In this document: positions 1 to 64,000 of the stretch, one piece after another
Layout: each line of letters opens with the position of its first letter
How positions within the stretch are numbered: position 1 is the first letter of the stretch
Assembly: GCA_965215885.1 (NCBI GenBank)
Contig: CBDCEW010000102.1
Coordinates: 1-64,000 of the forward strand
DNA length: 64,000 bases
Origin: Candidatus Moanibacter sp.
GTDB taxonomy: Bacteria; Verrucomicrobiota; Verrucomicrobiia; Opitutales; UBA2987
Direction of reading: 5' to 3'
Program-made: the position numbers and the translations under genes
Notes under the pieces: generated by a model
Databases searched by the model: none
Told to the model about the DNA's origin: nothing
What the model saw: the letters and a program-made list of their open reading frames with translations, nothing else

Positions 1-387
1 ATTATTGAAACTGCGTTTAACAGATTGATCCTTACCCCTCAGGGCGACGGTGAAAAGTTGGCGCTCCACACCGCCCAACAGAAAAACAGCACCTACCGGC
101 TCACCTTCAAAATAAGTCCGGTAGATTCACGCGAGTTTCTAAGAGTTTGGGATGCCTCCTTTGAATGGGAAATGATGCGTTATCCACTGCTCACACGGAT
201 CGTCGGTGAGCGGCAGCTGTATCTGCAGGGTAATCGGTTTCAGACACGCACCCACGATCATGTCGAGCGCCGCGAGATTTCTGCCGAAGAACTGATCCCG
301 GAAATTGCCCGTGATTTCGGAATCGACCCAACCGTGGCCGGCCGCGCCCTATCGATCTTGAAAGGGAGGGGAGAACCCTATGGCTAA
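1..387 (+). CDS. Arylamine N-acetyltransferase family protein, C-terminal part (5' truncated by window edge)
   Basis: Open frame from base 1; C-terminal region resembles NAT domain III; catalytic N-terminus not in window. Confidence 0.5.
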   Translation: MIETAFNRLILTPQGDGEKLALHTAQQKNSTYRLTFKISPVDSREFLRVWDASFEWEMMRYPLLTRIVGERQLYLQGNRFQTRTHDHVERREISAEELIPEIARDFGIDPTVAGRALSILKGRGEPYG

Positions 388-916
388 TCCGCGACCCGCT
401 GATCCGGTAAAATACCTCGTCGCCATCCTCTGGAGAGAGAAAATGGCCCTCGAAGAGGCGCTGGAATGTTTACAGTTTCAATGGGGCCCGATCGACACCA
501 TGGGCCAGGACCATCCTTTTAACGTGACCGAATACTACGAGTGCGAGATGGGCACGGGAATTAGGCGACGTCTGATCTCATTTGCGAAACTAAAGCCGCC
601 GGAGGAAATACGCGAGGCGAAGCTCGCCTGCAACAAACTCGAAAGGAGCCTGGCCGAGGATCACCGACGTCGCGTAAACCTGGATATCGGTTACCTCGAT
701 CACAACAAGATCGTCCTCGCCAGTCTCAAATATGCCGGGCAAAAAATACACCTCGGCGACGGCGTATACGCCGACCTAATAGCCCGTTATAGGAACCGCG
801 GATTTCGGCCTCTTGAATGGACCTTTCCCGATTTCCGAGACGGTCGATACGACGCCGAACTGCTTGAGATTCGCAGGAACTACCTGATTCAGCTACGCCA
901 GTACAAAGCGGGCTAA
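380..916 (+). CDS. DUF4416 family protein
   Basis: Motifs YYECEMG, RRVNLDIGYL, LEWTFPDF. Confidence 0.8.
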   Translation: MANPRPADPVKYLVAILWREKMALEEALECLQFQWGPIDTMGQDHPFNVTEYYECEMGTGIRRRLISFAKLKPPEEIREAKLACNKLERSLAEDHRRRVNLDIGYLDHNKIVLASLKYAGQKIHLGDGVYADLIARYRNRGFRPLEWTFPDFRDGRYDAELLEIRRNYLIQLRQYKAG

Positions 917-2885
917 TGACGCACGTCGAATTCGATAAGCTTGTCAAGCGGGTCGAGAAGGAGGCCGCCTCGCGCCTTTGGCTCTACGAGCTCAAACTGC
1001 GTATTCTTGCCCTTTTGGGATATGGTTACATCACTGGAATTCTGACGACCATCCTTGTGCTCCTCCTTTTGATGTGGAGCCTGTTGCTATTTGTGCCAGA
1101 GCTTAATGTCACGGCATCGAGGGTCGCATTTGGCCTTGTTTCTGCCTACGTCCTGTTCAGATTGGCGAGGATTTTCCTCATAAGGTTTCCTCCACCTGGC
1201 GGGATGGAAGTCTATCCCGAACAGTTGCCACAGCTTTTCGAAATGGTAGACCGTTTGCAAGAGGAGTTCAGATCGCCCCCAGTCCATCACATTGTCCTCA
1301 CTCCCGAATTCAATGCGGCCATGATGTATCGGCCGCGGATTGGGCCGTTTCGGAAGAGCCGAAATTATCTCATACTGGGTCTTCCCCTCTTTTTTGGGTT
1401 GTCGCAGCCGGAATTCACCGCGGTGGTCGCTCACGAACTTGGGCACCTCTCCTACGAACATGGTAAGTTTGGCGCCTACATATACAGAATCAGGGAGAGG
1501 TGGTATCGCCTGATGGAATCCTTCGGCCAGAGAAAGGGAGGAATCGGCGCATTGTTTACATGGTTCTTCTCCTGGTACGCACCCTATTTCGGTGCCTATT
1601 CTTTCGTTGAGGTCCGTCAGAGAGAGTACGAAGCTGATCGGGGAGCAGCTGATGTCACTCACCCAAACTGGGCTGCCAGTGCATTGTGCCGGGTTTCAGT
1701 CATCGGTCGCTATGTACATGAAGTCTTTTGGCCATCGATCGAAGAAGAATCATATAAGTCTCCCGAGGTCACAGTACTCCCGTTCAAGAGTATGTCGCGA
1801 AAACTCCCCGACGGCCCCGGCTATACGATCGCCCAGGGATTGACACATGAGTGCCTCCTTGAGGATGCCGGCACCACCGACACCCATCCCTCTTTGAACG
1901 AACGGCTGCGTGCTCTTGAAGTCGAGCCGTCAACCGATTACTTGCCTAGTAAAGATCCTCGGGGCAAGCCCCGAGGCATTTGATATTAGACTTTATGAAT
2001 TAGAAACGAAGCAAGCTTCGGGGAATTAAACCCGAAGCGATTAAACCGGCCGCCAACGTATTCTTAGGTCAATTGAAGTCACCGTTGGTCGAAGAATTTG
2101 ACCGGTGGTGGCAAGAATCCCTTGCCGAGACCTGGAAAAAATCCTTTGAGAGCCGCAATTCGAGGGAGGAGGCACTGAAGGAACTCGAGGAAAAGGCGCG
2201 TGGAGATAATCCGTTTACCTCCAATGCTCGCTGGAATTACGCCTCCCTCGTAGAAGAGTTTCACGGAGGGGAAGCGGCTCTTCCTCATTTCGAAGCCATT
2301 ATGGATGTCAATCCGCTCGACGCTGAAGCGGAGTTGTGCATTGGACGCATTCTTCTTGTCGAACAACCTGCTGAGGGCATCCAACGCCTTGAAAAGATTA
2401 TTGATGAACACGTTGAACTCGCCCCTGAAGCGGCCACTTTGCTTTACACTCATTTTGCGAAACTCGGAGAAAAGGAGGCAGCCGAACGCTTTCGAAAACA
2501 ATCCCTGAGCAGTCTGGACAATCACGAGGAAGCCCTGGCAGCGGAAAGCGATCCCTTCGATCCCCAACAATACATCGAACACGGATTACTTCCTGATAAA
2601 ATTTCTCAGCTCGGCTCGTTATTCAGCCGATCCGAAGCAATCAAGGCAGTTTACCTGGTGCGCAAGAAGAAACGGCAATTCGGTCGACCTTCCGTGTTCG
2701 TCGTGGGTTTAAGTTTCCACCGCTTTAAAGGCAGGGAAAGCAAAGTGGATGAGGCGGTCGGGCTTCTCCTTCTGGAATTCGAATTGCCAGGACCATTTGA
2801 AGTCGCGCCGATGATCAAAAATCTCACCAACTTGCAAAAGACTTTCCAGCAGATACCCGATTCCCTTATTTTCCAGAGCCGCTAG
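916..2885 (+). pseudogene. M48 family zinc metallopeptidase (HtpX/Ste24-like, TPR-like C-terminus) interrupted by a 92-bp element
   Basis: HELGH, EYEAD and DTHPSL motifs in ORF 916-1983; removing 92 bp at ~1950-2044 joins it in frame to ORF 2073-2885 (...DYLP-S/I-KPAANVFLGQLKSPL...). Confidence 0.85.
1948..2044 (-). mobile_element. 92-bp non-autonomous IS200/IS605-type (PATE-like) element, copy 1 (coordinates include both junction pentamers)
   Basis: Reverse complement identical to 9043-9139 and 30846-30942; two hairpins with a GCAAGC apex; no TSD. Confidence 0.85.
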
Positions 2886-2930
2886 GAATCTGTCCGACAT
2901 TACAGAATTGCCTGTCTCCGCTTGCTTTTT

Positions 2931-2960
2931 TTGACAATGTTTTCGAAGCCCTGCTATTCT
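2931..2960 (+). promoter_or_regulatory. Possible sigma70 promoter (TTGACA-18-TATTCT)
   Basis: Consensus match upstream of the gene starting at 3114. Confidence 0.35.
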
Positions 2961-5542
2961 CCGTTTATGCTTCCACACGATCGAGTCTCGTGTCCCGTGA
3001 TTTGCTTCATACAAGCGAGACAGGAGACCGAATACTTTTTCACTTAATTTACTTAACATCTTGCCGGGCTCGTGATAGCGTCACCAGCGTTTGACCGCAA
3101 TATCGTCTTTGGGATGGAGAAGAAAACCAGTTCTGCTGGCAAGGGCGGGCGTCGTTCAGACGTAGCTATCGTCCTAACAGGTGTAGTGGAAATCCCTGCC
3201 GCCGAAGAAGCAGAACCGCAGACCACTCCCACAGAGGGAGCAGAATCGGATTCGGCTCCTACCGGGGTAGCAGAACGGGATCCTATTGCCGTCCTCAATG
3301 AGGATTTTGATTGTATCGCAGCAACCTGCGAAAAACTCAAAGGGAAAATTCTTGAGCGATCGGAGACCGGGTTCCTAATGTCTTTTCGGAGCCCTCTCCT
3401 GGCAGTCAATTATAGTCTGGAAATACGAAAAGCGCTTGCTGACAGGCATGTGGATCCAGAATCGGAACCCGAAACGGAGTCAGGAATTGACGACGAAGTG
3501 AATCACCGTGTCGGCATTCACGTCGGCGAAGTTGCCAAATCATCCAAAGAAGTAAGCGGCAACGCTTTAGAGATCGTCACTCAGACGAATTCGGCGGCAG
3601 AGCCGGGAGGAATCTGCCTCTCTCAGGAAGCTTACCAGCTTGTTAAGGAAGAGCCCACCCTGCCTCCATCAATTTTCGAACACGGGACTGTCAAGACCGA
3701 TCAGGGAACATTCCGAGTTCACCACATTCTCGTCGATATTTCGAGAGTTGAAGCGGCGCAGGCGGAGGCGTCCGAAGCGCGACTGGAGGCACGTCGGGAA
3801 GCAACCGCGCGCAGGGAAGCAGAAGAGCAGGCAGCAGCCTGGCTGGCCTCGGAAAAAGAGGCGACAGAAGAGAAGGCCAAGGCGCAACAGGAAGCGATGG
3901 ATGCCAAGATGGCCCGAGTCCGGGAAGAGATGGCCCGCAAGAAGGCAGAGAAGAGGATAGTCATCGCCACAGCGAAGGCGGAAAAGGCAGCGAAACAGAA
4001 GAAACAGAACTTCCGATACCTTGGATTGGTCATCTTTGGCTTGCTTGCTGTTATTATCTGGCAGATTGTTAAACCGGCTCCCGTAGCGCCGGCGGCTTCA
4101 GGCCCGCTTGCGCAGGGCGCGGCCGTAACGGAAAAGACTCAACCTGCTCTTCCTGAGCAAATCCCCGCCGCCAGGGAGGAGGTGGAGACTGTTGTTGAAA
4201 AAGCGACCCCACGGGAGCCTGAAGTAGTATCGAAGGCCACTGTGAGTCCACAGCCGCCCCCTTTTGTGGTGGAAAAAGAGGTGGCGAAAGTGGAGGAGCC
4301 GAAGGTTGAGGAACCCGAAGTTGTCGTAGAAATCGAGCAACCTGAAATAGCAGTGGAAATTCCCGCAACGGAAGTAGCGAAAGAGGGTGATGGGGAACTG
4401 ATCGCCGAGCAGGAACTGGAAATCGACTTTCCGGAAGGCGATCCCGTATCAAGCGAATTAGCCAAACTGGCTATCTCCGATGAAGAGTCGAAGGGGATGG
4501 AGGTCAGCCAGGTCATACCTCCCTCGACCGGTTCTCTCAGGCTCATATTGATGGCCAACGCCAAGGTTTTGCCTCCGGGCATCCAAAATAAAATGGCCGT
4601 TTCCGTAGACGGCAAATCGGTTCCGTTTAACGGAAGTGTCATATCCGAACTCGATGGCGGACAGCACAACGTGGAAGTAAGCCACCGGGATTTCAAGACC
4701 TGGCAAGGCACTGTTGTCGTGTCACCGAGAGAATCCCACGAAAGGGTAGTCGATCTGACACCCAAAACGACCCAGGTGAAACTCGTGATTGTCCCGACTA
4801 CCGATTACGATGTGACGGTGAACGGACGCCAGTTCTATGTGGAGGAAGGTAGGATCGAGCTGCCCACTGGTATCCCGGTCGAAATTGAAATCGAAGCTCC
4901 CCCCTTCCGCAAACATCGCGAGTCCTTACCGCTTGAGCGCGGGAGAAAGGAGTGAACTCGAGGTCAAGCTTACGCCCGACGTGCCCGCCATGTCGGAACT
5001 GGACGAAGAGGCCAAAATTTATAGGCGGCCGAACCCGTCCTACCCCACCAAACTATGGAAAGACGGAATCACAGGTGTTGTGGAGCTGCAATTCGTAGTT
5101 TCCAAACTTGGAACGGTCGATGAGGTGTGGGTGATGAATTCGGCGCATCCCGACATCGCTAAAGCCTGTGTTCTAGCGATGGAGGACTGGCGATTCGAAC
5201 CGGGCAAATGGGGTGACAGCCTCACCCGGTATTACGCCTCGGAGGTATTCGAATTTCCACCAAAAGGTCGGGCGCTTTGGAATCAGATGACCTTCGATTC
5301 CACGGGCAGTGGGTCGACTGCGAATGTCCAGCCCCCGGAACCCGTTAATACAGTGATGCCGCTTTACCCTGCAAAACAATATAAGTGGCTGGGCGGTATG
5401 TCGGATTTAATCGCTTCGGGTTTAATTCCCCGAAGCTTGCTTCGTTTCTAATTCATAAAGTCTAATATTAAATGCCTCGGGGCTTGCCCCGAGGACTGGA
5501 GTTTGGCCCGTTTCGAGTCACGTAGAAACTACGAGTTAATTC

Positions 5543-7162
5543 TTAAGCGGCTTGAAAGAGGGAGCTGGCAAGATGGGGGCTGAGTTTCTCCGACTTGTGG
5601 GTACCACTTTTAGGATCAACGAAGTGGGAGAAACTCGATGGTCGCAGACTGCCCGCCCAAGTCTCGTATCTGAGTTGCTGCAGTAAGTCTGAAGTGGTTG
5701 GGCCCTGCATGGAGCGTTTATCGGTGCGCCACTTGGCCGGCTCGAAGATGCCTTGTTGATGGCGCTTGGGATCGGATTGGTAGGAGGCCAGCCACAACAT
5801 CGAGTAGGCTGCCACGTTGAGGGCGGGAAGGTTTCTGTTGGACGCTTCGGTCCTGACCTGGGCCTCGCCCATGCCTAAGAGGGTCTTCTCATCGCGGAAG
5901 TTGGGCTCTATCTGCCAGCGCCAAAGATAGTATTGGAGAAACTCTTCAAGCGCTAATTGGGGATCGGTGCAAATCAGGTAAGCGGGCTTTCTGTAGAGCA
6001 ACTTTGCCTTCTTCTGAAGCCGGTATCGGAGCGGAGCAATGATCAAAAGCTGCAAAGGGCGTTTTGCTCCGCTCTTGCGCCACAAAAGATCCTTCACCCT
6101 CTTGACCTTAAAGCGGTGGCGCTTACCGGCCGCGAAGGCCTCCACATATTCCCACGGCCCTTCCTGGTCCTTGCGAATCTGTTCGGGCGTGGGAATCTCT
6201 GGCCCGTAGCTTGGTCGGCGTCCGGTTTTGGACGCCTGCCCGGGCATTTTGCAAAGCGTAGCGTCCTTGCGGATGCGCCCGATCATGGTGGTGCGTTCGG
6301 GCAGAGCCTTGAGGAAGTCTCCATTGGTATAGCTGCCGTCGGCCACGACGATCAGTTCGCGTTCGACCTCCATAGAGTCTCTGAGCAGTGCAACGCGCTC
6401 TATTGCCTGTCGATTGAGTTTGAGCTGCTTTTTGCTCTCTTTATAGCATTGGACCTGCTCCTGTGTGGCTTTTGCCCCCGGCTTGCGCGCGGAGGGCGCA
6501 TGGGTCAGATCAATAGGAATCATGCGGGCCGAACCGTCCTCTGCGGCAAGGGCGGCGGAAAGTTGGATGAATCGCTGGGCGAGCACGAGGTTAACTTGGA
6601 ATTTGGGACCGAGGGGATCTCTGCGCCAGCCCACTCCGTGGATACGAGTTCCACTTTTTTGCCGTAGGGTGTCGTCAAGTGCTACGACCATGGGCCTACC
6701 GGGCGGAAGCATTCGCTCGATCTTCTCGCGGATAACCGCGAAGCACTCATCAGGGTCGACTCTGCTCTTCGAATACATCCTGTAGTGTGCGCTCCAATCC
6801 TCGTATTGGCGTCCGCCCGTCGTGATGATTCCAGTGACGGTACGCCTGCCCAGGCACAGAAGGGTGCACAAGATGTGCTCTCTGAAGCGATTGAAGCAGC
6901 TTGTTGTGGAGCAGGCTTTGGCACACGATCCAATGATACCTTCCAAGGTTTCTAGAAGTGAGGAGCCGTTTTTTTTACACCCACCGGATTGGGAGGGGCA
7001 TGGGATCGGGCCAGGATCATAATGGCCTTTGTCGGCAATAATCCACTCCACCATCTCTCCTTTGCCAAACTCCATCGCCTGAGCTACCGCCGAAGGCAGA
7101 TTGATATACCACTGTTCGCTACGCTTGCGCCTGATGAGTTGAACTTTAGTTGGGAATCCCAT
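5543..7162 (-). CDS. DDE transposase (IS701-like) with N-terminal AbrB/SpoVT-like domain
   Basis: ALDDT, VADGSY and Y..RWQIE..FRDEK motifs; N-terminus KVQLIRRKRSEQWYINLPSAVAQAMEFGKGEMVEW. Confidence 0.85.
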   Translation of the reverse strand: MGFPTKVQLIRRKRSEQWYINLPSAVAQAMEFGKGEMVEWIIADKGHYDPGPIPCPSQSGGCKKNGSSLLETLEGIIGSCAKACSTTSCFNRFREHILCTLLCLGRRTVTGIITTGGRQYEDWSAHYRMYSKSRVDPDECFAVIREKIERMLPPGRPMVVALDDTLRQKSGTRIHGVGWRRDPLGPKFQVNLVLAQRFIQLSAALAAEDGSARMIPIDLTHAPSARKPGAKATQEQVQCYKESKKQLKLNRQAIERVALLRDSMEVERELIVVADGSYTNGDFLKALPERTTMIGRIRKDATLCKMPGQASKTGRRPSYGPEIPTPEQIRKDQEGPWEYVEAFAAGKRHRFKVKRVKDLLWRKSGAKRPLQLLIIAPLRYRLQKKAKLLYRKPAYLICTDPQLALEEFLQYYLWRWQIEPNFRDEKTLLGMGEAQVRTEASNRNLPALNVAAYSMLWLASYQSDPKRHQQGIFEPAKWRTDKRSMQGPTTSDLLQQLRYETWAGSLRPSSFSHFVDPKSGTHKSEKLSPHLASSLFQAA

Positions 7163-7168
7163 GGGCCA

Positions 7169-7192
7169 TGATCTAGTTACATAACTAGATCA
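7169..7192. promoter_or_regulatory. Perfect 11-bp inverted repeat (putative operator) just upstream of the transposase start
   Basis: TGATCTAGTTA-CA-TAACTAGATCA, next to a minus-strand TTGACT (7194-7199). Confidence 0.5.
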
Positions 7193-7848
7193 CAGTCAAG
7201 CTAAATACTTGCTTTTGAAGAAAAAAGGGATAATAAGGGAGCAATATATCTAGTAAAAGGCCAAACTCCAGGCCTCGGGGCTTGCCCCGAGGATCTTTAC
7301 TCAAAGTTTCGATCACCGTCGACGAGCGGGGAGCTGTCGAAACCTACCGGATCCACGATTCGACCAATAAGGGTTTTGACGAAGCGATCGCAAGCGTCAT
7401 TACGCTATGGAGCTTTAAGCCCGCCAGACAGAGTGGAGTTCCCGTAAGGGCTCAAGTCACGGTTCCCATTGAGTTCAAGGAGAAATAGCCGGCATCGTTT
7501 GCGGGGATGAAGTTATCGTGGGTTCTATTCGGGCTATGGGCCATGAAGAGGACACAATCGCCCAGGGACTTTTTCATGGCTGGCCGTTAATTTTTCCATC
7601 CGGTTGTCCAACTTATTCTGGGGCCTTTCAGTGCCCTACCACTTCGATCCTGGGGCCATTTCCCTGGTCGTGTCGCGCATCCTCTTTTTCTCCATCTCCC
7701 TGCTCTCCAAACCGCCGACTCTTGACCCCGATATCGAGAGAGTTATGGATCTGTAGGCCTTGGGAATCTGTCGGACTTAGTTTCTTAATCATCTCGAAGG
7801 CTGAGAGCCGGCTTGTCACGGGAGTTTCGGGTGGATGGCCGACTCTCT

Positions 7849-7918
7849 GGATTCTTGTAAATCCGGCTACCGAGGAGAACTGAACTGTTGATATTTGTAG
7901 CCGGATTCGCAAGAATCC
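7849..7918. repeat. GTAG-type REP-like inverted doublet
   Basis: GGATTCTTGTAAATCCGGCTAC ... GTAGCCGGATTCGCAAGAATCC. Confidence 0.6.
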
Positions 7919-8024
7919 GGAAATTACCGTTGGGACTAAGTCGATGTTATGTTGGCGCTTCCGCCTGGCGTCTCATTTGCGTTGCGTTGACCTGCTCTTT
8001 AGGGGACATTCTTTAGGAGGAAGC

Positions 8025-8858
8025 ATGCAACTCGGCTACAGCAACTACGCGATGAAGGAATTCGACATTTTCGAGGTGCTTCCGCGGCTGAGGGAGATCG
8101 GCTACGAAGCGATGGAGATCGCCGTCCGAAGGGGTTGGCAGACGTCAGCCGAGAATCTCGACAAGGCGTCTCGCAGCCGACTGGTGGAGGCGTTCCAGTC
8201 ATGCGAGTTTCCGCCCCCGCCACTTATGGACGAGCTGGCGACCTGCATACAGGATGATCGTTGGGACGAAACGGTGAATCGATTTGAATCGAGCTGCATT
8301 CTGGCCCGCGATTTGAGTTTTGAAGACCAACCGGCCGTCGTAACCAGCACTCTGGGAGGCTGCCCGTCGCCATGGGAGCAGGTGCGGAATGAAATTAGAG
8401 AGAGCCTGATGCGGTTAGCCGACATTGCGGAGCAGTACCACGTGATTCTAGCCCTGGAGCCCCATGTCGGGAATGAATTCGACACGCCCGAAAAGGCGGT
8501 GTGGATGATGGAGGCAACACAGCATGGGTCCATCAAGCTAAACTTTGATATGAGTCATTTTCACGTGCAGGGGATAGAATTGAATCACTGCGTCGAACTA
8601 TGCGCTCCCTATTCGGTCCATACTCACGTCAAGGATGGATTTATCAAAGAGGGGAAAGTGCATTTTCTGTTGCCGGGCGAGGGCACGCTGGACCTCACTG
8701 AATATATGACCGCAGTGAACAAGGCGGGGATCGAAACTCCGATAACGGTCGAGGTGAGCGCGATGATCTGGAGTCGACCGCACTATGATCCCTGGAAGAC
8801 CGCGGAGTACTGTTTCAAGGCCCTCAATGAAGCGCGGGTGAACGTTGAAGCGAGGTGA
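8025..8858 (+). CDS. Sugar phosphate isomerase/epimerase (AP-endonuclease-2 TIM barrel)
   Basis: LEPH, NFDMSHF, HTHVKD and VEVS metal motifs; GGAGG RBS before ATG 8025. Confidence 0.85.
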   Translation: MQLGYSNYAMKEFDIFEVLPRLREIGYEAMEIAVRRGWQTSAENLDKASRSRLVEAFQSCEFPPPPLMDELATCIQDDRWDETVNRFESSCILARDLSFEDQPAVVTSTLGGCPSPWEQVRNEIRESLMRLADIAEQYHVILALEPHVGNEFDTPEKAVWMMEATQHGSIKLNFDMSHFHVQGIELNHCVELCAPYSVHTHVKDGFIKEGKVHFLLPGEGTLDLTEYMTAVNKAGIETPITVEVSAMIWSRPHYDPWKTAEYCFKALNEARVNVEAR

Positions 8859-9042
8859 TAGGTTTAGGGTGGGAGAAGGTGTCGGGTATCAGGTTCGAAT
8901 TCAGCTATTGATTAGCCGCATCCGTCCTTGGCCTGCCGGGACTGACTCATCTTCCCGCTCAGCGGGATTGCGGCTTCGCTGCGCCAGGTTCTCTGCGTGC
9001 TTTTGTGGCTTTCCCTGTTTCGTGTTTCCGTCTTAGAACCCT

Positions 9043-9139
9043 TTAATCGCTTCGGGTTTAATTCCCCGAAGCTTGCTTCGTTTCTAATTCATAAAGTCTA
9101 ATATCAAATGCCTCGGGGCTTGCCCCGAGGATCTTTACT
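9043..9139 (+). mobile_element. 92-bp PATE-like element, copy 3
   Basis: Identical to copy 4; ends 1 bp before ATG 9141. Confidence 0.85.
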
Positions 9140-9140
9140 C

Positions 9141-10394
9141 ATGGAAAAAATCCCTCTATGTTTGATCGGTTGCGGTGGCATGGGCCACCGGCACATCTTC
9201 GGCTATAAGGAGCTCGATGAGAGCGGAATAGGAAACATCGAACTCGTCGCGGTGTGTGATTTGCGGGAAGAAAGCGCCAATTTGTGTGCCCGCGAAGTCG
9301 AGCGCCTCTTCGGTCGTAAGCCTCTCATATTCACGGATCCAGAGAAGGTTTATGCCCATCCTGATATCAGCGCCGTCGACGTTGTGACAGAGCCCGCCTA
9401 CCACCATTCCATCGCGGTTCCGGCGCTGCTGGCGGGAAAGCATGTCCAGGTCGAGAAACCTCTGGGACTGACCATACGATCCTGTAAAGCAATTATCGGT
9501 GCGGCTGAGAAGGGTCAACGCGTCCTCTCCACGGAGGAAAATTACCGGCGTGATCCGGTGAACCGGCTGGTGCGCGGTATCCTCGATGAAGGGCTTATCG
9601 GCGACCCCTATCTGATGGTTCAGAAGAACATTGGCAGAGGCGCCAACTATGCCATCACTCCCTGGAGGCACCTGAAGAATCAGGGAACAATCGCTTTCGA
9701 TGCAGGTGTTCATTTCACGGACCTTTTTCAGTATTTCCTTGGAGAGTACGATCAGATCTTCGGAACGGGAATGATTGTGGAGGCGACGCGCTTCCGGCCG
9801 GAGAAATTCGATCATGTATTGGAGTCTTATAGGGAACGGCACAAAACGCTTCCTGATTCCATAAGAGCGACCGGTGAGGATTCGGTTGTGGCACTCTACA
9901 GAATGAAGTCGGGTGCGATGGTTCAGTTTTCGATGGTCATCGCTGGGAGAGGGGAGAGCTCTTACGAGCGAACCATCCACGGTCGTTCAGGTTCTCTCAC
10001 GCTTCCAGGAGACCGAAACGGCGGTCAAGTAATTCTTCGAAAGGGTGGAAATGAGGTACGGGGACGTGAGATCCTCCCTTTGCTACCGGGATTTCGAATA
10101 AATGAGATTACGGAGAGACTTTTCGGAAGGGAATCCGTCGAGTACGAGCTTCCGTTTACGGCGATTGATGCGAAGATACTCGCCATTGAATTTCATGATT
10201 TCGGTGAAGCAATCCTCAACGGTCGTGCTCCGGAAGTCGGTGGTCACACCGGCATGACCGCTGCCGCCGGTGTCCTCGGCGCCTTTGAGTCCGCCGCCGT
10301 GAACCGATCCGTTGGGCTGGACGAGATTCTCTCCGGCGAAGTCAGATCCTATCAGGAGGAACTCGATTCGGAGCTGGGGCTGGGTAGTGGGTGA
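9141..10394 (+). CDS. Gfo/Idh/MocA family oxidoreductase
   Basis: IGCGGMG, GKHVQVEKP and DAGVH motifs. Confidence 0.9.
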   Translation: MEKIPLCLIGCGGMGHRHIFGYKELDESGIGNIELVAVCDLREESANLCAREVERLFGRKPLIFTDPEKVYAHPDISAVDVVTEPAYHHSIAVPALLAGKHVQVEKPLGLTIRSCKAIIGAAEKGQRVLSTEENYRRDPVNRLVRGILDEGLIGDPYLMVQKNIGRGANYAITPWRHLKNQGTIAFDAGVHFTDLFQYFLGEYDQIFGTGMIVEATRFRPEKFDHVLESYRERHKTLPDSIRATGEDSVVALYRMKSGAMVQFSMVIAGRGESSYERTIHGRSGSLTLPGDRNGGQVILRKGGNEVRGREILPLLPGFRINEITERLFGRESVEYELPFTAIDAKILAIEFHDFGEAILNGRAPEVGGHTGMTAAAGVLGAFESAAVNRSVGLDEILSGEVRSYQEELDSELGLGSG

Positions 10395-10515
10395 TTGCTT
10401 CGGAATCCTCACGAATTTTCTGACCTGAAACTTCACTGCGGTACGGCAGAGTTTGATCCGGCAGGCCATAGTACGCTGGGGGCGCGACTAACCAGGAGCT
10501 ACCTTTGCACATCGA

Positions 10516-11442
10516 TTAAGTTTTTCCCTTCCAGGCACCTTCAGGATCAGCGCGACTGAATGCGTCACGGATCCGTCTGACTGTATCGTCCGGAAGAGGA
10601 CCCTTCTCCACTGCAGCGAGGTTCGCTCTGGCATTATCCGGGTTTGTCGTTCCTATAATGGCCACATCGACGCCGGACTGACTGATGGTAAAGCGGAGGG
10701 CCAACTCGGGCCACGCCTCTTCCGGTGGGCCGGTCAGGCCGAGTTCCTCTGGATTTAGATTCATGATTTTCAGACGATCTGTGTAGGCGGCGGCGTAGCT
10801 GCCCATGTAACCGGGTTGGTCCGCAATATTCTTCCAAGCAGCATTTGCGATCGGTCGTTTGGCCAGCACCCCGATGCCTCTTTCACGCGTTTGAGGAAGG
10901 ACGAGATCGATGTTAACCTGATCGGCGAGATTGACGGACGTCTCGATCACGGAAACTCCTTCCAGCCCCGCGGCGTAAACAGCGGTCTCATTGTCTCCCG
11001 AGTAGCCGGCGAACCGGATCTTACCAGCCGCCTTTGCTTCGATGAGAGCACCGAACGCATCCCCCTCTTCCAGCACCGTCCTGTCGCAGGAGTGGAGAAG
11101 CATCACGTCAAGGCGATCGGTTGCCAGGCGGCGAAGCGCCTGGTCGACCGTGTATTCGATCACTTTTGCAGACCAGGCGGGTGCATCGACCCCGCTCTGC
11201 TCCTGGCCACACTTGGAGACAAGAACGTATTCATCCCGCCGGTGACCGACTGCCTTCGCAATTGCCTCTTCCGAGCCGGTATACGAAGCAGCTGTGTCGA
11301 TAAGATTGACCCCGGCGTCGAGGAGCAGGTTCAGAGTCGTAGCTACTCGTTTCTCTTCGGTGCCTAGATATGCGAAGGGAGCTCCACCGAATCCCAACGG
11401 CGAGACCATGAGTTCCGTTTTTCCAAAAGGCTTTCTTTCCAT
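10516..11442 (-). CDS. Aldo/keto reductase
   Basis: LGFGG, IDTAASY, LLH and IIGTTN motifs. Confidence 0.9.
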   Translation of the reverse strand: MERKPFGKTELMVSPLGFGGAPFAYLGTEEKRVATTLNLLLDAGVNLIDTAASYTGSEEAIAKAVGHRRDEYVLVSKCGQEQSGVDAPAWSAKVIEYTVDQALRRLATDRLDVMLLHSCDRTVLEEGDAFGALIEAKAAGKIRFAGYSGDNETAVYAAGLEGVSVIETSVNLADQVNIDLVLPQTRERGIGVLAKRPIANAAWKNIADQPGYMGSYAAAYTDRLKIMNLNPEELGLTGPPEEAWPELALRFTISQSGVDVAIIGTTNPDNARANLAAVEKGPLPDDTVRRIRDAFSRADPEGAWKGKT

Positions 11443-11566
11443 GGTTCGGAATTCTCCGCGAGAACGCGTTGATTGTCAATCGATGGCGCTGATACCGATA
11501 CGATTCATGAGCCTACCGAAATTTGCCGGAATGCAATCGATCTCGATCCTTGTGAGAAACGCTGGT

Positions 11567-12040
11567 TCAATTATCGAAACTATCCCAGGTTAATTCGATA
11601 AACCCGAACAGATTCAGTGTTCCCACAATGATGGCAGTAACCCCGCATATCAGAAAGATCGGGAGGCGAGCGGGTGCTCCAGTGAAAAGAACGGAATCCT
11701 TTGGATTCCTCGGATCGTAGTAAACCGGCACCTTTCTTCCCTTTGGGTATTTTGAGATGAACTTTTCGGCTGAGTTTCGAGAATTGAACTCACCCATACC
11801 AAATCTTACCCTCTTCGAACTGAATACCGTTTTTCCAACAGTATACTTATATGCGATATTCGGCACATATCCTACTAAATCGCCACTGTAACTCGAAGCA
11901 CTGGATAGGATAACTTCCCCCGTTACAGAGGGCCATGTCTCCGACTCGCGTCCTTTATGCTGTGTTTGGAACCCCCAGATCAACATTCCCGCTCCTAAAA
12001 CAAACAGCAGTATGCTGAAAGGATATATCCTATTCCTCAC
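11567..12040 (-). CDS. DUF3592 domain membrane protein
   Basis: W..V.GEV..S, Y.Y.VG and VPVYYDP.NP.DSVL; TM helices at both ends. Confidence 0.8.
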   Translation of the reverse strand: MRNRIYPFSILLFVLGAGMLIWGFQTQHKGRESETWPSVTGEVILSSASSYSGDLVGYVPNIAYKYTVGKTVFSSKRVRFGMGEFNSRNSAEKFISKYPKGRKVPVYYDPRNPKDSVLFTGAPARLPIFLICGVTAIIVGTLNLFGFIELTWDSFDN

Positions 12041-12092
12041 TGGAGTAGAAACACGATGACTGCCGCTTAGGATCTAAACTCGATGCAGACGA

Positions 12093-12977
12093 TCACTCCT
12101 GCTGCGGCCCCAATTGCGCGATAAAACTCGCGTCATTGGGCAAGAGTTCCACCACAGCCTTTGATTCGAGCAGTTGCTCGACTTCCATCACTTCAAGGAG
12201 CGCGGCGAGGATCTCGGGATCCTGTTTTTCGATCTGGTTCAGCGTCGATCCCACTACCTCCGGGCGTTTCGTCTGGGCTTTGGCCATCTCTTCGGAAACC
12301 TTCCTGGCGGTTTCACTGTGGATCAGGCCGACGCGATTCTCCCCGTCCTAGCGCATCGCGCTGGTGACCTGGACGAGACGCTTAACGACCTTTTCGGTGA
12401 TGTCATGGACCATCTGACTGTCCGTAAACGCGACTTTGCGAATATATACCGAACCGAGCTGATAACCCCACTTTTCGGAAAGCGGCGAGACATGCGAACG
12501 AACGGTCCGGCTGAGGCTATGCCGGTCTTCCAGAAGTTTCTCCATCTCCAGGTTGCTCAACGTTGTGACGGCGGCGGAAGCCACGTTGGCTTTCAGGGAT
12601 CCTTCCGGATCAGTGTTGGCGAAGAGGTAGGCTACCGGATCGTTTACCCGCATCTCGGACCAAATCCCCACACCCATGGGCGTGCCTTCCTCCGAATTCA
12701 CCATTTGGTTGCGCAGGTAGCTCTGGCGCAATGCCGTGCTCACTTCGAAGCGTTTGCCAAAAATTGGAACGATGAGTGCCCGAATGCCGAAGCGTCTTAT
12801 GGGGAAATACAGCCCGGCCTCTTCGATGGATCCAATCACTTTCCCGAAGAGCGTAAAGACAAGGGTCATGCATTCGGGAACGACGGCGTAAAGACCAAAA
12901 AAGCGAGCGAGTGCGAGAATGAAGGGGACGCTGAACAGCCCTGCGAGGACGGCTATGATGATAAGGAAAGGTTGCAT
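12093..12977 (-). pseudogene. SPFH/band-7 domain protein B with one in-frame TAG (12348-12350)
   Basis: ORFs 12348-12977 and 12093-12287 share a frame; sequence reads ...VTSAMR*DGENRVGLIHSETARKVSEEMAKAQ... Confidence 0.75.
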
Positions 12978-13948
12978 TATTTGCTGCGCTCGACCATGCG
13001 CTTGGTATGTTTCAAGAGAGGTACCCGCATATTGCGCAAATAGGTTGTGAGAGCCTTGCTCCCGCCCGATGCCTTGATCGCGGTGAGGGTTTCCCCCATT
13101 CGCAGGAGAGGTGCGATTTCCGCCTCCGCGTTATTTGTCGCTATCTCCACCGCCCGCTTGGACATCGTGATCTGTTGGTCCGCTTCCGCCCGCGCCGTGC
13201 TGATATCAGCAGCTACCTGGTTTCGCGTGCTGTTGATCGCGGCAAGCGCCCGGTCAACCTCCTCCGGCGGGTCCATCTTTGTAATGAGAGCCGCATCGAG
13301 TTCGATGCCATAGCGCGCCGCTGTCGTTGTGCACTGCTCTTCCATGTACTGGTTGAGCAAAGCGAGATTCTTCCGGAGATCGTTTATGGAGACGCCCTCC
13401 GTCAGCTCACTCGCTTCCGCCTCCATCTCGGTGTCTTCGAGGAGAGTATTTTTCGGATCGGAGAAATTAGCCACGCGCTCGCGCAGGATGGATACAAAAT
13501 ATCCCATGATGTGTTCGAGCGGGCTTTGCACGCCGAAAAGGTAGGCGTAGAGGTTGCGCTCACTGACGCGAAAGCGAATCTGACCATTGATGCCGGTTGT
13601 CAGGTTGTCCTTGGTAACCGCTTCGATCACTGTCTGCGGTTTTGTGGGATCCCAGGTAATGGGCACTGAATCGGTTGCAATGTTTACTTTGTGCACCCGT
13701 TGCCACGGCCATTTAAAATATGGACCGCCCGGTTTGATCACGCTCAGTTGCGGGTAATTGTAGCGTTCCAGTTCAACCTCCGACAGTTCGGGAACGGTTT
13801 CCGCCAGATCCCCGGATAGCCGTTGAGCTCGCCCGAAAGAAGCTATGACGGCCCTCTCATTCGGCTTTACCGTAAAAAAAGCGGTAGCTCCCACCCGTAC
13901 GACCAGGTAGACACCTAAGGCGACGAAAAATGCGGTTATCGGCAGCAT
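12977..13948 (-). CDS. SPFH/band-7 domain protein A
   Basis: N-terminal TM, PGGPYFKWPWQ, AVTKDNL, flotillin-like Ala/Glu coiled coil. Confidence 0.85.
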   Translation of the reverse strand: MLPITAFFVALGVYLVVRVGATAFFTVKPNERAVIASFGRAQRLSGDLAETVPELSEVELERYNYPQLSVIKPGGPYFKWPWQRVHKVNIATDSVPITWDPTKPQTVIEAVTKDNLTTGINGQIRFRVSERNLYAYLFGVQSPLEHIMGYFVSILRERVANFSDPKNTLLEDTEMEAEASELTEGVSINDLRKNLALLNQYMEEQCTTTAARYGIELDAALITKMDPPEEVDRALAAINSTRNQVAADISTARAEADQQITMSKRAVEIATNNAEAEIAPLLRMGETLTAIKASGGSKALTTYLRNMRVPLLKHTKRMVERSK

Positions 13949-14008
13949 GTTTTATTTGAGAGCTGGAAAAAAAGGTGGTAGAAATTGAGTCGCAACGCCA
14001 GCAAAAAA

Positions 14009-14215
14009 CTACAGATCGCCCGCTTCATCCATCTTACCCGTCCAGCCGTGAAGCAGAAGCACGGTGCCGGTCGGAGCGCTCTCACCCTCCTCGGGGGAAA
14101 CCACTTTACCTGCCACTCCCTCGGCAACGGTGACGTCGATCTCAGTGAATTGCGCCGTTGCAGGCGCACCGATTCCAGTCACTGTCAAGAGAAGCAAGAT
14201 GTACGAAGTACGCAT
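14009..14215 (-). pseudogene. N-terminal remnant of a secreted alpha/beta hydrolase
   Basis: Signal peptide plus VLLLHGWTG, then a stop with no continuation. Confidence 0.55.
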
Positions 14216-14509
14216 GATTCGATGATAACCGTTGATCCGGTTCGGGCAATGCCCGATTTAGGGGAGCAAAGGGACAGGCATTTTAGTCGCCGCATCTTGC
14301 GAATGATGTGGTGTAAGCTTTCCCTTCGCTTTTCGTTTGCCTCGGCGCCGAAAGGTATCAGAGTTTCTCCCTTGCGGCAGGAGCAGTACTAAGTTTGGCC
14401 CTTCCAAATTGGGTTGTACTTGCGTTCCGATGTGCGGGCTGATGGCGAGCTCGAAGAGCATTCGCTCATTAGTGCCGATTTGAAACTTAAAGAATACAAA
14501 ATTGCTACT

Positions 14510-15307
14510 ATGAATTCACTCTATTCAGTCATTATCTACGTTGCGGCCGGATTTTCCCTTATCGGCTGCGGGTCGAAGGAAACGGTAACGAAGGAACTTC
14601 CGAATCAGGCCGAAGTTGAGGAAGAGGCGAAATCGCCTCCGACCGCTGATATCGGGGACGGTGTAGTAGTCTCGACGGTCGATGTGAGAAAGGAACTGCC
14701 TGATCTTCCTGATTCCGGTGAAATTCGGGAGGCGGTTAATCTTCCGGCGGTTGTGGAAGAGTTCGAGGATTCGATCGAAGACGCCGTGCCGGCCGAACCT
14801 TCTAAGCTGATGCCGGATAAGAGTGTTTCTAAGTCGATTTCCGAGCGTCTGTCTCTCGGTTCAAATGAAACGGTGAGTAAACTGATGAGTAGTTTCAAGG
14901 GTGGCGATTCCTCGCTTCGGTCCGGCCTGGACCAGGCACTCAAGGCGTTTGGAAGCGGGAGTGATCGGAATGCACTCAGTTATTTGGCCAAGCTTCGTTC
15001 TGCTTCCCTCACCCCGGAACAAAAGGAATTGGCTGCCGAGATTCGCGATGTTATGGCCACAGCAATTGTGGAACGGAATTTTGAAGTGGGTGGAGATGGC
15101 ACAATCGCAAGTGTCGTCAAATCGATCGAGAATCGGGATGCCGCCGGGACTGTGAAAACCCTCCGCAATCTCGCCGGAGAAGCAGGGCTAACCCCGGGGC
15201 AGAAGGAGCTTCTTCAGACTCTCATTGCCGATTATGCTCCCGATATTTCCGCTGCTGCTGATTCCGTGAAGAAAAATCTGAATAGCGTCAATCCGTTTGG
15301 AAATTGA
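14510..15307 (+). CDS. Putative lipoprotein
   Basis: Lipobox-like LIGC after a hydrophobic segment. Confidence 0.7.
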   Translation: MNSLYSVIIYVAAGFSLIGCGSKETVTKELPNQAEVEEEAKSPPTADIGDGVVVSTVDVRKELPDLPDSGEIREAVNLPAVVEEFEDSIEDAVPAEPSKLMPDKSVSKSISERLSLGSNETVSKLMSSFKGGDSSLRSGLDQALKAFGSGSDRNALSYLAKLRSASLTPEQKELAAEIRDVMATAIVERNFEVGGDGTIASVVKSIENRDAAGTVKTLRNLAGEAGLTPGQKELLQTLIADYAPDISAAADSVKKNLNSVNPFGN

Positions 15308-15316
15308 AGAGTAAGA

Positions 15317-16291
15317 ATGCATCACGAATTTAGCCCGACCCATTACCAAACTACAATCGGTCCGCACGAGCCCGTCCTCAGGATCAAGAGCGGCGATAGC
15401 GTCTCAACGACCACCGTGGACGCAGGCGGCAGGGATAGGGAGGGCAACCAGGTAACGGAAGGAGGCAACCCGCAGACAGGGCCGTTCTACGTCGAGGGGG
15501 CGAAACCTGGGGACACGCTCGTTGTACGATGGGATCGCCTGATGCCGAACCGCGAATACGGCTACACGTCCGATCGGATCGCTGGTAACGTCTTGGACCC
15601 TGGCTATCTCCCGAAGTTCGAATCCGATGTCGGCCGGTTCATATGGAAAATTGATTTTGAGAATAGCGTCGCGAGTCCGGCCGAGGTCACGTCGCACCAA
15701 AGTGCGACACGACTCGGCGAAGGCGAGCCGGTCGAAGGGCTGCTCTCCAACCTGAAGCTCCCGCTCAATCCGCATTCAGGCTGCTTCGGCGTGGCGCCAC
15801 CGCGAGGTCAGGCAATCTCCACGGCGACTTCGTCAACACATGGGGGCAATATGGATTACAATGGTTTCATCCAGGGAGTGACGATGTTCCTTCCGATATT
15901 TGTGGAAGGAGCCCTCTTTCATTTGGGAGATGGCCACGCCCTCCAGGGAGACGGTGAAATTGTCGGGACCGGAATCGAAATCTCGTTCGACGTGACTTTC
16001 ACCGTCGAGGTTCTATCCGGCAAGACCATCCAATGGCCACGGGCCGAAAGCGACATTCATATTATGGCAGCCGGAAACGCCCGGCCGCTCGACCAGTGCG
16101 TCGAGCATGCCTCAACCGAGATGATCCGGATGCTGGAACGGGACTGGGGCCTCACGACCCGCGAAGCTCATGTCCTGATGGGCGAAGCCGTTGAGTACGA
16201 CATGGGTAACATGTTCGACCCGGCCTACACCATGATCTGTAAAATGTCCAAGTCCGTCCTCGAGCAAATGGGCGCCAGCCGTCGATCCTGA
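15317..16291 (+). CDS. Acetamidase/formamidase family protein
   Basis: NPQTGPFYVEGA.PGD, HGGNMD and GDGHALQGDGE motifs. Confidence 0.9.
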   Translation: MHHEFSPTHYQTTIGPHEPVLRIKSGDSVSTTTVDAGGRDREGNQVTEGGNPQTGPFYVEGAKPGDTLVVRWDRLMPNREYGYTSDRIAGNVLDPGYLPKFESDVGRFIWKIDFENSVASPAEVTSHQSATRLGEGEPVEGLLSNLKLPLNPHSGCFGVAPPRGQAISTATSSTHGGNMDYNGFIQGVTMFLPIFVEGALFHLGDGHALQGDGEIVGTGIEISFDVTFTVEVLSGKTIQWPRAESDIHIMAAGNARPLDQCVEHASTEMIRMLERDWGLTTREAHVLMGEAVEYDMGNMFDPAYTMICKMSKSVLEQMGASRRS

Positions 16292-16329
16292 ATCTCACTC
16301 GGAACTCCGTGGCCGTCGCCTCTCTGTGG

Positions 16330-16965
16330 CTAGCGAATATCCGCCGCCTCTTCCTGCTCTTTTCTCAACGCCTCGAGTTCCGATTCAAGTTCCCGGATTC
16401 TTTCCTCGGTTTCAATTCGCCGCGCTTCTGCTTCGCCGATGGCATTTTCCCTCGCCTCCGCTTTTGCAACTCGTGCCTGGAGTTCCTTGAGGCGTCTTTC
16501 CGATTCATCGGCCCGCCTCTGAGCCTCCCGAACTTCCGAATTGGTGGTGGAATAGCCCTCGATAATCACGAGATCTTCATTCCCCTCTGATTCCAGGTAC
16601 TCCCCATTGCGAATCGTGATGATCTCCTGCTGGTGTGCCCGTTCCTGGGCCATCCGTGTTTGTTGTCTCTCTTCCTCGCGCACCCGTCTGTCCCGGGTGT
16701 GCCCCATGACACCACCGATGACAATACCACTGGCGGCTCCTATGGCTGCGCCCTTCCCCGCGTCTCCCGCGGCTACGCCGATCAGGGCCCCCAGAGCGGC
16801 GCCTCCCAAGCCTCCATTCACCACACCTTTGGCTCCATTGCTCCAACCGCTTCGGTTATTTTCCGTTGCGCCATAGGCGCTAACCGCAATAATGAGAAGC
16901 GGAACGAGTGTGGAAACGGCGAGGGATTGACCTCTGAATAAATAAAATGACTTTTGCTCTTTCAT
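16330..16965 (-). CDS. Glycine-zipper protein with C-terminal coiled coil
   Basis: GGAALGALIG...GAAIGAASG repeats. Confidence 0.75.
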   Translation of the reverse strand: MKEQKSFYLFRGQSLAVSTLVPLLIIAVSAYGATENNRSGWSNGAKGVVNGGLGGAALGALIGVAAGDAGKGAAIGAASGIVIGGVMGHTRDRRVREEERQQTRMAQERAHQQEIITIRNGEYLESEGNEDLVIIEGYSTTNSEVREAQRRADESERRLKELQARVAKAEARENAIGEAEARRIETEERIRELESELEALRKEQEEAADIR

Positions 16966-17159
16966 CGATTTTCTGCGCTGACGATTATCAATATCTACAT
17001 TTTTTTAAACCCCGGCTTTCATAAATAGACGCAAAAACATCCATTTTATTCCAAAATAGCGGCTTCCCTACCATCCTTTGCCTTGCGAATTCGGCGCAAT
17101 CAAGGAAAGGACACAGTCCGTTTTGACAATGAAGTGGGTTGCCAATCGTTTTCGCGCAT

Positions 17160-17441
17160 TTAATCTTCGTGGCCGAAAGGAACACGTCTAAGTAAACCCC
17201 ACTTTCCGTCCCCTTTTTCCGAAGCGCGAGCACCTATCTCCAGGAGAAGGCGTTTTGTGGTGTCCTCATCTGCACCCACTACGGTAGAAAGTTTATTAAG
17301 CGTACGCCACTTTTGATCTGGATGTCGTAGCATCCTTCTTAATATCTCTTTCCGTTTTCGATCAGCCACCTTGGAGCGGCAAAGGCTTTGCTGAGGAGGC
17401 CGTGAGCGATGGGTCTCGGGAAGAATCCCAGCATGATTCAC
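17160..17441 (-). CDS. Small hypothetical protein (start uncertain)
   Basis: Protein-like C-terminus KWRTL..LS.VVGAD..TTKRLLLEIGARASE; directly downstream of the oxidoreductase. Confidence 0.45.
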   Translation of the reverse strand: MNHAGILPETHRSRPPQQSLCRSKVADRKRKEILRRMLRHPDQKWRTLNKLSTVVGADEDTTKRLLLEIGARASEKGDGKWGLLRRVPFGHED

Positions 17442-17444
17442 CCA

Positions 17445-18518
17445 TCACAACATTACCACTTCGCCCTTCCGAACTGACTCGTCCGCGGCAAGCACAATGC
17501 GAAGGCTATTGACGGCATCTTGCATGTGGCTGGAGAGATCGGTATCGTTGTGGATGACGTCGCGAAAGAAGGCTTGTTCGCGCTCGCAGAGTTCGTCGTG
17601 ACCGGGTTCGTCTTCCATGTCGAACCACTCATCCGGATGGAGAGAATTGCCTTCCCCGTCGAGTTCGGAGCGATGGTACCGGATGGAGCTCGTCTTGGTA
17701 TGAGTATCCATATCCGCGCTCACTCCATCCGGCGTTCTAGGGTTGAGGCTGATGCTGACACAACCCTTTGGGCCCATGATGTCCTTGATGAAGAACGCCT
17801 CCTCGCTGATCATGGGCCCCCAACCGGCTTCGTACCAACCAATGGAACCGTCATCGAAGCTGATGTTGAAATGTCCGAAGTTGTACATGGCCGCCGCGAT
17901 TTCATCCGAGAGCCGGGCGCCCACTCCGTGGACCCGAACCGGCTTGGCGCCTGTAATCAGGCACATGATGTCGACGTAATGTACGCCACAGTCGACGATC
18001 GGCGAGAGCGTCTGCATGAGGTTTTTATGCCACGTCCATGCCTCTCCCGTGCTCTGCTGGTTGAGGTTCATCCGCATCACCAGCGGTTTACCCAGCGTGC
18101 GTGCGAGGTCGACCAGTTTTATCCACGAAGGATGATGCCGCAGAATGTAGCCGACAACAAGCTTGCGACCGGTGGCGTTCGCCTTTTCCACCACGCGCTC
18201 GGCATCCTCGACCGTCTCCGCCAGGGGCTTCTCCACGAACACATCCGCTCCCGCCTCGAAGGCTTTGATCGAATAGTTCGCGTGCGTGTCCGAAAAGGTG
18301 TTGATCGACACTGCGTCGGGCTTCAACGTCGCTAACGCCTCTTCGTATTTTTCGAAGCGCGGTGCATCTTTCACCTCATCGGGAAGCGCTCCGACACCTT
18401 TCCACGAACGTTTGCAAAGTCCCACAATCTCGAAGCCGTCGAGATTCATGTAGGCCTTCATGTGCGACAGCCCCATATGCCCGATTCCCACTACTAGTAT
18501 ACGAATCGCTTCGTTCAT
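17445..18518 (-). CDS. Gfo/Idh/MocA family oxidoreductase
   Basis: VGIGHMG, VFVEKPLA and DCGVHY motifs. Confidence 0.9.
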   Translation of the reverse strand: MNEAIRILVVGIGHMGLSHMKAYMNLDGFEIVGLCKRSWKGVGALPDEVKDAPRFEKYEEALATLKPDAVSINTFSDTHANYSIKAFEAGADVFVEKPLAETVEDAERVVEKANATGRKLVVGYILRHHPSWIKLVDLARTLGKPLVMRMNLNQQSTGEAWTWHKNLMQTLSPIVDCGVHYVDIMCLITGAKPVRVHGVGARLSDEIAAAMYNFGHFNISFDDGSIGWYEAGWGPMISEEAFFIKDIMGPKGCVSISLNPRTPDGVSADMDTHTKTSSIRYHRSELDGEGNSLHPDEWFDMEDEPGHDELCEREQAFFRDVIHNDTDLSSHMQDAVNSLRIVLAADESVRKGEVVML

Positions 18519-18543
18519 AATTCTTCTTCCTCAGATTAAGGCG

Positions 18544-18597
18544 GAATAATTAGACAGGCTATTTATTAAGGGCCAGAATAATCAGACAGGTTGTTTA
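18544..18597. promoter_or_regulatory. Two tandem copies of a pseudo-palindromic motif (putative operator)
   Basis: GAATAATTAGACAGGCTATTTA (18544) and CAGAATAATCAGACAGGTTGTTTA (18574); the second is repeated exactly at 22537. Confidence 0.45.
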
Positions 18598-18704
18598 GTG
18601 TTGGTTTGCGAATCCGCATATTTATGTGATCAAAGGGACGATTTTGTTTGTTCGGGTGGAAATCTATTGCTCGTAGGAGCGGGAGGGCCCACTGTGTATG
18701 GGCC

Positions 18705-19637
18705 ATGAAGTATCGCACACTTGGAAAGACAGGCTGGGAAGTAAGCTCAGTTTCGATGGGTTGCTGGGGAATCGGCGGCCAATGGGGAGTGGTCGACGAA
18801 CGGCAGGCGATCGATACAATTCATGCGGCTCGCGAGGCCGGAGTGAATCTCTTCGATACGGCGGATGCGTATGGGATGGGCCGCAGCGAAGAGTTGGTGG
18901 GCAAGGCGTTTAGCAGTGGGAAGCCGGACGATGTCATAATTGCCACTAAGGTGGGACACTGGGGACGACGATACGGCGGTCCGCTGGGGCTCGATTCGAT
19001 CTACAGCACCATCAACTGCTGTCATGCCAGTCTCTACCGCCTTGGAATTGAGCCGATCGACCTCTACCAATGTCACATCGGAATTCCCGAGAATCCGGAG
19101 GTATTCGTGGAGGCGTTCGAATTGCTAAAAGAGCAGGGAAAGATTCGCCAGTACGCTATCTCGGCGAACGATCTCGCTTCCCTTGAGGCGATCAATGTGA
19201 ACGGACAGTGCGCAAGCTGCCAGATAGCCTATTCCATTATCTCACGTTCCGCGGAAAGGGACATTCTTCCCTATTGTCTGGAGAATAACATCGGCGTGCT
19301 TCTTCGGGGTCCTTTAGGGAAGGGGGTCCTGTCGGGGAAATTCGGCGCCGAGACCCGGTTTGAAGACAGGGTCCGGGAAAAATGGAATGAAGGCGCGGGC
19401 CGCCGGAGTTTCCTATCCGAGCTCGAAGATGTCGAACGCCTGAGAAGCCTTGTGACCGAGGACCGAAGCCTCGTCGATATCGCTCTCCAATTTACCCTCG
19501 CCCATCCCGCCGTCACCTGTCCCATACCGGGTATGAAGACACCCGAACAGGCCAGGGAGAACGCCGCCGCCGCCGATGGGGCGTTGAGTGACAAGGATCT
19601 CGCCTTTATTGAGACCCTGGGATCTGGGAGTGAGTGA
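18705..19637 (+). CDS. Aldo/keto reductase
   Basis: MKYRTLGKTG, FDTADAYG, IATK and IDLYQCH motifs. Confidence 0.9.
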   Translation: MKYRTLGKTGWEVSSVSMGCWGIGGQWGVVDERQAIDTIHAAREAGVNLFDTADAYGMGRSEELVGKAFSSGKPDDVIIATKVGHWGRRYGGPLGLDSIYSTINCCHASLYRLGIEPIDLYQCHIGIPENPEVFVEAFELLKEQGKIRQYAISANDLASLEAINVNGQCASCQIAYSIISRSAERDILPYCLENNIGVLLRGPLGKGVLSGKFGAETRFEDRVREKWNEGAGRRSFLSELEDVERLRSLVTEDRSLVDIALQFTLAHPAVTCPIPGMKTPEQARENAAAADGALSDKDLAFIETLGSGSE

Positions 19638-19874
19638 GGGGGGACGGAGAAACGGTTTTCGGTTTTGGGTTGTCGGTTGTGGGGGAGGAGGGAAGTGACG
19701 AGTGATCAGTGTTCAGCAAACAGTGATCAGACACGGACCAGCGAAGAGGAGACCCTGCCGTAGGGTGGGGTGTATTCAGAATGGATTGCAGGCGTTGTTC
19801 GGATAAGAAATACTCGAACGCCCAACGTCCAAGTGGGGAAGTTGGGCGGAAGATTGGTGTTCGGTGGTGGGAAG

Positions 19875-21425
19875 CTATGGAAATTGGAGCGATTCGTCGG
19901 CGAGGACGCGGATGAAGAGGGTGTCCTCGCCCGCAACGGGTATTTCGATGAGCAGGTCACCGCTGTCGATGGCTGTATTTGTCGGTGTGAGGATGAATTG
20001 AGACCAGTCATCGCTGAGGAGCTCCGAGGTTTCCTGGACACGGAAACGGACAAAGATTTCACCGGTCTGCGGATCCCGCGCGATGAGAGGCACGAGCATG
20101 TTCAGGTTGCGAATCTCTGATTCGGAATAGAGGCCGGCGCCGACCGCGGCCGCGTAGAGACTATCGCGCAGGGTAGCGTTGTCGACGGTTGGATCGAATC
20201 CAAAGGCCGCCAGCAACACTTCCGCGCTGTCATTCATTCCATCGCCGTCGGTGTCGTCCGAAAGCGGATTCGTGCCGGAGATGAACTCGTTTTCGTTATC
20301 GAGGCCATCGCCATCGCTGTCGAGTGCCATGTCGGTGTCATCGTTCGCGTTGAAACCGTAGGTCAGCTCCCACTGGTCGGGGACACCGTCGCCGTCGCCG
20401 TCGACGGTGTCAATTAGGACGGTGGCGTAGGCGGAGACGCCCCGATTACCCATCGTGTCGTAGGGCGTCACTTCGAGGACCGCGGTCTGTCCCTGCTGGA
20501 GCCCGGCGAGCGATGCAAGCTCCGTAAAGAGGATCACCTTGGCCGGGGCGCCGGGGAGGAGCGAAATCTCGTTTCCCACGGGCACGCCGTTGACCAGCCA
20601 CCGGTAATCGATGCGCTGCATCAGAAGCTCGGGAGGCGGAGGGGGCGGATCCGCCATTTTTAGAAAGACACGGGTGAATGCGGCCGACCAGTCACCGTCG
20701 TCGTCCCGGACCCGGGTGGCGAGGCGATGAAACCCGTCGGAGAGAGCGGCGATAGTCCCCGCCGGGATATCGACCGTAAGGTCGACGGCAGTTCCCAAGG
20801 TGACATTGAATTGCGAGCCGTTGCCTGGTCCCGGATCGGAGTCAAAAAAGTATTCGCCGTCGACGATGTTCGGCACGGTGTTGTCGATAGTAAAATTCGA
20901 CTTGCGGAAGACACGCGTGAAAGCGGCGGACCAATTGCCATTGTCGTCCTTCACGCGGGTGGCAATACGATGAACCCCGTCGGAAAGAGCGAGTATGGTT
21001 GCCGCCGGAATATTGACCGTATGGTCGATGGCCGTTCCGGGGGTCAGAGTGAATTGCGTGCCGTTTCCCTGTCCCGGATCGGTGTCGAAGAAATATTCGC
21101 CGTCGACGATGTTCGGCACAGTGTTGTCGATCGTGACATTCGATTTCAGGAAGGTGCGCGCGAAGGCAACAGACCAGTCGCCATCGCTGTCCCTTACACG
21201 GCAGACAAGGAGGTGGTTGCCGTCGGACAAGGCGGCAATGGTGGCCACGGGTACGGCAACGGATTCGTTGATCGTTGAGCCCTGCGTTGGCGCAATCTGC
21301 GTGCCCATTCCCACGCCGGGGTCGACGTCGATGAAATACTCAATGAGGTCGATGTTCTGTGCCGGGGATAACTTCGCGAGGGCGAAAAGGGCGAATGCAG
21401 CAACTATGGAATGGCGCTTGTTCAT
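19875..21425 (-). CDS. Secreted protein with three ~81-aa EYFFDxDPG repeats and DxDGDG Ca-binding repeats
   Basis: Signal peptide; DNA repeat with 243-bp period (20851 vs 21094); DGDGDG/DSDGDG/DTDGDG. Confidence 0.85.
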   Translation of the reverse strand: MNKRHSIVAAFALFALAKLSPAQNIDLIEYFIDVDPGVGMGTQIAPTQGSTINESVAVPVATIAALSDGNHLLVCRVRDSDGDWSVAFARTFLKSNVTIDNTVPNIVDGEYFFDTDPGQGNGTQFTLTPGTAIDHTVNIPAATILALSDGVHRIATRVKDDNGNWSAAFTRVFRKSNFTIDNTVPNIVDGEYFFDSDPGPGNGSQFNVTLGTAVDLTVDIPAGTIAALSDGFHRLATRVRDDDGDWSAAFTRVFLKMADPPPPPPELLMQRIDYRWLVNGVPVGNEISLLPGAPAKVILFTELASLAGLQQGQTAVLEVTPYDTMGNRGVSAYATVLIDTVDGDGDGVPDQWELTYGFNANDDTDMALDSDGDGLDNENEFISGTNPLSDDTDGDGMNDSAEVLLAAFGFDPTVDNATLRDSLYAAAVGAGLYSESEIRNLNMLVPLIARDPQTGEIFVRFRVQETSELLSDDWSQFILTPTNTAIDSGDLLIEIPVAGEDTLFIRVLADESLQFP

Positions 21426-21456
21426 GGCGCGCTGAAGAAATGAGGGACTAATTCGC

Positions 21457-22413
21457 TTACTCGGGGAAAGCCTCGGCAGCCACGTCGAACGACAATCCGG
21501 AAGTATCCGTGGCCGTCGCCGGAACGAGGAACTGCGTCAGCCGCGGGATGCCCGGTATGAGGGAGAGCCCGTATGGCGTGGCGCCTCCAAAGATACCCAT
21601 ATCGACACCGTTAAAACCGGTACCCTCCGCGGTACTCCCGCTCTTCAACTGGTATTGGTCGTCGAAAGTTCCGGAAGGCACAAATACGTCCGTAATAATC
21701 TGCCCGTTGAGGTTGTTGCCGCCACTTGGCAGAAAAGTGCCGCCGATCGCCATACAGTGGGTATACGAGGCATCGAGGTCCACTCCGGAGGTAAGGAAGA
21801 TGGTGTTGGAAACGCTCGAAGAGGGAACAGCGGAGATCGAGGTGGTAATGATGCAGTGCGTGGCAGTCGTGTTTTCGATATTGAGGGCCAGCTTTGTGAT
21901 TATGCAGTTAGAAACAGAGCTGTTGCTTGTATTTAGACTTAAAGTTGCACCCGTTGACGTGAAATAACTGCGGCTGATCGTCGCAACGCCGCTGATGGTC
22001 CAGATATGGTTGCCGTTCCAGCACTTATCGATAATGATATTAATGACATTGGCATCGACGATGATCTGGCCCGAGATGCCGCGCGCGGTGGATCCGGAGC
22101 TGTCGCCGAACGTTGGATTTGTCGCGAAATTTACATCCACGTCAGCGGTATTGTTGTTGAGACCGGGCACCCCGTTCACATCGGGAAGATAGCCGGGGCC
22201 CAGCAAGGTGAGCTGTTTGTAAGAGGTGACCGAGCCGTAGGCCGTGGCTGACGGGGCGAACAAAAGGGTATCGCCATTAGAGGCTGCATTGTAGGCATCG
22301 GTAAGGTTGTCGTACATGGCCACCGTGCCCGGATTGTTGTCGATTGTGAGCACGTCGGCCGGCAGCGAAAAGCAGGTTAGGAAGAGACAGAGAAGCGGAG
22401 TGGTGTATTTCAT
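21457..22413 (-). CDS. Secreted right-handed beta-helix (pectin-lyase-like) protein
   Basis: Signal peptide; LTDAYNAASNGDTL, YQLKSGS.A and DMGIFGG..PY motifs. Confidence 0.75.
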   Translation of the reverse strand: MKYTTPLLCLFLTCFSLPADVLTIDNNPGTVAMYDNLTDAYNAASNGDTLLFAPSATAYGSVTSYKQLTLLGPGYLPDVNGVPGLNNNTADVDVNFATNPTFGDSSGSTARGISGQIIVDANVINIIIDKCWNGNHIWTISGVATISRSYFTSTGATLSLNTSNSSVSNCIITKLALNIENTTATHCIITTSISAVPSSSVSNTIFLTSGVDLDASYTHCMAIGGTFLPSGGNNLNGQIITDVFVPSGTFDDQYQLKSGSTAEGTGFNGVDMGIFGGATPYGLSLIPGIPRLTQFLVPATATDTSGLSFDVAAEAFPE

Positions 22414-22536
22414 GAATAATGTTTGGTTGGAACTTTTATAGTGAACAGTGAAGAGATTCCGCTGAATTTAATAAGGAGGCCGGCTCGCACAGGCAAGGCT
22501 ATAAGCCCGCGATGAACGGCTCAGATGTCGATGAGG

Positions 22537-22560
22537 CAGAATAATCAGACAGGTTGTTTA
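22537..22560. promoter_or_regulatory. Exact copy of the 24-bp motif at 18574
   Basis: CAGAATAATCAGACAGGTTGTTTA. Confidence 0.45.
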
Positions 22561-22582
22561 TTGGAATCCGGTGAAAAATCCT

Positions 22583-22840
22583 CCACGTTCTTGCGAACGC
22601 GGCTACAACGTTTGGTAAGTCGTTGATATTTGTAGCCGTCCCGCTCGGCGGGACAAGAACGTGGTCGCGGAATTCAAAGGGAGAGGTTTTTCAGCAGAAT
22701 CTTATTGAAGGCCTGTCCCGGCGCTCTTCGGTTTGCCGGATCAATCGGGGATGAAACTGTCGGCCTCCACGAAGACGAAAAGCTTTCGCTTTCCGCTACA
22801 GTCCGATTCGATTTATGTAGCGGAAAGCGAAAGCTTTTCG
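22583..22840. repeat. Two GTAG-type REP-like inverted doublets
   Basis: 22583-22664 imperfect; 22776-22800/22816-22840 perfect 25-bp IR; GTTGATATTTGTAGCCG is shared with the 7849-7918 doublet. Confidence 0.65.
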
Positions 22841-23052
22841 ATCTTCGCGAATCTCCGAGTACGAGCACGAAATCTGCAATTTTCGCTCTTGAGAGGACTG
22901 AAAATCATCGCCCGGCAATCCGCATCTACATTGAATATTAGGTCAGCAACGACAGGCTCTTGTGCGCCTGCGCTTGCGTGATTTGAGCTGTCGGTTCATT
23001 CTAACAGTAATCGTTGCTACTCTATACTTGGAAGAGAAAAGGTAGACACCCC

Positions 23053-23817
23053 ATGCTCGGCGCCATCGCAGGAGATATCATAGGATCGATTTATGAGGGC
23101 AACCCCATCAAGACGACCGACTTCCCACTCTTTCAGGCAAGTTCCCGCTTTACCGATGACACGGTTCTGACGGTGGCGACGGCCGACGCCATTCTGAACG
23201 GAATCGATTACGCGGACGCATACGGCAGCTATTTCCGGCGTTATCCGAACGCGGGATACGGCCTATCCTTCATCCAATGGGCCAGTCAATCTACCAAAAG
23301 ACCCTACGGCAGCTGGGGTAACGGATCGGCCATGCGGGTGAGCCCCGTCGGCTGGGTGGAAGATAGCATCGAGGGTGTCCTCGAACGAGCGGAAGCCAGT
23401 GCAGCGGTAACCCATAATCATCCAGAGGGGATCAAGGGCGCACAGACCACTGCGATGGCTGTCTTTCTTGCCCGCCGTGGGAAATCGAAAGAATCTATCA
23501 GAACGGCCCTTGAAGATCGGTTCGGTTACGACCTGAGTCGGCCGCTGGATGAGATTCGACCCACTTACCACTTTGATATCTCCTGCCAGGGTTCGGTCCC
23601 CCAAGCCATACGCGCCTTTCTGGAGGGCGAGAATTTTGAAGGTGCGGTTCGGCTGGCCGTTTCACTCGGAGGCGACGCCGATACCCAGGCCTGTATCGCC
23701 GGAGCAATCGCAGAAGCTTTCTTTGGTAGCGTATCCTCCGAGATTGAGAGGGAAACCTTAGAGCGCCTCGACGTCCCCCTCAGGCGGGTCGTGGAGACCT
23801 TCCGCGGACGCTACTAG
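23053..23817 (+). CDS. ADP-ribosylglycohydrolase family protein
   Basis: GAIAGDIIG, FTDDT, SWGNGSAMR and GGDADT motifs. Confidence 0.9.
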   Translation: MLGAIAGDIIGSIYEGNPIKTTDFPLFQASSRFTDDTVLTVATADAILNGIDYADAYGSYFRRYPNAGYGLSFIQWASQSTKRPYGSWGNGSAMRVSPVGWVEDSIEGVLERAEASAAVTHNHPEGIKGAQTTAMAVFLARRGKSKESIRTALEDRFGYDLSRPLDEIRPTYHFDISCQGSVPQAIRAFLEGENFEGAVRLAVSLGGDADTQACIAGAIAEAFFGSVSSEIERETLERLDVPLRRVVETFRGRY

Positions 23818-23918
23818 GAATTTGTAGGACTTCGCTTTGCGATTCTGCGGTGCGCTGGATCTATCCGGGTGCATTCGTGGTTCGCGGCCGATTCCACCAC
23901 CGATATCTTCCTAAGCCG

Positions 23919-25253
23919 TCAGGTATCGAGATCGATCTGGCTAAAGTCCAGCTTGCCGAGGGGGTTGTAGGGAATCTCTTCAACCTCGATCCATTTTTTT
24001 GGCATTTCATGTGGAGCAAGTCTCTCTTTGAGAGCCGTCCTGAGGCGATCCGAAGTCACATTCTCGGCTTCTTCATCGACCACATAGATGACCACGACAC
24101 ATTCTCCCCACTCCGGATCTGGGGCTCCGGCAACGACCGCTTCGGCCACAAGACCGGTTTCAGCGAGGATCCTCTCGACGACGTAAGGATTGATCTTTTC
24201 GCCGCCTGAATTGATGATGCGGTCGAGCCGTCCTTTAATGAAAAGGCTACCGTCATCGTCGAATAACCCGAGGTCATGGGTTGCGAATCCATCATCGAGG
24301 GACTGTGGAAGGTTTGGATAGTAGCCGCGAAAGAGTGCATCGGAATTCACGATGATGCGCCCGTTTACATTGGGTCTGGCGGGCAGGCCGGCCGGATCTC
24401 GCACAAAGATACTGGCGTGGGGCAACGGGTTTCCCACGCCGTCTTTTCCGTCGAGAAAGTCGTTGCTATCGAGAAGGGAGATTGCCGCTGCCGACTCCGT
24501 CATTCCATAACAGGGTGCGATCGGCAATTTCGCCTGGCGGGCGGTATTGAGTAGCTCAGGGCCGGCCGGACCTCCTCCCAAAAGAATCCTCTTCAACTTC
24601 CGCAGCCATCGCCCCGTTTCCGCATTCTTAAGTAAACGAATCAACTGCGTGGGCACGAGAGAGAGAAAGTAATGCTCCGGTTCAATCTCTGGGAAGTTTC
24701 CTTTGAGAAGGGCTTTGTACTCAAAAAAGCTGAGACTACCTTCGCTCACAAGAGACCGAAACACCTGCATCAATCCACTGACGTGATAAAGAGGAAGCAC
24801 ACAACAATTGTGAAGCGGCTCCCTTCCGAAGTATTCATAAAAGCCATCCGCTGCAATAAACAGGTTGTCCCAGGTATGGATGGCAAAGCGCACTTCACCT
24901 GAGCTACCGCCAGTCGGGATCATGATGGCGGGCCAGTCTCTGACTTTCATTTCCTCACCTTCAGGCTTGTAATCGATATCCGGGGGCAATCCTCCCACGA
25001 TGTGGTGTGGTCGGGCCATAGTCAGAACGAAGTCTATCAATTCACGTTTCCACTCCGGATTGGCCAAAAAAACCGCACACTCCCTCTCCACGGCCGTCAA
25101 GAGGGCAGCGACAAACACGTTCGGATCCCGTTCTGCTATTAGGATTCGCTGTCCCGCTTCGGCTTCCTTGAAAAATGCCGTTTCTGAGATCAAATTCGAA
25201 GAGATACCCCCTTCAGGCAACCGAGGATACATACTTTCCCAACTAGGCGTCAT
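23919..25253 (-). CDS. menE: AMP-binding ligase, o-succinylbenzoate-CoA ligase-like
   Basis: TGGSSG, LPLYHVSG, YGMTE and GRLDRIINSGGEKI motifs. Confidence 0.7.
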   Translation of the reverse strand: MTPSWESMYPRLPEGGISSNLISETAFFKEAEAGQRILIAERDPNVFVAALLTAVERECAVFLANPEWKRELIDFVLTMARPHHIVGGLPPDIDYKPEGEEMKVRDWPAIMIPTGGSSGEVRFAIHTWDNLFIAADGFYEYFGREPLHNCCVLPLYHVSGLMQVFRSLVSEGSLSFFEYKALLKGNFPEIEPEHYFLSLVPTQLIRLLKNAETGRWLRKLKRILLGGGPAGPELLNTARQAKLPIAPCYGMTESAAAISLLDSNDFLDGKDGVGNPLPHASIFVRDPAGLPARPNVNGRIIVNSDALFRGYYPNLPQSLDDGFATHDLGLFDDDGSLFIKGRLDRIINSGGEKINPYVVERILAETGLVAEAVVAGAPDPEWGECVVVIYVVDEEAENVTSDRLRTALKERLAPHEMPKKWIEVEEIPYNPLGKLDFSQIDLDT

Positions 25254-25461
25254 AAGGCTCCTCTGTTTTCTGACCTAAAACCGTCACGGGTCAAGAAAGG
25301 ACGTTATCCAATATTTCCATTCTTTACCTTTTTTTTCTTGCGCAGCGCTTATCTATTTATACGATTGGTTAACCGAGGCCCGGGAAAGAGAGCAATTACA
25401 TTTCCACCCGAATACTCCAGGCTAGAAGAGAAGAAAATTGATAAGAATAACGCTTTCAAAA

Positions 25462-27054
25462 ATGACACTGGCTGAACAGATCGAAAAGGTCGACGATTTT
25501 GCGTCCAATCTGGACGCCCGTTTTTATCAAAGGGCGGACCCATTTTTCGAGGAGAATATTCCAAGCGCATTGACCTACGATGACGTGTCGCTGGCCAGCA
25601 ATTACTCTGAACTGCTACCCCGGGAAACCATCCTTGAGACGGTACTCTCAGAGACGCTCAAACTATGCATTCCCATTATCTCGGCCGACATGGATACGGT
25701 AACGGAAGCGCGCATGGCGATAGCGATGGCGTTGAACGGAGGCTTGGGCCTCATCCACTACAACATGCCTGAGAAACAACAGGTAAAGGAAGTGGCACGG
25801 GTGAAGAATCATATCCACGGGCTGATCCAGGATCCGATAAAGGTGAAGCCGGACCAACTGGTGGGGGACGTTTTGGAGATGATCGCAAACTCCCAATTTG
25901 ACTTCAGTACATTTCCGGTAGTGGACGATCGTGGAAAACTGCTGGGGCTGCTTCGCGGCAGCGTTTTGAAATCACGCTACCAGCACCGCTCCGTAAACGA
26001 TGCCATGACAAAGCGTGATCAGTTATTTACGATCGAAGAAAAGGAGATGGATGACGATCCGATCGGGACAGCCGACAGATTTTTCAGCGAACACATGGGC
26101 ATCCACAAACTCCTCGTAGTGGATGGACATGACCACCTTCGCGGTTTGTTTACATTGAGTGATATTGAGAGTATCACAGAAGAGAGGGGCGCGCGAGTGA
26201 AAGCGGCCCGAGACAGCAGATTTCGTCTCGTGTGCGGCGCCGCCGTGGCAGCCCAAAGAAGCAAAGCGAAAATGCTCGAAACCGACCCCCTCCTTGAACA
26301 TATCGGCCACCTCGTGGATGAAGGTATTGACGCCGTCGCAATATCAACGGCGCACGGCCATACCGTTGGTGTGGGCGAAGCTATCAGGATCATTCGGAAA
26401 GAGTTTAATCATCTGACCATCATCGCTGGAAACGTGACCTCCGCAGAGGGCGTCGAGTTCCTGGCCGATTGCGGAGCAGACACCATAAAGGTCGGCCAGG
26501 GTCCGGGTTCGATCTGTACGACACGCCTTGTAGCCGGGATAGGGATTCCCCAACTCACCGCTCTTTACGTCGCCTCACGAACTGCATCCCGGCGAGGCGT
26601 AGGCATACTGGCTGATGGGGGAATCACGAAAGGTGGTGACATGGTAAAAGCGCTCACTCTGTCACAGGCGGTCATCTGCGGGAGCCTCTTCGCCGGCTGT
26701 CTTGAAGCTCCGGGCAAAGTAATGGAAATCGACGGAAAACTTTATAAGGAGTATCGCGGGATGGGCAGTTTCGTAGCCATGAAAGCCGGCGCTGCTAGCC
26801 GTTACGGGCATACCGGAAATGAGACCGCACAGAAGGCTGCTGCAGAAGGCATCGAGGCCCTCAAGGAGGTTTCCGGCTCCCTGGACGAAACCCTCCGAGA
26901 ACTTGTAGCCGGCATCCAGTCCGGAATGGGCTATTTGGGAGCTCAAAATCTGGATGAACTGAAGGAGAAGGCCCGCTACGTAAGAGTAACTCCGGCCGGT
27001 CAGCGCGAATCGGCTCCGCATGACGTGGTCGAGATTAAGGCCACACACAAATAA
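25462..27054 (+). CDS. guaB: IMP dehydrogenase
   Basis: [19 protein letters not shown] pair and [13 protein letters not shown]. Confidence 0.95.
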
Positions 27055-27146
27055 CGCGAAGGAGCGCTATCCTATAGATGAACTATGCCTTTATGTGCCT
27101 GCATTCAATGGGTGACCGAGTTGAGGGGGGAGGATATTGAGAAGCT

Positions 27147-28697
27147 ATGGCGTTAGTACCGATCAGCAGCCAAATCATTGCCGACGTGGGAATCAGTATG
27201 GGCGACGAAGGGAAGGGCCGCCTGATTTACGAACTTATCGACGAGCTGTCTAGCTCGACGAGTGGAAACTCCCCTGTGTTCATGGTGATGAAAATCAACG
27301 GTGGGGCCAATTCCGGACACACCGCGGGTGGCTTGAAACTGAACCTGTTACCCGCCGCTATTATAGCAGACTCTGTCCCCTGCCTCGCCCTGGGTTGTGG
27401 CACGGTGGCTGACCCGCGCAAGCTCTGGTGGGAGATAAAACCCCTGGAGAAGGCTGGTTACTCTGTCCGCGAGCGCCTTCTCATCGACGAACGCACTCAG
27501 GTGAGCGATCTCACACACCGCCTTCTCGACCTCGGATGGGAATACTACCGGGCAAACGTTCTCCAGGAATCTGCACGCGGTACGACGGGCAGAGGAATCA
27601 CTCCGGCCTACGGAGATGAAGTCGGACAAAGCCAGATATTCTTCAACGATTTTAAAGGCGACAACGAACCCTATCGCCACAAGCTCGCTAGACGCATCGA
27701 CCGCACATTGGCAATTATACGATACGTCTGCCGGGTGAGCGAGGAGGCTTGGGATCAATTCTTTGAGACGCTGACGGTGGCCGAGCAAAGGGCAAACGCC
27801 GAGACCGTAGAGAGCGGCATTTTCAATTTGGAGGAGTTCGATTTCCGCTGCTTCAAAGGAAAGGAACCGTTCTCCCTGGACGAGAATTTGATCTTGGACA
27901 CGTATTGGAAGGCCGGATCCAAACTCGCGCCGAATATCGGTGATGCTCGTGAAGCCGCGCTCAAGGCCCTTCGCAATGGAAAAACTATCATCGGCGAATT
28001 CGGCCAGTCCTACTGGCTCGACAAACGTCACGGTTTTTCACCGAACGTGACGGCCTCCCATACCTATACGCCAGAATTTTTCCAGTCTGCAGGATTGCCC
28101 ATCCAGCCCATCCATACCATCGGTGTGTGCAAGGCCTATGACACGAAAGTTGGGACGCACGTCTTCATCACGGAAATGCCGGATGCCCACCCGCTGTCCA
28201 GGAAACTGCGACAACTGGAATACGGAACCTCTACCGGGAGGCAACGGATGGTCGGCTGGTTTGATGCAGTTGAAAAAGGGGATTCTCTCCGATACGGCGG
28301 ATTTCAGGACCTGATGATTAATAAACTCGATGCCCTGAGCTATTCAGATGACTGGCAGGGAGGTGAACTCCTGGTTTGCGCGGCATATCGCGACGCAAAC
28401 GGAACCCTTTACAAAGGTGTGCCCCGTGACGATTCCCTGAGAAAGAAGCTGCAACCGGTCTTTCTCCAGCTTCCTGGTTGGAGCGAAGACATCACCCAGG
28501 TTCGCCATTTCGCGGACCTGCCCGGAAATGCGAAACGCTTTGTTGCCACACTCGTGAAGAGTATCTTTGACATTGCCTATCGGGATGGCCATCGCCCCTC
28601 TCCGCTGCCCAACCTTCGCTATATCGGGGTAGGACCCGACCGTTCTCAGATTATAAACGACGTACCGTACACGGAGGCTCTCCTAAAACTGGCCTAG
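27147..28697 (+). CDS. purA: Adenylosuccinate synthetase (long divergent form)
   Basis: GDEGKG, GGANSGHT, GTTGRGI.PAY, EYGTSTGR.R and NKLD motifs. Confidence 0.9.
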   Translation: MALVPISSQIIADVGISMGDEGKGRLIYELIDELSSSTSGNSPVFMVMKINGGANSGHTAGGLKLNLLPAAIIADSVPCLALGCGTVADPRKLWWEIKPLEKAGYSVRERLLIDERTQVSDLTHRLLDLGWEYYRANVLQESARGTTGRGITPAYGDEVGQSQIFFNDFKGDNEPYRHKLARRIDRTLAIIRYVCRVSEEAWDQFFETLTVAEQRANAETVESGIFNLEEFDFRCFKGKEPFSLDENLILDTYWKAGSKLAPNIGDAREAALKALRNGKTIIGEFGQSYWLDKRHGFSPNVTASHTYTPEFFQSAGLPIQPIHTIGVCKAYDTKVGTHVFITEMPDAHPLSRKLRQLEYGTSTGRQRMVGWFDAVEKGDSLRYGGFQDLMINKLDALSYSDDWQGGELLVCAAYRDANGTLYKGVPRDDSLRKKLQPVFLQLPGWSEDITQVRHFADLPGNAKRFVATLVKSIFDIAYRDGHRPSPLPNLRYIGVGPDRSQIINDVPYTEALLKLA

Positions 28698-29761
28698 GCC
28701 AGTTCGTGGGGAGTGCTGAGGTGCTCGAGTATTTGTCTGGTGGAGAATTCGTGGAGTCGATCTCCTCCATTTAAGAGGCGCTGGGCCTTCAGGGCCTTCT
28801 GAAATGCGGCGTTCACTCCTTCCAGAGTCCGGTTCCTATTTTCGAGAATTAATGGCCGATGACCCGGCAAACACTTCGCTCTCTTGAGAAGATGAGCGGC
28901 CCGGTAGACACCTTGAATCACGCACCAGTGCAAACGACAGCGGTGCCAACCTTGAAATGCCTCTGGTTCCGATTCGAAGTAGTTCTCCTCCAGACTCTCC
29001 GCAGCATCCGCATGACGTCCGAGTAGAAAATAGGTTGCCCAGGCCAACTCCTGCCGTGTGGGTGCAAAGCCCACGGAATCCAAGTCGAACCACACCAACT
29101 CTCCGTTCTCTTTCCGTAGAAGATTGTTCCAATGAATATCTCCATGACAAAGGGCGGATTGTCCTATTAAAGATGGGTCACTGAGGTAGAATCTAGCGCG
29201 ATTAATGACTCCGATGTCGAAATCCTTAATAGATTCTCGATCAGGCGACCGTTCCAACGCCCTGATGGTGCGCATGAAGTCAGAAACACTTTGGATTCTC
29301 CAATGAGCGAGTGAGCCGTTCAGTCGAACTCGATCAAGAGAATGCCACCGTTTCAATTCCCGGCCCAGTTGCACCCCGAGGTCCCGATCCCAGACACCTA
29401 TTCTCGATCCCTCAACGCGGGTTTGAAATTGAAGTATGCACCAGCGCCTTCCAATTCTCCTAAAAATCGAGAAGGCCACCTGGGGACACCGGATGGGAGT
29501 GGCTCCGAGACCTTGAGAACTCAAATACACGGAAAAGGCTCTCGCCACATGGCGAATCCAGAACGCGTGAATGAAGAATTTCTCCCCGTTAAATGTGAAC
29601 GGCGTCGTCTTCGGAAACTCCTCGCGTTCCCCTCCGACTTCATAAGTTTCGTAGGCTTTGCGCAAAGCCTCATCGAATTCGGGCATCTTCCTGCGAAGAC
29701 GATGGGTCTGCAATATGCAATTCCCAATCCATTGTGCAAGTATCCTGGCTTGAATCTTCAA
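28694..29761 (-). CDS. Aminoglycoside-phosphotransferase/kinase-like protein (start uncertain)
   Basis: LCHGDIHWNNLL and WFDLDS motifs. Confidence 0.65.
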   Translation of the reverse strand: MKIQARILAQWIGNCILQTHRLRRKMPEFDEALRKAYETYEVGGEREEFPKTTPFTFNGEKFFIHAFWIRHVARAFSVYLSSQGLGATPIRCPQVAFSIFRRIGRRWCILQFQTRVEGSRIGVWDRDLGVQLGRELKRWHSLDRVRLNGSLAHWRIQSVSDFMRTIRALERSPDRESIKDFDIGVINRARFYLSDPSLIGQSALCHGDIHWNNLLRKENGELVWFDLDSVGFAPTRQELAWATYFLLGRHADAAESLEENYFESEPEAFQGWHRCRLHWCVIQGVYRAAHLLKRAKCLPGHRPLILENRNRTLEGVNAAFQKALKAQRLLNGGDRLHEFSTRQILEHLSTPHELA

Positions 29762-29867
29762 TGCTGGAGCCTTTTTGCGTAGGATGAATGCGCTTTTCTT
29801 TCCACTATAAAAACCAAGAACAGATAAAGTGAGTCAATGCGTTCCAACACTCAGTTTCATTTTCCTC

Positions 29868-29906
29868 CTATGAATCTGTCGGACCCTAAGTCTGACAGAT
29901 TCCTTG
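29868..29906. repeat. Degenerate 39-bp palindromic mini-element (GAATCTGTCGGAC...GTCTGACAGATTCC)
   Basis: Same family and length as 55264-55302. Confidence 0.55.
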
Positions 29907-29929
29907 TCGATACGTTTCCGTGCCCTCAT

Positions 29930-29963
29930 AAAATTAAAAGGCCCGGAGGAAAACCTCCAGGCC
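29930..29963 (-). terminator. Rho-independent terminator
   Basis: Minus strand GGCCUGGAGG-UUUU-CCUCCGGGCC followed by UUUUAAUUUU. Confidence 0.8.
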
Positions 29964-30790
29964 CTTTAAAGAGTTGGGACGGCGCTCGCCACACGCTCTT
30001 TCCCAGGTTGCTGTCATTTGGCGCTCTGCTTACGCAGGCTGACAGCTCCCCGACGCTATTCCTCGCGGCAACACGAAGTTTCGGTCTCATAGCAGGACCG
30101 TCGAAGTAGTTACTCACTTCGGTTTTCCAGTGAGGCCTCTCAGCGCGGTTCGGTTTTCGCCTGCCGACGTAAACTCGCCGCACCTGGTGAGGAACTCGCT
30201 GCATTGCGCCTTCCTCACACGTTTTCCCAAGGTCTGCCTCAGGAGGCTTCCTGAGCGTTGGCCTTGGGTTACGGGTCTGGCCTCTTACCTTTCAGGACAC
30301 TCTTTGAATGCAGTGCAGTCGATGTGTTTTCACACCGCCTGCCACGAGAGAAGTGTTAGCGGAGCTTTTGTTAAAGCCCGTTCACTCCCCGATACGGTCC
30401 GGCTTTTTCGCGCCTCCTGCGCCTAGCTTTTGGAGGCCTTCTGGATCGGCTGCCCTCTCCAGCCAGTTCCGTTCGGACTGGTATCCACGGTGGTATCCTT
30501 GACCATATCTAGGCCACCGTCTCCAGTGAAGAGTATCGAAACAACACTCTCCACGATCACTCAGCTCGGCACTGTTTCTATAATTTGTGGCTAACTGCCT
30601 CATCCTGCAGAACGCGATACATCAGGACACGACTCCTGAGGGCAGGACGGGTGGAATATGCCTTTGCCAAGTTCACGATTCACGAGGAATCGGTTGCTCT
30701 TTAAAAGGGGCCAGGAACACCAGTTTATTCATGACCTTTTCCCGGTTACCCGGGATTATCCTGAGGTAAGTCTATTCTTCACACGAGGTG
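29930..30790 (-). ncRNA. Candidate large structured ncRNA (~850 nt; possibly MISL motif); 5' end approximate
   Basis: No credible CDS; more than 10 successive hairpins, GUAA tetraloops and G-U pairs that work only on the minus strand; 3' terminator. Confidence 0.65.
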
Positions 30791-30845
30791 AAAAACAGAT
30801 CTTCCTTTTCTGCCAAAGAACTAATTAATAAGGTGTTGGTTTTCC

Positions 30846-30942
30846 TTAATCGCTTCGGGTTTAATTCCCCGAAGCTTGCTTCGTTTCTAATTCATAAAGT
30901 CTAATATCAAATGCCTCGGGGCTTGCCCCGAGGATCTTTACT
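30846..30942 (+). mobile_element. 92-bp PATE-like element, copy 4
   Basis: Identical to copy 3. Confidence 0.85.
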
Positions 30943-31194
30943 ATGTCAAATAAAAAGTGACATAAATTATTAATAACGAACAAGTTGTGAATAACGTGAG
31001 AATAAATCAGAGGGGTTCCGTGAATAAGTTCATAAACTTTCGTCAAAACAAGCAATTACGGAGCTGGCTGAGGTGAACAACCTACAGGAGACTGCTACCA
31101 CGCATTGTGAATAAAGATTCGCTGAGAAAGTTTTTTGATTCTTTTTTCGTTTTTTTTCGAAAAAGCCTCTCTTTTTCAGCAGCATGAAGAAACC

Positions 31195-32478
31195 CTACTG
31201 GAGGGTGTGTTCGTGAACAGGGATATCATGAAAGACGGCATCCATAATCTCACCGATGAGATAAATGGATCCAGTAGCGACGAGGATGTCATTGTCTTCG
31301 CCCATGGCACAATGACCAGGGAAAGGAAAGACCTCCTTTACGGTACTCTGGACGATATTGCCCTGGTAGGAAGTTGGGATAGCGGATCGGAGCTCCTGGA
31401 AAGAAGCAGCGCGGGGTTGTGCGGGTATGAGCAGGACAATCTGACGAGCGTAACGAGCGACTACGGGCATGAGAACGCCGGCCCGAAAGCTCCCAAGGGT
31501 ACCGACAATCACGACGGGCTTACGTCCGCACTCAATGATCAGGTCTTCCAGATTTTCGCATAGCATATCGGCCCCCTCCAAGTTGTGGGAAGTGTCAAAG
31601 TAGATCTTCTTTCCGCCGACGAAATGAGCATCCCAGCGCGCTGGCCAGTGAACCGATTGGAGGGCCGAATCCGCCGTCTTTTTGGTGACGGGAAACTCCT
31701 CGCTTAAGCGCTCGGCAACCATGGTGGCGACGGCCGCATTCCAACGCTGGTAGCGCCCCTTAAGGTTGGTCGATGGATAGCCATCGAGATCAGAACCGAA
31801 TCGCTCTTTGATCGAGAATAACTCCACTCCACGTTGGCTTGCGACATCCCGAATGACGTCTTCCGCATCACCTGGCAAATGTCCTAATACGAGGGGCCTT
31901 CCCTCTTTAATGATACCGGCCTTCTCAAGGGCAATCTGCTCCAAGGAATGGCCCAGGATATCGCAGTGATCGTAACTGATGGAAGTAATGATTGTTATCT
32001 CGGGACGGACGATATTGGTTGCGTCGAGGCGACCACCTAGACCCGTTTCAATAATACCGATATCAACTTCCTCCTGGCAGAAGCGCATGAACGCCATGGC
32101 GGTAACAAATTCGAAAAAGGAGGGGTGATCATCCGAATCAACAGCGGCCAGATTTTCCGCGACTTCCCGAAGGCGGCGGGAATGGGAAATGATCGAATCT
32201 CGATCTAAAGGATGCCTGTTCACCTGAATACGTTCACCGAGAAAGACCAGGTGTGGAGAAGTGAAGAGGCCGGTCTTATACCCTCCACTTCGGAAAATAG
32301 CCTCCAGCATGGCACAGGTCGAGCCCTTCCCGTTCGTTCCAGCGACATGAATAACCGGATAAGCTCTTTCGGGATGGCCGAGCGCCTCGGCCAATAATTC
32401 CATACGTTCGATACCGTACTTGGCACCATGGTGCCTGAGCCCATAGAGGTAGGCTTTAACATCTTCGTAGCTATTCAT
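31195..32478 (-). CDS. folC: Folylpolyglutamate synthase/dihydrofolate synthase
   Basis: HVAGTNGKGS, FTSPHL and ETGLGGRLDATN motifs. Confidence 0.95.
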   Translation of the reverse strand: MNSYEDVKAYLYGLRHHGAKYGIERMELLAEALGHPERAYPVIHVAGTNGKGSTCAMLEAIFRSGGYKTGLFTSPHLVFLGERIQVNRHPLDRDSIISHSRRLREVAENLAAVDSDDHPSFFEFVTAMAFMRFCQEEVDIGIIETGLGGRLDATNIVRPEITIITSISYDHCDILGHSLEQIALEKAGIIKEGRPLVLGHLPGDAEDVIRDVASQRGVELFSIKERFGSDLDGYPSTNLKGRYQRWNAAVATMVAERLSEEFPVTKKTADSALQSVHWPARWDAHFVGGKKIYFDTSHNLEGADMLCENLEDLIIECGRKPVVIVGTLGSFRAGVLMPVVARYARQIVLLIPAQPRAASFQELRSAIPTSYQGNIVQSTVKEVFPFPGHCAMGEDNDILVATGSIYLIGEIMDAVFHDIPVHEHTLQ

Positions 32479-32610
32479 CATCTTTATGCAGAATGTCGTT
32501 ACGGCGGGGTGCGGGAATATGGTCAGAGGAGGGACGATGGCTGTGCCAGGGGCCTATCGGACGAGGTTTGGCCCTTGCACAGCAATCCGACGACAAAGTC
32601 CGGCAGCCTG

Positions 32611-33489
32611 TTAGCCCGCCTTTCTCCCGTTGGCGGGTTGTCTACCGTGGTAAAGTGCGTGAAATAGCACAATCAGGCGTTCACGCAGTAAGGCTCGCGG
32701 TACGATCTGATCTATAAGGCCATGTTCGAGAAGGAATTCCGCGGTTTGAAAACCCTCGGGCAACTTTTCCTGAATGGTTTCCTTGATCACTCGAGGGCCG
32801 GAGAAGCCAACAAGGGCGCCGGGTTCCGCCAAAATAACATCGCCTAGAGTAGCAAAACTCGCGGTCACTCCCGCGAAGGTTGGATTCGTCAAGATAGAGA
32901 TGTAAGGTACTTTTGCTTCACTCAATATTGCCAACGCCGCACTGGTCTTTGCCATCTGCATAAGGCTAAGGATTCCCTCTTCCATGCGCGCACCTCCGGA
33001 TGCGCAAACGATCACCAATGGGATCTTTCGGCGGGATGATCGTTCGATGGCACGAGTGATTTTCTCGCCGACAACCGAGCCCATACTGGCTCCTCGAAAA
33101 CGGAAATCCATTATGGCGATGGAGACCAGAGTTCGGCCGATCTTTCCCAACCCACTGATTACGGCATCATTCATTCCGGTCTTTTTCTTATCCTTTTCCA
33201 GTTTATCCCGATAGGAAGCCGCACCCTTGAAGTTCAGTGGATCCGCCGAACTCAGCTCTGCATCGTGCTCTTCGAAAGACCCGGGGTTGAGCAGCAATTC
33301 GATACGTTCGGGAGCACTGAGGGGAAAGTGGTAGCCGCTCTTCGGCACGACCATGAGATTCTTCTCAAGCTCCTTGTTATAGACAATCTCACCGGAGAGG
33401 GGACATTTCGTATAGAGGTTCTTCGGGATGTCCTTCCTTTTGACGTCCACGGTGACTGTGGAATACTGCGGTTTGTTGAAGAATGCCAT
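32611..33489 (-). CDS. accD: Acetyl-CoA carboxylase carboxyltransferase beta subunit
   Basis: [20 protein letters not shown] and SLMQMAKTS motifs. Confidence 0.95.
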
Positions 33490-33636
33490 AGCTGCTCTGC
33501 CTTCGATTTCAGTAATCCCGAATCGACTCTATCCCGCTCGGCGGAATCATCATAATTACGAATCGGAATACCTGGTTACTGTCGGCCTGTGGAGGATGAT
33601 ACCGGAAATCTGAAAGAGTATTCCTAAGCGAGATAA

Positions 33637-34359
33637 TCATCCATGCGCAAGAGTCAAGACTCTCAAATTCCGCGCACCCGACTTCCTCAACACCCGACAA
33701 CAGGCATTCAGGGTTACACCGGTGGTAAATACGTCGTCAATGACAATATAGGATACGTCTTTTCGTAAAGCCTCCTTTTCGGACACGGCAAAGGCATTTG
33801 AGATATTCCGCTTGCGCTCTTCACGCTTAAGGCGCGTCTGGGTATCTGTATCCTTTGTGCGAACGAGGACATCCGCGATGGACAGTCCATTGCCTGCCGC
33901 AGAAAAGCACTGGGTAAGCACAAGGCTCTGATTATACCCTCTCTCGCGCTGTTTACGTGCATGCAATGGAACGGGGACTAGAACAGAATTCTCCAGAAAA
34001 CCGGGTAACCAGGAACACATCTTCATGATAGTCTGGACGTCCTCCAAGAGATAGAAAGCCCGGTGGTACTTCAATCTCTGGATGATTTCTCTACCCAGAC
34101 CACGATGAAGTAGGAGGGTTCGGCCGCTCTCGAAGATCGGTTCGAGGTCAATGCAGTGGGGACAGACACGGTCTTCCTCGACCGCACCAGGAATCGGATA
34201 TCCGCAGACCCCGCAACAGGGCGGCGCCACTCGATGGAGATGGGAGACACACCGCGTGCAGATATTTTTGAAAGGGCTACCCTCTATGAGTCCTTCGCAT
34301 CCTATACAAGAGTGCGGATAAATCACGTCGAGTAGCGCTTCCATCGATTGATAGCCCAT
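33637..34359 (-). CDS. comF: ComF family double-Zn-ribbon phosphoribosyltransferase
   Basis: CxxC pairs, VPVPLH..RERGYNQS and IDDVFTTG motifs. Confidence 0.9.
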   Translation of the reverse strand: MGYQSMEALLDVIYPHSCIGCEGLIEGSPFKNICTRCVSHLHRVAPPCCGVCGYPIPGAVEEDRVCPHCIDLEPIFESGRTLLLHRGLGREIIQRLKYHRAFYLLEDVQTIMKMCSWLPGFLENSVLVPVPLHARKQRERGYNQSLVLTQCFSAAGNGLSIADVLVRTKDTDTQTRLKREERKRNISNAFAVSEKEALRKDVSYIVIDDVFTTGVTLNACCRVLRKSGARNLRVLTLAHG

Positions 34360-34375
34360 TTTTGAGATCTTCCGA

Positions 34376-35353
34376 TTACTGCTTCCCAGGTTCCTCATTC
34401 CCTTTAAGCGAATAGTAGAGCCAAAGAGACATGCTAAGCAAGAGGAGGGTAGCCATCCCGCCGTCGATGATTCGCTCACTTCCCCACCAGAACTTCGAGT
34501 CGGTGCCGCCCGGACGGTAAAGCTTTTTAACAACCGCCAACAGAGAAACCCAGCCTGCATGCATGCCCATGCAGGACCAAAGCGAACGTGTCCGCATGAA
34601 GAGAAGTGTCAGGACCAGACCCACAAAAAACAGACCCACGAAGCGAAGAGGATGGAAAGTCTGCGTGATGCTTATGAGAGTCCAGAATCCGACATAGAAT
34701 CCGCTTCCCAGCGTCACGTCAGAGTCCGGAGCCCAAACCTGCTCGGGAATCTTTTTGAAATGCACGCATGCAAAGAAAAGGGAACTAATAAGTGCAGCTA
34801 TAAGAGGACTGCAAACGCAGTAAAAGGTGCGGAAGATTACACCTCGAAAGACCACCTCTTCGAGAAAGCCGACGATAATACCCGAGAGAAGAGCGGTAAT
34901 GATGATACCAAGAAACTCACTCCCAGAAAAATTAGCCCGCAGGATAAGGCTGCCCGCAAGAATCTGCCCTAAGACCACAATGAAGAGCAATGCGCTTCCC
35001 ACGCCTGCCCATCGCAGAAGTTCCCGCCAGAGACCTCGTTCGAGGCGAAAACCCAGAGTCACCCACGACCACAGACCACAGCGTCTTATCAGCCACGGCA
35101 GAAATAGGACGACAGGTAACCATCGGAGTCGGTCAAAATACCGCGGAAACCCTTTTTCAGCGAGATACTTGTTCAACTCGTTTGGAGCAGATTCGGCCCA
35201 AGCTGCGAACCCCCAGTAAACGAGGGGACTGACCACGGCGGCGAAGAGAAGAGAGCCGAAAAACAATAGAGCCACGAGGCAAAGGCCGCGCCAGGAGCGC
35301 TCATGAACTCCAAGTCCAAAAAGCAGAAAGGTGCTTTCGCGTGGCAACCCCAT
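34376..35353 (-). CDS. CPBP family (CAAX/Abi) intramembrane metalloprotease
   Basis: EEVVFRG, FACVH and MHAGW motifs. Confidence 0.85.
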   Translation of the reverse strand: MGLPRESTFLLFGLGVHERSWRGLCLVALLFFGSLLFAAVVSPLVYWGFAAWAESAPNELNKYLAEKGFPRYFDRLRWLPVVLFLPWLIRRCGLWSWVTLGFRLERGLWRELLRWAGVGSALLFIVVLGQILAGSLILRANFSGSEFLGIIITALLSGIIVGFLEEVVFRGVIFRTFYCVCSPLIAALISSLFFACVHFKKIPEQVWAPDSDVTLGSGFYVGFWTLISITQTFHPLRFVGLFFVGLVLTLLFMRTRSLWSCMGMHAGWVSLLAVVKKLYRPGGTDSKFWWGSERIIDGGMATLLLLSMSLWLYYSLKGNEEPGKQ

Positions 35354-35354
35354 A

Positions 35355-36095
35355 TCAATCGTAGAATACCCTATCAAGGAAGAGACCTTTGGAGGGAGCG
35401 GTCGGGATCAGGGCGGTGCGCTTCTTCTCTTTGAGAATTGCCTCGATATCGCCGACCTTCAGTTTTCCGATTCCCACATCGACAAGCGCCCCAGTCACAC
35501 TGCGTACCATCTTATAGAGGTAACCGCCAGCCTCGGTCGTCAGGCGGAGGCGGGGACCCTTCTGTGTGAGATCGAGACGCCGCATCTCTTTGATCGGATT
35601 CTCCCGAGAGCCATCTCCCCGGTCTGCCGCGAACGCGGAAAAATCGTGGTTACCTAAGAGAATTCGAGCGGCCTCTCGCATCAGTGTGGTATCGAGACGC
35701 CGCTTCCCGAGTGACCAGCAGTAGCGTGTTTCGCGAGGCGGTGCATACCCCTCATAGATGTGGTAGATGTAACGCTTGCCCGAAGCAGAGTAACGAGCGT
35801 GAAAGGATTGGGGGACACTCCGGATGGAAGAAACCTGAATACTCGCAGGAACTCCGGAACGGAAGGCGCGCAGGAGGTGCTCATGGGGATGCTCCCACTC
35901 AGCATCGAAATGAAAGACTTGCCTGCTGGCATGCACGCCGCTATCGGTTCGCCCGCTCCCGTGAATGCGAACCGGAACGTTGAGAATCGCGCGGAGACGG
36001 CCCTCCAGAATATCCTGCACGGTATTTCCGTCGACCTGGCTCTGCCATCCGTAAAAATCGGTGCCGTCATAGGCAACTATCGCCTTAAAGCGCAT
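35355..36095 (-). CDS. truA: tRNA pseudouridine(38-40) synthase
   Basis: YDGTDFYGWQ, GRTDSGVHA and FHARYSA motifs. Confidence 0.95.
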   Translation of the reverse strand: MRFKAIVAYDGTDFYGWQSQVDGNTVQDILEGRLRAILNVPVRIHGSGRTDSGVHASRQVFHFDAEWEHPHEHLLRAFRSGVPASIQVSSIRSVPQSFHARYSASGKRYIYHIYEGYAPPRETRYCWSLGKRRLDTTLMREAARILLGNHDFSAFAADRGDGSRENPIKEMRRLDLTQKGPRLRLTTEAGGYLYKMVRSVTGALVDVGIGKLKVGDIEAILKEKKRTALIPTAPSKGLFLDRVFYD

Positions 36096-36122
36096 GATTA
36101 CCCTGGGAAGCTGTCGGACTGA

Positions 36123-36551
36123 TTATTGGCAGGCCGAAAGTGAGCGATGGGCATCGAGAAAATCCTGCAGGATCAAAGTGGCAGCGCGGGAATCGATTTC
36201 CCCGGATTTGCGGGATAGGCGTTTGCCGATCGACTTCAAATCGATTTCCGCCTGATAGGTTGTTAACGTTTCATCGACGCGATGCGCCTCGATTCCAAAT
36301 CGACCTTGCAGTTCGTCGATAAAACGATCGACCTCCTTTGCTTTAAATCCCTCGCTTCCGTCCATATTAATCGGATAGCCAACTACAAGATAGGAGATAT
36401 CGCGGGCTGCTATGACTTCCCCTATGTGGCGCATGCGGTCCTTCTTTCGCCGTTGTCTGGCGGCGTCGAGAGGAACAGCCACGCCCAATTCATCAGCATA
36501 GCTCAATCCGATGCGTTTTTCACCGTAATCTATTCCAAGATAGTTCATCAA
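36123..36551 (-). CDS. ruvX: YqgF/RuvX pre-16S rRNA nuclease
   Basis: LGIDYGEKRIG, VDETLTT and IDSRAA motifs. Confidence 0.9.
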   Translation of the reverse strand: MMNYLGIDYGEKRIGLSYADELGVAVPLDAARQRRKKDRMRHIGEVIAARDISYLVVGYPINMDGSEGFKAKEVDRFIDELQGRFGIEAHRVDETLTTYQAEIDLKSIGKRLSRKSGEIDSRAATLILQDFLDAHRSLSACQ

Positions 36552-37636
36552 GAGAGATGATTCGTGTCGGGATCCTCGGCAATAGTCTGAACCAACGCCT
36601 TGATCTCCTGCGCCTTGGATTTCGAGCAGATCAGAGTCGCGTCGGGCGTCTGAACCACTATAAGGTCGTCGACTCCGAGAAGTGCGGTCATATGCCCTTC
36701 CTCAGAGACAACAATATTTCCTGTTGAGTCTTTCACCAGAGCGTGTCCCTTAATTACATTATTGTGTTCGTCACCAGTATGATGCCGAGCAATGGCCGGC
36801 CATTCTCCGACGTCATCCCATTTGAACGAGGATTCGATTGTAAGCACGTTGCCCGCCTTTTCAAGGAGGGCGTAATCTACCGAAATTCTGTCGAGGGAGG
36901 GATAGCAGGTATCCAGCAGCACATCCAGTTCTCCTCCCTTGGAAAGTTCCCTTTCAACTTTCTGCATAGCACCACAGAGAGATGGCGTATGCCGCATCAT
37001 TTCGACTTCGATTACGGGAACACGCCAAACGAAAATCCCCGCGTTCCAATAAAATTCGCCTGATGCCAGATATCTCTCCGCCGTCGGGCGATCGGGCTTT
37101 TCCACAAAACGCTGAACAGAATAGATGGACCGATTTTCAAGGGTAAAACGCACGGCGCCTCGATGAATGTATCCATAGCCAGTGGCGGGACGTGACGGTT
37201 TGACGCCGATGGTGACCAAGGCAGCTTCTCTTTCGGCCGCCTCGAAGCACGCTTCCAGGTCCTCGCGAAATCGAGCGGCGGAATCGATTACTGCGTCGGC
37301 CGGCAGTATTGCGAAGGCCCCGTCCGCCTCCCGAAGCTTGACCAGGATGGTGGCGAGCCCTACTGCGGCAGCGGTATCCCGGCCCATCGGTTCGCCGATC
37401 ACCTGTTCCGGCACAACCTCGAGAGGAAGATCGAGAATCGCTTCTCGCTGCTCGCGGTTTGTAATGATAAAGATGTTTTCGGCAGGCACCAGATCGGCGA
37501 TTCGATCGATTGTCTGGACCAGCATCGGCTTGTCCCCGACGATGGGTAACAAGTGTTTGGGACGGACGATGCGACTTAATGGCCAGAACCTCTCACCGCG
37601 TCCACCAGCCATAATTACGATAAAACGCTTATTCAT
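36548..37636 (-). CDS. manC: Mannose-1-phosphate guanylyltransferase
   Basis: MAGGRGERFWP.SR...PK, FVEKPD and WDDVGEW motifs. Confidence 0.9.
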   Translation of the reverse strand: MNKRFIVIMAGGRGERFWPLSRIVRPKHLLPIVGDKPMLVQTIDRIADLVPAENIFIITNREQREAILDLPLEVVPEQVIGEPMGRDTAAAVGLATILVKLREADGAFAILPADAVIDSAARFREDLEACFEAAEREAALVTIGVKPSRPATGYGYIHRGAVRFTLENRSIYSVQRFVEKPDRPTAERYLASGEFYWNAGIFVWRVPVIEVEMMRHTPSLCGAMQKVERELSKGGELDVLLDTCYPSLDRISVDYALLEKAGNVLTIESSFKWDDVGEWPAIARHHTGDEHNNVIKGHALVKDSTGNIVVSEEGHMTALLGVDDLIVVQTPDATLICSKSKAQEIKALVQTIAEDPDTNHLS

Positions 37637-37708
37637 TGGAGATCATCCGGATGAAAACTCCCCGTCCCGGCTCGCCGGGACGAGGTATTACCAAGTTAAA
37701 AAAGAGCG

Positions 37709-37736
37709 ATATTACAACCTTACCCGTACCCGTCAA
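37709..37736 (-). promoter_or_regulatory. Possible sigma70 promoter for the manC-ruvX-truA operon (TTGACG-16-TAATAT)
   Basis: Consensus match ~70 bp upstream of manC. Confidence 0.4.
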
Positions 37737-37783
37737 CGGCCTAACTGCTCGTCGGAAGAAATCCGGTTTCTGATAGCTTAGCA

Positions 37784-37845
37784 TTCCCCTGCGCCTCCTC
37801 ACAGACGCTCGAGGATGCGAGCGTCTGTGAGGAGGCGCAGGGGAA
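37784..37845. repeat. Perfect 28-bp hairpin (6-nt loop)
   Basis: TTCCCCTGCGCCTCCTCACAGACGCTCG / CGAGCGTCTGTGAGGAGGCGCAGGGGAA. Confidence 0.85.
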
Positions 37846-38108
37846 AGGTAAATAGATCTCATCATTTAGCACGAAATCCTAATTATCCCCGGCGCGAGGC
37901 CGGGGGATTTCCGATACCGCTGAGCGGGACCAGGACAGGCCGCGCACAATGAGAAAGAGTCAAGACAGAGATCCCGTCCGGCTTGCTGGGATGGGGTTCC
38001 AAGTTAAAAGTACAAAGTTGACAGGTTACATATCGGAACTTTGGTTTATTGTGTCCGGTCCTGAAGCGGGCAAAGGATTTCGGAGCCGATTGGAGAAGTG
38101 TAGCAATA

Positions 38109-39296
38109 ATGGATACAAGCATTGATTCCAAAATCGAATTGTCGCCTGATCAGATCGCTCGCTACAGCCGGCACGTCATACTCCCGCAAGTTGGGCTTGA
38201 GGGGCAGAAAAAGCTGGAAGCGGGAAGCGCGCTTGTTGTCGGGATGGGGGGATTGGGCAGCCCCGTAGCCCTCTATCTTGCCGCCGCCGGCGTGGGCACT
38301 CTCGGCCTGGCGGACTTTGACGACATCGAAGATCACAACCTGCAAAGACAGATAATCCATCGCACCGACAGGGTGGGGACGCCCAAGTTAGACTCGGCCT
38401 TAGAGGAACTCCGAAATTTGAATCCTCACACGACCTTGCGGGAACATCGAGAGGGTGTCACGATCGACAATGCGCTGAATGTCTTCTCAAAATATGACAT
38501 CATCGTTGATGGTTCGGATAACTTTCCCACACGATACCTCGTGAACGACGCCGCCTACTTTGCCGAAAGACCCCTCGTTTACGGGAGCATCTTTCAGTTC
38601 GAAGGTCAGGTCTCACTATTTCATTCGAAAGCGGGAGGACCCTGCTATCGATGCCTCTTTCCGAGCATGCCTGCACCCGGCACTGTACCGAATTGCGCGG
38701 AAGCCGGTGTCTTTGGGGCACTTTGCGGCGTCATCGGAAGCATGCAGGCCATGGAAGCAATCAAGCATCTTGTGGCCATAGGCGATTCGCTCATGGGAAG
38801 ACTCCTGGTCATCGATGCCCTTTCCATGAAATTGCGCGACCTCAACCTGAAACGGGCTCCGGAATGCCCTCTATGCGGACCAAATGCGCGGATTCATAGC
38901 CTCGAGGCTGAGAATTATGAATTTGATTGCGAGGTCGAATCCGAGGAAGCGACGGATGAAGAGACCGTCGGCGATTACCCCATGGAAGTTTCGATTGAGG
39001 ATGCGAAGGCTCTCCTCGATACGAATGAGTCCGCCTATCTCCTGGATGTGCGCGAGCCTTTCGAAGTGGCTATTTGTGCTATCCAAGGGAGCGTGAATAT
39101 ACCCATGCAACAGATTGCAGAGAATATTGGTGCGCTTCCCAGAGACGGAAATATACTGGTGCACTGTCACCATGGTGGACGAAGCCTCCACGTAACTAAG
39201 TACCTTCGGGCAAAGGGATTTCCGGCTGTCAGTAACGTAGCCGGAGGTATCGATGCATGGGCAGTGCGTATTGAACCGGGGATGAAGCGGTACTGA
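38109..39296 (+). CDS. moeB: MoeB/ThiF adenylyltransferase with C-terminal rhodanese (MoeZ-like)
   Basis: RYSRH, GMGGLG, NLQRQ, PCYRC and rhodanese CHHGGRS motifs. Confidence 0.9.
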   Translation: MDTSIDSKIELSPDQIARYSRHVILPQVGLEGQKKLEAGSALVVGMGGLGSPVALYLAAAGVGTLGLADFDDIEDHNLQRQIIHRTDRVGTPKLDSALEELRNLNPHTTLREHREGVTIDNALNVFSKYDIIVDGSDNFPTRYLVNDAAYFAERPLVYGSIFQFEGQVSLFHSKAGGPCYRCLFPSMPAPGTVPNCAEAGVFGALCGVIGSMQAMEAIKHLVAIGDSLMGRLLVIDALSMKLRDLNLKRAPECPLCGPNARIHSLEAENYEFDCEVESEEATDEETVGDYPMEVSIEDAKALLDTNESAYLLDVREPFEVAICAIQGSVNIPMQQIAENIGALPRDGNILVHCHHGGRSLHVTKYLRAKGFPAVSNVAGGIDAWAVRIEPGMKRY

Positions 39297-39324
39297 GCTT
39301 GAACTCCAATCTTACTTCCGGGAG

Positions 39325-40755
39325 CTACGGATTTATCGTTAATGGCTCATTCTGATCGTCCTCTGAGTTCACCGCATCCTCAACCCCAATATAGGTCCCC
39401 TCATGGCTCGAACTGAGGGAGGGCCGAATTTCGGCTCCACCATCTGGAACCGGGAAGCGGAGAACTTCAATGCTGGGATCCCGCAAAATCACTGTCTCCG
39501 GAGGATAGGGGAGTTCAGAGGATTCAAGGTAGGCGGTGGCGGATTCAGGATCCCGCATCATCCACCTACTGGCTACCATGGTAACAGTCACTTCCCTTAA
39601 GCGATCTTCGGTGATTGATTCCGCCCAGGTCATGGCCGCTTCGGGATCTTCACTCATGACAGTTAAAGCTACCTGTTTGACGGCACGATCGTAATCGGGG
39701 TGCGAGGGTTGCCGGTTAAGCCACTCCGCTGCCACCGCGGTATCTCCAGCACGCAGCCAGGAATCGACTACTGCAGCAACGCTGCTGACACGCGCAGCAC
39801 CTGCTGGTAAGGCCACCGCCCACTGCGCCGCTCTTTGCGGATCCGAGGCTGCCCAATTCGAGGCAATGGTGGTTAAGGCCATGCTGTTACTGCGTTTTTC
39901 TGAAATATCAAGGACCCATTCCGCCGCATAGAGGGGCTCGTAACGACTCCATAACCTTGCTATGTGATCAATCGTCATCTGTCTGACTGAACTCTCTGGA
40001 AGATCGGAAAACCAACTCAGACGATCTCTAAATTGATCTGTTGCGAAGAGATGATCAGCGACTGTCTTGAGCGCGCTGGTGCGAAGTGCTTCGTTTGCAA
40101 CAGATGCAGCCAGTGAAAATCCGATACGCGGATCATCCTGTGAAATTTCCCGGATTACGGCGTTTATGCGCTCACTCTGAAAGGGACCGGCTCCGGGATT
40201 CTCCACCGTCCAGTCCCATGCGCTTTCCGGATCACTATTGGACCAGCCGGCAAGCGCGGAGGATACTGCGGCCTCAATGTTCCAGTGTTCCGAATGTTCG
40301 AAGGCGAATGCCAGAGCGGAACGACCATCGAGTTCTCCCCAACGCCGTAGAAGCCGTTCGAGCATCTCATCTCGCCTTGCGCCCAGTGGCAAATTTCCTA
40401 TAAAAGCTACGGCCTCGCCAATGTCATTCAGCACCAGGCCTGAAAGAATAACGTCTACGGCATACCCTCGCCGGTGCGGTTGCGCCTCCCGCAAGGCTCG
40501 GGTGAGTGCTTGCTGCACCTGGGGCGGAAAACTCCCTGCTGGATCAAGTGTGGGAGTTTCTCCACTAAATTTTCGAATGACGACAATTCGCTCAATTGTC
40601 TCTTGTGCCTTTTCGAAATCCTGTTCACCGACCACGGAAAGGGAATCCCCGCCTCTGGAACGGGCCCAGTGCGAGCCCAACCAAAACGCGATGGCGATAG
40701 TGAACAGCCAGGCGCTGGAAATCATAAGAGTTTTTCTCCCCAGTTCGCGCTTCAT
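39325..40755 (-). CDS. Membrane-anchored alpha-helical repeat protein (W-x-x-x-DP-x-x-A repeats)
   Basis: N-terminal TM; repeated WSNSDPESAWDW / WAASDPQRAAQW / WMMRDPESA. Confidence 0.75.
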   Translation of the reverse strand: MKRELGRKTLMISSAWLFTIAIAFWLGSHWARSRGGDSLSVVGEQDFEKAQETIERIVVIRKFSGETPTLDPAGSFPPQVQQALTRALREAQPHRRGYAVDVILSGLVLNDIGEAVAFIGNLPLGARRDEMLERLLRRWGELDGRSALAFAFEHSEHWNIEAAVSSALAGWSNSDPESAWDWTVENPGAGPFQSERINAVIREISQDDPRIGFSLAASVANEALRTSALKTVADHLFATDQFRDRLSWFSDLPESSVRQMTIDHIARLWSRYEPLYAAEWVLDISEKRSNSMALTTIASNWAASDPQRAAQWAVALPAGAARVSSVAAVVDSWLRAGDTAVAAEWLNRQPSHPDYDRAVKQVALTVMSEDPEAAMTWAESITEDRLREVTVTMVASRWMMRDPESATAYLESSELPYPPETVILRDPSIEVLRFPVPDGGAEIRPSLSSSHEGTYIGVEDAVNSEDDQNEPLTINP

Positions 40756-40813
40756 GCTCAGTTTCAATTTCTTGTCATTGTGAGCCTGCCGGCAAAGTTC
40801 GACAGGCTCTTAG

Positions 40814-42736
40814 CTAGACCTTATCCGAAAAGCTACTGATTGGCCGCAAAGAGGCGCAAAAGGCGCAAGAAAAACTTGAGAAAAATCATTTTTTGGCTTG
40901 ATAAAAAGTGTCGCAACATGCTAGTGTTTAACAACCTAAGATTAAGAAAGGAGTTAAACATGCCAACATGTGCGACAGAGGAGAACAAAAGCGATAAGAC
41001 GCCCCTTAGCAACCTCATTCTGCCGGTTCCAGACACGGATTTCCGTGATTTTCTGGATGAAGTTGAAGAATTGGCCGGGTTCGCGGCGCAAATCATCGAG
41101 GCGATCGAGAAGGATCTGGACGCCCATGCGCGTGAGAAGAAGAAACTTCGATTGGAAGATCGCAGGTTCTTTGAAGGGCGCACAGCGGAGCTGCCGGAGC
41201 TGGACATCGAGGAGGAGAATATTCTGGCTGCTGAATTGAATCTTGGGGCAGGCCGGCCGCGGATGCCGGCTTATGCGGTATACGTGTTCGTGATGATTCG
41301 AGGGTTTCTGGGTTCGTTGACCACGAAACCGGCACGGCGGTTTGTGCGCGAGTCGATGAGCTTGTACGGATTTTTGCAGAGCGGGGGACTGAGAATGCCG
41401 GCGGTGACGACGATTCTGGAGAACGTGAACCTGGTCAGCCATACGACCCGCGAGTTGATCTTTGATAAACAGATTGGGTTTATCCTCCAGGAGCAATGGG
41501 ACGATTTCGGGAAGCTGACGATCGACAGCACCTCGGTGAAAGCAAACAGCTGCTGGCCCACCGATGGGAAGATTCTGAGCGGTCTTTTGATGCGGGCCAA
41601 TCGTTTGGGTCAGAAGTTGCATGTCTTCGGGCTGGAGGATTTTCGCAAGGGATGGGTTGGGCGTTGGCTGGAGGAAATGGACAAGCTGGAGTTTCAGATT
41701 TGTCTGGCCGCGGGCAAACCGAAGTCGAAGGGCAAGCTGAAGAAACACTACCGGCGGTTGCTCAAGCGGGGCCGCAAGGCGGCCGACTCACTAACGGGGG
41801 AACTGAGCCATCTTGAAGAGGGCCTGTCGATGGATTCACTGCCTCCCACTCGCCGGGAGCTTCTGGAGCGGGCATTGAGCCAGATCAGGGGCGATATTGC
41901 CGACGCCAAGCGGGTTGTTGAGTATGCTCATGATCGGGTGTTTCACGAAAAGAAGCTACCGTCCACACAGAAGGTCCTGAGCCTCTCGGACGGATCGGCG
42001 GCCTACATCAAGAAGGGCAGCCGCAATCCAGTGATCGGGTACAAGCCACAACTGGTTCGCAGCGAAAACGGTTTTGTCACCAGCCTGATCGTACCGCAAG
42101 GCAACGCGGCAGACTCCATTGAGCTGGCGCCGGCCATCGGCGATTCGATCAAGCGCACCGGTGTCATTGCTGAACTGGTCAGCACCGATGACGGATATGC
42201 TTCGGCGAAGGGACGCAAGGAGGTGCTGAGCATGGGGGTAAAGCAGATCAGTATCAGTGGGGCGAAGGGCAAGAAGTTGACCACCCCCGAGGACTGGGAG
42301 AGCGAGGCGTATCGCGAGGCACGCCGCGATCGCTCCGCAGTGGAGTCGCTGATGTTCACGATTAAAGATGGATTTGCCTTTGGCGAACTCGGCCGCCGCG
42401 GCATCGATGCGGTAGGCGATGAACTGCTCGAGAAGGTTCTGGCCTACAACTTCTGCCGCATCATACTGATGAAGAAACGCCGAGGGGAGGAACTGGAACA
42501 GGCAGCCTGAATCTGACCGCTTTGAAGCTCAGAGAAAAAAGCACCACGGGATGAGTATGCCTCCAGACAGCGGCAAATATACGTATTGTGCAGCAAGCCA
42601 CGCCGATGGCCGCTCAATACCTGCTCATCGGCAGCGCCGGCAGCCTAAAACCCGAAACCTGCCAGCCATAGGCTGGTCCGCCCGTGGCGGAGAACCTTAA
42701 ACCGCCCGCTCGAAAGGCTTTTCGAATGGGGTCTAG
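40814..42736 (+). mobile_element. IS (ISNCY/IS5-like DDE) flanked by duplicated CTAG
   Basis: Left end CTAGACCTTATCCGAAAAGC vs reverse complement of right end CTAGACCCCATTCGAAAAGC. Confidence 0.85.
40960..42510 (+). CDS. DDE transposase (ISNCY/IS5-like)
   Basis: GRPRM, IDSTSVKAN..WPTD, STDDGY and RSAVES....K motifs; AAGGAG RBS. Confidence 0.85.
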   Translation: MPTCATEENKSDKTPLSNLILPVPDTDFRDFLDEVEELAGFAAQIIEAIEKDLDAHAREKKKLRLEDRRFFEGRTAELPELDIEEENILAAELNLGAGRPRMPAYAVYVFVMIRGFLGSLTTKPARRFVRESMSLYGFLQSGGLRMPAVTTILENVNLVSHTTRELIFDKQIGFILQEQWDDFGKLTIDSTSVKANSCWPTDGKILSGLLMRANRLGQKLHVFGLEDFRKGWVGRWLEEMDKLEFQICLAAGKPKSKGKLKKHYRRLLKRGRKAADSLTGELSHLEEGLSMDSLPPTRRELLERALSQIRGDIADAKRVVEYAHDRVFHEKKLPSTQKVLSLSDGSAAYIKKGSRNPVIGYKPQLVRSENGFVTSLIVPQGNAADSIELAPAIGDSIKRTGVIAELVSTDDGYASAKGRKEVLSMGVKQISISGAKGKKLTTPEDWESEAYREARRDRSAVESLMFTIKDGFAFGELGRRGIDAVGDELLEKVLAYNFCRIILMKKRRGEELEQAA

Positions 42737-43182
42737 CTAAGTCGGCCTTCATCGACCTCGATCATATCAGCAAAGCTGACTAGATCCTCTCTTTCGGCCA
42801 AACCCATAAGCTCCCTGACTTCAGCAAGTTTCTCTCTGCCCATCGGACTCATTCCCATTTGTCCTACTTTCCGATTCCACACGTGGACTCTGAGGTCCTG
42901 GGGAAACATCTCTTTCAACTTTTCATTCAGTTGGTCATCGTCTATGCACGACCGCACCACCTCGATGACATCTTTGGGATCAATATTGAGATGAAGACAG
43001 AGAAAGCCGTCGAAGCCTCGGGTGAAATTCCGTTGATATGATTCGGGAAGCTCTCCTGCGAGGTGTTTGCGTATCTTTGCTATAAAACGCGGTAAATGCA
43101 ATAACCCGCAAGGGTGCGGAAGATACGGCGAGGGCAGGTCATACAGAATGGCGCCGGTGGGGCCTAAATCCGATTCCGACAT
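42733..43182 (-). CDS. DUF5069 domain protein
   Basis: LPSPY, LPRFIAKIR, GFD..L and IEVDEGR motifs. Confidence 0.75.
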   Translation of the reverse strand: MSESDLGPTGAILYDLPSPYLPHPCGLLHLPRFIAKIRKHLAGELPESYQRNFTRGFDGFLCLHLNIDPKDVIEVVRSCIDDDQLNEKLKEMFPQDLRVHVWNRKVGQMGMSPMGREKLAEVRELMGLAEREDLVSFADMIEVDEGRLS

Positions 43183-43248
43183 GGCGAATCCAATAATGAG
43201 TTGCGCGGGCAAAGTATGCAAAGTAAATTCTCACCTGAATCGAAGGCA

Positions 43249-45042
43249 ATGAACGTCATCTGGAGAGTATCGAATTATCTCTTTCGCTACCGTAAGCTGT
43301 TCCTTCTTACTTTGGGTCTGGCGATCGGCAGTATGCTCTTCCTCCTTACGGTTCCGCGTGTAATCCAATGGGTATTCGACGAGATAATCGCCCAGGAAAA
43401 TTACAGCGGGCTTTGGATTGGTGTGTCGCTGGTGGCCGGATGTTACTTTGGAAGGGAGATATTTAACAGCTTTCGCATTCGCGTGAACAATACCCTGGAA
43501 CAAAAGGTCCTGGTCGATCTGCGGCACGATTTACATGCCAAATTACTTGATTTACCGGTATCTTTCTACGACCGCAGAAAGAGCGGAGAAGTGGCCTCCC
43601 GCGTGATTGAGGACGTTCAGGACCTCGAAAGGGCTCTTCTCGACGGGACTGAACAGGGCAGTGTCGCGATCCTCTCTGTAATCGGAATCACCTCAATGCT
43701 CTTCTGGATGGAAGCGCGCCTGGCGGTGCTTGTGGTCGCACCCCTTCCTCTGTTGTTGTACCTGGCGTGGAACCACTCCAAGGTTACTCGAATAAACTGG
43801 CGACAGGTAAGGGAAGCGGCCGGTGAGCTGAACAGCCTCCTAATCGAGGACATCCAGGGAAATCGACTCATCCATTCGTTCGCCCTGAGAGAACGGGAAC
43901 GCAACCGTTTCAACGAGCAGGCAGAAGAACTGCGTTCGCGAACCCTTACGGCAATGTTTCGATGGTCGATTTACAACCCTGTCTCAAATTTTATATCGAG
44001 CCTCGGAACCGTGGCAGTAGTCGGGATGGGGGGTTATTTGCTACTTACCGATAGCAATTTCACATTTGGTGAGTTTGTGGCTTTCTTCGCCTACTGTGCG
44101 ATGCTTTACGATCCGATTGGCAGGCTCAACATGCTGAACCATATGATAAGCGCGGCAAAGGCTTCCGGAGAACGGGTATTCGAGATTCTCGATCATCCGG
44201 TCGCGATAAAGAATCCTAAGAACCCCAATCCTTTTCCCAAGGGAGTTTTGACTGTCAGTTACGACGATGTCTTCTTTTCTTATCCGCAGAGAGATCAAAT
44301 AATCGAGAATCTTAATCTGGTGCTTCCGGCTGGAGAAGTAACGGCTCTGGTGGGCCATACGGGTGCCGGCAAGAGCACAATTGCCAACCTCCTTCTCCGC
44401 TACTATGATGTCGATCAAGGGTCCGTCTCAATTGAAGGGAACGATGTCCGCACCCTCGACCTTTCGGAACTGCGCGGGAATATTGGCTATGTGGCACAAG
44501 ATCCCTTTCTCTTTGACGGCACAGTCGAGGAGAACATGCTGCTGGCGCGGGAGGATGCTACGGAAATGGACCTCGTTCAAGCGCTCGAAGCGGCCCGGGC
44601 GTGGGAATTTGTCTCTAAACTGCCTTTTGGTATTCGCACAACCATTGGAGAGCGGGGAATTCGCCTGAGTATGGGCGAAAAACAGCGTCTCACGATCGCT
44701 CGAGTACTCTTGAAAAACCCACCGATCATCCTCCTCGATGAAGCCACTTCGAGCGTCGACAGCGTTACCGAAAGCTACATACAAGAGGCGCTCGAATACC
44801 TCATGCAGGAGAGGACCGTCCTCGTGATTGCTCACCGCCTTTCAACCGTGAGGAAGGCCGACCAGATCGTGGTCCTCGATCAGGGGACAGTCACGGAGAT
44901 GGGCTCACATGCTGAGCTTCTCGCATCGGGGTGTTACTATGCGCACCTCTGGCATACCCAGCATGATCTGATCCCCGAGAGAGCGGACTCGACATCACTT
45001 CGAGAAAAAGTTGGCCTGAAAGTGACACCTTATGAGCAGTAG
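43249..45042 (+). CDS. ABC exporter, fused permease/ATPase (MsbA-like)
   Basis: TM domain; GHTGAGKST, LSMGEKQR and LDEATS motifs. Confidence 0.9.
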   Translation: MNVIWRVSNYLFRYRKLFLLTLGLAIGSMLFLLTVPRVIQWVFDEIIAQENYSGLWIGVSLVAGCYFGREIFNSFRIRVNNTLEQKVLVDLRHDLHAKLLDLPVSFYDRRKSGEVASRVIEDVQDLERALLDGTEQGSVAILSVIGITSMLFWMEARLAVLVVAPLPLLLYLAWNHSKVTRINWRQVREAAGELNSLLIEDIQGNRLIHSFALRERERNRFNEQAEELRSRTLTAMFRWSIYNPVSNFISSLGTVAVVGMGGYLLLTDSNFTFGEFVAFFAYCAMLYDPIGRLNMLNHMISAAKASGERVFEILDHPVAIKNPKNPNPFPKGVLTVSYDDVFFSYPQRDQIIENLNLVLPAGEVTALVGHTGAGKSTIANLLLRYYDVDQGSVSIEGNDVRTLDLSELRGNIGYVAQDPFLFDGTVEENMLLAREDATEMDLVQALEAARAWEFVSKLPFGIRTTIGERGIRLSMGEKQRLTIARVLLKNPPIILLDEATSSVDSVTESYIQEALEYLMQERTVLVIAHRLSTVRKADQIVVLDQGTVTEMGSHAELLASGCYYAHLWHTQHDLIPERADSTSLREKVGLKVTPYEQ

Positions 45043-45331
45043 CGACGCGCAGTCAGATCCTGTAGAACTCGAACGGACTCTGGTGGTAAAAAATAAGATG
45101 GGTATACATGCCCGACCCGCTGCCATGATCGTACGGACAACCAACAAGTACGATGTGGAAGTCTCTGTCGAAAAGGATGATGGGCAGGTGAACGGCCGAA
45201 GTATAATGGGATTAATGATGCTCGCTGCAGGTCAGGGCTCGAAACTCCGGTTTACCGTTAAAGGTAGAAAGTCGGAGGAACTCCTCAATGAATTGGGCGT
45301 ACTGTTTGAACGGCAATTTGAAGAGGCCTAG
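45032..45331 (+). CDS. ptsH: Phosphocarrier protein HPr
   Basis: GIHARPA and NGRSIMGLMML motifs. Confidence 0.95.
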   Translation: MSSSDAQSDPVELERTLVVKNKMGIHARPAAMIVRTTNKYDVEVSVEKDDGQVNGRSIMGLMMLAAGQGSKLRFTVKGRKSEELLNELGVLFERQFEEA

Positions 45332-47299
45332 CATCCTTTCGGAATTCGAGCACGGTATTTTGATTCTCGGAGCATTAGGTGATGATATTGATGGCCTTAT
45401 GTAAGTTAAAGACGAAATCATCACAGAGTGCGGGAGTGGATTCAGCGCCCATGGAAGACTTGAGGCTGAGAACCAGTTGCCTGCATGCAGCAAGAATTCT
45501 GGCTGCGTTATGATTACGGATCATACATCGATCTTCATCGAAGAAGCGATCCTTGGGGTAATGATTTTTATTTTCGATCGACCAATGGTTGCGAATTTTC
45601 GAGAGGAACTGTTGAGGGCTCAAATCGGCGGGATCGAGACTGCTTACGTAGTAAGAGCGTTCAGAGGAAGGTTCAGCTTTGTTTGGATAATGGAAGGTGC
45701 GTTGCACACAGGCGAACTGGCGGGCATGGGGCAGGCCGGCAGAGGGAGCGCTTAGAGAATGGGTTGCTATTTGACGTATTTCGAGTCGCCCATGGTCATT
45801 GTCCACGGTTTGGTGGAGAAAAAGGGGGTGGAGCTGAAGAGATTCTGAGCGTATTGATGCATGTTGGGCTGATTGTCTTTAATTTGAATAACATAGTCAG
45901 CACTGAGTTCTTCGACGACGATGTGGGCAGTTTCTTTTTGATTATGCATGGCGTCGAAGGTGAAGGTGGAGCCGTCCAAAATGGGCATCTTTCGCAAGAG
46001 AGTCTGGGCGGCGGTGATCGCGTTGGATTTATCGGCGGTAGCGACTTGGGCTAAGGTTTGAGCGCTTTGGTGATCGACTGCGGCCACCAGGTGCAGAGCC
46101 TTTGATTCTTCGGTGTTTGTGCCTTTGAGGGTCTTGCCGTCGACGGCAATATCGCGGGGCAAACAGCCGTCTTGTAAGCAGATGAATTCGGTGAGGGTTT
46201 TATCGAAGAGCTCGGCCTTTACGTTTTGCAAGACCCGATAGAAGACATCATAGCAAGGGGCCTTATAGCGGCCTGTTTTGGGGTTTTTCCAGGAGCGTAA
46301 GGCGCGCAATTGGGCTTGATTGAGATGATGGGCCAGGCGCACGATGCCCTTGAGGGTCTGTTTGCCGCACATCGTGCCGAGCACAATCATGCTCAGGACC
46401 GTGGCGAGCCGATATCTAAGGCCCGCTTTACGACGGAAGTCTTCTATCTGATTGAAGCGTTCCCACAGGCTGCTCATCTGTTCCACTTTGAGGCAGACCG
46501 CATGGGAGTTATCGGTTTCATTGAGCGCCTGGCTCTGTGCCGCGGGCAATGGCCCTGAAGCGCGCAAAAGCTCAAGGGCATTAGCCTTGAGGGGTTTGAC
46601 CCAGATCTGCTTGGGACGCTCATGGCGTTGATAGAAATCTTCGCGTTGGCGGCCATATCCCGCGCTCAAGCCCAAGGGCGTCCACCCGCTCGCTTCGTAG
46701 CAAGTGCCCCGGTGAATCTGTGGGTCCACGAACGTTTCCGCTACTAAGGGACGATAGCCAAAAGCCTCCTGCCAGTGATCGGCTAAGACTCTCAGGCACA
46801 TACCCAACGTCTTGGAGGCCAAATTTGCAAGATCCACCCCGGGCAAAATCAGAAAACGCCGGTTCTGTACTACCAGTTTCAATCGTGCATGCCGTTGCGC
46901 CCCGTCCCTCCCGATCCATTCGTCTCGATCCTTCAGCCGGTAGGATGCGGCCCCCCACAAGAGCAGGCCCATCCATTGCCCGTCGATCTGCGCCACATAG
47001 CGCAGGGTCTCTCCTGCGCTGCCCGCACTGTGTAAATAATGATGTTGTTTCAATAGATCATTGAATCGCTCCTGCTCTTCGGGCAGGACCAGACGCAGAG
47101 TTAAACGATCTATCGAAGGATTCAGTTGGTAAGATTTTTTGTCTTTCATCCCATCTTAACATGACTGATTCCCTCGGGTTTGTTTAGCTCTTTTTTTATC
47201 TTCTTGCTTATCAGCTAGTTGCTTCCTGGAATCCTTTTACCCTGGGAATTCGAGCCATTGTCGGAGGAGTTTCTCGATTTTATTCCGAAAGGCTGCTAG
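45328..47299 (-). mobile_element. ISAs1-family element with DUF4338 N-terminal domain, CTAG-flanked
   Basis: IRs CTAGCATCCTTTCGGAAT / ATTCCGAAAGGCTGCTAG. Confidence 0.85.
45375..47149 (-). CDS. DUF4338-ISAs1 transposase, in two ORFs (45767-47149 and -1 frame 45375-~45830)
   Basis: RFLILP and ETFVDP..GTCY.AS.W (DUF4338); VDGKTL, FDAMH, HGRLEIR and RNHWSIEN (ISAs1); CCCCCTTTTT at the junction. Confidence 0.8.
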
Positions 47300-47300
47300 A

Positions 47301-47399
47301 TAGGAATCTGTCGGTCTCATCTGCGTTGGAATGTAGATCTGTTACCATCAATACTGCACCACGGAGTTGTTAGGAATTCAAAGTCCGACAGATTCCTAG
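47301..47399. repeat. MITE-like remnant with TAGGAATCTGTCGG...CCGACAGATTCCTAG ends
   Basis: Same IR family as 2882, 7763, 23814, 29868 and 55264. Confidence 0.6.
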
Positions 47400-47445
47400 T
47401 CCCGGCTTGTACGTGATTAGCGTGTCTTTGATTGCTGGCTGCCCC

Positions 47446-47625
47446 GGTCTTGTGCCGGGGTGGCGCGCGTTCCCTGCTATATACCGTGTGCTTCTACCAA
47501 CCCCTCCCCCGGTCCTTTCTCGCCCAAGCCGAAACACGGCTTGGGCGAGAAAGGACCGGGGGAGGGGTGCGCGGTGGCAAATGCGTATTGTAGCTGTATA
47601 CCGTGCGCCACCCCGGCACAAGACC
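47446..47625. repeat. Nested palindromic mini-element (21-bp outer IR, 32-bp perfect inner hairpin)
   Basis: 47446-47466/47605-47625; 47500-47531/47537-47568. Confidence 0.85.
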
Positions 47626-47945
47626 CATAATTACGAAATTGGGTTGGAGAACCCAAAGTAAATGTTATTCAGGCACTTGCAAGATTCTATTGATTACATA
47701 GTATGCCAGAATGGAGTTTCAACGATTGTTGTGTGTGGGTTCGTTAGAGGTAGAGAGCTTTTCCTGCAGGTTTGTTTTCAGTTAGAAACTTGTTGAGTAT
47801 TAATCAGTTACAAAAGCGCTTTGAACGGGGAGTTGATTTCTGGTGGCAATTGAGTAGAAGCGAAGGGAGCTGGAGAAAGTTGGTATTGGCATTGTATGTA
47901 AAATAAAGTTTGCAGTTTTGCCTCCTTTCCATACTGTGCCGGTGC

Positions 47946-48662
47946 ATGCAAGAAGAGCTTTCGCGTAAAGAGAGGGAGGTGGTCGAAGCGGTACGGCGGG
48001 ATCGGGTAAGCACGGTGTGGAGGCTGATGAAGGAGCAGAGGGTGTCGCGGCGAACGGTCTATCGGGCTTTGCAAAAATATGGCCATTACTCCAGTTACAA
48101 TGCCAATTGTGGCTACCTGAGCTTGAAAGACATTCCGCGCTTTGACGGGGCCGGTTTGTGGCGTTTTCGCAAGGGGCGCTTTTCGCGCCACGGCACCTTG
48201 GAGGAGACCGTGGAGGCGGTGGTGGGAGCTTCGCTTTGCGGCTACACGGTGGCTGAGTTGGAGACCCTCCTTGGGGTACGGGTGCACAACCCCATAAGCG
48301 TGCTTTGTAGAAAGAAGCGGTTGAGTCGATACTATGAAGGGCGTCACTGCGTGTATGTCTCGGCCGGGGAACAGGGCGGGGCCGAACAGAAAAAGCGGCG
48401 GCAAGGGCGAAGAACAGCGGCACAAGTTCAGGCAGGGGACCCCGGGGGCGCTTTGCAGGCAGCTCCCGAAGGGCTCGAAACGATGGTCGTGATCGCTTTG
48501 CTGGTCGCCTGTATCGGCCATCCCGAGGCCGGGGTCAAGGAGCTTGTCGAGCTTATGCAAGAGCAGGGAGTAGAGCTGAGCGGGGAGCAAATTGAGCGGG
48601 TGATGGCGTTTTACTCGCTCAAAAAAAACCGGAACGATCGCGGTAGCGGAGCTGTTACATGA
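47946..48662 (+). CDS. IS-associated orfA (predicted HTH DNA-binding protein)
   Basis: SRRTVYRAL..YSSYN, IPRFD..GLW and FSRHGTL; ends just after an A8 run. Confidence 0.7.
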   Translation: MQEELSRKEREVVEAVRRDRVSTVWRLMKEQRVSRRTVYRALQKYGHYSSYNANCGYLSLKDIPRFDGAGLWRFRKGRFSRHGTLEETVEAVVGASLCGYTVAELETLLGVRVHNPISVLCRKKRLSRYYEGRHCVYVSAGEQGGAEQKKRRQGRRTAAQVQAGDPGGALQAAPEGLETMVVIALLVACIGHPEAGVKELVELMQEQGVELSGEQIERVMAFYSLKKNRNDRGSGAVT

Positions 48663-48663
48663 T

Positions 48664-50481
48664 TTGCGGGCAGAGGCTGAACGGGCCCTGCAAACGGTGG
48701 GGGCTGTGCCTGCGCAAACGAGTTATCGCTTCGATGCCCGGGAGGACGAAGAGGGTCCTTCAGAGGTGCGCAAGACCCTGCGCCGCAAGGTGGTCAGTTT
48801 CTCCTATGGATGCTTCCAGGCGGTGGAAGTTGTGCGCGAGCAGGGGCAAGGGAGCCACCGCAACAGCTACCGTTCTGCTCGCCTGGAACAGATCGTGCCC
48901 TCGCATAGTCGCTACGCTTACGATCTGATTGCCTATGTGGGCAAGCGATGTTTGTGCGAAAGCGCCACCCTCAAAGAGGTGCACAGGGAACTGCGCGAGG
49001 GCCCGGGGCAGCTGCAGATTGCTCAAAGCAGCCTCTATGAGATGCAGCAGAAGTTTCTTTTTTATCTGGGTCGGCTGCACGCCGCGGCCGCTCCGGTGCT
49101 TAAAGATTACCTGAGCGCTCGCCCTTGCCTGCGCTGGCTGGTGGATGGGACCGTGGAACCGCAGACGCCGGTTTTCTTCGCTGTTCAGGAAGCCGACGAA
49201 GGGATCCTTTTGGGCAGCTGGAAAATGCCTTCCGAACAGAGCGAAACGATCAGTGGCTGTTTTGCCCGGGCGGCCCGGGCTTTTGGCCAACCCCACCATG
49301 TCTATCATGATTTAAGCGCTCAGATCAGCAAGGCCTGCGAGAGCGAAACCTTCCAGGCCCCCCATGGCGTCTGCCATTATCATTTCGCCCGCAATGTGGG
49401 CGAACAGCTTTATCGAAAACCCCAGCAGATGCTCAACGGGCGCTTGCGGCAATTGAAGCTCATGGAGCGCATGCGCGAGCAACGCAAACACATCACCGCA
49501 AAGCTCCGTGACGCCCTCCGTGAAAAACACGCCCTCGTCCTGGCCGATTTGCTCACCGCCAAAGCGCTCGCAGTGCCCTTCGATCCCACCCTTGCACGGG
49601 AACTGCTCATGGCCCTGCAATTGTGGATTTTGGATTATCCCTGCGACGGTCACCGCCAGGGCTTTCCCTTCGATCCTTACCTGCTTTATTGGCATCGGCG
49701 GGTCGTGCGCGCCCATGCCGCCCTGGAGCAGTGGCTTGCCCGCGCTCCTGCCAGTTGCTCTGTTCTGCGAAGCTTCTTTCATCTTTCGACCGGGTTGAAG
49801 CAGTATCTGGCTGATGCCCTCGTCATCGAAGCCGCTACTATCTATGAAAACGCTTTTTGCATTTTCAGCGCTTTGCGCGATGCCCTTTGGCTCAGCGCCA
49901 GCGGCCCCTGCCCTTTAAGCGACCCTTATCTGTTGCAAGCAGGACAAGCCGCTGAGCTCACCGAGGCTCTCCAGTTGCTGCGTGCCCAATATCGCCAAAA
50001 AGGCGCCTCCCTGACCAACCCCTCGAAAGCCAAACTCTACCGCACCGTGGTCACTCATCTGGACAAATACTGGCAGCGGCTGCTTCCCCCACCGGCCCAT
50101 CCAGACAGCGTACGCACGACCAATGAGCTGGAAGGCACCTGGCGCACCTCCAAGCGCAAACGCCGTCAAACCCACGGGCGCAAAAATCTGACGCGCGACT
50201 TTGAAGCGCTCCCCGAAGAATACATGCTCCTGGCCAACTTACACAATCCCCGCTATGTGGAGCTGGTTTTAGGCAGTATCGATAATCTGCCCCAAAAGCT
50301 TGCCCAGGCTGCACAGAAAGCACCCCCCTTCAGTCACTGGCGGGCGAACAGAAAAACCCTCGCCGTGGGTCGATTGCCCAAAAAGCTCCTGCGAAAAGAA
50401 AACTTCCTTGAGGAACTCTTCGAAGTCTGTAATCGCCAGGATCAATCCTTAAACCCGCAACCCCATCGGATTGCCTCCTGA
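48664..50481 (+). CDS. Transposase (DDE; IS256/ISL3/MULE-like, unclassified)
   Basis: YAYDLI, LVDGT, HDL, CHYHF and RTTNELEG..R..KR motifs. Confidence 0.75.
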   Translation: MRAEAERALQTVGAVPAQTSYRFDAREDEEGPSEVRKTLRRKVVSFSYGCFQAVEVVREQGQGSHRNSYRSARLEQIVPSHSRYAYDLIAYVGKRCLCESATLKEVHRELREGPGQLQIAQSSLYEMQQKFLFYLGRLHAAAAPVLKDYLSARPCLRWLVDGTVEPQTPVFFAVQEADEGILLGSWKMPSEQSETISGCFARAARAFGQPHHVYHDLSAQISKACESETFQAPHGVCHYHFARNVGEQLYRKPQQMLNGRLRQLKLMERMREQRKHITAKLRDALREKHALVLADLLTAKALAVPFDPTLARELLMALQLWILDYPCDGHRQGFPFDPYLLYWHRRVVRAHAALEQWLARAPASCSVLRSFFHLSTGLKQYLADALVIEAATIYENAFCIFSALRDALWLSASGPCPLSDPYLLQAGQAAELTEALQLLRAQYRQKGASLTNPSKAKLYRTVVTHLDKYWQRLLPPPAHPDSVRTTNELEGTWRTSKRKRRQTHGRKNLTRDFEALPEEYMLLANLHNPRYVELVLGSIDNLPQKLAQAAQKAPPFSHWRANRKTLAVGRLPKKLLRKENFLEELFEVCNRQDQSLNPQPHRIAS

Positions 50482-50725
50482 CAACGACTCCAGTGCCCTC
50501 CCTCTGCTCCCCATTTTCTTCATGCTCTAACCAGAGAACTCCACGCAATTTGCGGGCCAACCGAAATTCAGAACGATGGGCACAAGACCGGGGCAGCCTC
50601 AGAAGCGCTAAACAGGTACCCCGGATTGCCGGGACTAGATAGGAAGATGACTCTCGCATCTGTGGGTTTGGTAGAAAACGTTTGGGGATGGGAACGAAAG
50701 TGTGAGAATCGCGTCTGAGAGACGT

Positions 50726-51478
50726 ATGCGGACATGTTTATCAAGGTCTCTTCTTATTTTATTGGGAAGTACCACACTTTTGCGAAGCGGCCTGCCTGCT
50801 GAGACATTCACAAGTTCGGAGACAAAGGTTCGCCTCATAGAGCTCTTTACCTCGGAAGGCTGCAGCAGTTGTCCACCCGCGGACCGTTGGCTGAGTAAGC
50901 TCAAGGATTCCCCAGACTTATGGTCTAAGTTCGTTCCTTTAGCATTTCACGTAGACTACTGGGACTCCATCGGGTGGAAAGATCCCTTTGCTTCACGGGG
51001 CAATTCGGAACGCCAGCGATCATACGCCAGGATTGGTGCAGGGCGGGTATACACACCGGCATTCTTTCTCAATGGAAAGGAGTGGAGGGGATTCTTTCGA
51101 GGCGAGCGGCTTTCGCCAGAAGAGACTGAAAAGATCGGTATCCTCTCCGCTGAGGGAAAGGGCGATGGCCGCTTCAATGTAACCTTTTCACCACTACGAT
51201 CGAAAAATGAATCCTACGTCCTGCACGCGGCCCTTCTCGGTTTTGGTCTGAAATCCAGTGTAGACCGCGGCGAAAATCGCGGACGTCTCCTCGAGCATGA
51301 TTTTGTCGTCCTGCGGCTTCAGAAAACTCGTATGAAAGGCTTCCATCAGGTCTACAGAACGGATGTGTATCTGGAGCCTCCCCTCGAGACGGAAGTGACG
51401 AAATATGCGACAGCATTTTGGATCTCGAGAGAGGAAGGTCTCGAACCATTACAAGCGACAGGGGGTTTTATCGACTAG
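50726..51478 (+). CDS. DUF1223 thioredoxin-like secreted protein
   Basis: ELFTSEGCSSCPPAD and FHVDYWD..GWKDPF motifs. Confidence 0.9.
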   Translation: MRTCLSRSLLILLGSTTLLRSGLPAETFTSSETKVRLIELFTSEGCSSCPPADRWLSKLKDSPDLWSKFVPLAFHVDYWDSIGWKDPFASRGNSERQRSYARIGAGRVYTPAFFLNGKEWRGFFRGERLSPEETEKIGILSAEGKGDGRFNVTFSPLRSKNESYVLHAALLGFGLKSSVDRGENRGRLLEHDFVVLRLQKTRMKGFHQVYRTDVYLEPPLETEVTKYATAFWISREEGLEPLQATGGFID

Positions 51479-51656
51479 CCCGAACATTTCACAAACCTTC
51501 TACTACGACCGCGGATTTCACTGCATATCAAAGCCTTTCCTTGCACGGCGACCTCAGAGGGTTCCAACACACTGTCGCCCGCCGTCCTGCGAAAAGGCTT
51601 TGATACGCAGCAACCTACGCAGTCTCGCTACGAAGTGTGTGAAATGTCCGGGCTAG
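51475..51656. mobile_element. 182-bp MITE (CTAGCCCG...CGGGCTAG), copy 1
   Basis: IR CTAGCCCGAACATTTCACA / TGTGAAATGTCCGGGCTAG; homologous to 55086-55267. Confidence 0.8.
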
Positions 51657-52894
51657 CCCCTTCGGCGGCGTTTCAGATTCAACTCCGCCGCATTGCTAAA
51701 ACCCTTGTTGCGTCGCTTCGGTTGCGGCTTCTTATCCTCCAGAACGGGCGACCAGTTGTAATCGAAGCCCTCTACTCTCTTTCGTTCGATGGGCTGTCCC
51801 ACAAAGTTCTCGATTCCGCGCAGAAAGTCTCTGTCACTTGCTGTGAACAAAGTTACCGCGTCGCCCTCTTTGCTCATTCGACCGGTTCGCCCGAGTCGAT
51901 GAACATAATCCTCGGGATGCTGTGGAATGTCATAATTGATGACGTGACTTACGTCCGCGATGTCGATGCCGCGTGAAACAATATCAGTGGCAACAAGAAT
52001 ATCCACTTTCCCGTTTTTGAATCCCATCAAGGCACTATCACGCTCCTTCTGGGAGCGATCTGAGTGAAGAATCGCCGAATTGTGCCTCGCCGAGGAAAGC
52101 CATCTTCCGATCATCTCAGCGCCGACCTTGGTCCGGCAAAAAATAAGCACGCTCTTAAATTCGTCCCTTTTCAATATTTCCAGGAGAAGGTCGAATTTTT
52201 GCCGGTCGTCGACCGGGAAGACGGCGTGGCTGATTTTTGCCGCCAATTCTGTTCCACTGCCAATCGCTACGCGGACAGGATTCCGCAGGACCCATCCGGC
52301 CATGGTATCGATCTCAGGCACCAGAGTCGCGGAAAAGAGCATGCTCTGTCGCTTTCGCGGACACTCCCGTATTATTCTCCGAACGTCGGGAATGAACCCC
52401 ATGTCGAGCATTCTGTCCGCCTCGTCGAGGATGAGGATTTCGATCTGCCTGAGTGAAAGTGTTCGCTGGCCCAGATGGTCGAGCAATCTTCCTGGTGTGG
52501 CGACGACAATATCGGCTCCCTCTTTCAATTCCTGCCGCTGCTTCCCGTATCCAACGCCACCGTGCAAGAGGGTGACACGAAGATTGAGCGCCTTGCCATA
52601 AGCGCGGAATGCCCTCTCAACCTGTTGAGCGAGTTCCCGAGTCGGCTCCAGCACGAGGCACCGTAATTGGCCATGTTTTCGCAAAAGGGTGAGCACAGGG
52701 AGGGCAAAAGCAGCTGTCTTGCCAGTTCCTGTCTGGGCGGCGCCGATGATATCCTTACCATTCAGTACTAAAGGTATTGCTCGGGCCTGAATCGGAGTCG
52801 GTTCCTCGTACCCCTGTGCCTCGACGCCCCGTAGCACCGCTTCGCTGAGATTGAGATTCTGAAAATTTAACTGTTTCTGAGATACGTCACTCAT
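51653..52894 (-). CDS. rhlE: DEAD-box RNA helicase (RhlE-like)
   Basis: Q motif, AQTGTGKT, PTRELA, DEAD, SAT and HRLGRTGR. Confidence 0.85.
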   Translation of the reverse strand: MSDVSQKQLNFQNLNLSEAVLRGVEAQGYEEPTPIQARAIPLVLNGKDIIGAAQTGTGKTAAFALPVLTLLRKHGQLRCLVLEPTRELAQQVERAFRAYGKALNLRVTLLHGGVGYGKQRQELKEGADIVVATPGRLLDHLGQRTLSLRQIEILILDEADRMLDMGFIPDVRRIIRECPRKRQSMLFSATLVPEIDTMAGWVLRNPVRVAIGSGTELAAKISHAVFPVDDRQKFDLLLEILKRDEFKSVLIFCRTKVGAEMIGRWLSSARHNSAILHSDRSQKERDSALMGFKNGKVDILVATDIVSRGIDIADVSHVINYDIPQHPEDYVHRLGRTGRMSKEGDAVTLFTASDRDFLRGIENFVGQPIERKRVEGFDYNWSPVLEDKKPQPKRRNKGFSNAAELNLKRRRRG

Positions 52895-53106
52895 TCATTG
52901 ATTGGGATTGCAAGTGTTTGATGCTCAAACCACTCTGCTTGAATTGCAGATTTTAGACACCGCGTATTTAGGGCCAAGGCTCACTTCTTCGCAAGATTAA
53001 ATACACGGGAATCTGTTGGACTCAATATTGCAAATTCTCCTTCATACCGATCTCATTTCGACAGATCGAAGTTCAAACGAAAACCAGGCCGCGAGATTCC
53101 CTGGAA

Positions 53107-53976
53107 GTGCCATTCTCCAGAAAATCCGATTACAGAGGACGAATTGCCCCGACACCGAGCGGGCTCCTCCACCTTGGACATGCTCGCACGTTTTCAATGG
53201 CGCACGATCGGGCAAAGGAAAAATGTGGCATCCTTATCCTGCGCAACGAAGATCTGGACCATCAACGCTGCAGATCGGAATTTGTCGAGAGTATGATGAG
53301 AGATCTTCGATGGTTTGGTTTCACTTGGGAAGAAGGGCCGGATGTGGGCGGTCCTTTTTCTCCCTATGTTCAGAGCAAGAGGCTTCATCTTTATCAGGAG
53401 GTTTGGCAGAAACTCAAATCTGACGGCCTCATCTATCCATCCCCCCACTCACGTAAGGATGTAAGACGAGCCCTCCAGGCTCCTCACCAAGGAGTTGAGG
53501 AAGCAATCTTCCCACCCTCTTTGAGACCTGACGCAAGTACGGAGTCTACCCTGACGTGCCCCCAGAATCACAACTGGCGATTTCGAGTGGAGGACGGAGA
53601 AGTAATCACCTTCTCCGACGGTCGTAAAGGAGACGTTACCTATATTGCCGGAAAGGATTTCGGCGACTTTATAGTCTGGCGAAAAGATGGTTTCCCTTCT
53701 TACGAGTTAGCCGTCGTAACCGATGACCGTGCAATGAAGATCACCGAGGTCGTCCGCGGGGAAGATCTCCTTGTATCCACGGCAAGGCAATTGCTGATAT
53801 ACAGGGCTCTCGGCTGGACTCCACCAGACTTTTTTCATTGCCCCCTGGTGCGGGATGAGACAGGGAAACGCATGGCAAAAAGATCCGATTCACTCAGCCT
53901 GCACCACTTCCGCAATAAGGGGTTGGATCCCGCTGATATTCGAGCAAAATGGGGAGAGGAGTTTACATTTTCCTAA
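53107..53976 (+). CDS. gluQ: Glutamyl-Q tRNA(Asp) synthetase
   Basis: RIAPTPSGLLHLGH, VVRGEDL and RMAKR; no anticodon-binding domain. Confidence 0.85.
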   Translation: MPFSRKSDYRGRIAPTPSGLLHLGHARTFSMAHDRAKEKCGILILRNEDLDHQRCRSEFVESMMRDLRWFGFTWEEGPDVGGPFSPYVQSKRLHLYQEVWQKLKSDGLIYPSPHSRKDVRRALQAPHQGVEEAIFPPSLRPDASTESTLTCPQNHNWRFRVEDGEVITFSDGRKGDVTYIAGKDFGDFIVWRKDGFPSYELAVVTDDRAMKITEVVRGEDLLVSTARQLLIYRALGWTPPDFFHCPLVRDETGKRMAKRSDSLSLHHFRNKGLDPADIRAKWGEEFTFS

Positions 53977-54271
53977 AACAAGCGGGCCTCCGGTCCCACT
54001 AGGGAACCGAAGGCCCTCTCCCAATATGCAAAACACCGACAGCCATTAATGATGCAGGACCCATGCCAATAATCTCGGTAGTCCCTTATCTGCTTGCCCG
54101 CTAATGAGATAAGTTTTTCCACTCCAGTCCTCGTCTCATGGCGGTGTTCCAAACGCCGAAAAATGCAATGCATTAGCAATGCTTAAGTGCTGCAAATTGT
54201 TCCGACAAAGCCCTTGTGAAAGTAGAGAAAGAGGGGTATAAAGGGAGAGAAAAGAGAAAGAAGGAGAGCGA

Positions 54272-55089
54272 ATGGAAGAGAAGCGGAAGAAGAGGGGAGT
54301 TGGGCGCTGGATAATTCTTGGGATCGTGGTGTGGGCGGTTGGGTCGGGAACGTTAGCTGGGCGAAGCTGGACAACAACAGAGGGTGAAGAATTTGAAGCG
54401 GATCTGGTTCGGTACAAGAACGGAATAGTGATATTAAAGAAGAGCGAAGGCGGCAACACAATGTTATCGCTGGGCAAACTATCGGGGGCGGACCAGGAGT
54501 ATGTACGGGAAAAATATCCCGAGGGAGACAGGAAGGAAGCGGAGCGAGTAACGCGACAGGCACGGCCGGTGCCGAAACCGGCCCCTCAATCGAGGGAGGC
54601 GCCGCCGGCAATGCAACGGCAGCCGGAAAGGAGGCAGCCACAAGGACCAACTCCCTATTTGAAGGAACTCAATCCGGGAGATTTGGCGCCCGAAGTAATT
54701 GGGCGACTACCAAAGAGCGGGGAGAAGATGGAACTTACCAAGCTGAAGGGAACACTGGTTCTGATCGATTTTTTTCGATACAGAACCAAAGGACACGGAA
54801 GGAGATGCCGGCCGTAGTGGCGGCCTACAGGAAGTACGGTGGAAAGGGTTTCGAAATAATCGGCGTCACGCTTGAAAGCGACTATCGGTCCCTCTATAAA
54901 TTCAAGCAGGCCTACGGGGTTACGTGGTCAACGACAACGGATAAGTATAAGAGACTCGTGAATCGATGGGGCGTTGTTGCCATACCGACACGGGTACTTG
55001 TCGACCAGAATGGGTATATTTTGAAGGAGCATGTTCACGCTCAGAACCTGGACGCCACGATTCAGAAATATCTCAGGCGGAGGCGCTAG
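54272..55089 (+). pseudogene. SHD1-domain + TlpA/redoxin-like protein, frameshifted at a T7 run (54769-54775)
   Basis: Signal peptide; RSWTTTEGEEFEADL..LSGADQEYV (SHD1); adding one T gives VLIDFFSIQNQRTRKEMPAVVAAYRKY..KGFEIIGV..IPT.VLVD. Confidence 0.75.
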
Positions 55090-55267
55090 CCCGCAAATTT
55101 CACAAGCCATCTGCTACGACAGCGGATCTTACGGCACCTCAAGGACTTGGCTCGTCCGCCGACTTCCACGTGTTCCAACACACCGTCATCCGCCGGACTT
55201 TGGTAAGCCCTTGATCCGCCGCAACCTCCGCTGTCTCGCGACGAAGTGTGTGAAATATGCGGGCTAG
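55086..55267. mobile_element. 182-bp MITE, copy 2
   Basis: IR CTAGCCCGCAAATTTCACA / TGTGAAATATGCGGGCTAG. Confidence 0.8.
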
Positions 55268-55302
55268 GAATCTGCCGGGCTTGGAGTCCGACAGATTCCT
55301 AG
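55264..55302. repeat. 39-bp palindromic mini-element
   Basis: CTAGGAATCTGCCGGGCT-TGG-AGTCCGACAGATTCCTAG. Confidence 0.7.
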
Positions 55303-56051
55303 CTGCATCGAATCCAAACAGTCGCCTGGGCCACGCTCCACTGAAATTTTCGGGCGTGTTCGCGAATAAGGAAGGGCATATCCCTGGCGGAAACCAATTC
55401 AAATTCGCCGTCGAGGATCACTTTTATTACATCGAGGGGAGCGCCTGAATCGGGAGTACCGCCCAACCAGTTCCGTCGCGGGGTATGGTCTTGAGACCAG
55501 GTGTTGGGAGTGGTAAGGATCAGTTGCCGGCCCGGTTTGAGGAGGGAACTGAATCGGGCGAGCAATTGGCGTGGATGAGTCATTCGGCAGAGAATATTAG
55601 CGGCGTGCACAACATCGAAAGTACCGATTGACTCGGGCAGGCTGTGAGCGTCTCCGATCTGGAAGTGAACCCGGCTTCGATCGATACCAACCGGGACGAG
55701 TGCGAGAGCGGGTTCAACGACTTCGCCCACAATCTTCTTCCGATAATTCAACTCACCGAATTCTCTGAGGGTATTCGCGGCCCCGATAAAAGTGGCAGAA
55801 TAATCGATAGCGACCACCTCAGCACAATAGCGTGCCAGCTCAAAACTTGAACGGCCTACGGCACAACCGAGATCCAGGGCACGCGCCGGGAAGGGCAACA
55901 CATTGCGGTCGAGACACTCCGATATGGATCGGCGTGGAAAGCCGAGCGCACTCTTGGGACCAAACGGATAGGGTAGAATCTCCTCAGGATCGCCGTAATG
56001 GAAGAGAAGATACTCCTGGAGTAACTCATCCGATTCATAAAGATTCTCCAT
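55299..56051 (-). CDS. SAM-dependent methyltransferase resembling the OvoA C-terminal (4-mercaptohistidine N1-methyltransferase) domain
   Basis: YESD.LL.EYLLFHYG, ALDLGCAVGRSSFELA and PFLIREHARKFQW motifs. Confidence 0.8.
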   Translation of the reverse strand: MENLYESDELLQEYLLFHYGDPEEILPYPFGPKSALGFPRRSISECLDRNVLPFPARALDLGCAVGRSSFELARYCAEVVAIDYSATFIGAANTLREFGELNYRKKIVGEVVEPALALVPVGIDRSRVHFQIGDAHSLPESIGTFDVVHAANILCRMTHPRQLLARFSSLLKPGRQLILTTPNTWSQDHTPRRNWLGGTPDSGAPLDVIKVILDGEFELVSARDMPFLIREHARKFQWSVAQATVWIRCS

Positions 56052-56106
56052 GGCGAGTAATCAAACCGTAGATGACCTCCCGCAGGAGTCGGAGCCGAAA
56101 GCGTCC

Positions 56107-57261
56107 TTAGTTCTCCAGCAGAGAGATCAGGTAAGCGGTAGGTTTATAATTGGCCAGGACTACGGTAGTAGAGCCGCCGCGATTCATACGCACTTCCGGG
56201 ATGTTTATCTCCGGAGTCTTAAAGGGAGCGAATAGGATATCGTCATGCGTTGCATTCTTATGCTCGGAAAACAGATCCGGCGTGAGGTGACCTCCTAGAT
56301 GATCGCTACGACCGGTAGCAACGTGGATCGTACCGAGGATTTTCTCGTCCTGAATATCGCGGCCGGAGACAGGTAAGACTTGCGTGCCGAAGCCCAATTC
56401 ACCGATTTCGCCGGTTACAGGGTCCGAAGAGAGTTTTTCATTGTGCGCATCGATCGTACTCTGCTCTCCGCTGAGTAGTTGGGCTTTCCTGATACGGCCG
56501 CCACTCACTTCCATGATACCGATACTGCTGTCGCTGTAATACATAGGGAATTCTCCCTCCGCCCCTTCAGGAACGAAATAGACTTCCCCGGCCGGTAAAT
56601 TGGCAACGTCAGGGGTTTTGCCGCGGCAGAGCCCATGGCTTTTCTGCGCCTCCTGCTCATTGCAGATAAGCCTGAGCACGTAGAGATCCCCCGATACCTC
56701 GAAATCGATCTCGAAGGAATCGGCCCTGGTCATTCCGGCGCGGAGTTTCTCCGCGTCGTGGCTCACCTCATTGTAATCGACGCAAAGGCCCGAAGTGAGA
56801 ATCGTTTCATTCAGCCCGTGCAGAGTGGCGCCTCGAAAACCGAATCGTTTTGCCGAGGCTGTCAGAGGCGCGGTGGCTGAATATGTGGAAATGCACAGGA
56901 AGATATCAATTGCGGGGTAGAGCTCTCCTTCAAAGCTCATGCAGTTTCCGTCGACGTCATACGCTTCATCCGGAAGATCGAGGTTGCTGCCCCCGGTAAC
57001 CTTATAGGCAAACATGTCGCCGCCTGTGAGGCCCAGACCGTCGAGTTCTCCGTTCCCGAATGCCTTGTGAAAAATGGAATAGGCATATTGTTGAATGGAG
57101 AGCGATGGATCCTTCAGAAAAGCGAAGTCCTTTATTTGGGAGGGTTCTTCCAGGTCGATAAGGATCGCTACACGCTCGCCTCCCTCGGGTTCGAATACCG
57201 TATCGAGAAGTCGGGTAATACTGAAGGGCGGGAACGTGCGCTGTGAAGGATTCAGGATCAT
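56107..57261 (-). CDS. Aminopeptidase-like protein (M29/thermophilic metalloprotease fold)
   Basis: NLPAGEVY, IGELGFG and DEKILGTIHVATG motifs. Confidence 0.7.
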   Translation of the reverse strand: MILNPSQRTFPPFSITRLLDTVFEPEGGERVAILIDLEEPSQIKDFAFLKDPSLSIQQYAYSIFHKAFGNGELDGLGLTGGDMFAYKVTGGSNLDLPDEAYDVDGNCMSFEGELYPAIDIFLCISTYSATAPLTASAKRFGFRGATLHGLNETILTSGLCVDYNEVSHDAEKLRAGMTRADSFEIDFEVSGDLYVLRLICNEQEAQKSHGLCRGKTPDVANLPAGEVYFVPEGAEGEFPMYYSDSSIGIMEVSGGRIRKAQLLSGEQSTIDAHNEKLSSDPVTGEIGELGFGTQVLPVSGRDIQDEKILGTIHVATGRSDHLGGHLTPDLFSEHKNATHDDILFAPFKTPEINIPEVRMNRGGSTTVVLANYKPTAYLISLLEN

Positions 57262-57354
57262 GTTATGGCGGTTATAGTATGTGCGTTTTGCTTTGTAAAG
57301 CATCCGATGCATTCTCGTTGCATTTCTCCAGGCCAATTCCTATTAGTTTCAACT

Positions 57355-59196
57355 TTGGATAAGATTACCAGGACATGGCGAAGCATTCGCCGAGGAGCGA
57401 GCTTTCTTCTTGAGCATAATCGACTCGATCCATTTCCGATTAGAAGATCCATCCGGGGCTATGATCGGTTCAAAGCGCGGAGCGACATTCGCGCCGGAAT
57501 AAATGTAGCCTTGCTGGCTTTTCCACAGGGTATGGCCTATGCTTATATCGGTGGCCTGCCGATCGAATACGGTATCTATGGTTCCGCCGTGGCCGCTATG
57601 GTGGGGCCCCTCTTTTCCGGCTCACGGTTTCTTTTATTGGGACCGACTAACGCTACTTCGGTCTTACTCTTTTCCTCATTTCTCGCACTCAACGTCTCAG
57701 AGTCTGAGAAACTTGCCATGTTGCCGCTCCTTGTCGCGATGGTGGGTGCATTCCTCATGTTTTGCGCCATTTGTCGAGTAGCAAATCTCATCCAATACGT
57801 CTCCCGCACCGTAGTAACGGGCTATATCGCCGCCGCCGCCCTTTACATTATTCTGAATCAGGTCCGCAAGGTGCTCGGGATCGATATTGAGATCCCGCAA
57901 GGGACCACCTTTTTCGGAATTGTCCGCCTCACAGCGGCGAGTTTGCCCGACCTCCACATTCCCTCGCTTTTCGTCGGCGTGCTTACCGCGGTCCTTTTCG
58001 TTGTTCTGAAGAGGCGCTTCCGAGAGTTGCCCACCGTCGCCACGACACTCTTCACTATGTCCCTCGCAATATTCGTTTGCGACGCGGCTTTAGAAAAAAG
58101 CAGCGCTTTGGAGGGCATATTTGGTGAAGGCCTGAAAATGCTGCATTCCATTGACGCCGGAACGTGGTCCCTGGGCATTCCGCAATTCAACGATGAATGG
58201 ATCAGCCAGCTCGCCGGGACAGCCGGAATTCTCGCCTTTTTATCCATGCTCGAAGGCGCCGCGATCGGCAAGGAATTAGCCGCTCGAGCCGGAGAGAGAC
58301 TCGATACCAATCAGGAGATCTTCGGTATGGGGGTCGCAAATATCGCTTGCTCATTCGCTTCCGGGATGCCGGCTTCGGGTTCGCTGACGCGCTCGCAACT
58401 GAATTGGGGGAGCGGCGCCTCGACACCTCTCGCCAGCATTCTCTGTGGCTTCGTTTGCGTTCTGGGCGCATACTTGCTGGGGCCCTTTATCAGGTTCATT
58501 CCACAGGCCGTGCTCGGTGTCCTCGTCATAACGATAGGACTCTCGTTAATCAACCGGCGCGAGATACGCGTTGTAACGAAGACAACGCGATCTGATGCTA
58601 TTGTATTTGTCGCCACATTTGGCGCCGCCGTATTTGTGGGACTTGCGTTCGGGATAGTCCTCGGTACGGCTATCTCAATAGGGCTTTTCCTGAGAAAGGC
58701 GGCCACCCCCGAGCTGGTGGAATACGCATTCTCGGAAGAGGGCTACCTCACTCAGCTCACAGCGGGGAAGCGACCCGACCCTGAAGTCTCGATTGTCCAC
58801 GTGGAGGGGGAACTCTTCTTTGGAGCGGCGGAACTCTTTCGCGATCAGATGCGAAGAGTCGTGGAAGACCCAAACCTGAAGATCGTGATTCTAAAAATGA
58901 GAAACGCGCACCATCTGGATGCAACGAGTGTCCTCGCCTTAGAGGAACTCATCGTATATCTCAACCAGACCGACCGGCACCTTCTCGTCAGTGAGGCGCG
59001 CAAGGAAGTCGTGAGAGTATTCAAGAACTCAGGGCTGATGGAAATCCTCGGGCGCGAGAATTTCTTTGCCGATGCCGCGAGAAATCCCGTGCTCTCGACC
59101 GCACGCGCCATAAAAAGGGCCCGCCAGATTCTCGCTGGGCAATCTGCTCGCGTCACGATATTTGCCGAGGGAAAGAAACCCAGCAAGAGGGGTTAA
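57355..59196 (+). CDS. sulP: SulP family anion permease with STAS domain (start uncertain)
   Basis: FPQGMAYAY..GLP, GPTNAT, NQEIFGMG.AN and STAS LDAT motifs. Confidence 0.9.
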   Translation: MDKITRTWRSIRRGASFLLEHNRLDPFPIRRSIRGYDRFKARSDIRAGINVALLAFPQGMAYAYIGGLPIEYGIYGSAVAAMVGPLFSGSRFLLLGPTNATSVLLFSSFLALNVSESEKLAMLPLLVAMVGAFLMFCAICRVANLIQYVSRTVVTGYIAAAALYIILNQVRKVLGIDIEIPQGTTFFGIVRLTAASLPDLHIPSLFVGVLTAVLFVVLKRRFRELPTVATTLFTMSLAIFVCDAALEKSSALEGIFGEGLKMLHSIDAGTWSLGIPQFNDEWISQLAGTAGILAFLSMLEGAAIGKELAARAGERLDTNQEIFGMGVANIACSFASGMPASGSLTRSQLNWGSGASTPLASILCGFVCVLGAYLLGPFIRFIPQAVLGVLVITIGLSLINRREIRVVTKTTRSDAIVFVATFGAAVFVGLAFGIVLGTAISIGLFLRKAATPELVEYAFSEEGYLTQLTAGKRPDPEVSIVHVEGELFFGAAELFRDQMRRVVEDPNLKIVILKMRNAHHLDATSVLALEELIVYLNQTDRHLLVSEARKEVVRVFKNSGLMEILGRENFFADAARNPVLSTARAIKRARQILAGQSARVTIFAEGKKPSKRG

Positions 59197-59715
59197 ACAT
59201 CACTTTCACGGTGAATAGATATTGCAATTCTCCAGACTGTCCTTATTGTTTGTTAACTTTCTTTACATTTTATTTACGCTGCTTCTGCTTCGCTGCTCTT
59301 TCAGCATCGTGTTTATTATAATATTATGACCAAAAATGAAGAATATCATTGGGAACCTGAAGGGGTTCAATCTGGGGGACATACCGGTCGGTATGAATAT
59401 CCCCGCCCTCATTATTACCTGGATTATACCTTTGTGGGGCAAGGTATTAGATTCCGCTTATAACTTTAGTCTCATCTGGAACGCCCGCATCTTTTCCGGT
59501 GCAAACGGGCAGCTGAGTTCCGAGAAAGAGAACAATTGCCTCTTCACGATGATGGAGGGAGAGATCCGCTTGGCAGGAAAAGGTTGCTCAGCGCGTCGAA
59601 TGGGACAAGTCCGTCACAGTTTGGCGGACAACTCCGGGCAAAGTGCGAACTTACACACGTATTAGAATTTCGTATATAAAACTATACTCATAATAAACGC
59701 GAAAGGAAGAATATC

Positions 59716-60060
59716 ATGAATAATCGTAGTGAAAGGGGATTCACCCTCGTGGAAATAATGATCGTTGTGGTGATCATCGGCTTACTCGCCGCCATGGCGA
59801 TACCAGCCTTCAACAAGGTGCGGGAGACCTCCCAGGATAAAGCGGTCACCAACAACCTGCGCCAGATAGCCTCTGCTGCACAGCAGTATATGCTCGATGA
59901 GGGAGTATCACAAGTATCGACCGTCATGATTCTGGGACCCGGACTACACATGACCGGTCTTTCCAGTGTGGCCGATGAAACCTATGACGTCACGGTGGGA
60001 ACAAATACCACCCGCATACAAACAGCACTCAATGCCAGGACTATATTCTACGAATTCTGA
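59716..60060 (+). CDS. Type IV pilin / prepilin-type N-terminal cleavage-methylation protein
   Basis: G|FTLVEIMIVVVIIGLLAAMAIP. Confidence 0.9.
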   Translation: MNNRSERGFTLVEIMIVVVIIGLLAAMAIPAFNKVRETSQDKAVTNNLRQIASAAQQYMLDEGVSQVSTVMILGPGLHMTGLSSVADETYDVTVGTNTTRIQTALNARTIFYEF

Positions 60061-60092
60061 GCCGGAGAATCATAGAAAATCGAAATGTGGAG

Positions 60093-60125
60093 AACGGATG
60101 GCCGGGTTTTCCCGCCATCCGTTTT
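60093..60125 (+). terminator. Probable intrinsic terminator after the pilin gene
   Basis: AACGGATGGC...GCCATCCGTT followed by TT. Confidence 0.6.
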
Positions 60126-60228
60126 GCTGTCCAATTTTTGAATTGAACGTAACGATAATTTATGGGTTCATTCATTCTCAGGGAACAAGCCACCCGCGAA
60201 CGGGACGATGTCGTCAGGTCTCGGCCAA

Positions 60229-61107
60229 ATGAATATCTACATAATCGTTTCCATTGCCAGGGCTTCTCAGAGAGCGATTGGGGCATTCAGCAGCAATGAA
60301 AAAGCCAATGGGTATATCGCGGAGCAGAATATTCAAGACGCGGAGATTTCTCTTTTTGAACTACCTTCGGATACCCGCGAGATGCCCGAAATGGTCCATA
60401 TCGCACACAAATCGGGGGGTGCGGGGCTCTATACAATATCGGGATATTTCCTGAAGAAGTTTGAGGCCACGCTAGCTCGGGGGGAAGGAGGCTACGTCAA
60501 GACCCTGAGCGTCGATGATCCCGACCCTGAAGCCATCGAGGAACGGCTGCCGGAAGAGAGGACCCGGGCCAGCGCTGAGAGGGCGCAATTGCACCCACCG
60601 GAAGCGATCGACACGGAATCCGGTGCAGGCGGTCGTCGAAATGTGATGTTCCTCATCGCTACCCTTTCCATACTGACTATTGTCAATGTCCTATACTATC
60701 TGCGCTCTCCAAGATTCGAGCTGGCAGAAAACGTCAGCTCTGTAGCATGGCTGCCGAGCGAGGCCAACGACATCTCCTATTTATTTACAGAGAAAGTGAG
60801 GGTCTTCGAATTCACGATCTCGGAATCGGGCTTCATGACTTGGTTAGTCGGCGAAGGTCTGACGGCTACGAAATTAGAAAACAGTAACATGAAAATCCCG
60901 CGTTACACGTTTGATGCTGATATTCCTATCGAAGGGCTGGAAAATGAAAGCGAAGAAGAGCAATTCGAGATTTGGGAATCATTTACTAAGGCGACGATCA
61001 GCGATGGATTCGCGTTCAATACTGAAGCACCGGATGAATCTTCCACCGTTATGGGGGGCTACGACCTGCCGAAGAAACGAGCTTACTACCGGCAGAAGTT
61101 TCATTGA
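60229..61107 (+). CDS. Hypothetical protein with a central TM helix
   Basis: Long ORF with a single hydrophobic segment. Confidence 0.65.
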   Translation: MNIYIIVSIARASQRAIGAFSSNEKANGYIAEQNIQDAEISLFELPSDTREMPEMVHIAHKSGGAGLYTISGYFLKKFEATLARGEGGYVKTLSVDDPDPEAIEERLPEERTRASAERAQLHPPEAIDTESGAGGRRNVMFLIATLSILTIVNVLYYLRSPRFELAENVSSVAWLPSEANDISYLFTEKVRVFEFTISESGFMTWLVGEGLTATKLENSNMKIPRYTFDADIPIEGLENESEEEQFEIWESFTKATISDGFAFNTEAPDESSTVMGGYDLPKKRAYYRQKFH

Positions 61108-61124
61108 GATAATTCTGCCCATCG

Positions 61125-61364
61125 ATGGATCAGATGCAGATCAATCAAGCCGAGTGGGAGAATCCTGAAAACTGGGGAGGGCCGAGGTGGTTCTCGATCT
61201 ATTTCAGCAAAAGGGATTCGCGCGTTTGGGTTAAGAAACAAATTCCCTGGATGGGGTGGACTTTAAACCTGGCCCACACTGGAGGCGTCCTTTGGTTTAC
61301 CCTGATATTTGTTGCGATTGTAGTCGCTGTGCTTTTCTTCCGCGCGACCACTTCCGCCCATTAG
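61125..61364 (+). CDS. DUF5808 domain small membrane protein
   Basis: W.NP.NW..IYFSK.DSRVWV.K..WMGWTLNLA. Confidence 0.8.
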   Translation: MDQMQINQAEWENPENWGGPRWFSIYFSKRDSRVWVKKQIPWMGWTLNLAHTGGVLWFTLIFVAIVVAVLFFRATTSAH

Positions 61365-61455
61365 GTGACGACGGGCTATGGCACGGCCGCGCATACAATT
61401 GGCGCTACTTTTCGGGTCTGGAAGCAGCGAGTTTAATATCGCAGCTGGCAGAGCT

Positions 61456-62955
61456 TTACTGGAAACCCTGGGCCTGTTCCGCCATTAGGCCGCGGCCAAT
61501 GCGGTGAGCTGATTCTGCTTGCTCAGGTGAATAAGCGTCCCCAACTGAGAACTTCGAGGCCAGGAAGAGGCTATTCACCAGAACACAATACTGATTATTG
61601 ACCATAAGCCCGAGAAAGTCTCCCGTTTTGGCGAATACGAGATCTCCGCGCTTCGGGGAAAACTCACCGAAGAGCCTGTTAAAGAGTCTCGACTGCATTC
61701 GGAGGTATTCACTACGGCCGCTCTCTAACTTGAAGGTGGACTCTCCATAGTAGTCTTCATTGCCACTGATAAGAACGGCGCCGGGAAATCGGAAAGGATC
61801 CTGAGCCAATGGGAATACCTTAGTTCCGGAGATTTCGTCGGACCCCCGTTTCATACGAGCGACCATCACACGGGGATCCACCGCGAGAAAAGCGACCTCT
61901 ACCACCTTAAGATTCGACTCTCCCAGATTTGCTGAAGCCGAAATGGAACTGTATTGACTCCTTGAGGCGTCGAGACGGAAGGGTGTATCCCGGGCGTGAA
62001 ACAGTGCAAAGGTATCCTCCCCGTCTGAAACCAGAATACCGTCGGCATCAAAGTTTCTCTCTCTTCCATTGGACAGCTCGGTGGTGAAACTGACGGTCGC
62101 TCTGTTATCCTTGAACTCTCGAAATATAGTATTGAGCGAGAGCGGTTGAATCTGTCGAATCTCCTCGTGGATAGCGGTTGACGATTTCGCCAATACACTG
62201 ACTCCTTCAGCCAGTTTTGAAGTTTGTTTTTGAATCGCCTTTTTTTCCACTCGCACCGTTTCAATTTCGGCCTGAGCGGCAATCAGGTTCTGTTGGAGCA
62301 TCCTCTTTTCCGTTTCCCGGATCTGCAGTTGAGTGTCAAGCTGCCGATTCTCACGCTCCACCGTCCGGCGCTGTTCCTCGAGTGCTCTTATGTCCTTATC
62401 AGCGCGTTCAATTTCAGTCTCCTTATCCTCGAGCTGTTCCTGGAGAAATCGGACGCGTTCCTTCCTGGCAGCCGCCGATTCGCGAGCTTCGCTGAGACGT
62501 TCGGCAAGACCGCTGCGCTCCTCTTCCGAGGCAACCAGCATCGCTTGAGTAGCGGAAAATTCCTCGGTCAATACGCTCCTTTTTTCCTCGAGCTCCTCTC
62601 TTATCGACTCCAGATTCTCCTTCTCCTCGGCGAGCAGACTGGCCGTCGCTGATCGTTCCTCCAAGTCTTCCCTCGACTTCCGCAATTCGGATTCGGTCAC
62701 CTCCAAAGTCTCTACCCGCGAATCGAGCTCGCTCCGCGTATCTCTTAGCTGATCAACCAGACTCCGTCTATTCTGCTCTTCATTTTCCAAAGAGATTTTG
62801 AGCATCTCAAAAAGGTCCTGCTCAGCCGCCGATTCCTCCTGAAGCCTCACTTGCTCCTCTGGAGGAGGACCTTCATCCGGCTGATCGAACCGAGCCAGGG
62901 CGAGCAGGCTGAGAAGCAGAAAATCAGCTATTATCAGGAGTAGCGCCCGACTCAT
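61456..62955 (-). CDS. N-anchored coiled-coil protein with C-terminal degenerate trypsin-like domain
   Basis: TM helix with central Asp (IIADFLLL); ~230-aa coiled coil; GDLVF..TGDFLGLMV. Confidence 0.7.
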   Translation of the reverse strand: MSRALLLIIADFLLLSLLALARFDQPDEGPPPEEQVRLQEESAAEQDLFEMLKISLENEEQNRRSLVDQLRDTRSELDSRVETLEVTESELRKSREDLEERSATASLLAEEKENLESIREELEEKRSVLTEEFSATQAMLVASEEERSGLAERLSEARESAAARKERVRFLQEQLEDKETEIERADKDIRALEEQRRTVERENRQLDTQLQIRETEKRMLQQNLIAAQAEIETVRVEKKAIQKQTSKLAEGVSVLAKSSTAIHEEIRQIQPLSLNTIFREFKDNRATVSFTTELSNGRERNFDADGILVSDGEDTFALFHARDTPFRLDASRSQYSSISASANLGESNLKVVEVAFLAVDPRVMVARMKRGSDEISGTKVFPLAQDPFRFPGAVLISGNEDYYGESTFKLESGRSEYLRMQSRLFNRLFGEFSPKRGDLVFAKTGDFLGLMVNNQYCVLVNSLFLASKFSVGDAYSPEQAESAHRIGRGLMAEQAQGFQ

Positions 62956-64000
62956 TTTGAAGGGAATCTATATTGACGATGATTAAGCGTCGGTAAGGAC
63001 GCACGTGGACCACCTTGAGCACAGCCACGAAGAGGATACCGAAAAGCGTCGAAGAATAGGCGGCGATGAGGCTGGCTTGAACGATGTCCATGGCAAGCAG
63101 GATAAGCGAAGCCACGGTTCCGCCGAGCCCCACATAGAGACCGAGATCGAAGAGATTGTCTTCATTTTCAAGCAGCTTCAGTTTCAGATCGAGGGTGGCC
63201 TCTTGCTTTTTGATTTCGGAAATTTGGATCAGACAGAAAACGTAGACAATCATCTGCAGGAGAAAGAATAGGATAATAATAAGGATCGTGATTTGATCGA
63301 GCATGGCAGTATCGAGATTCTGCGATTTTAGCGATTCGAGGTTACTAGCAATATTAAATATCAAACGCAACCGCGCTTTCGGTTCAGGACCGCTGGCAAA
63401 CAGGGCCGGTTCCATGAGCACCCACAAGGTTGTGGCAAAGAAGAGAGCGACGATGCTGTTGCGTGTAATCACAAGCGGGTGCAGCCGGGGGATCTTCCGT
63501 CTTCCCATTATGATCTCGAGAATGTTACTGAGAAACAGGGCTACCGCGTAACCGGCAGCCAAAATAGCCAGTATCTTGAGATTTATAGCTGCCTGGGGGT
63601 GGTGATGAGTAAAGCTGAGGAGCGGCGCTTGATGAACCCATGCCGTGATTCGATCCAGCGCTTCGACAAAAGCGGGCGGGCGGTAAACGGGTTTGCTGTG
63701 CTTGAGGAGTGCGTCCACCGCTCCCTTGCCCGCGGAAAGGGCGAAGGAGAGATCATCCCATACTTCCTCGCCAAAATCCCTGGCATAGTTAACGACTGCT
63801 CCCGGCTGATTAGAGAGAAGAACCAGACCGTAGATCATGGGCATAGCTTCCGGATTTCTTCGTAAGAATGAGGCTGTCAGATTCAAGGTCTCTACAGACG
63901 AGAACCGCTTTAGTAACTCGGAGAGCTGCACCCAATTGAGCCTCCTTGCCAAACTAAGCACGGTCAGATAAAACTCCTCCAGGCGCTCCAAAGCCAAACG
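62924..64000 (-). CDS. Multi-TM membrane protein with MotA/ExbB-like C-terminus (5' end outside window)
   Basis: LGLYVGLGGTVASLI...LIAAYSSTLFGIL; overlaps the downstream gene start. Confidence 0.65.
   Translation of the reverse strand, partial: RLALERLEEFYLTVLSLARRLNWVQLSELLKRFSSVETLNLTASFLRRNPEAMPMIYGLVLLSNQPGAVVNYARDFGEEVWDDLSFALSAGKGAVDALLKHSKPVYRPPAFVEALDRITAWVHQAPLLSFTHHHPQAAINLKILAILAAGYAVALFLSNILEIIMGRRKIPRLHPLVITRNSIVALFFATTLWVLMEPALFASGPEPKARLRLIFNIASNLESLKSQNLDTAMLDQITILIIILFFLLQMIVYVFCLIQISEIKKQEATLDLKLKLLENEDNLFDLGLYVGLGGTVASLILLAMDIVQASLIAAYSSTLFGILFVAVLKVVHVRPYRRLIIVNIDSLQNESGATPDNS

What the first reader, a model, noticed from the sequence alone, without database searches (positions are those of the whole stretch)
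29930..30790. ORF-free ~850-nt highly structured minus-strand RNA candidate (MISL-like or a new large ncRNA)
Seen: about 1.4 kb between the phosphotransferase gene and folC has no credible CDS. Its minus strand is a string of local hairpins: CCCGG-GUAA-CCGGG (30741-30754); CGAUUC/GAAUCG (30676-30692); nested UCCUGC/UCAGGA stems (30603-30647); ACGGUGG/CCACCGU (30487-30520); GCCUCC/GGAGGC (30412-30437); GCAGGCGGUGUG-AAAA-CACAUCGACUGC (30315-30342); CCCAAGG..CUCAGGA/UCCUGAG..CCUUGGG (30226-30268); GUGAGGAA/UUCCUCAC (30187-30218); GCUGUCA..CUGC-GUAA-GCAG..UGACAGC (30010-30046). It ends in a U-tailed terminator. The GNRA loops and G-U wobbles only work on the minus strand. Knowledge: the MISL (Mostly Independently Structured, Large) motif is a roughly 800-nt RNA of unknown function reported from Verrucomicrobia. 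Inference: this is MISL or an undescribed large ncRNA.
Basis: partly seen in the sequence, partly recalled or inferred. Interest (0 to 1): 0.8.

Follow-up and report, generated by a model that had tools for sequence, protein, structure and literature searches.

The report
Known MISL RNA gene, knotted fold

Summary
Window 29981-30761 (minus strand) matches Rfam RF03079 (MISL RNA) over the whole model: 442.1 bits against a cut-off of 274.6, E about 1e-132.

The fold is real. On a structure-blind alignment of 85 sequences, 82.3% of cells pair against 37-41% for slid controls. No reading frame is conserved. Neighbouring genes differ between clades. Contigs from RNA libraries of 4 studies cover the gene.

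This scan has met MISL on other DNA many times before (11 notes). Those notes already recorded its rRNA-type boxA leader and the DnaA boxes before its promoter. I re-tested both here and they hold.

Two points appear in none of those notes:
- Five pseudoknot helices (two of them re-tested on 32 sequences kept out of the discovery alignment) and a probable kissing loop tie the "independent" hairpins into a compact fold.
- In this genome a 95-nt repeat with at least 40 copies sits between the -35 and -10 elements of the MISL promoter.

I could not check whether the pseudoknots are already published. Function remains unknown.

The parts
29981..30761 (-). MISL RNA core (Rfam RF03079, model positions 1-751)
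   Evidence: cmscan 442.1 bits, E 1.1e-132, not truncated. It is the only copy in the 6.36-Mb assembly. Covariation on alignment A1 supports the fold.
30808..30821 (-). boxA-like word GTTCTTTGGCAGAA, at or next to the predicted transcript start
   Evidence: The word GTTCNTTGNNAGAA (<=2 substitutions) is found in 79 of 79 distinct loci, most often 45 nt before the model start. This genome's own 16S leader has GTTCTTTGAAATTT and its 16S-23S spacer has GTTCTTTGACAGTT. The gamma-proteobacterial boxA consensus is GYTCTTTAANA (PMC5725501, passages read).
30762..30807 (-). Leader hairpin P0 between boxA and the Rfam model start; sequence varies, structure is kept
   Evidence: The window segment folds at -18.0 kcal/mol, z = -5.4. 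Across 79 distinct loci the median z is -3.2, and 68 of 79 are below -2. RNA-library contigs reach 30805 (X6) and 30809 (X4), so P0 is present in RNA libraries.
29930..29969 (-). Intrinsic terminator (16-bp stem 29969-29934, then a T run)
   Evidence: Found by the terminator scan. A hairpin followed by a T run lies within 100 nt after the model end in 93 of 135 distinct loci, with the T run starting at a median of +47.
30719..30723 (-). PK1 5' strand (loop CUGGU, MISL nt 39-43); pairs with 30478-30482 (ACCAG, nt 280-284)
   Evidence: A1 columns 52-56 with 559-563: 97.9% of cells paired; 4 of 5 pairs change on both sides.
30628..30631 (-). PK2 5' strand (hairpin loop CGUG, nt 131-134); pairs with 30613-30616 (CGCG, nt 146-149)
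   Evidence: A1 columns 206-209 with 229-232: 97.9% paired. Pair types include CG 57 / UA 22 and GC 52 / AU 23.
30573..30578 (-). Probable kissing loop: GAAACA (nt 184-189) pairs with UGUUUC (nt 219-224, window 30538-30543)
   Evidence: Five aligned pairs are paired in 77-80 of 83-84 sequences. Lineages with other loop sequences compensate: GCAAAA/UUUUGC, GCGAAU/GUUCGC, CGGAUG/UAUCCG, GAGACC/GGUCUC, CAAAACC/GGUUUUG. The shuffled-partner control did not discriminate (5.46 vs 5.11).
30493..30498 (-). PK3 5' strand (GGAUAC, nt 264-269); pairs with 30295-30300 (GUGUCC, nt 462-467); links the middle domain to the 3' domain
   Evidence: A1 columns 537-542 with 942-947: 94.1% paired; 6 of 6 pairs change on both sides. 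The family consensus is GGUUGC/GCAACC.
30308..30313 (-). PK4 5' strand (CUGCAU, nt 449-454); pairs with 30199-30204 (AUGCAG, nt 558-563, a hairpin loop)
   Evidence: A1: 97.6% paired; 5 of 6 pairs change on both sides. Hold-out set of 32 sequences not in A1: 189 of 191 cells paired, against 20-39% when slid.
30090..30094 (-). PK5 5' strand (UGCUA in the 9-nt loop, nt 668-672); pairs with 30054-30058 (UAGCG, nt 704-708)
   Evidence: A1: 100% paired; one pair shows UA 31 / UG 28 / CG 26. Hold-out: 160 of 160 cells paired, against 13-40% when slid. This is the weakest of the five in covariation.
30944..30949 (-). TTGACA, the -35 hexamer of the ancestral MISL promoter, now cut off from its -10
   Evidence: Relatives show TTGACA, a 17-nt spacer, a -10 hexamer and 6-9 nt before boxA. 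78 of 83 loci have a -10 with A2 and T6, and 56 of 83 have a -35 matching at least 4 of 6. The window's upstream sequence matches relatives L007 and L003 up to this hexamer.
30846..30940 (-). 95-nt dispersed repeat inserted in the promoter spacer
   Evidence: 40 matches were scored in the assembly, 37 of them identical over all 95 nt. 8 copies examined have unrelated flanks. Without the repeat, 27 nt would separate the -35 from boxA, against about 30 in relatives (inference).
30827..30832 (-). -10-like TTATTA (or CTTATT one base upstream)
   Evidence: By position only. The window scored lowest-class in the promoter scan (5 of 12) because the -35 position now falls inside the repeat. This genome's 16S promoter uses CTTATT. 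Inferred.
30986..31114 (-). Array of DnaA-box-like words: TTATTCACA at 30986-30994 and 31106-31114 (exact), TTATTCTCA at 30997-31005, TTATTCACG at 31019-31027
   Evidence: These are the only 2 exact TTATNCACA matches in the 64-kb window. They are also the only pair within 300 nt among 95 exact matches in the assembly. This region ranks first among clusters of <=1-mismatch boxes in the assembly: 5 in 350 nt, one of which lies in P0.

Best explanation
This is the single MISL RNA gene of an Opitutales-type verrucomicrobial genome, and it is a stand-alone transcription unit of about 890 nt on the minus strand.

Layout from 5' to 3': (1) an array of DnaA-box-like words; (2) a sigma-70-type promoter, here split by a 95-nt repeat; (3) a boxA word at the very start of the transcript; (4) a variable leader hairpin P0; (5) the 781-nt conserved core; (6) a short spacer; (7) an intrinsic terminator.

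Shown here: family membership, the nested fold, five extra pseudoknot helices plus a probable kissing loop, presence in RNA libraries, no conserved ORF, and no conserved neighbour across clades.

Inferred:
- boxA loads NusB/NusE so that RNA polymerase is not stopped by Rho on this long untranslated transcript, as on rRNA (about 0.7).
- DnaA binds the upstream boxes and ties MISL synthesis to replication or growth state (about 0.6).
- The product acts in trans as an abundant, compactly folded RNA. My preferred mechanism is a scaffold for one or more proteins, as for OLE RNA (about 0.4). A ribozyme (about 0.15) or a self-assembling RNA-only particle (about 0.15) are alternatives.

The biochemical function is not known to me from any source.
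For: Membership: 442.1 bits against a cut-off of 274.6, model 1-751; one copy in the assembly.

Fold: 174 projected pairs on the structure-blind alignment A1 (85 sequences). 82.3% of cells are paired, against 37.0-40.8% when slid. 147 of 174 pairs change on both sides. Covariation score 0.414 against 0.072-0.105. 0 of 500 shuffles reach the observed values.

Tertiary helices: 26 pairs, 97.4% paired against 23.6-44.2% when slid, and 19 of 26 change on both sides. PK4 and PK5 were confirmed on 32 unused sequences.

Strand: Rfam match, terminator and z-scores (-5.34 vs -2.83) all point to the minus strand.

RNA: contigs from RNA libraries of 4 of 4 studies laid lie on MISL, for example X3 30020-30714 (695 nt, 13 differences), X2 30236-30754, X4 29996-30295 and 30441-30809, X6 30587-30805.

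Distribution: 16 of 41 genomes of the order; 9 of 151 sampled across the phylum; all 116 loci from a motif scan of 185,579 species' genomes are MISL by nhmmer, and their titles are mostly Verrucomicrobiota.

boxA: 79 of 79 loci. The same core word occurs in the rRNA leader or spacer of 5 of 5 genomes checked. The promoter sits at a fixed distance upstream.

DnaA boxes: with <=1 mismatch they occur in 81 of 82 loci, against 6 of 82 control segments; exact boxes occur in 42 of 82 against 0 of 82. They peak at fixed positions, 54 boxes in each of the -100 and -75 bins. The same word lies before dnaA in this genome (C104:133975 and 134276).
Against: - No experiment on function exists that I could find. 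3 library records hold 'MISL RNA', 'MISL motif', 'MISL RNAs' or 'RF03079', and they collapse to one listed work, Ribonanza, which used a MISL window only as a mapping substrate.
- MISL was not found in 25 of 41 genomes of the same order, including every genome of 2.0 Mb or less and 0 of 15 of one family. It is therefore not essential.
- The pseudoknots were found by a mutual-information screen on the same alignment on which they were then counted, so those controls are optimistic. PK1-3 have no hold-out test. PK5 has only one pair with changes on both sides.
- The kissing-loop control with shuffled partners did not discriminate (mean 5.46 vs 5.11).
- Contigs cannot show strand, ends or level of an RNA.
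- In this genome the -35 is separated from the -10 by the repeat, so expression of this very copy from its normal promoter is doubtful.
- Binding of Nus factors and of DnaA is inferred from words in the DNA only.
Confidence: 0.8

Rival explanations
1. The RNA is catalytic: a large ribozyme whose pseudoknotted core forms an active site.
For: At least five pseudoknots and a kissing loop give a compact fold. Long stretches that are unpaired in the nested model are invariant across the phylum, for example GCGUCGGG, CCUCAC and ACCCGU (invariant columns). Weinberg et al. note that large bacterial RNAs often catalyse reactions (PMC5737381, passage in the 'Large IGRs' section).
Against: No substrate or reaction is suggested by any neighbour. 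The family is missing from many relatives. No similarity to any ribozyme family in Rfam at E <= 1.
Confidence: 0.15
2. MISL assembles with itself into an RNA-only multimer, as reported for OLE, ROOL and GOLLD.
For: Large ornate bacterial RNAs were found to form RNA-only complexes (bioRxiv 10.1101/2024.12.08.627333; abstract seen in the search listing). MISL has several conserved loops that could pair between molecules.
Against: Every loop pairing I found has a partner within the same molecule. The PK2 loop covaries with its downstream strand (CG 57 / UA 22), which a self-complementary loop-loop dimer would not need. MISL is chromosomal and single-copy, not phage-borne.
Confidence: 0.15
3. The region is a replication origin or a DnaA-titrating locus, and the RNA is secondary to that.
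For: It is the densest cluster of DnaA-box-like words in the assembly. A/T-rich tracts lie next to it. Boxes are kept in 81 of 82 loci.
Against: There is no GC-skew switch in the window: the cumulative skew rises on both sides of 30 kb. In the complete relative G097 the skew stays negative (-0.01 to -0.27) over all 400 kb around MISL and dnaA. The boxes sit at fixed distances from the promoter. The RNA itself is under structural selection. A titration role in addition to promoter control is not excluded.
Confidence: 0.05
4. It is a cis-acting leader (riboswitch-like) of the APH-family gene 220 nt downstream, or it codes for small proteins.
For: MISL is co-directional with the APH-family gene. 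Minus-strand ORFs of 92 and 73 aa lie inside it.
Against: A strong terminator lies between MISL and the gene. The downstream gene differs by clade: a PALP enzyme and rho, BipA, adenylosuccinate synthetase on the other strand, and others. The two ORF regions are stop-free in only 24 and 29 of 84 homologues. The 92-aa ORF and the two plus-strand ORFs tested gave 0 Pfam families; the 73-aa ORF was not scanned.
Confidence: 0.02

Closest known systems
MISL RNA (Rfam RF03079, typed 'Gene; sRNA')
   Same: Full-length match above the family's cut-off, the same helices, the same phylum, and a stand-alone gene with a terminator.
   Different: At most 66% identical to any of the 84 homologues aligned. 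Three features lie outside the Rfam model or its nested structure: the boxA word plus P0 leader; five pseudoknots and a kissing loop; DnaA boxes before the promoter. Whether the original description drew the pseudoknots I could not check.
rRNA operon leader / lambda nut-type boxA sites (NusB-NusE loading, processive antitermination)
   Same: The word GTTCTTTGNNA occurs at the transcript start, as in this genome's own 16S leader and 16S-23S spacer. It lies close to the consensus GYTCTTTAANA (PMC5725501). It is followed by a hairpin, in the order boxA then hairpin as at lambda nut (the order is recalled, not checked).
   Different: The transcript is not rRNA. Nus binding is untested. Bases after the core word differ (AGAA in MISL against TTT or GTT in rRNA).
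OLE RNA (about 610 nt, Firmicutes), GOLLD and ROOL
   Same: Large, intricately folded bacterial RNAs of unknown biochemical function that are abundant in cells. OLE works with partner proteins (recalled). RNA-only assemblies are reported in 10.1101/2024.12.08.627333 (abstract seen).
   Different: No sequence or model match. No conserved partner gene lies next to MISL. MISL is chromosomal and not phage-associated.
DnaA-controlled promoters such as that of dnaA itself
   Same: Several TTATNCACA words lie upstream of a sigma-70-type promoter. The same word lies before dnaA in this genome and in G097. The consensus TTATNCACA is recalled knowledge.
   Different: The target is a non-coding RNA gene, and the array is kept across a whole phylum (81 of 82 loci).

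Membership tests
MISL RNA (RF03079) | Score at or above Rfam's gathering threshold over the full model | tested here: met
   442.1 bits against 274.6; model 1-751 of 751; not truncated.
MISL RNA (RF03079) | Consensus helices kept, with compensatory changes among homologues | tested here: met
   158 of 174 projected pairs are canonical in the window. 82.3% of cells are paired on A1 and 147 of 174 pairs change on both sides.
MISL RNA (RF03079) | Occurs in Verrucomicrobiota | tested here: met
   Relatives of the same order carry it (16 of 41). Named loci are Opitutales, Opitutaceae, Lacunisphaera, Nibricoccus, Limisphaerales, Pedosphaera and Verrucomicrobiales. L021 (a genome of the window's order) has the same sequence as L043, titled 'Opitutae'.
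MISL RNA (RF03079) | Non-coding, separately transcribed gene | tested here: met
   Terminator; promoter in relatives; no conserved ORF; RNA-library contigs. Transcript ends are not mapped.
   cmscan of 29700-31250 at E <= 1 lists only MISL and one chance hit (ncS037, 21.3 bits against a cut-off of 112).
boxA-dependent (Nus factor) antitermination units | boxA word matching the organism's own rRNA boxA, placed in the transcript | tested here: met
   Window GTTCTTTGGCA against its own rRNA GTTCTTTGAAA and GTTCTTTGACA. Found in 79 of 79 loci. In relatives it lies 6-9 nt after the -10 hexamer.
boxA-dependent (Nus factor) antitermination units | NusB/NusE binding and resistance to Rho | not testable with these tools
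   Needs binding assays or genetics.
DnaA regulon / DnaA-box clusters | Clustered TTATNCACA words | tested here: met
DnaA regulon / DnaA-box clusters | DnaA occupancy and an effect on transcription | not testable with these tools
   Needs ChIP and DnaA depletion.
Chromosomal origin (oriC) | GC-skew switch at the DnaA-box cluster | tested here: not met
   No switch in the window nor across 400 kb of G097.

The most novel reading that the evidence does not exclude
MISL may not be a string of independent hairpins. It may be a globular, multiply knotted RNA, with five pseudoknots and a kissing loop joining its 5', middle and 3' parts. Its synthesis would be hard-wired to DnaA and to the rRNA antitermination machinery. 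On this reading it is a growth- or replication-coupled ribonucleoprotein core or ribozyme specific to Verrucomicrobiota, and the tertiary contacts are new to the literature.
Probability: 0.35. Interest if true: 0.6.

Novelty: new member of a known kind. Interest (0 to 1): 0.35.

Why it matters
On its own this is one more copy of a catalogued RNA, so it is ordinary. MISL is nevertheless one of the few large, phylum-wide bacterial RNAs with no known function. Together these give structural and genetic work on MISL definite things to mutate and test. The promoter split by a repeat offers a natural case for asking whether the RNA is still made when its -35 is moved 95 nt away.

Tried and rejected
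- The supplement of Weinberg et al. 2017, where MISL is presumably described, could not be read. The main text has 0 mentions. I therefore cannot say whether the pseudoknots, boxA or DnaA boxes are in print.
- Stringer et al. 2020 (boxA before CRISPR arrays) is not held. I saw only its title in a reference list.
- mafft-qinsi is not installed, so I used ordinary MAFFT.
- I first read the upstream word as a MISL-specific operator or alternative-sigma promoter. It is palindromic (GTTC-N7-GAAC) and occurs once per genome in G000, G097 and G032. I dropped that reading when the same core turned up in the rRNA leaders and a sigma-70-type promoter appeared upstream of it.
- Apparent 5'-truncated forms (nhmmer hits starting at HMM 194-198 in L035, L071, L098) are not truncated. 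The boxA word lies 344-406 nt upstream, so their 5' domain has only diverged. L072's contig starts too close to tell.
- Origin-of-replication reading: rejected on GC skew.
- In my mutual-information screen the seed pair for PK5 (nt 668 with 703) was in the wrong register. The helix is nt 668-672 with 704-708.
- Reads: in X2, X4 and X6 no contig lay on the flanking genes, and X3 has low-depth contigs there. Contig ends at 30805 and 30809 may only reflect graph branching at the conserved boxA. An adapter-like loose end at 29996 in X4 is not evidence of an RNA end.
- The kissing-loop partner-shuffle control was uninformative, because most lineages share the same loop words.
Full report
WHAT IS THERE

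The gap between an APH-family phosphotransferase gene (28694-29761, minus) and a folC-like Mur-ligase gene (31195-32481, minus) is 1433 nt. It holds no ORF longer than 98 aa.

A scan of the whole 64-kb window against Rfam 15 gives one family above threshold. MISL RNA (RF03079) matches 29981-30761 on the minus strand, at 442.1 bits (cut-off 274.6), E 1.1e-132, model positions 1-751 of 751. At E <= 1 nothing else of note matches 29700-31250, so GOLLD, ROOL, OLE and HEARO are excluded as families. The assembly (6.36 Mb, 105 contigs, 90.3% complete) has this one copy.

CHECK OF THE OBSERVATION

I projected Rfam's consensus structure onto the window sequence. That gives 174 pairs, 158 of them canonical.
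Only the inner 4 bp of the sixth are in the Rfam structure; its longer stem appears in the MFE fold.
- The terminator is a 16-bp stem at 29969-29934 followed by TTTT.
- The minus strand folds at -317.6 kcal/mol, z = -5.34 against 20 dinucleotide shuffles. The plus strand gives z = -2.83.

RELATIVES AND COVARIATION

- MISL was found in 16 of 41 genomes of the same order (11 above the cut-off). It was found in none of the genomes of 2.0 Mb or less.
- In a sample across the phylum it was found in 9 of 151 genomes, all but one from the window's order.
All 116 match a MISL HMM that I built.
- Their titles name Opitutales, Opitutaceae, Lacunisphaera, Nibricoccus, Limisphaerales, Pedosphaera and Verrucomicrobiales. 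A few carry oddly labelled MAG titles.
- I aligned the window sequence with 84 distinct full-length homologues using plain MAFFT, which knows nothing of structure (alignment A1). The window is at most 66% identical to any of them.
- On A1 the projected structure pairs 82.3% of 13,892 cells, against 37.0-40.8% when the 3' partners are slid by 1-3 columns. 147 of 174 pairs show changes on both sides. The covariation score is 0.414 against 0.072-0.105. 0 of 500 shuffles reach the observed values.
- The two longest minus-strand ORF regions of the window are stop-free in only 29 and 24 of 84 homologues.

TERTIARY CONTACTS

A mutual-information screen on A1, followed by walking the diagonals, gave five helices that are not in the nested structure of the Rfam model.
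- PK1: loop of the third hairpin, nt 39-43, with nt 280-284.
- PK2: hairpin loop nt 131-134 with nt 146-149.
- PK3: nt 264-269 with nt 462-467 (family consensus GGUUGC/GCAACC; window GGAUAC/GUGUCC).
- PK4: nt 449-454 with hairpin loop nt 558-563.
- PK5: 9-nt loop nt 668-672 with nt 704-708.

Counted together (26 pairs), 97.4% of cells are paired, against 23.6-44.2% when slid, and 19 of 26 pairs change on both sides. These helices were chosen on the same alignment, so that control is optimistic. I therefore tested PK4 and PK5 on 32 distinct 3'-half sequences that were not in A1. PK4 paired in 189 of 191 cells and PK5 in 160 of 160, against 13-40% when slid. PK1-3 lack such a hold-out test.

A sixth contact is a kissing loop between nt 184-189 and nt 219-224 (GAAAC(C) with (G)GUUUC).
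- It is paired in 77-80 of 83-84 sequences at five positions.
- It is compensated in lineages with other loop words.
- My shuffled-partner control did not discriminate, so I call it probable.

All six pairings form in the window sequence (my reading of the sequence printed). Whether the original description does, I could not check.

THE TRANSCRIPTION UNIT

Upstream of the Rfam model start every distinct locus (79 of 79) has the word GTTCNTTGNNAGAA, most often 45 nt away. The segment between them folds into a hairpin of variable sequence (P0): median z is -3.2, and 68 of 79 are below -2.

I first took the word for a MISL-specific operator.
- The 16S leader of this genome has GTTCTTTGAAATTT 112 nt before the 16S start, and its spacer has GTTCTTTGACAGTT.
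- The same core occurs in the leader or spacer of all 5 genomes checked.
- It is close to the gamma-proteobacterial boxA consensus GYTCTTTAANA (PMC5725501, passages read).

Upstream of the word, relatives show a sigma-70-type promoter at fixed distance: typically TTGACA, 17 nt, a -10 hexamer, then 6-9 nt. 78 of 83 loci have a -10 with A2 and T6, and 56 of 83 have a -35 matching at least 4 of 6. boxA is therefore the first thing transcribed.

A terminator-like hairpin with a T run follows the model end in 93 of 135 distinct loci.

The inferred mechanism rests on established knowledge of rRNA antitermination (abstracts of PMC4807359 and PMC6614801 in the listing). NusB/NusE would bind boxA and make RNA polymerase resistant to Rho on a long RNA that no ribosome protects.

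DnaA BOXES

Prompted by note e1-7822301, I counted TTATNCACA words (consensus recalled).
- In the 300 nt before the promoter, 42 of 82 distinct loci hold at least one exact box, and 81 of 82 hold at least one with <=1 mismatch.
- In control segments 1 kb further upstream the figures are 0 of 82 and 6 of 82.
- The boxes sit at fixed positions, with peaks of 54 in each of the -100 and -75 bins.
- In the window the only two exact matches in 64 kb are 30986-30994 and 31106-31114, with two 8-of-9 boxes between them.
- In the whole assembly this is the only place with two exact boxes within 300 nt (95 exact matches in all). It is also the top cluster at <=1 mismatch.
- The same word lies just before dnaA.
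- It is not the origin. There is no skew switch in the window, and the skew is uniformly negative across 400 kb around MISL and dnaA in the complete relative G097.
- Earlier notes (e1-2355832, e1-4911258, e1-4765052, e1-5251014) reported the same boxes on other genomes. My counts agree with them.

A PECULIARITY OF THIS GENOME

The stretch 30846-30940 is a 95-nt repeat.
- 40 matches were scored in the assembly, 37 of them identical over all 95 nt. 102 candidates were seen and only 40 scored.
- 8 copies examined have unrelated flanks.
- Two more copies lie in the window, at 1950-2044 and 9043-9137.

The window's upstream sequence matches relatives (TTATTCACAACTTGTTC ... CACTTTTTATTTGACA) up to the -35 hexamer at 30949-30944. 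Three bases later the repeat begins, and 24 nt after its end comes boxA. Without the repeat the -35 to boxA distance would be 27 nt, against about 30 in relatives. I infer that the repeat inserted into the promoter spacer. The MISL core is intact, so the insertion is either recent or tolerated.

EXPRESSION

Eleven RNA-labelled runs hold part of the stretch. I laid four, from four studies, on 28700-32500. All four have contigs on MISL:
- X3: 30020-30714, 13 differences.
- X2: 30236-30754.
- X4: 29996-30295 and 30441-30809.
- X6: 30058-30253 with 0 differences, and 30587-30805.

Contigs show presence in RNA libraries. They do not show strand, ends or level.

CONTEXT

Neighbours are housekeeping genes that differ by clade.
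- Window's clade: folC-like upstream and adenylosuccinate synthetase downstream.
- Limisphaerales-type loci: a PALP enzyme, then rho, downstream.
- Opitutaceae: an HrpB-type helicase upstream.

No transposase and no conserved partner gene is present. This fits a trans-acting RNA. It argues against a cis-regulator or a mobile-element RNA.

VERDICT

It is a new member of a known family whose function is still unknown. The scan has reported MISL many times on other DNA, including its boxA leader and DnaA boxes. My preferred mechanism is a DnaA-controlled, Nus-protected, compactly folded RNA that scaffolds protein. That is inference beyond the fold and the sequence signals.

Noticed in passing
window 30846-30940 (-), 9043-9137 (-), 1950-2044 (+): A 95-nt dispersed repeat (TAAAGATCC...GCGATTAA, with two GC-rich hairpins). 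40 matches were scored in the assembly, 37 identical over all 95 nt, and flanks are unrelated. 102 candidates were seen and only 40 scored. Contigs of two RNA-library runs carry it at 100% identity in other contexts.
   Followed up: partly
L014 and L019 (G006:C2, about 1,735,000 and 1,594,000): One relative of the window's family has two identical copies, about 670 nt long, of a MISL that lacks roughly the first 240 nt and has no boxA word within 900 nt upstream. One copy sits in the folC/purA position.
   Followed up: partly
L146, L150, L151 (G005): Three near-identical stretches in relative G005 carry GTTCATTGGCAGAA away from MISL. They look like copies of one repeated element, not extra boxA sites.
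   Followed up: no
G005, many contigs: 74 weak matches (about 36 bits) to the Bac_DnaA domain in ORFs of about 270 aa. This looks like a high-copy insertion-sequence helper ATPase and not extra dnaA genes (my guess, not tested).
   Followed up: no
Loci L026, L035, L048, L069, L072, L074, L076, L098 and others: In the Limisphaerales-type clade a PALP (cysteine-synthase-like) gene lies directly downstream of MISL and co-directional with it in 16 loci. The rho gene follows 1.2-1.5 kb from MISL in most of these. Probably synteny only.
   Followed up: no
G000:C102:127389-128970 (-), outside the window on the same contig: The genome's 16S rRNA gene. Its leader shows TTGACG, 17 nt, CTTATT, 8 nt and then boxA.
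   Followed up: partly
L039, L041, L065, L100, L102, L103 (titles): MAG records titled Bifidobacteriaceae, Bifidobacterium, Saccharimonadales or Akkermansia muciniphila carry full MISL genes of the Limisphaerales type. The labels are probably wrong or the bins mixed.
   Followed up: no
window 29996 (run X4): A contig from an RNA library ends here in 16 letters that look to me like sequencing adapter (recognised from memory). This is an assembly artefact, not evidence of an RNA end.
   Followed up: no
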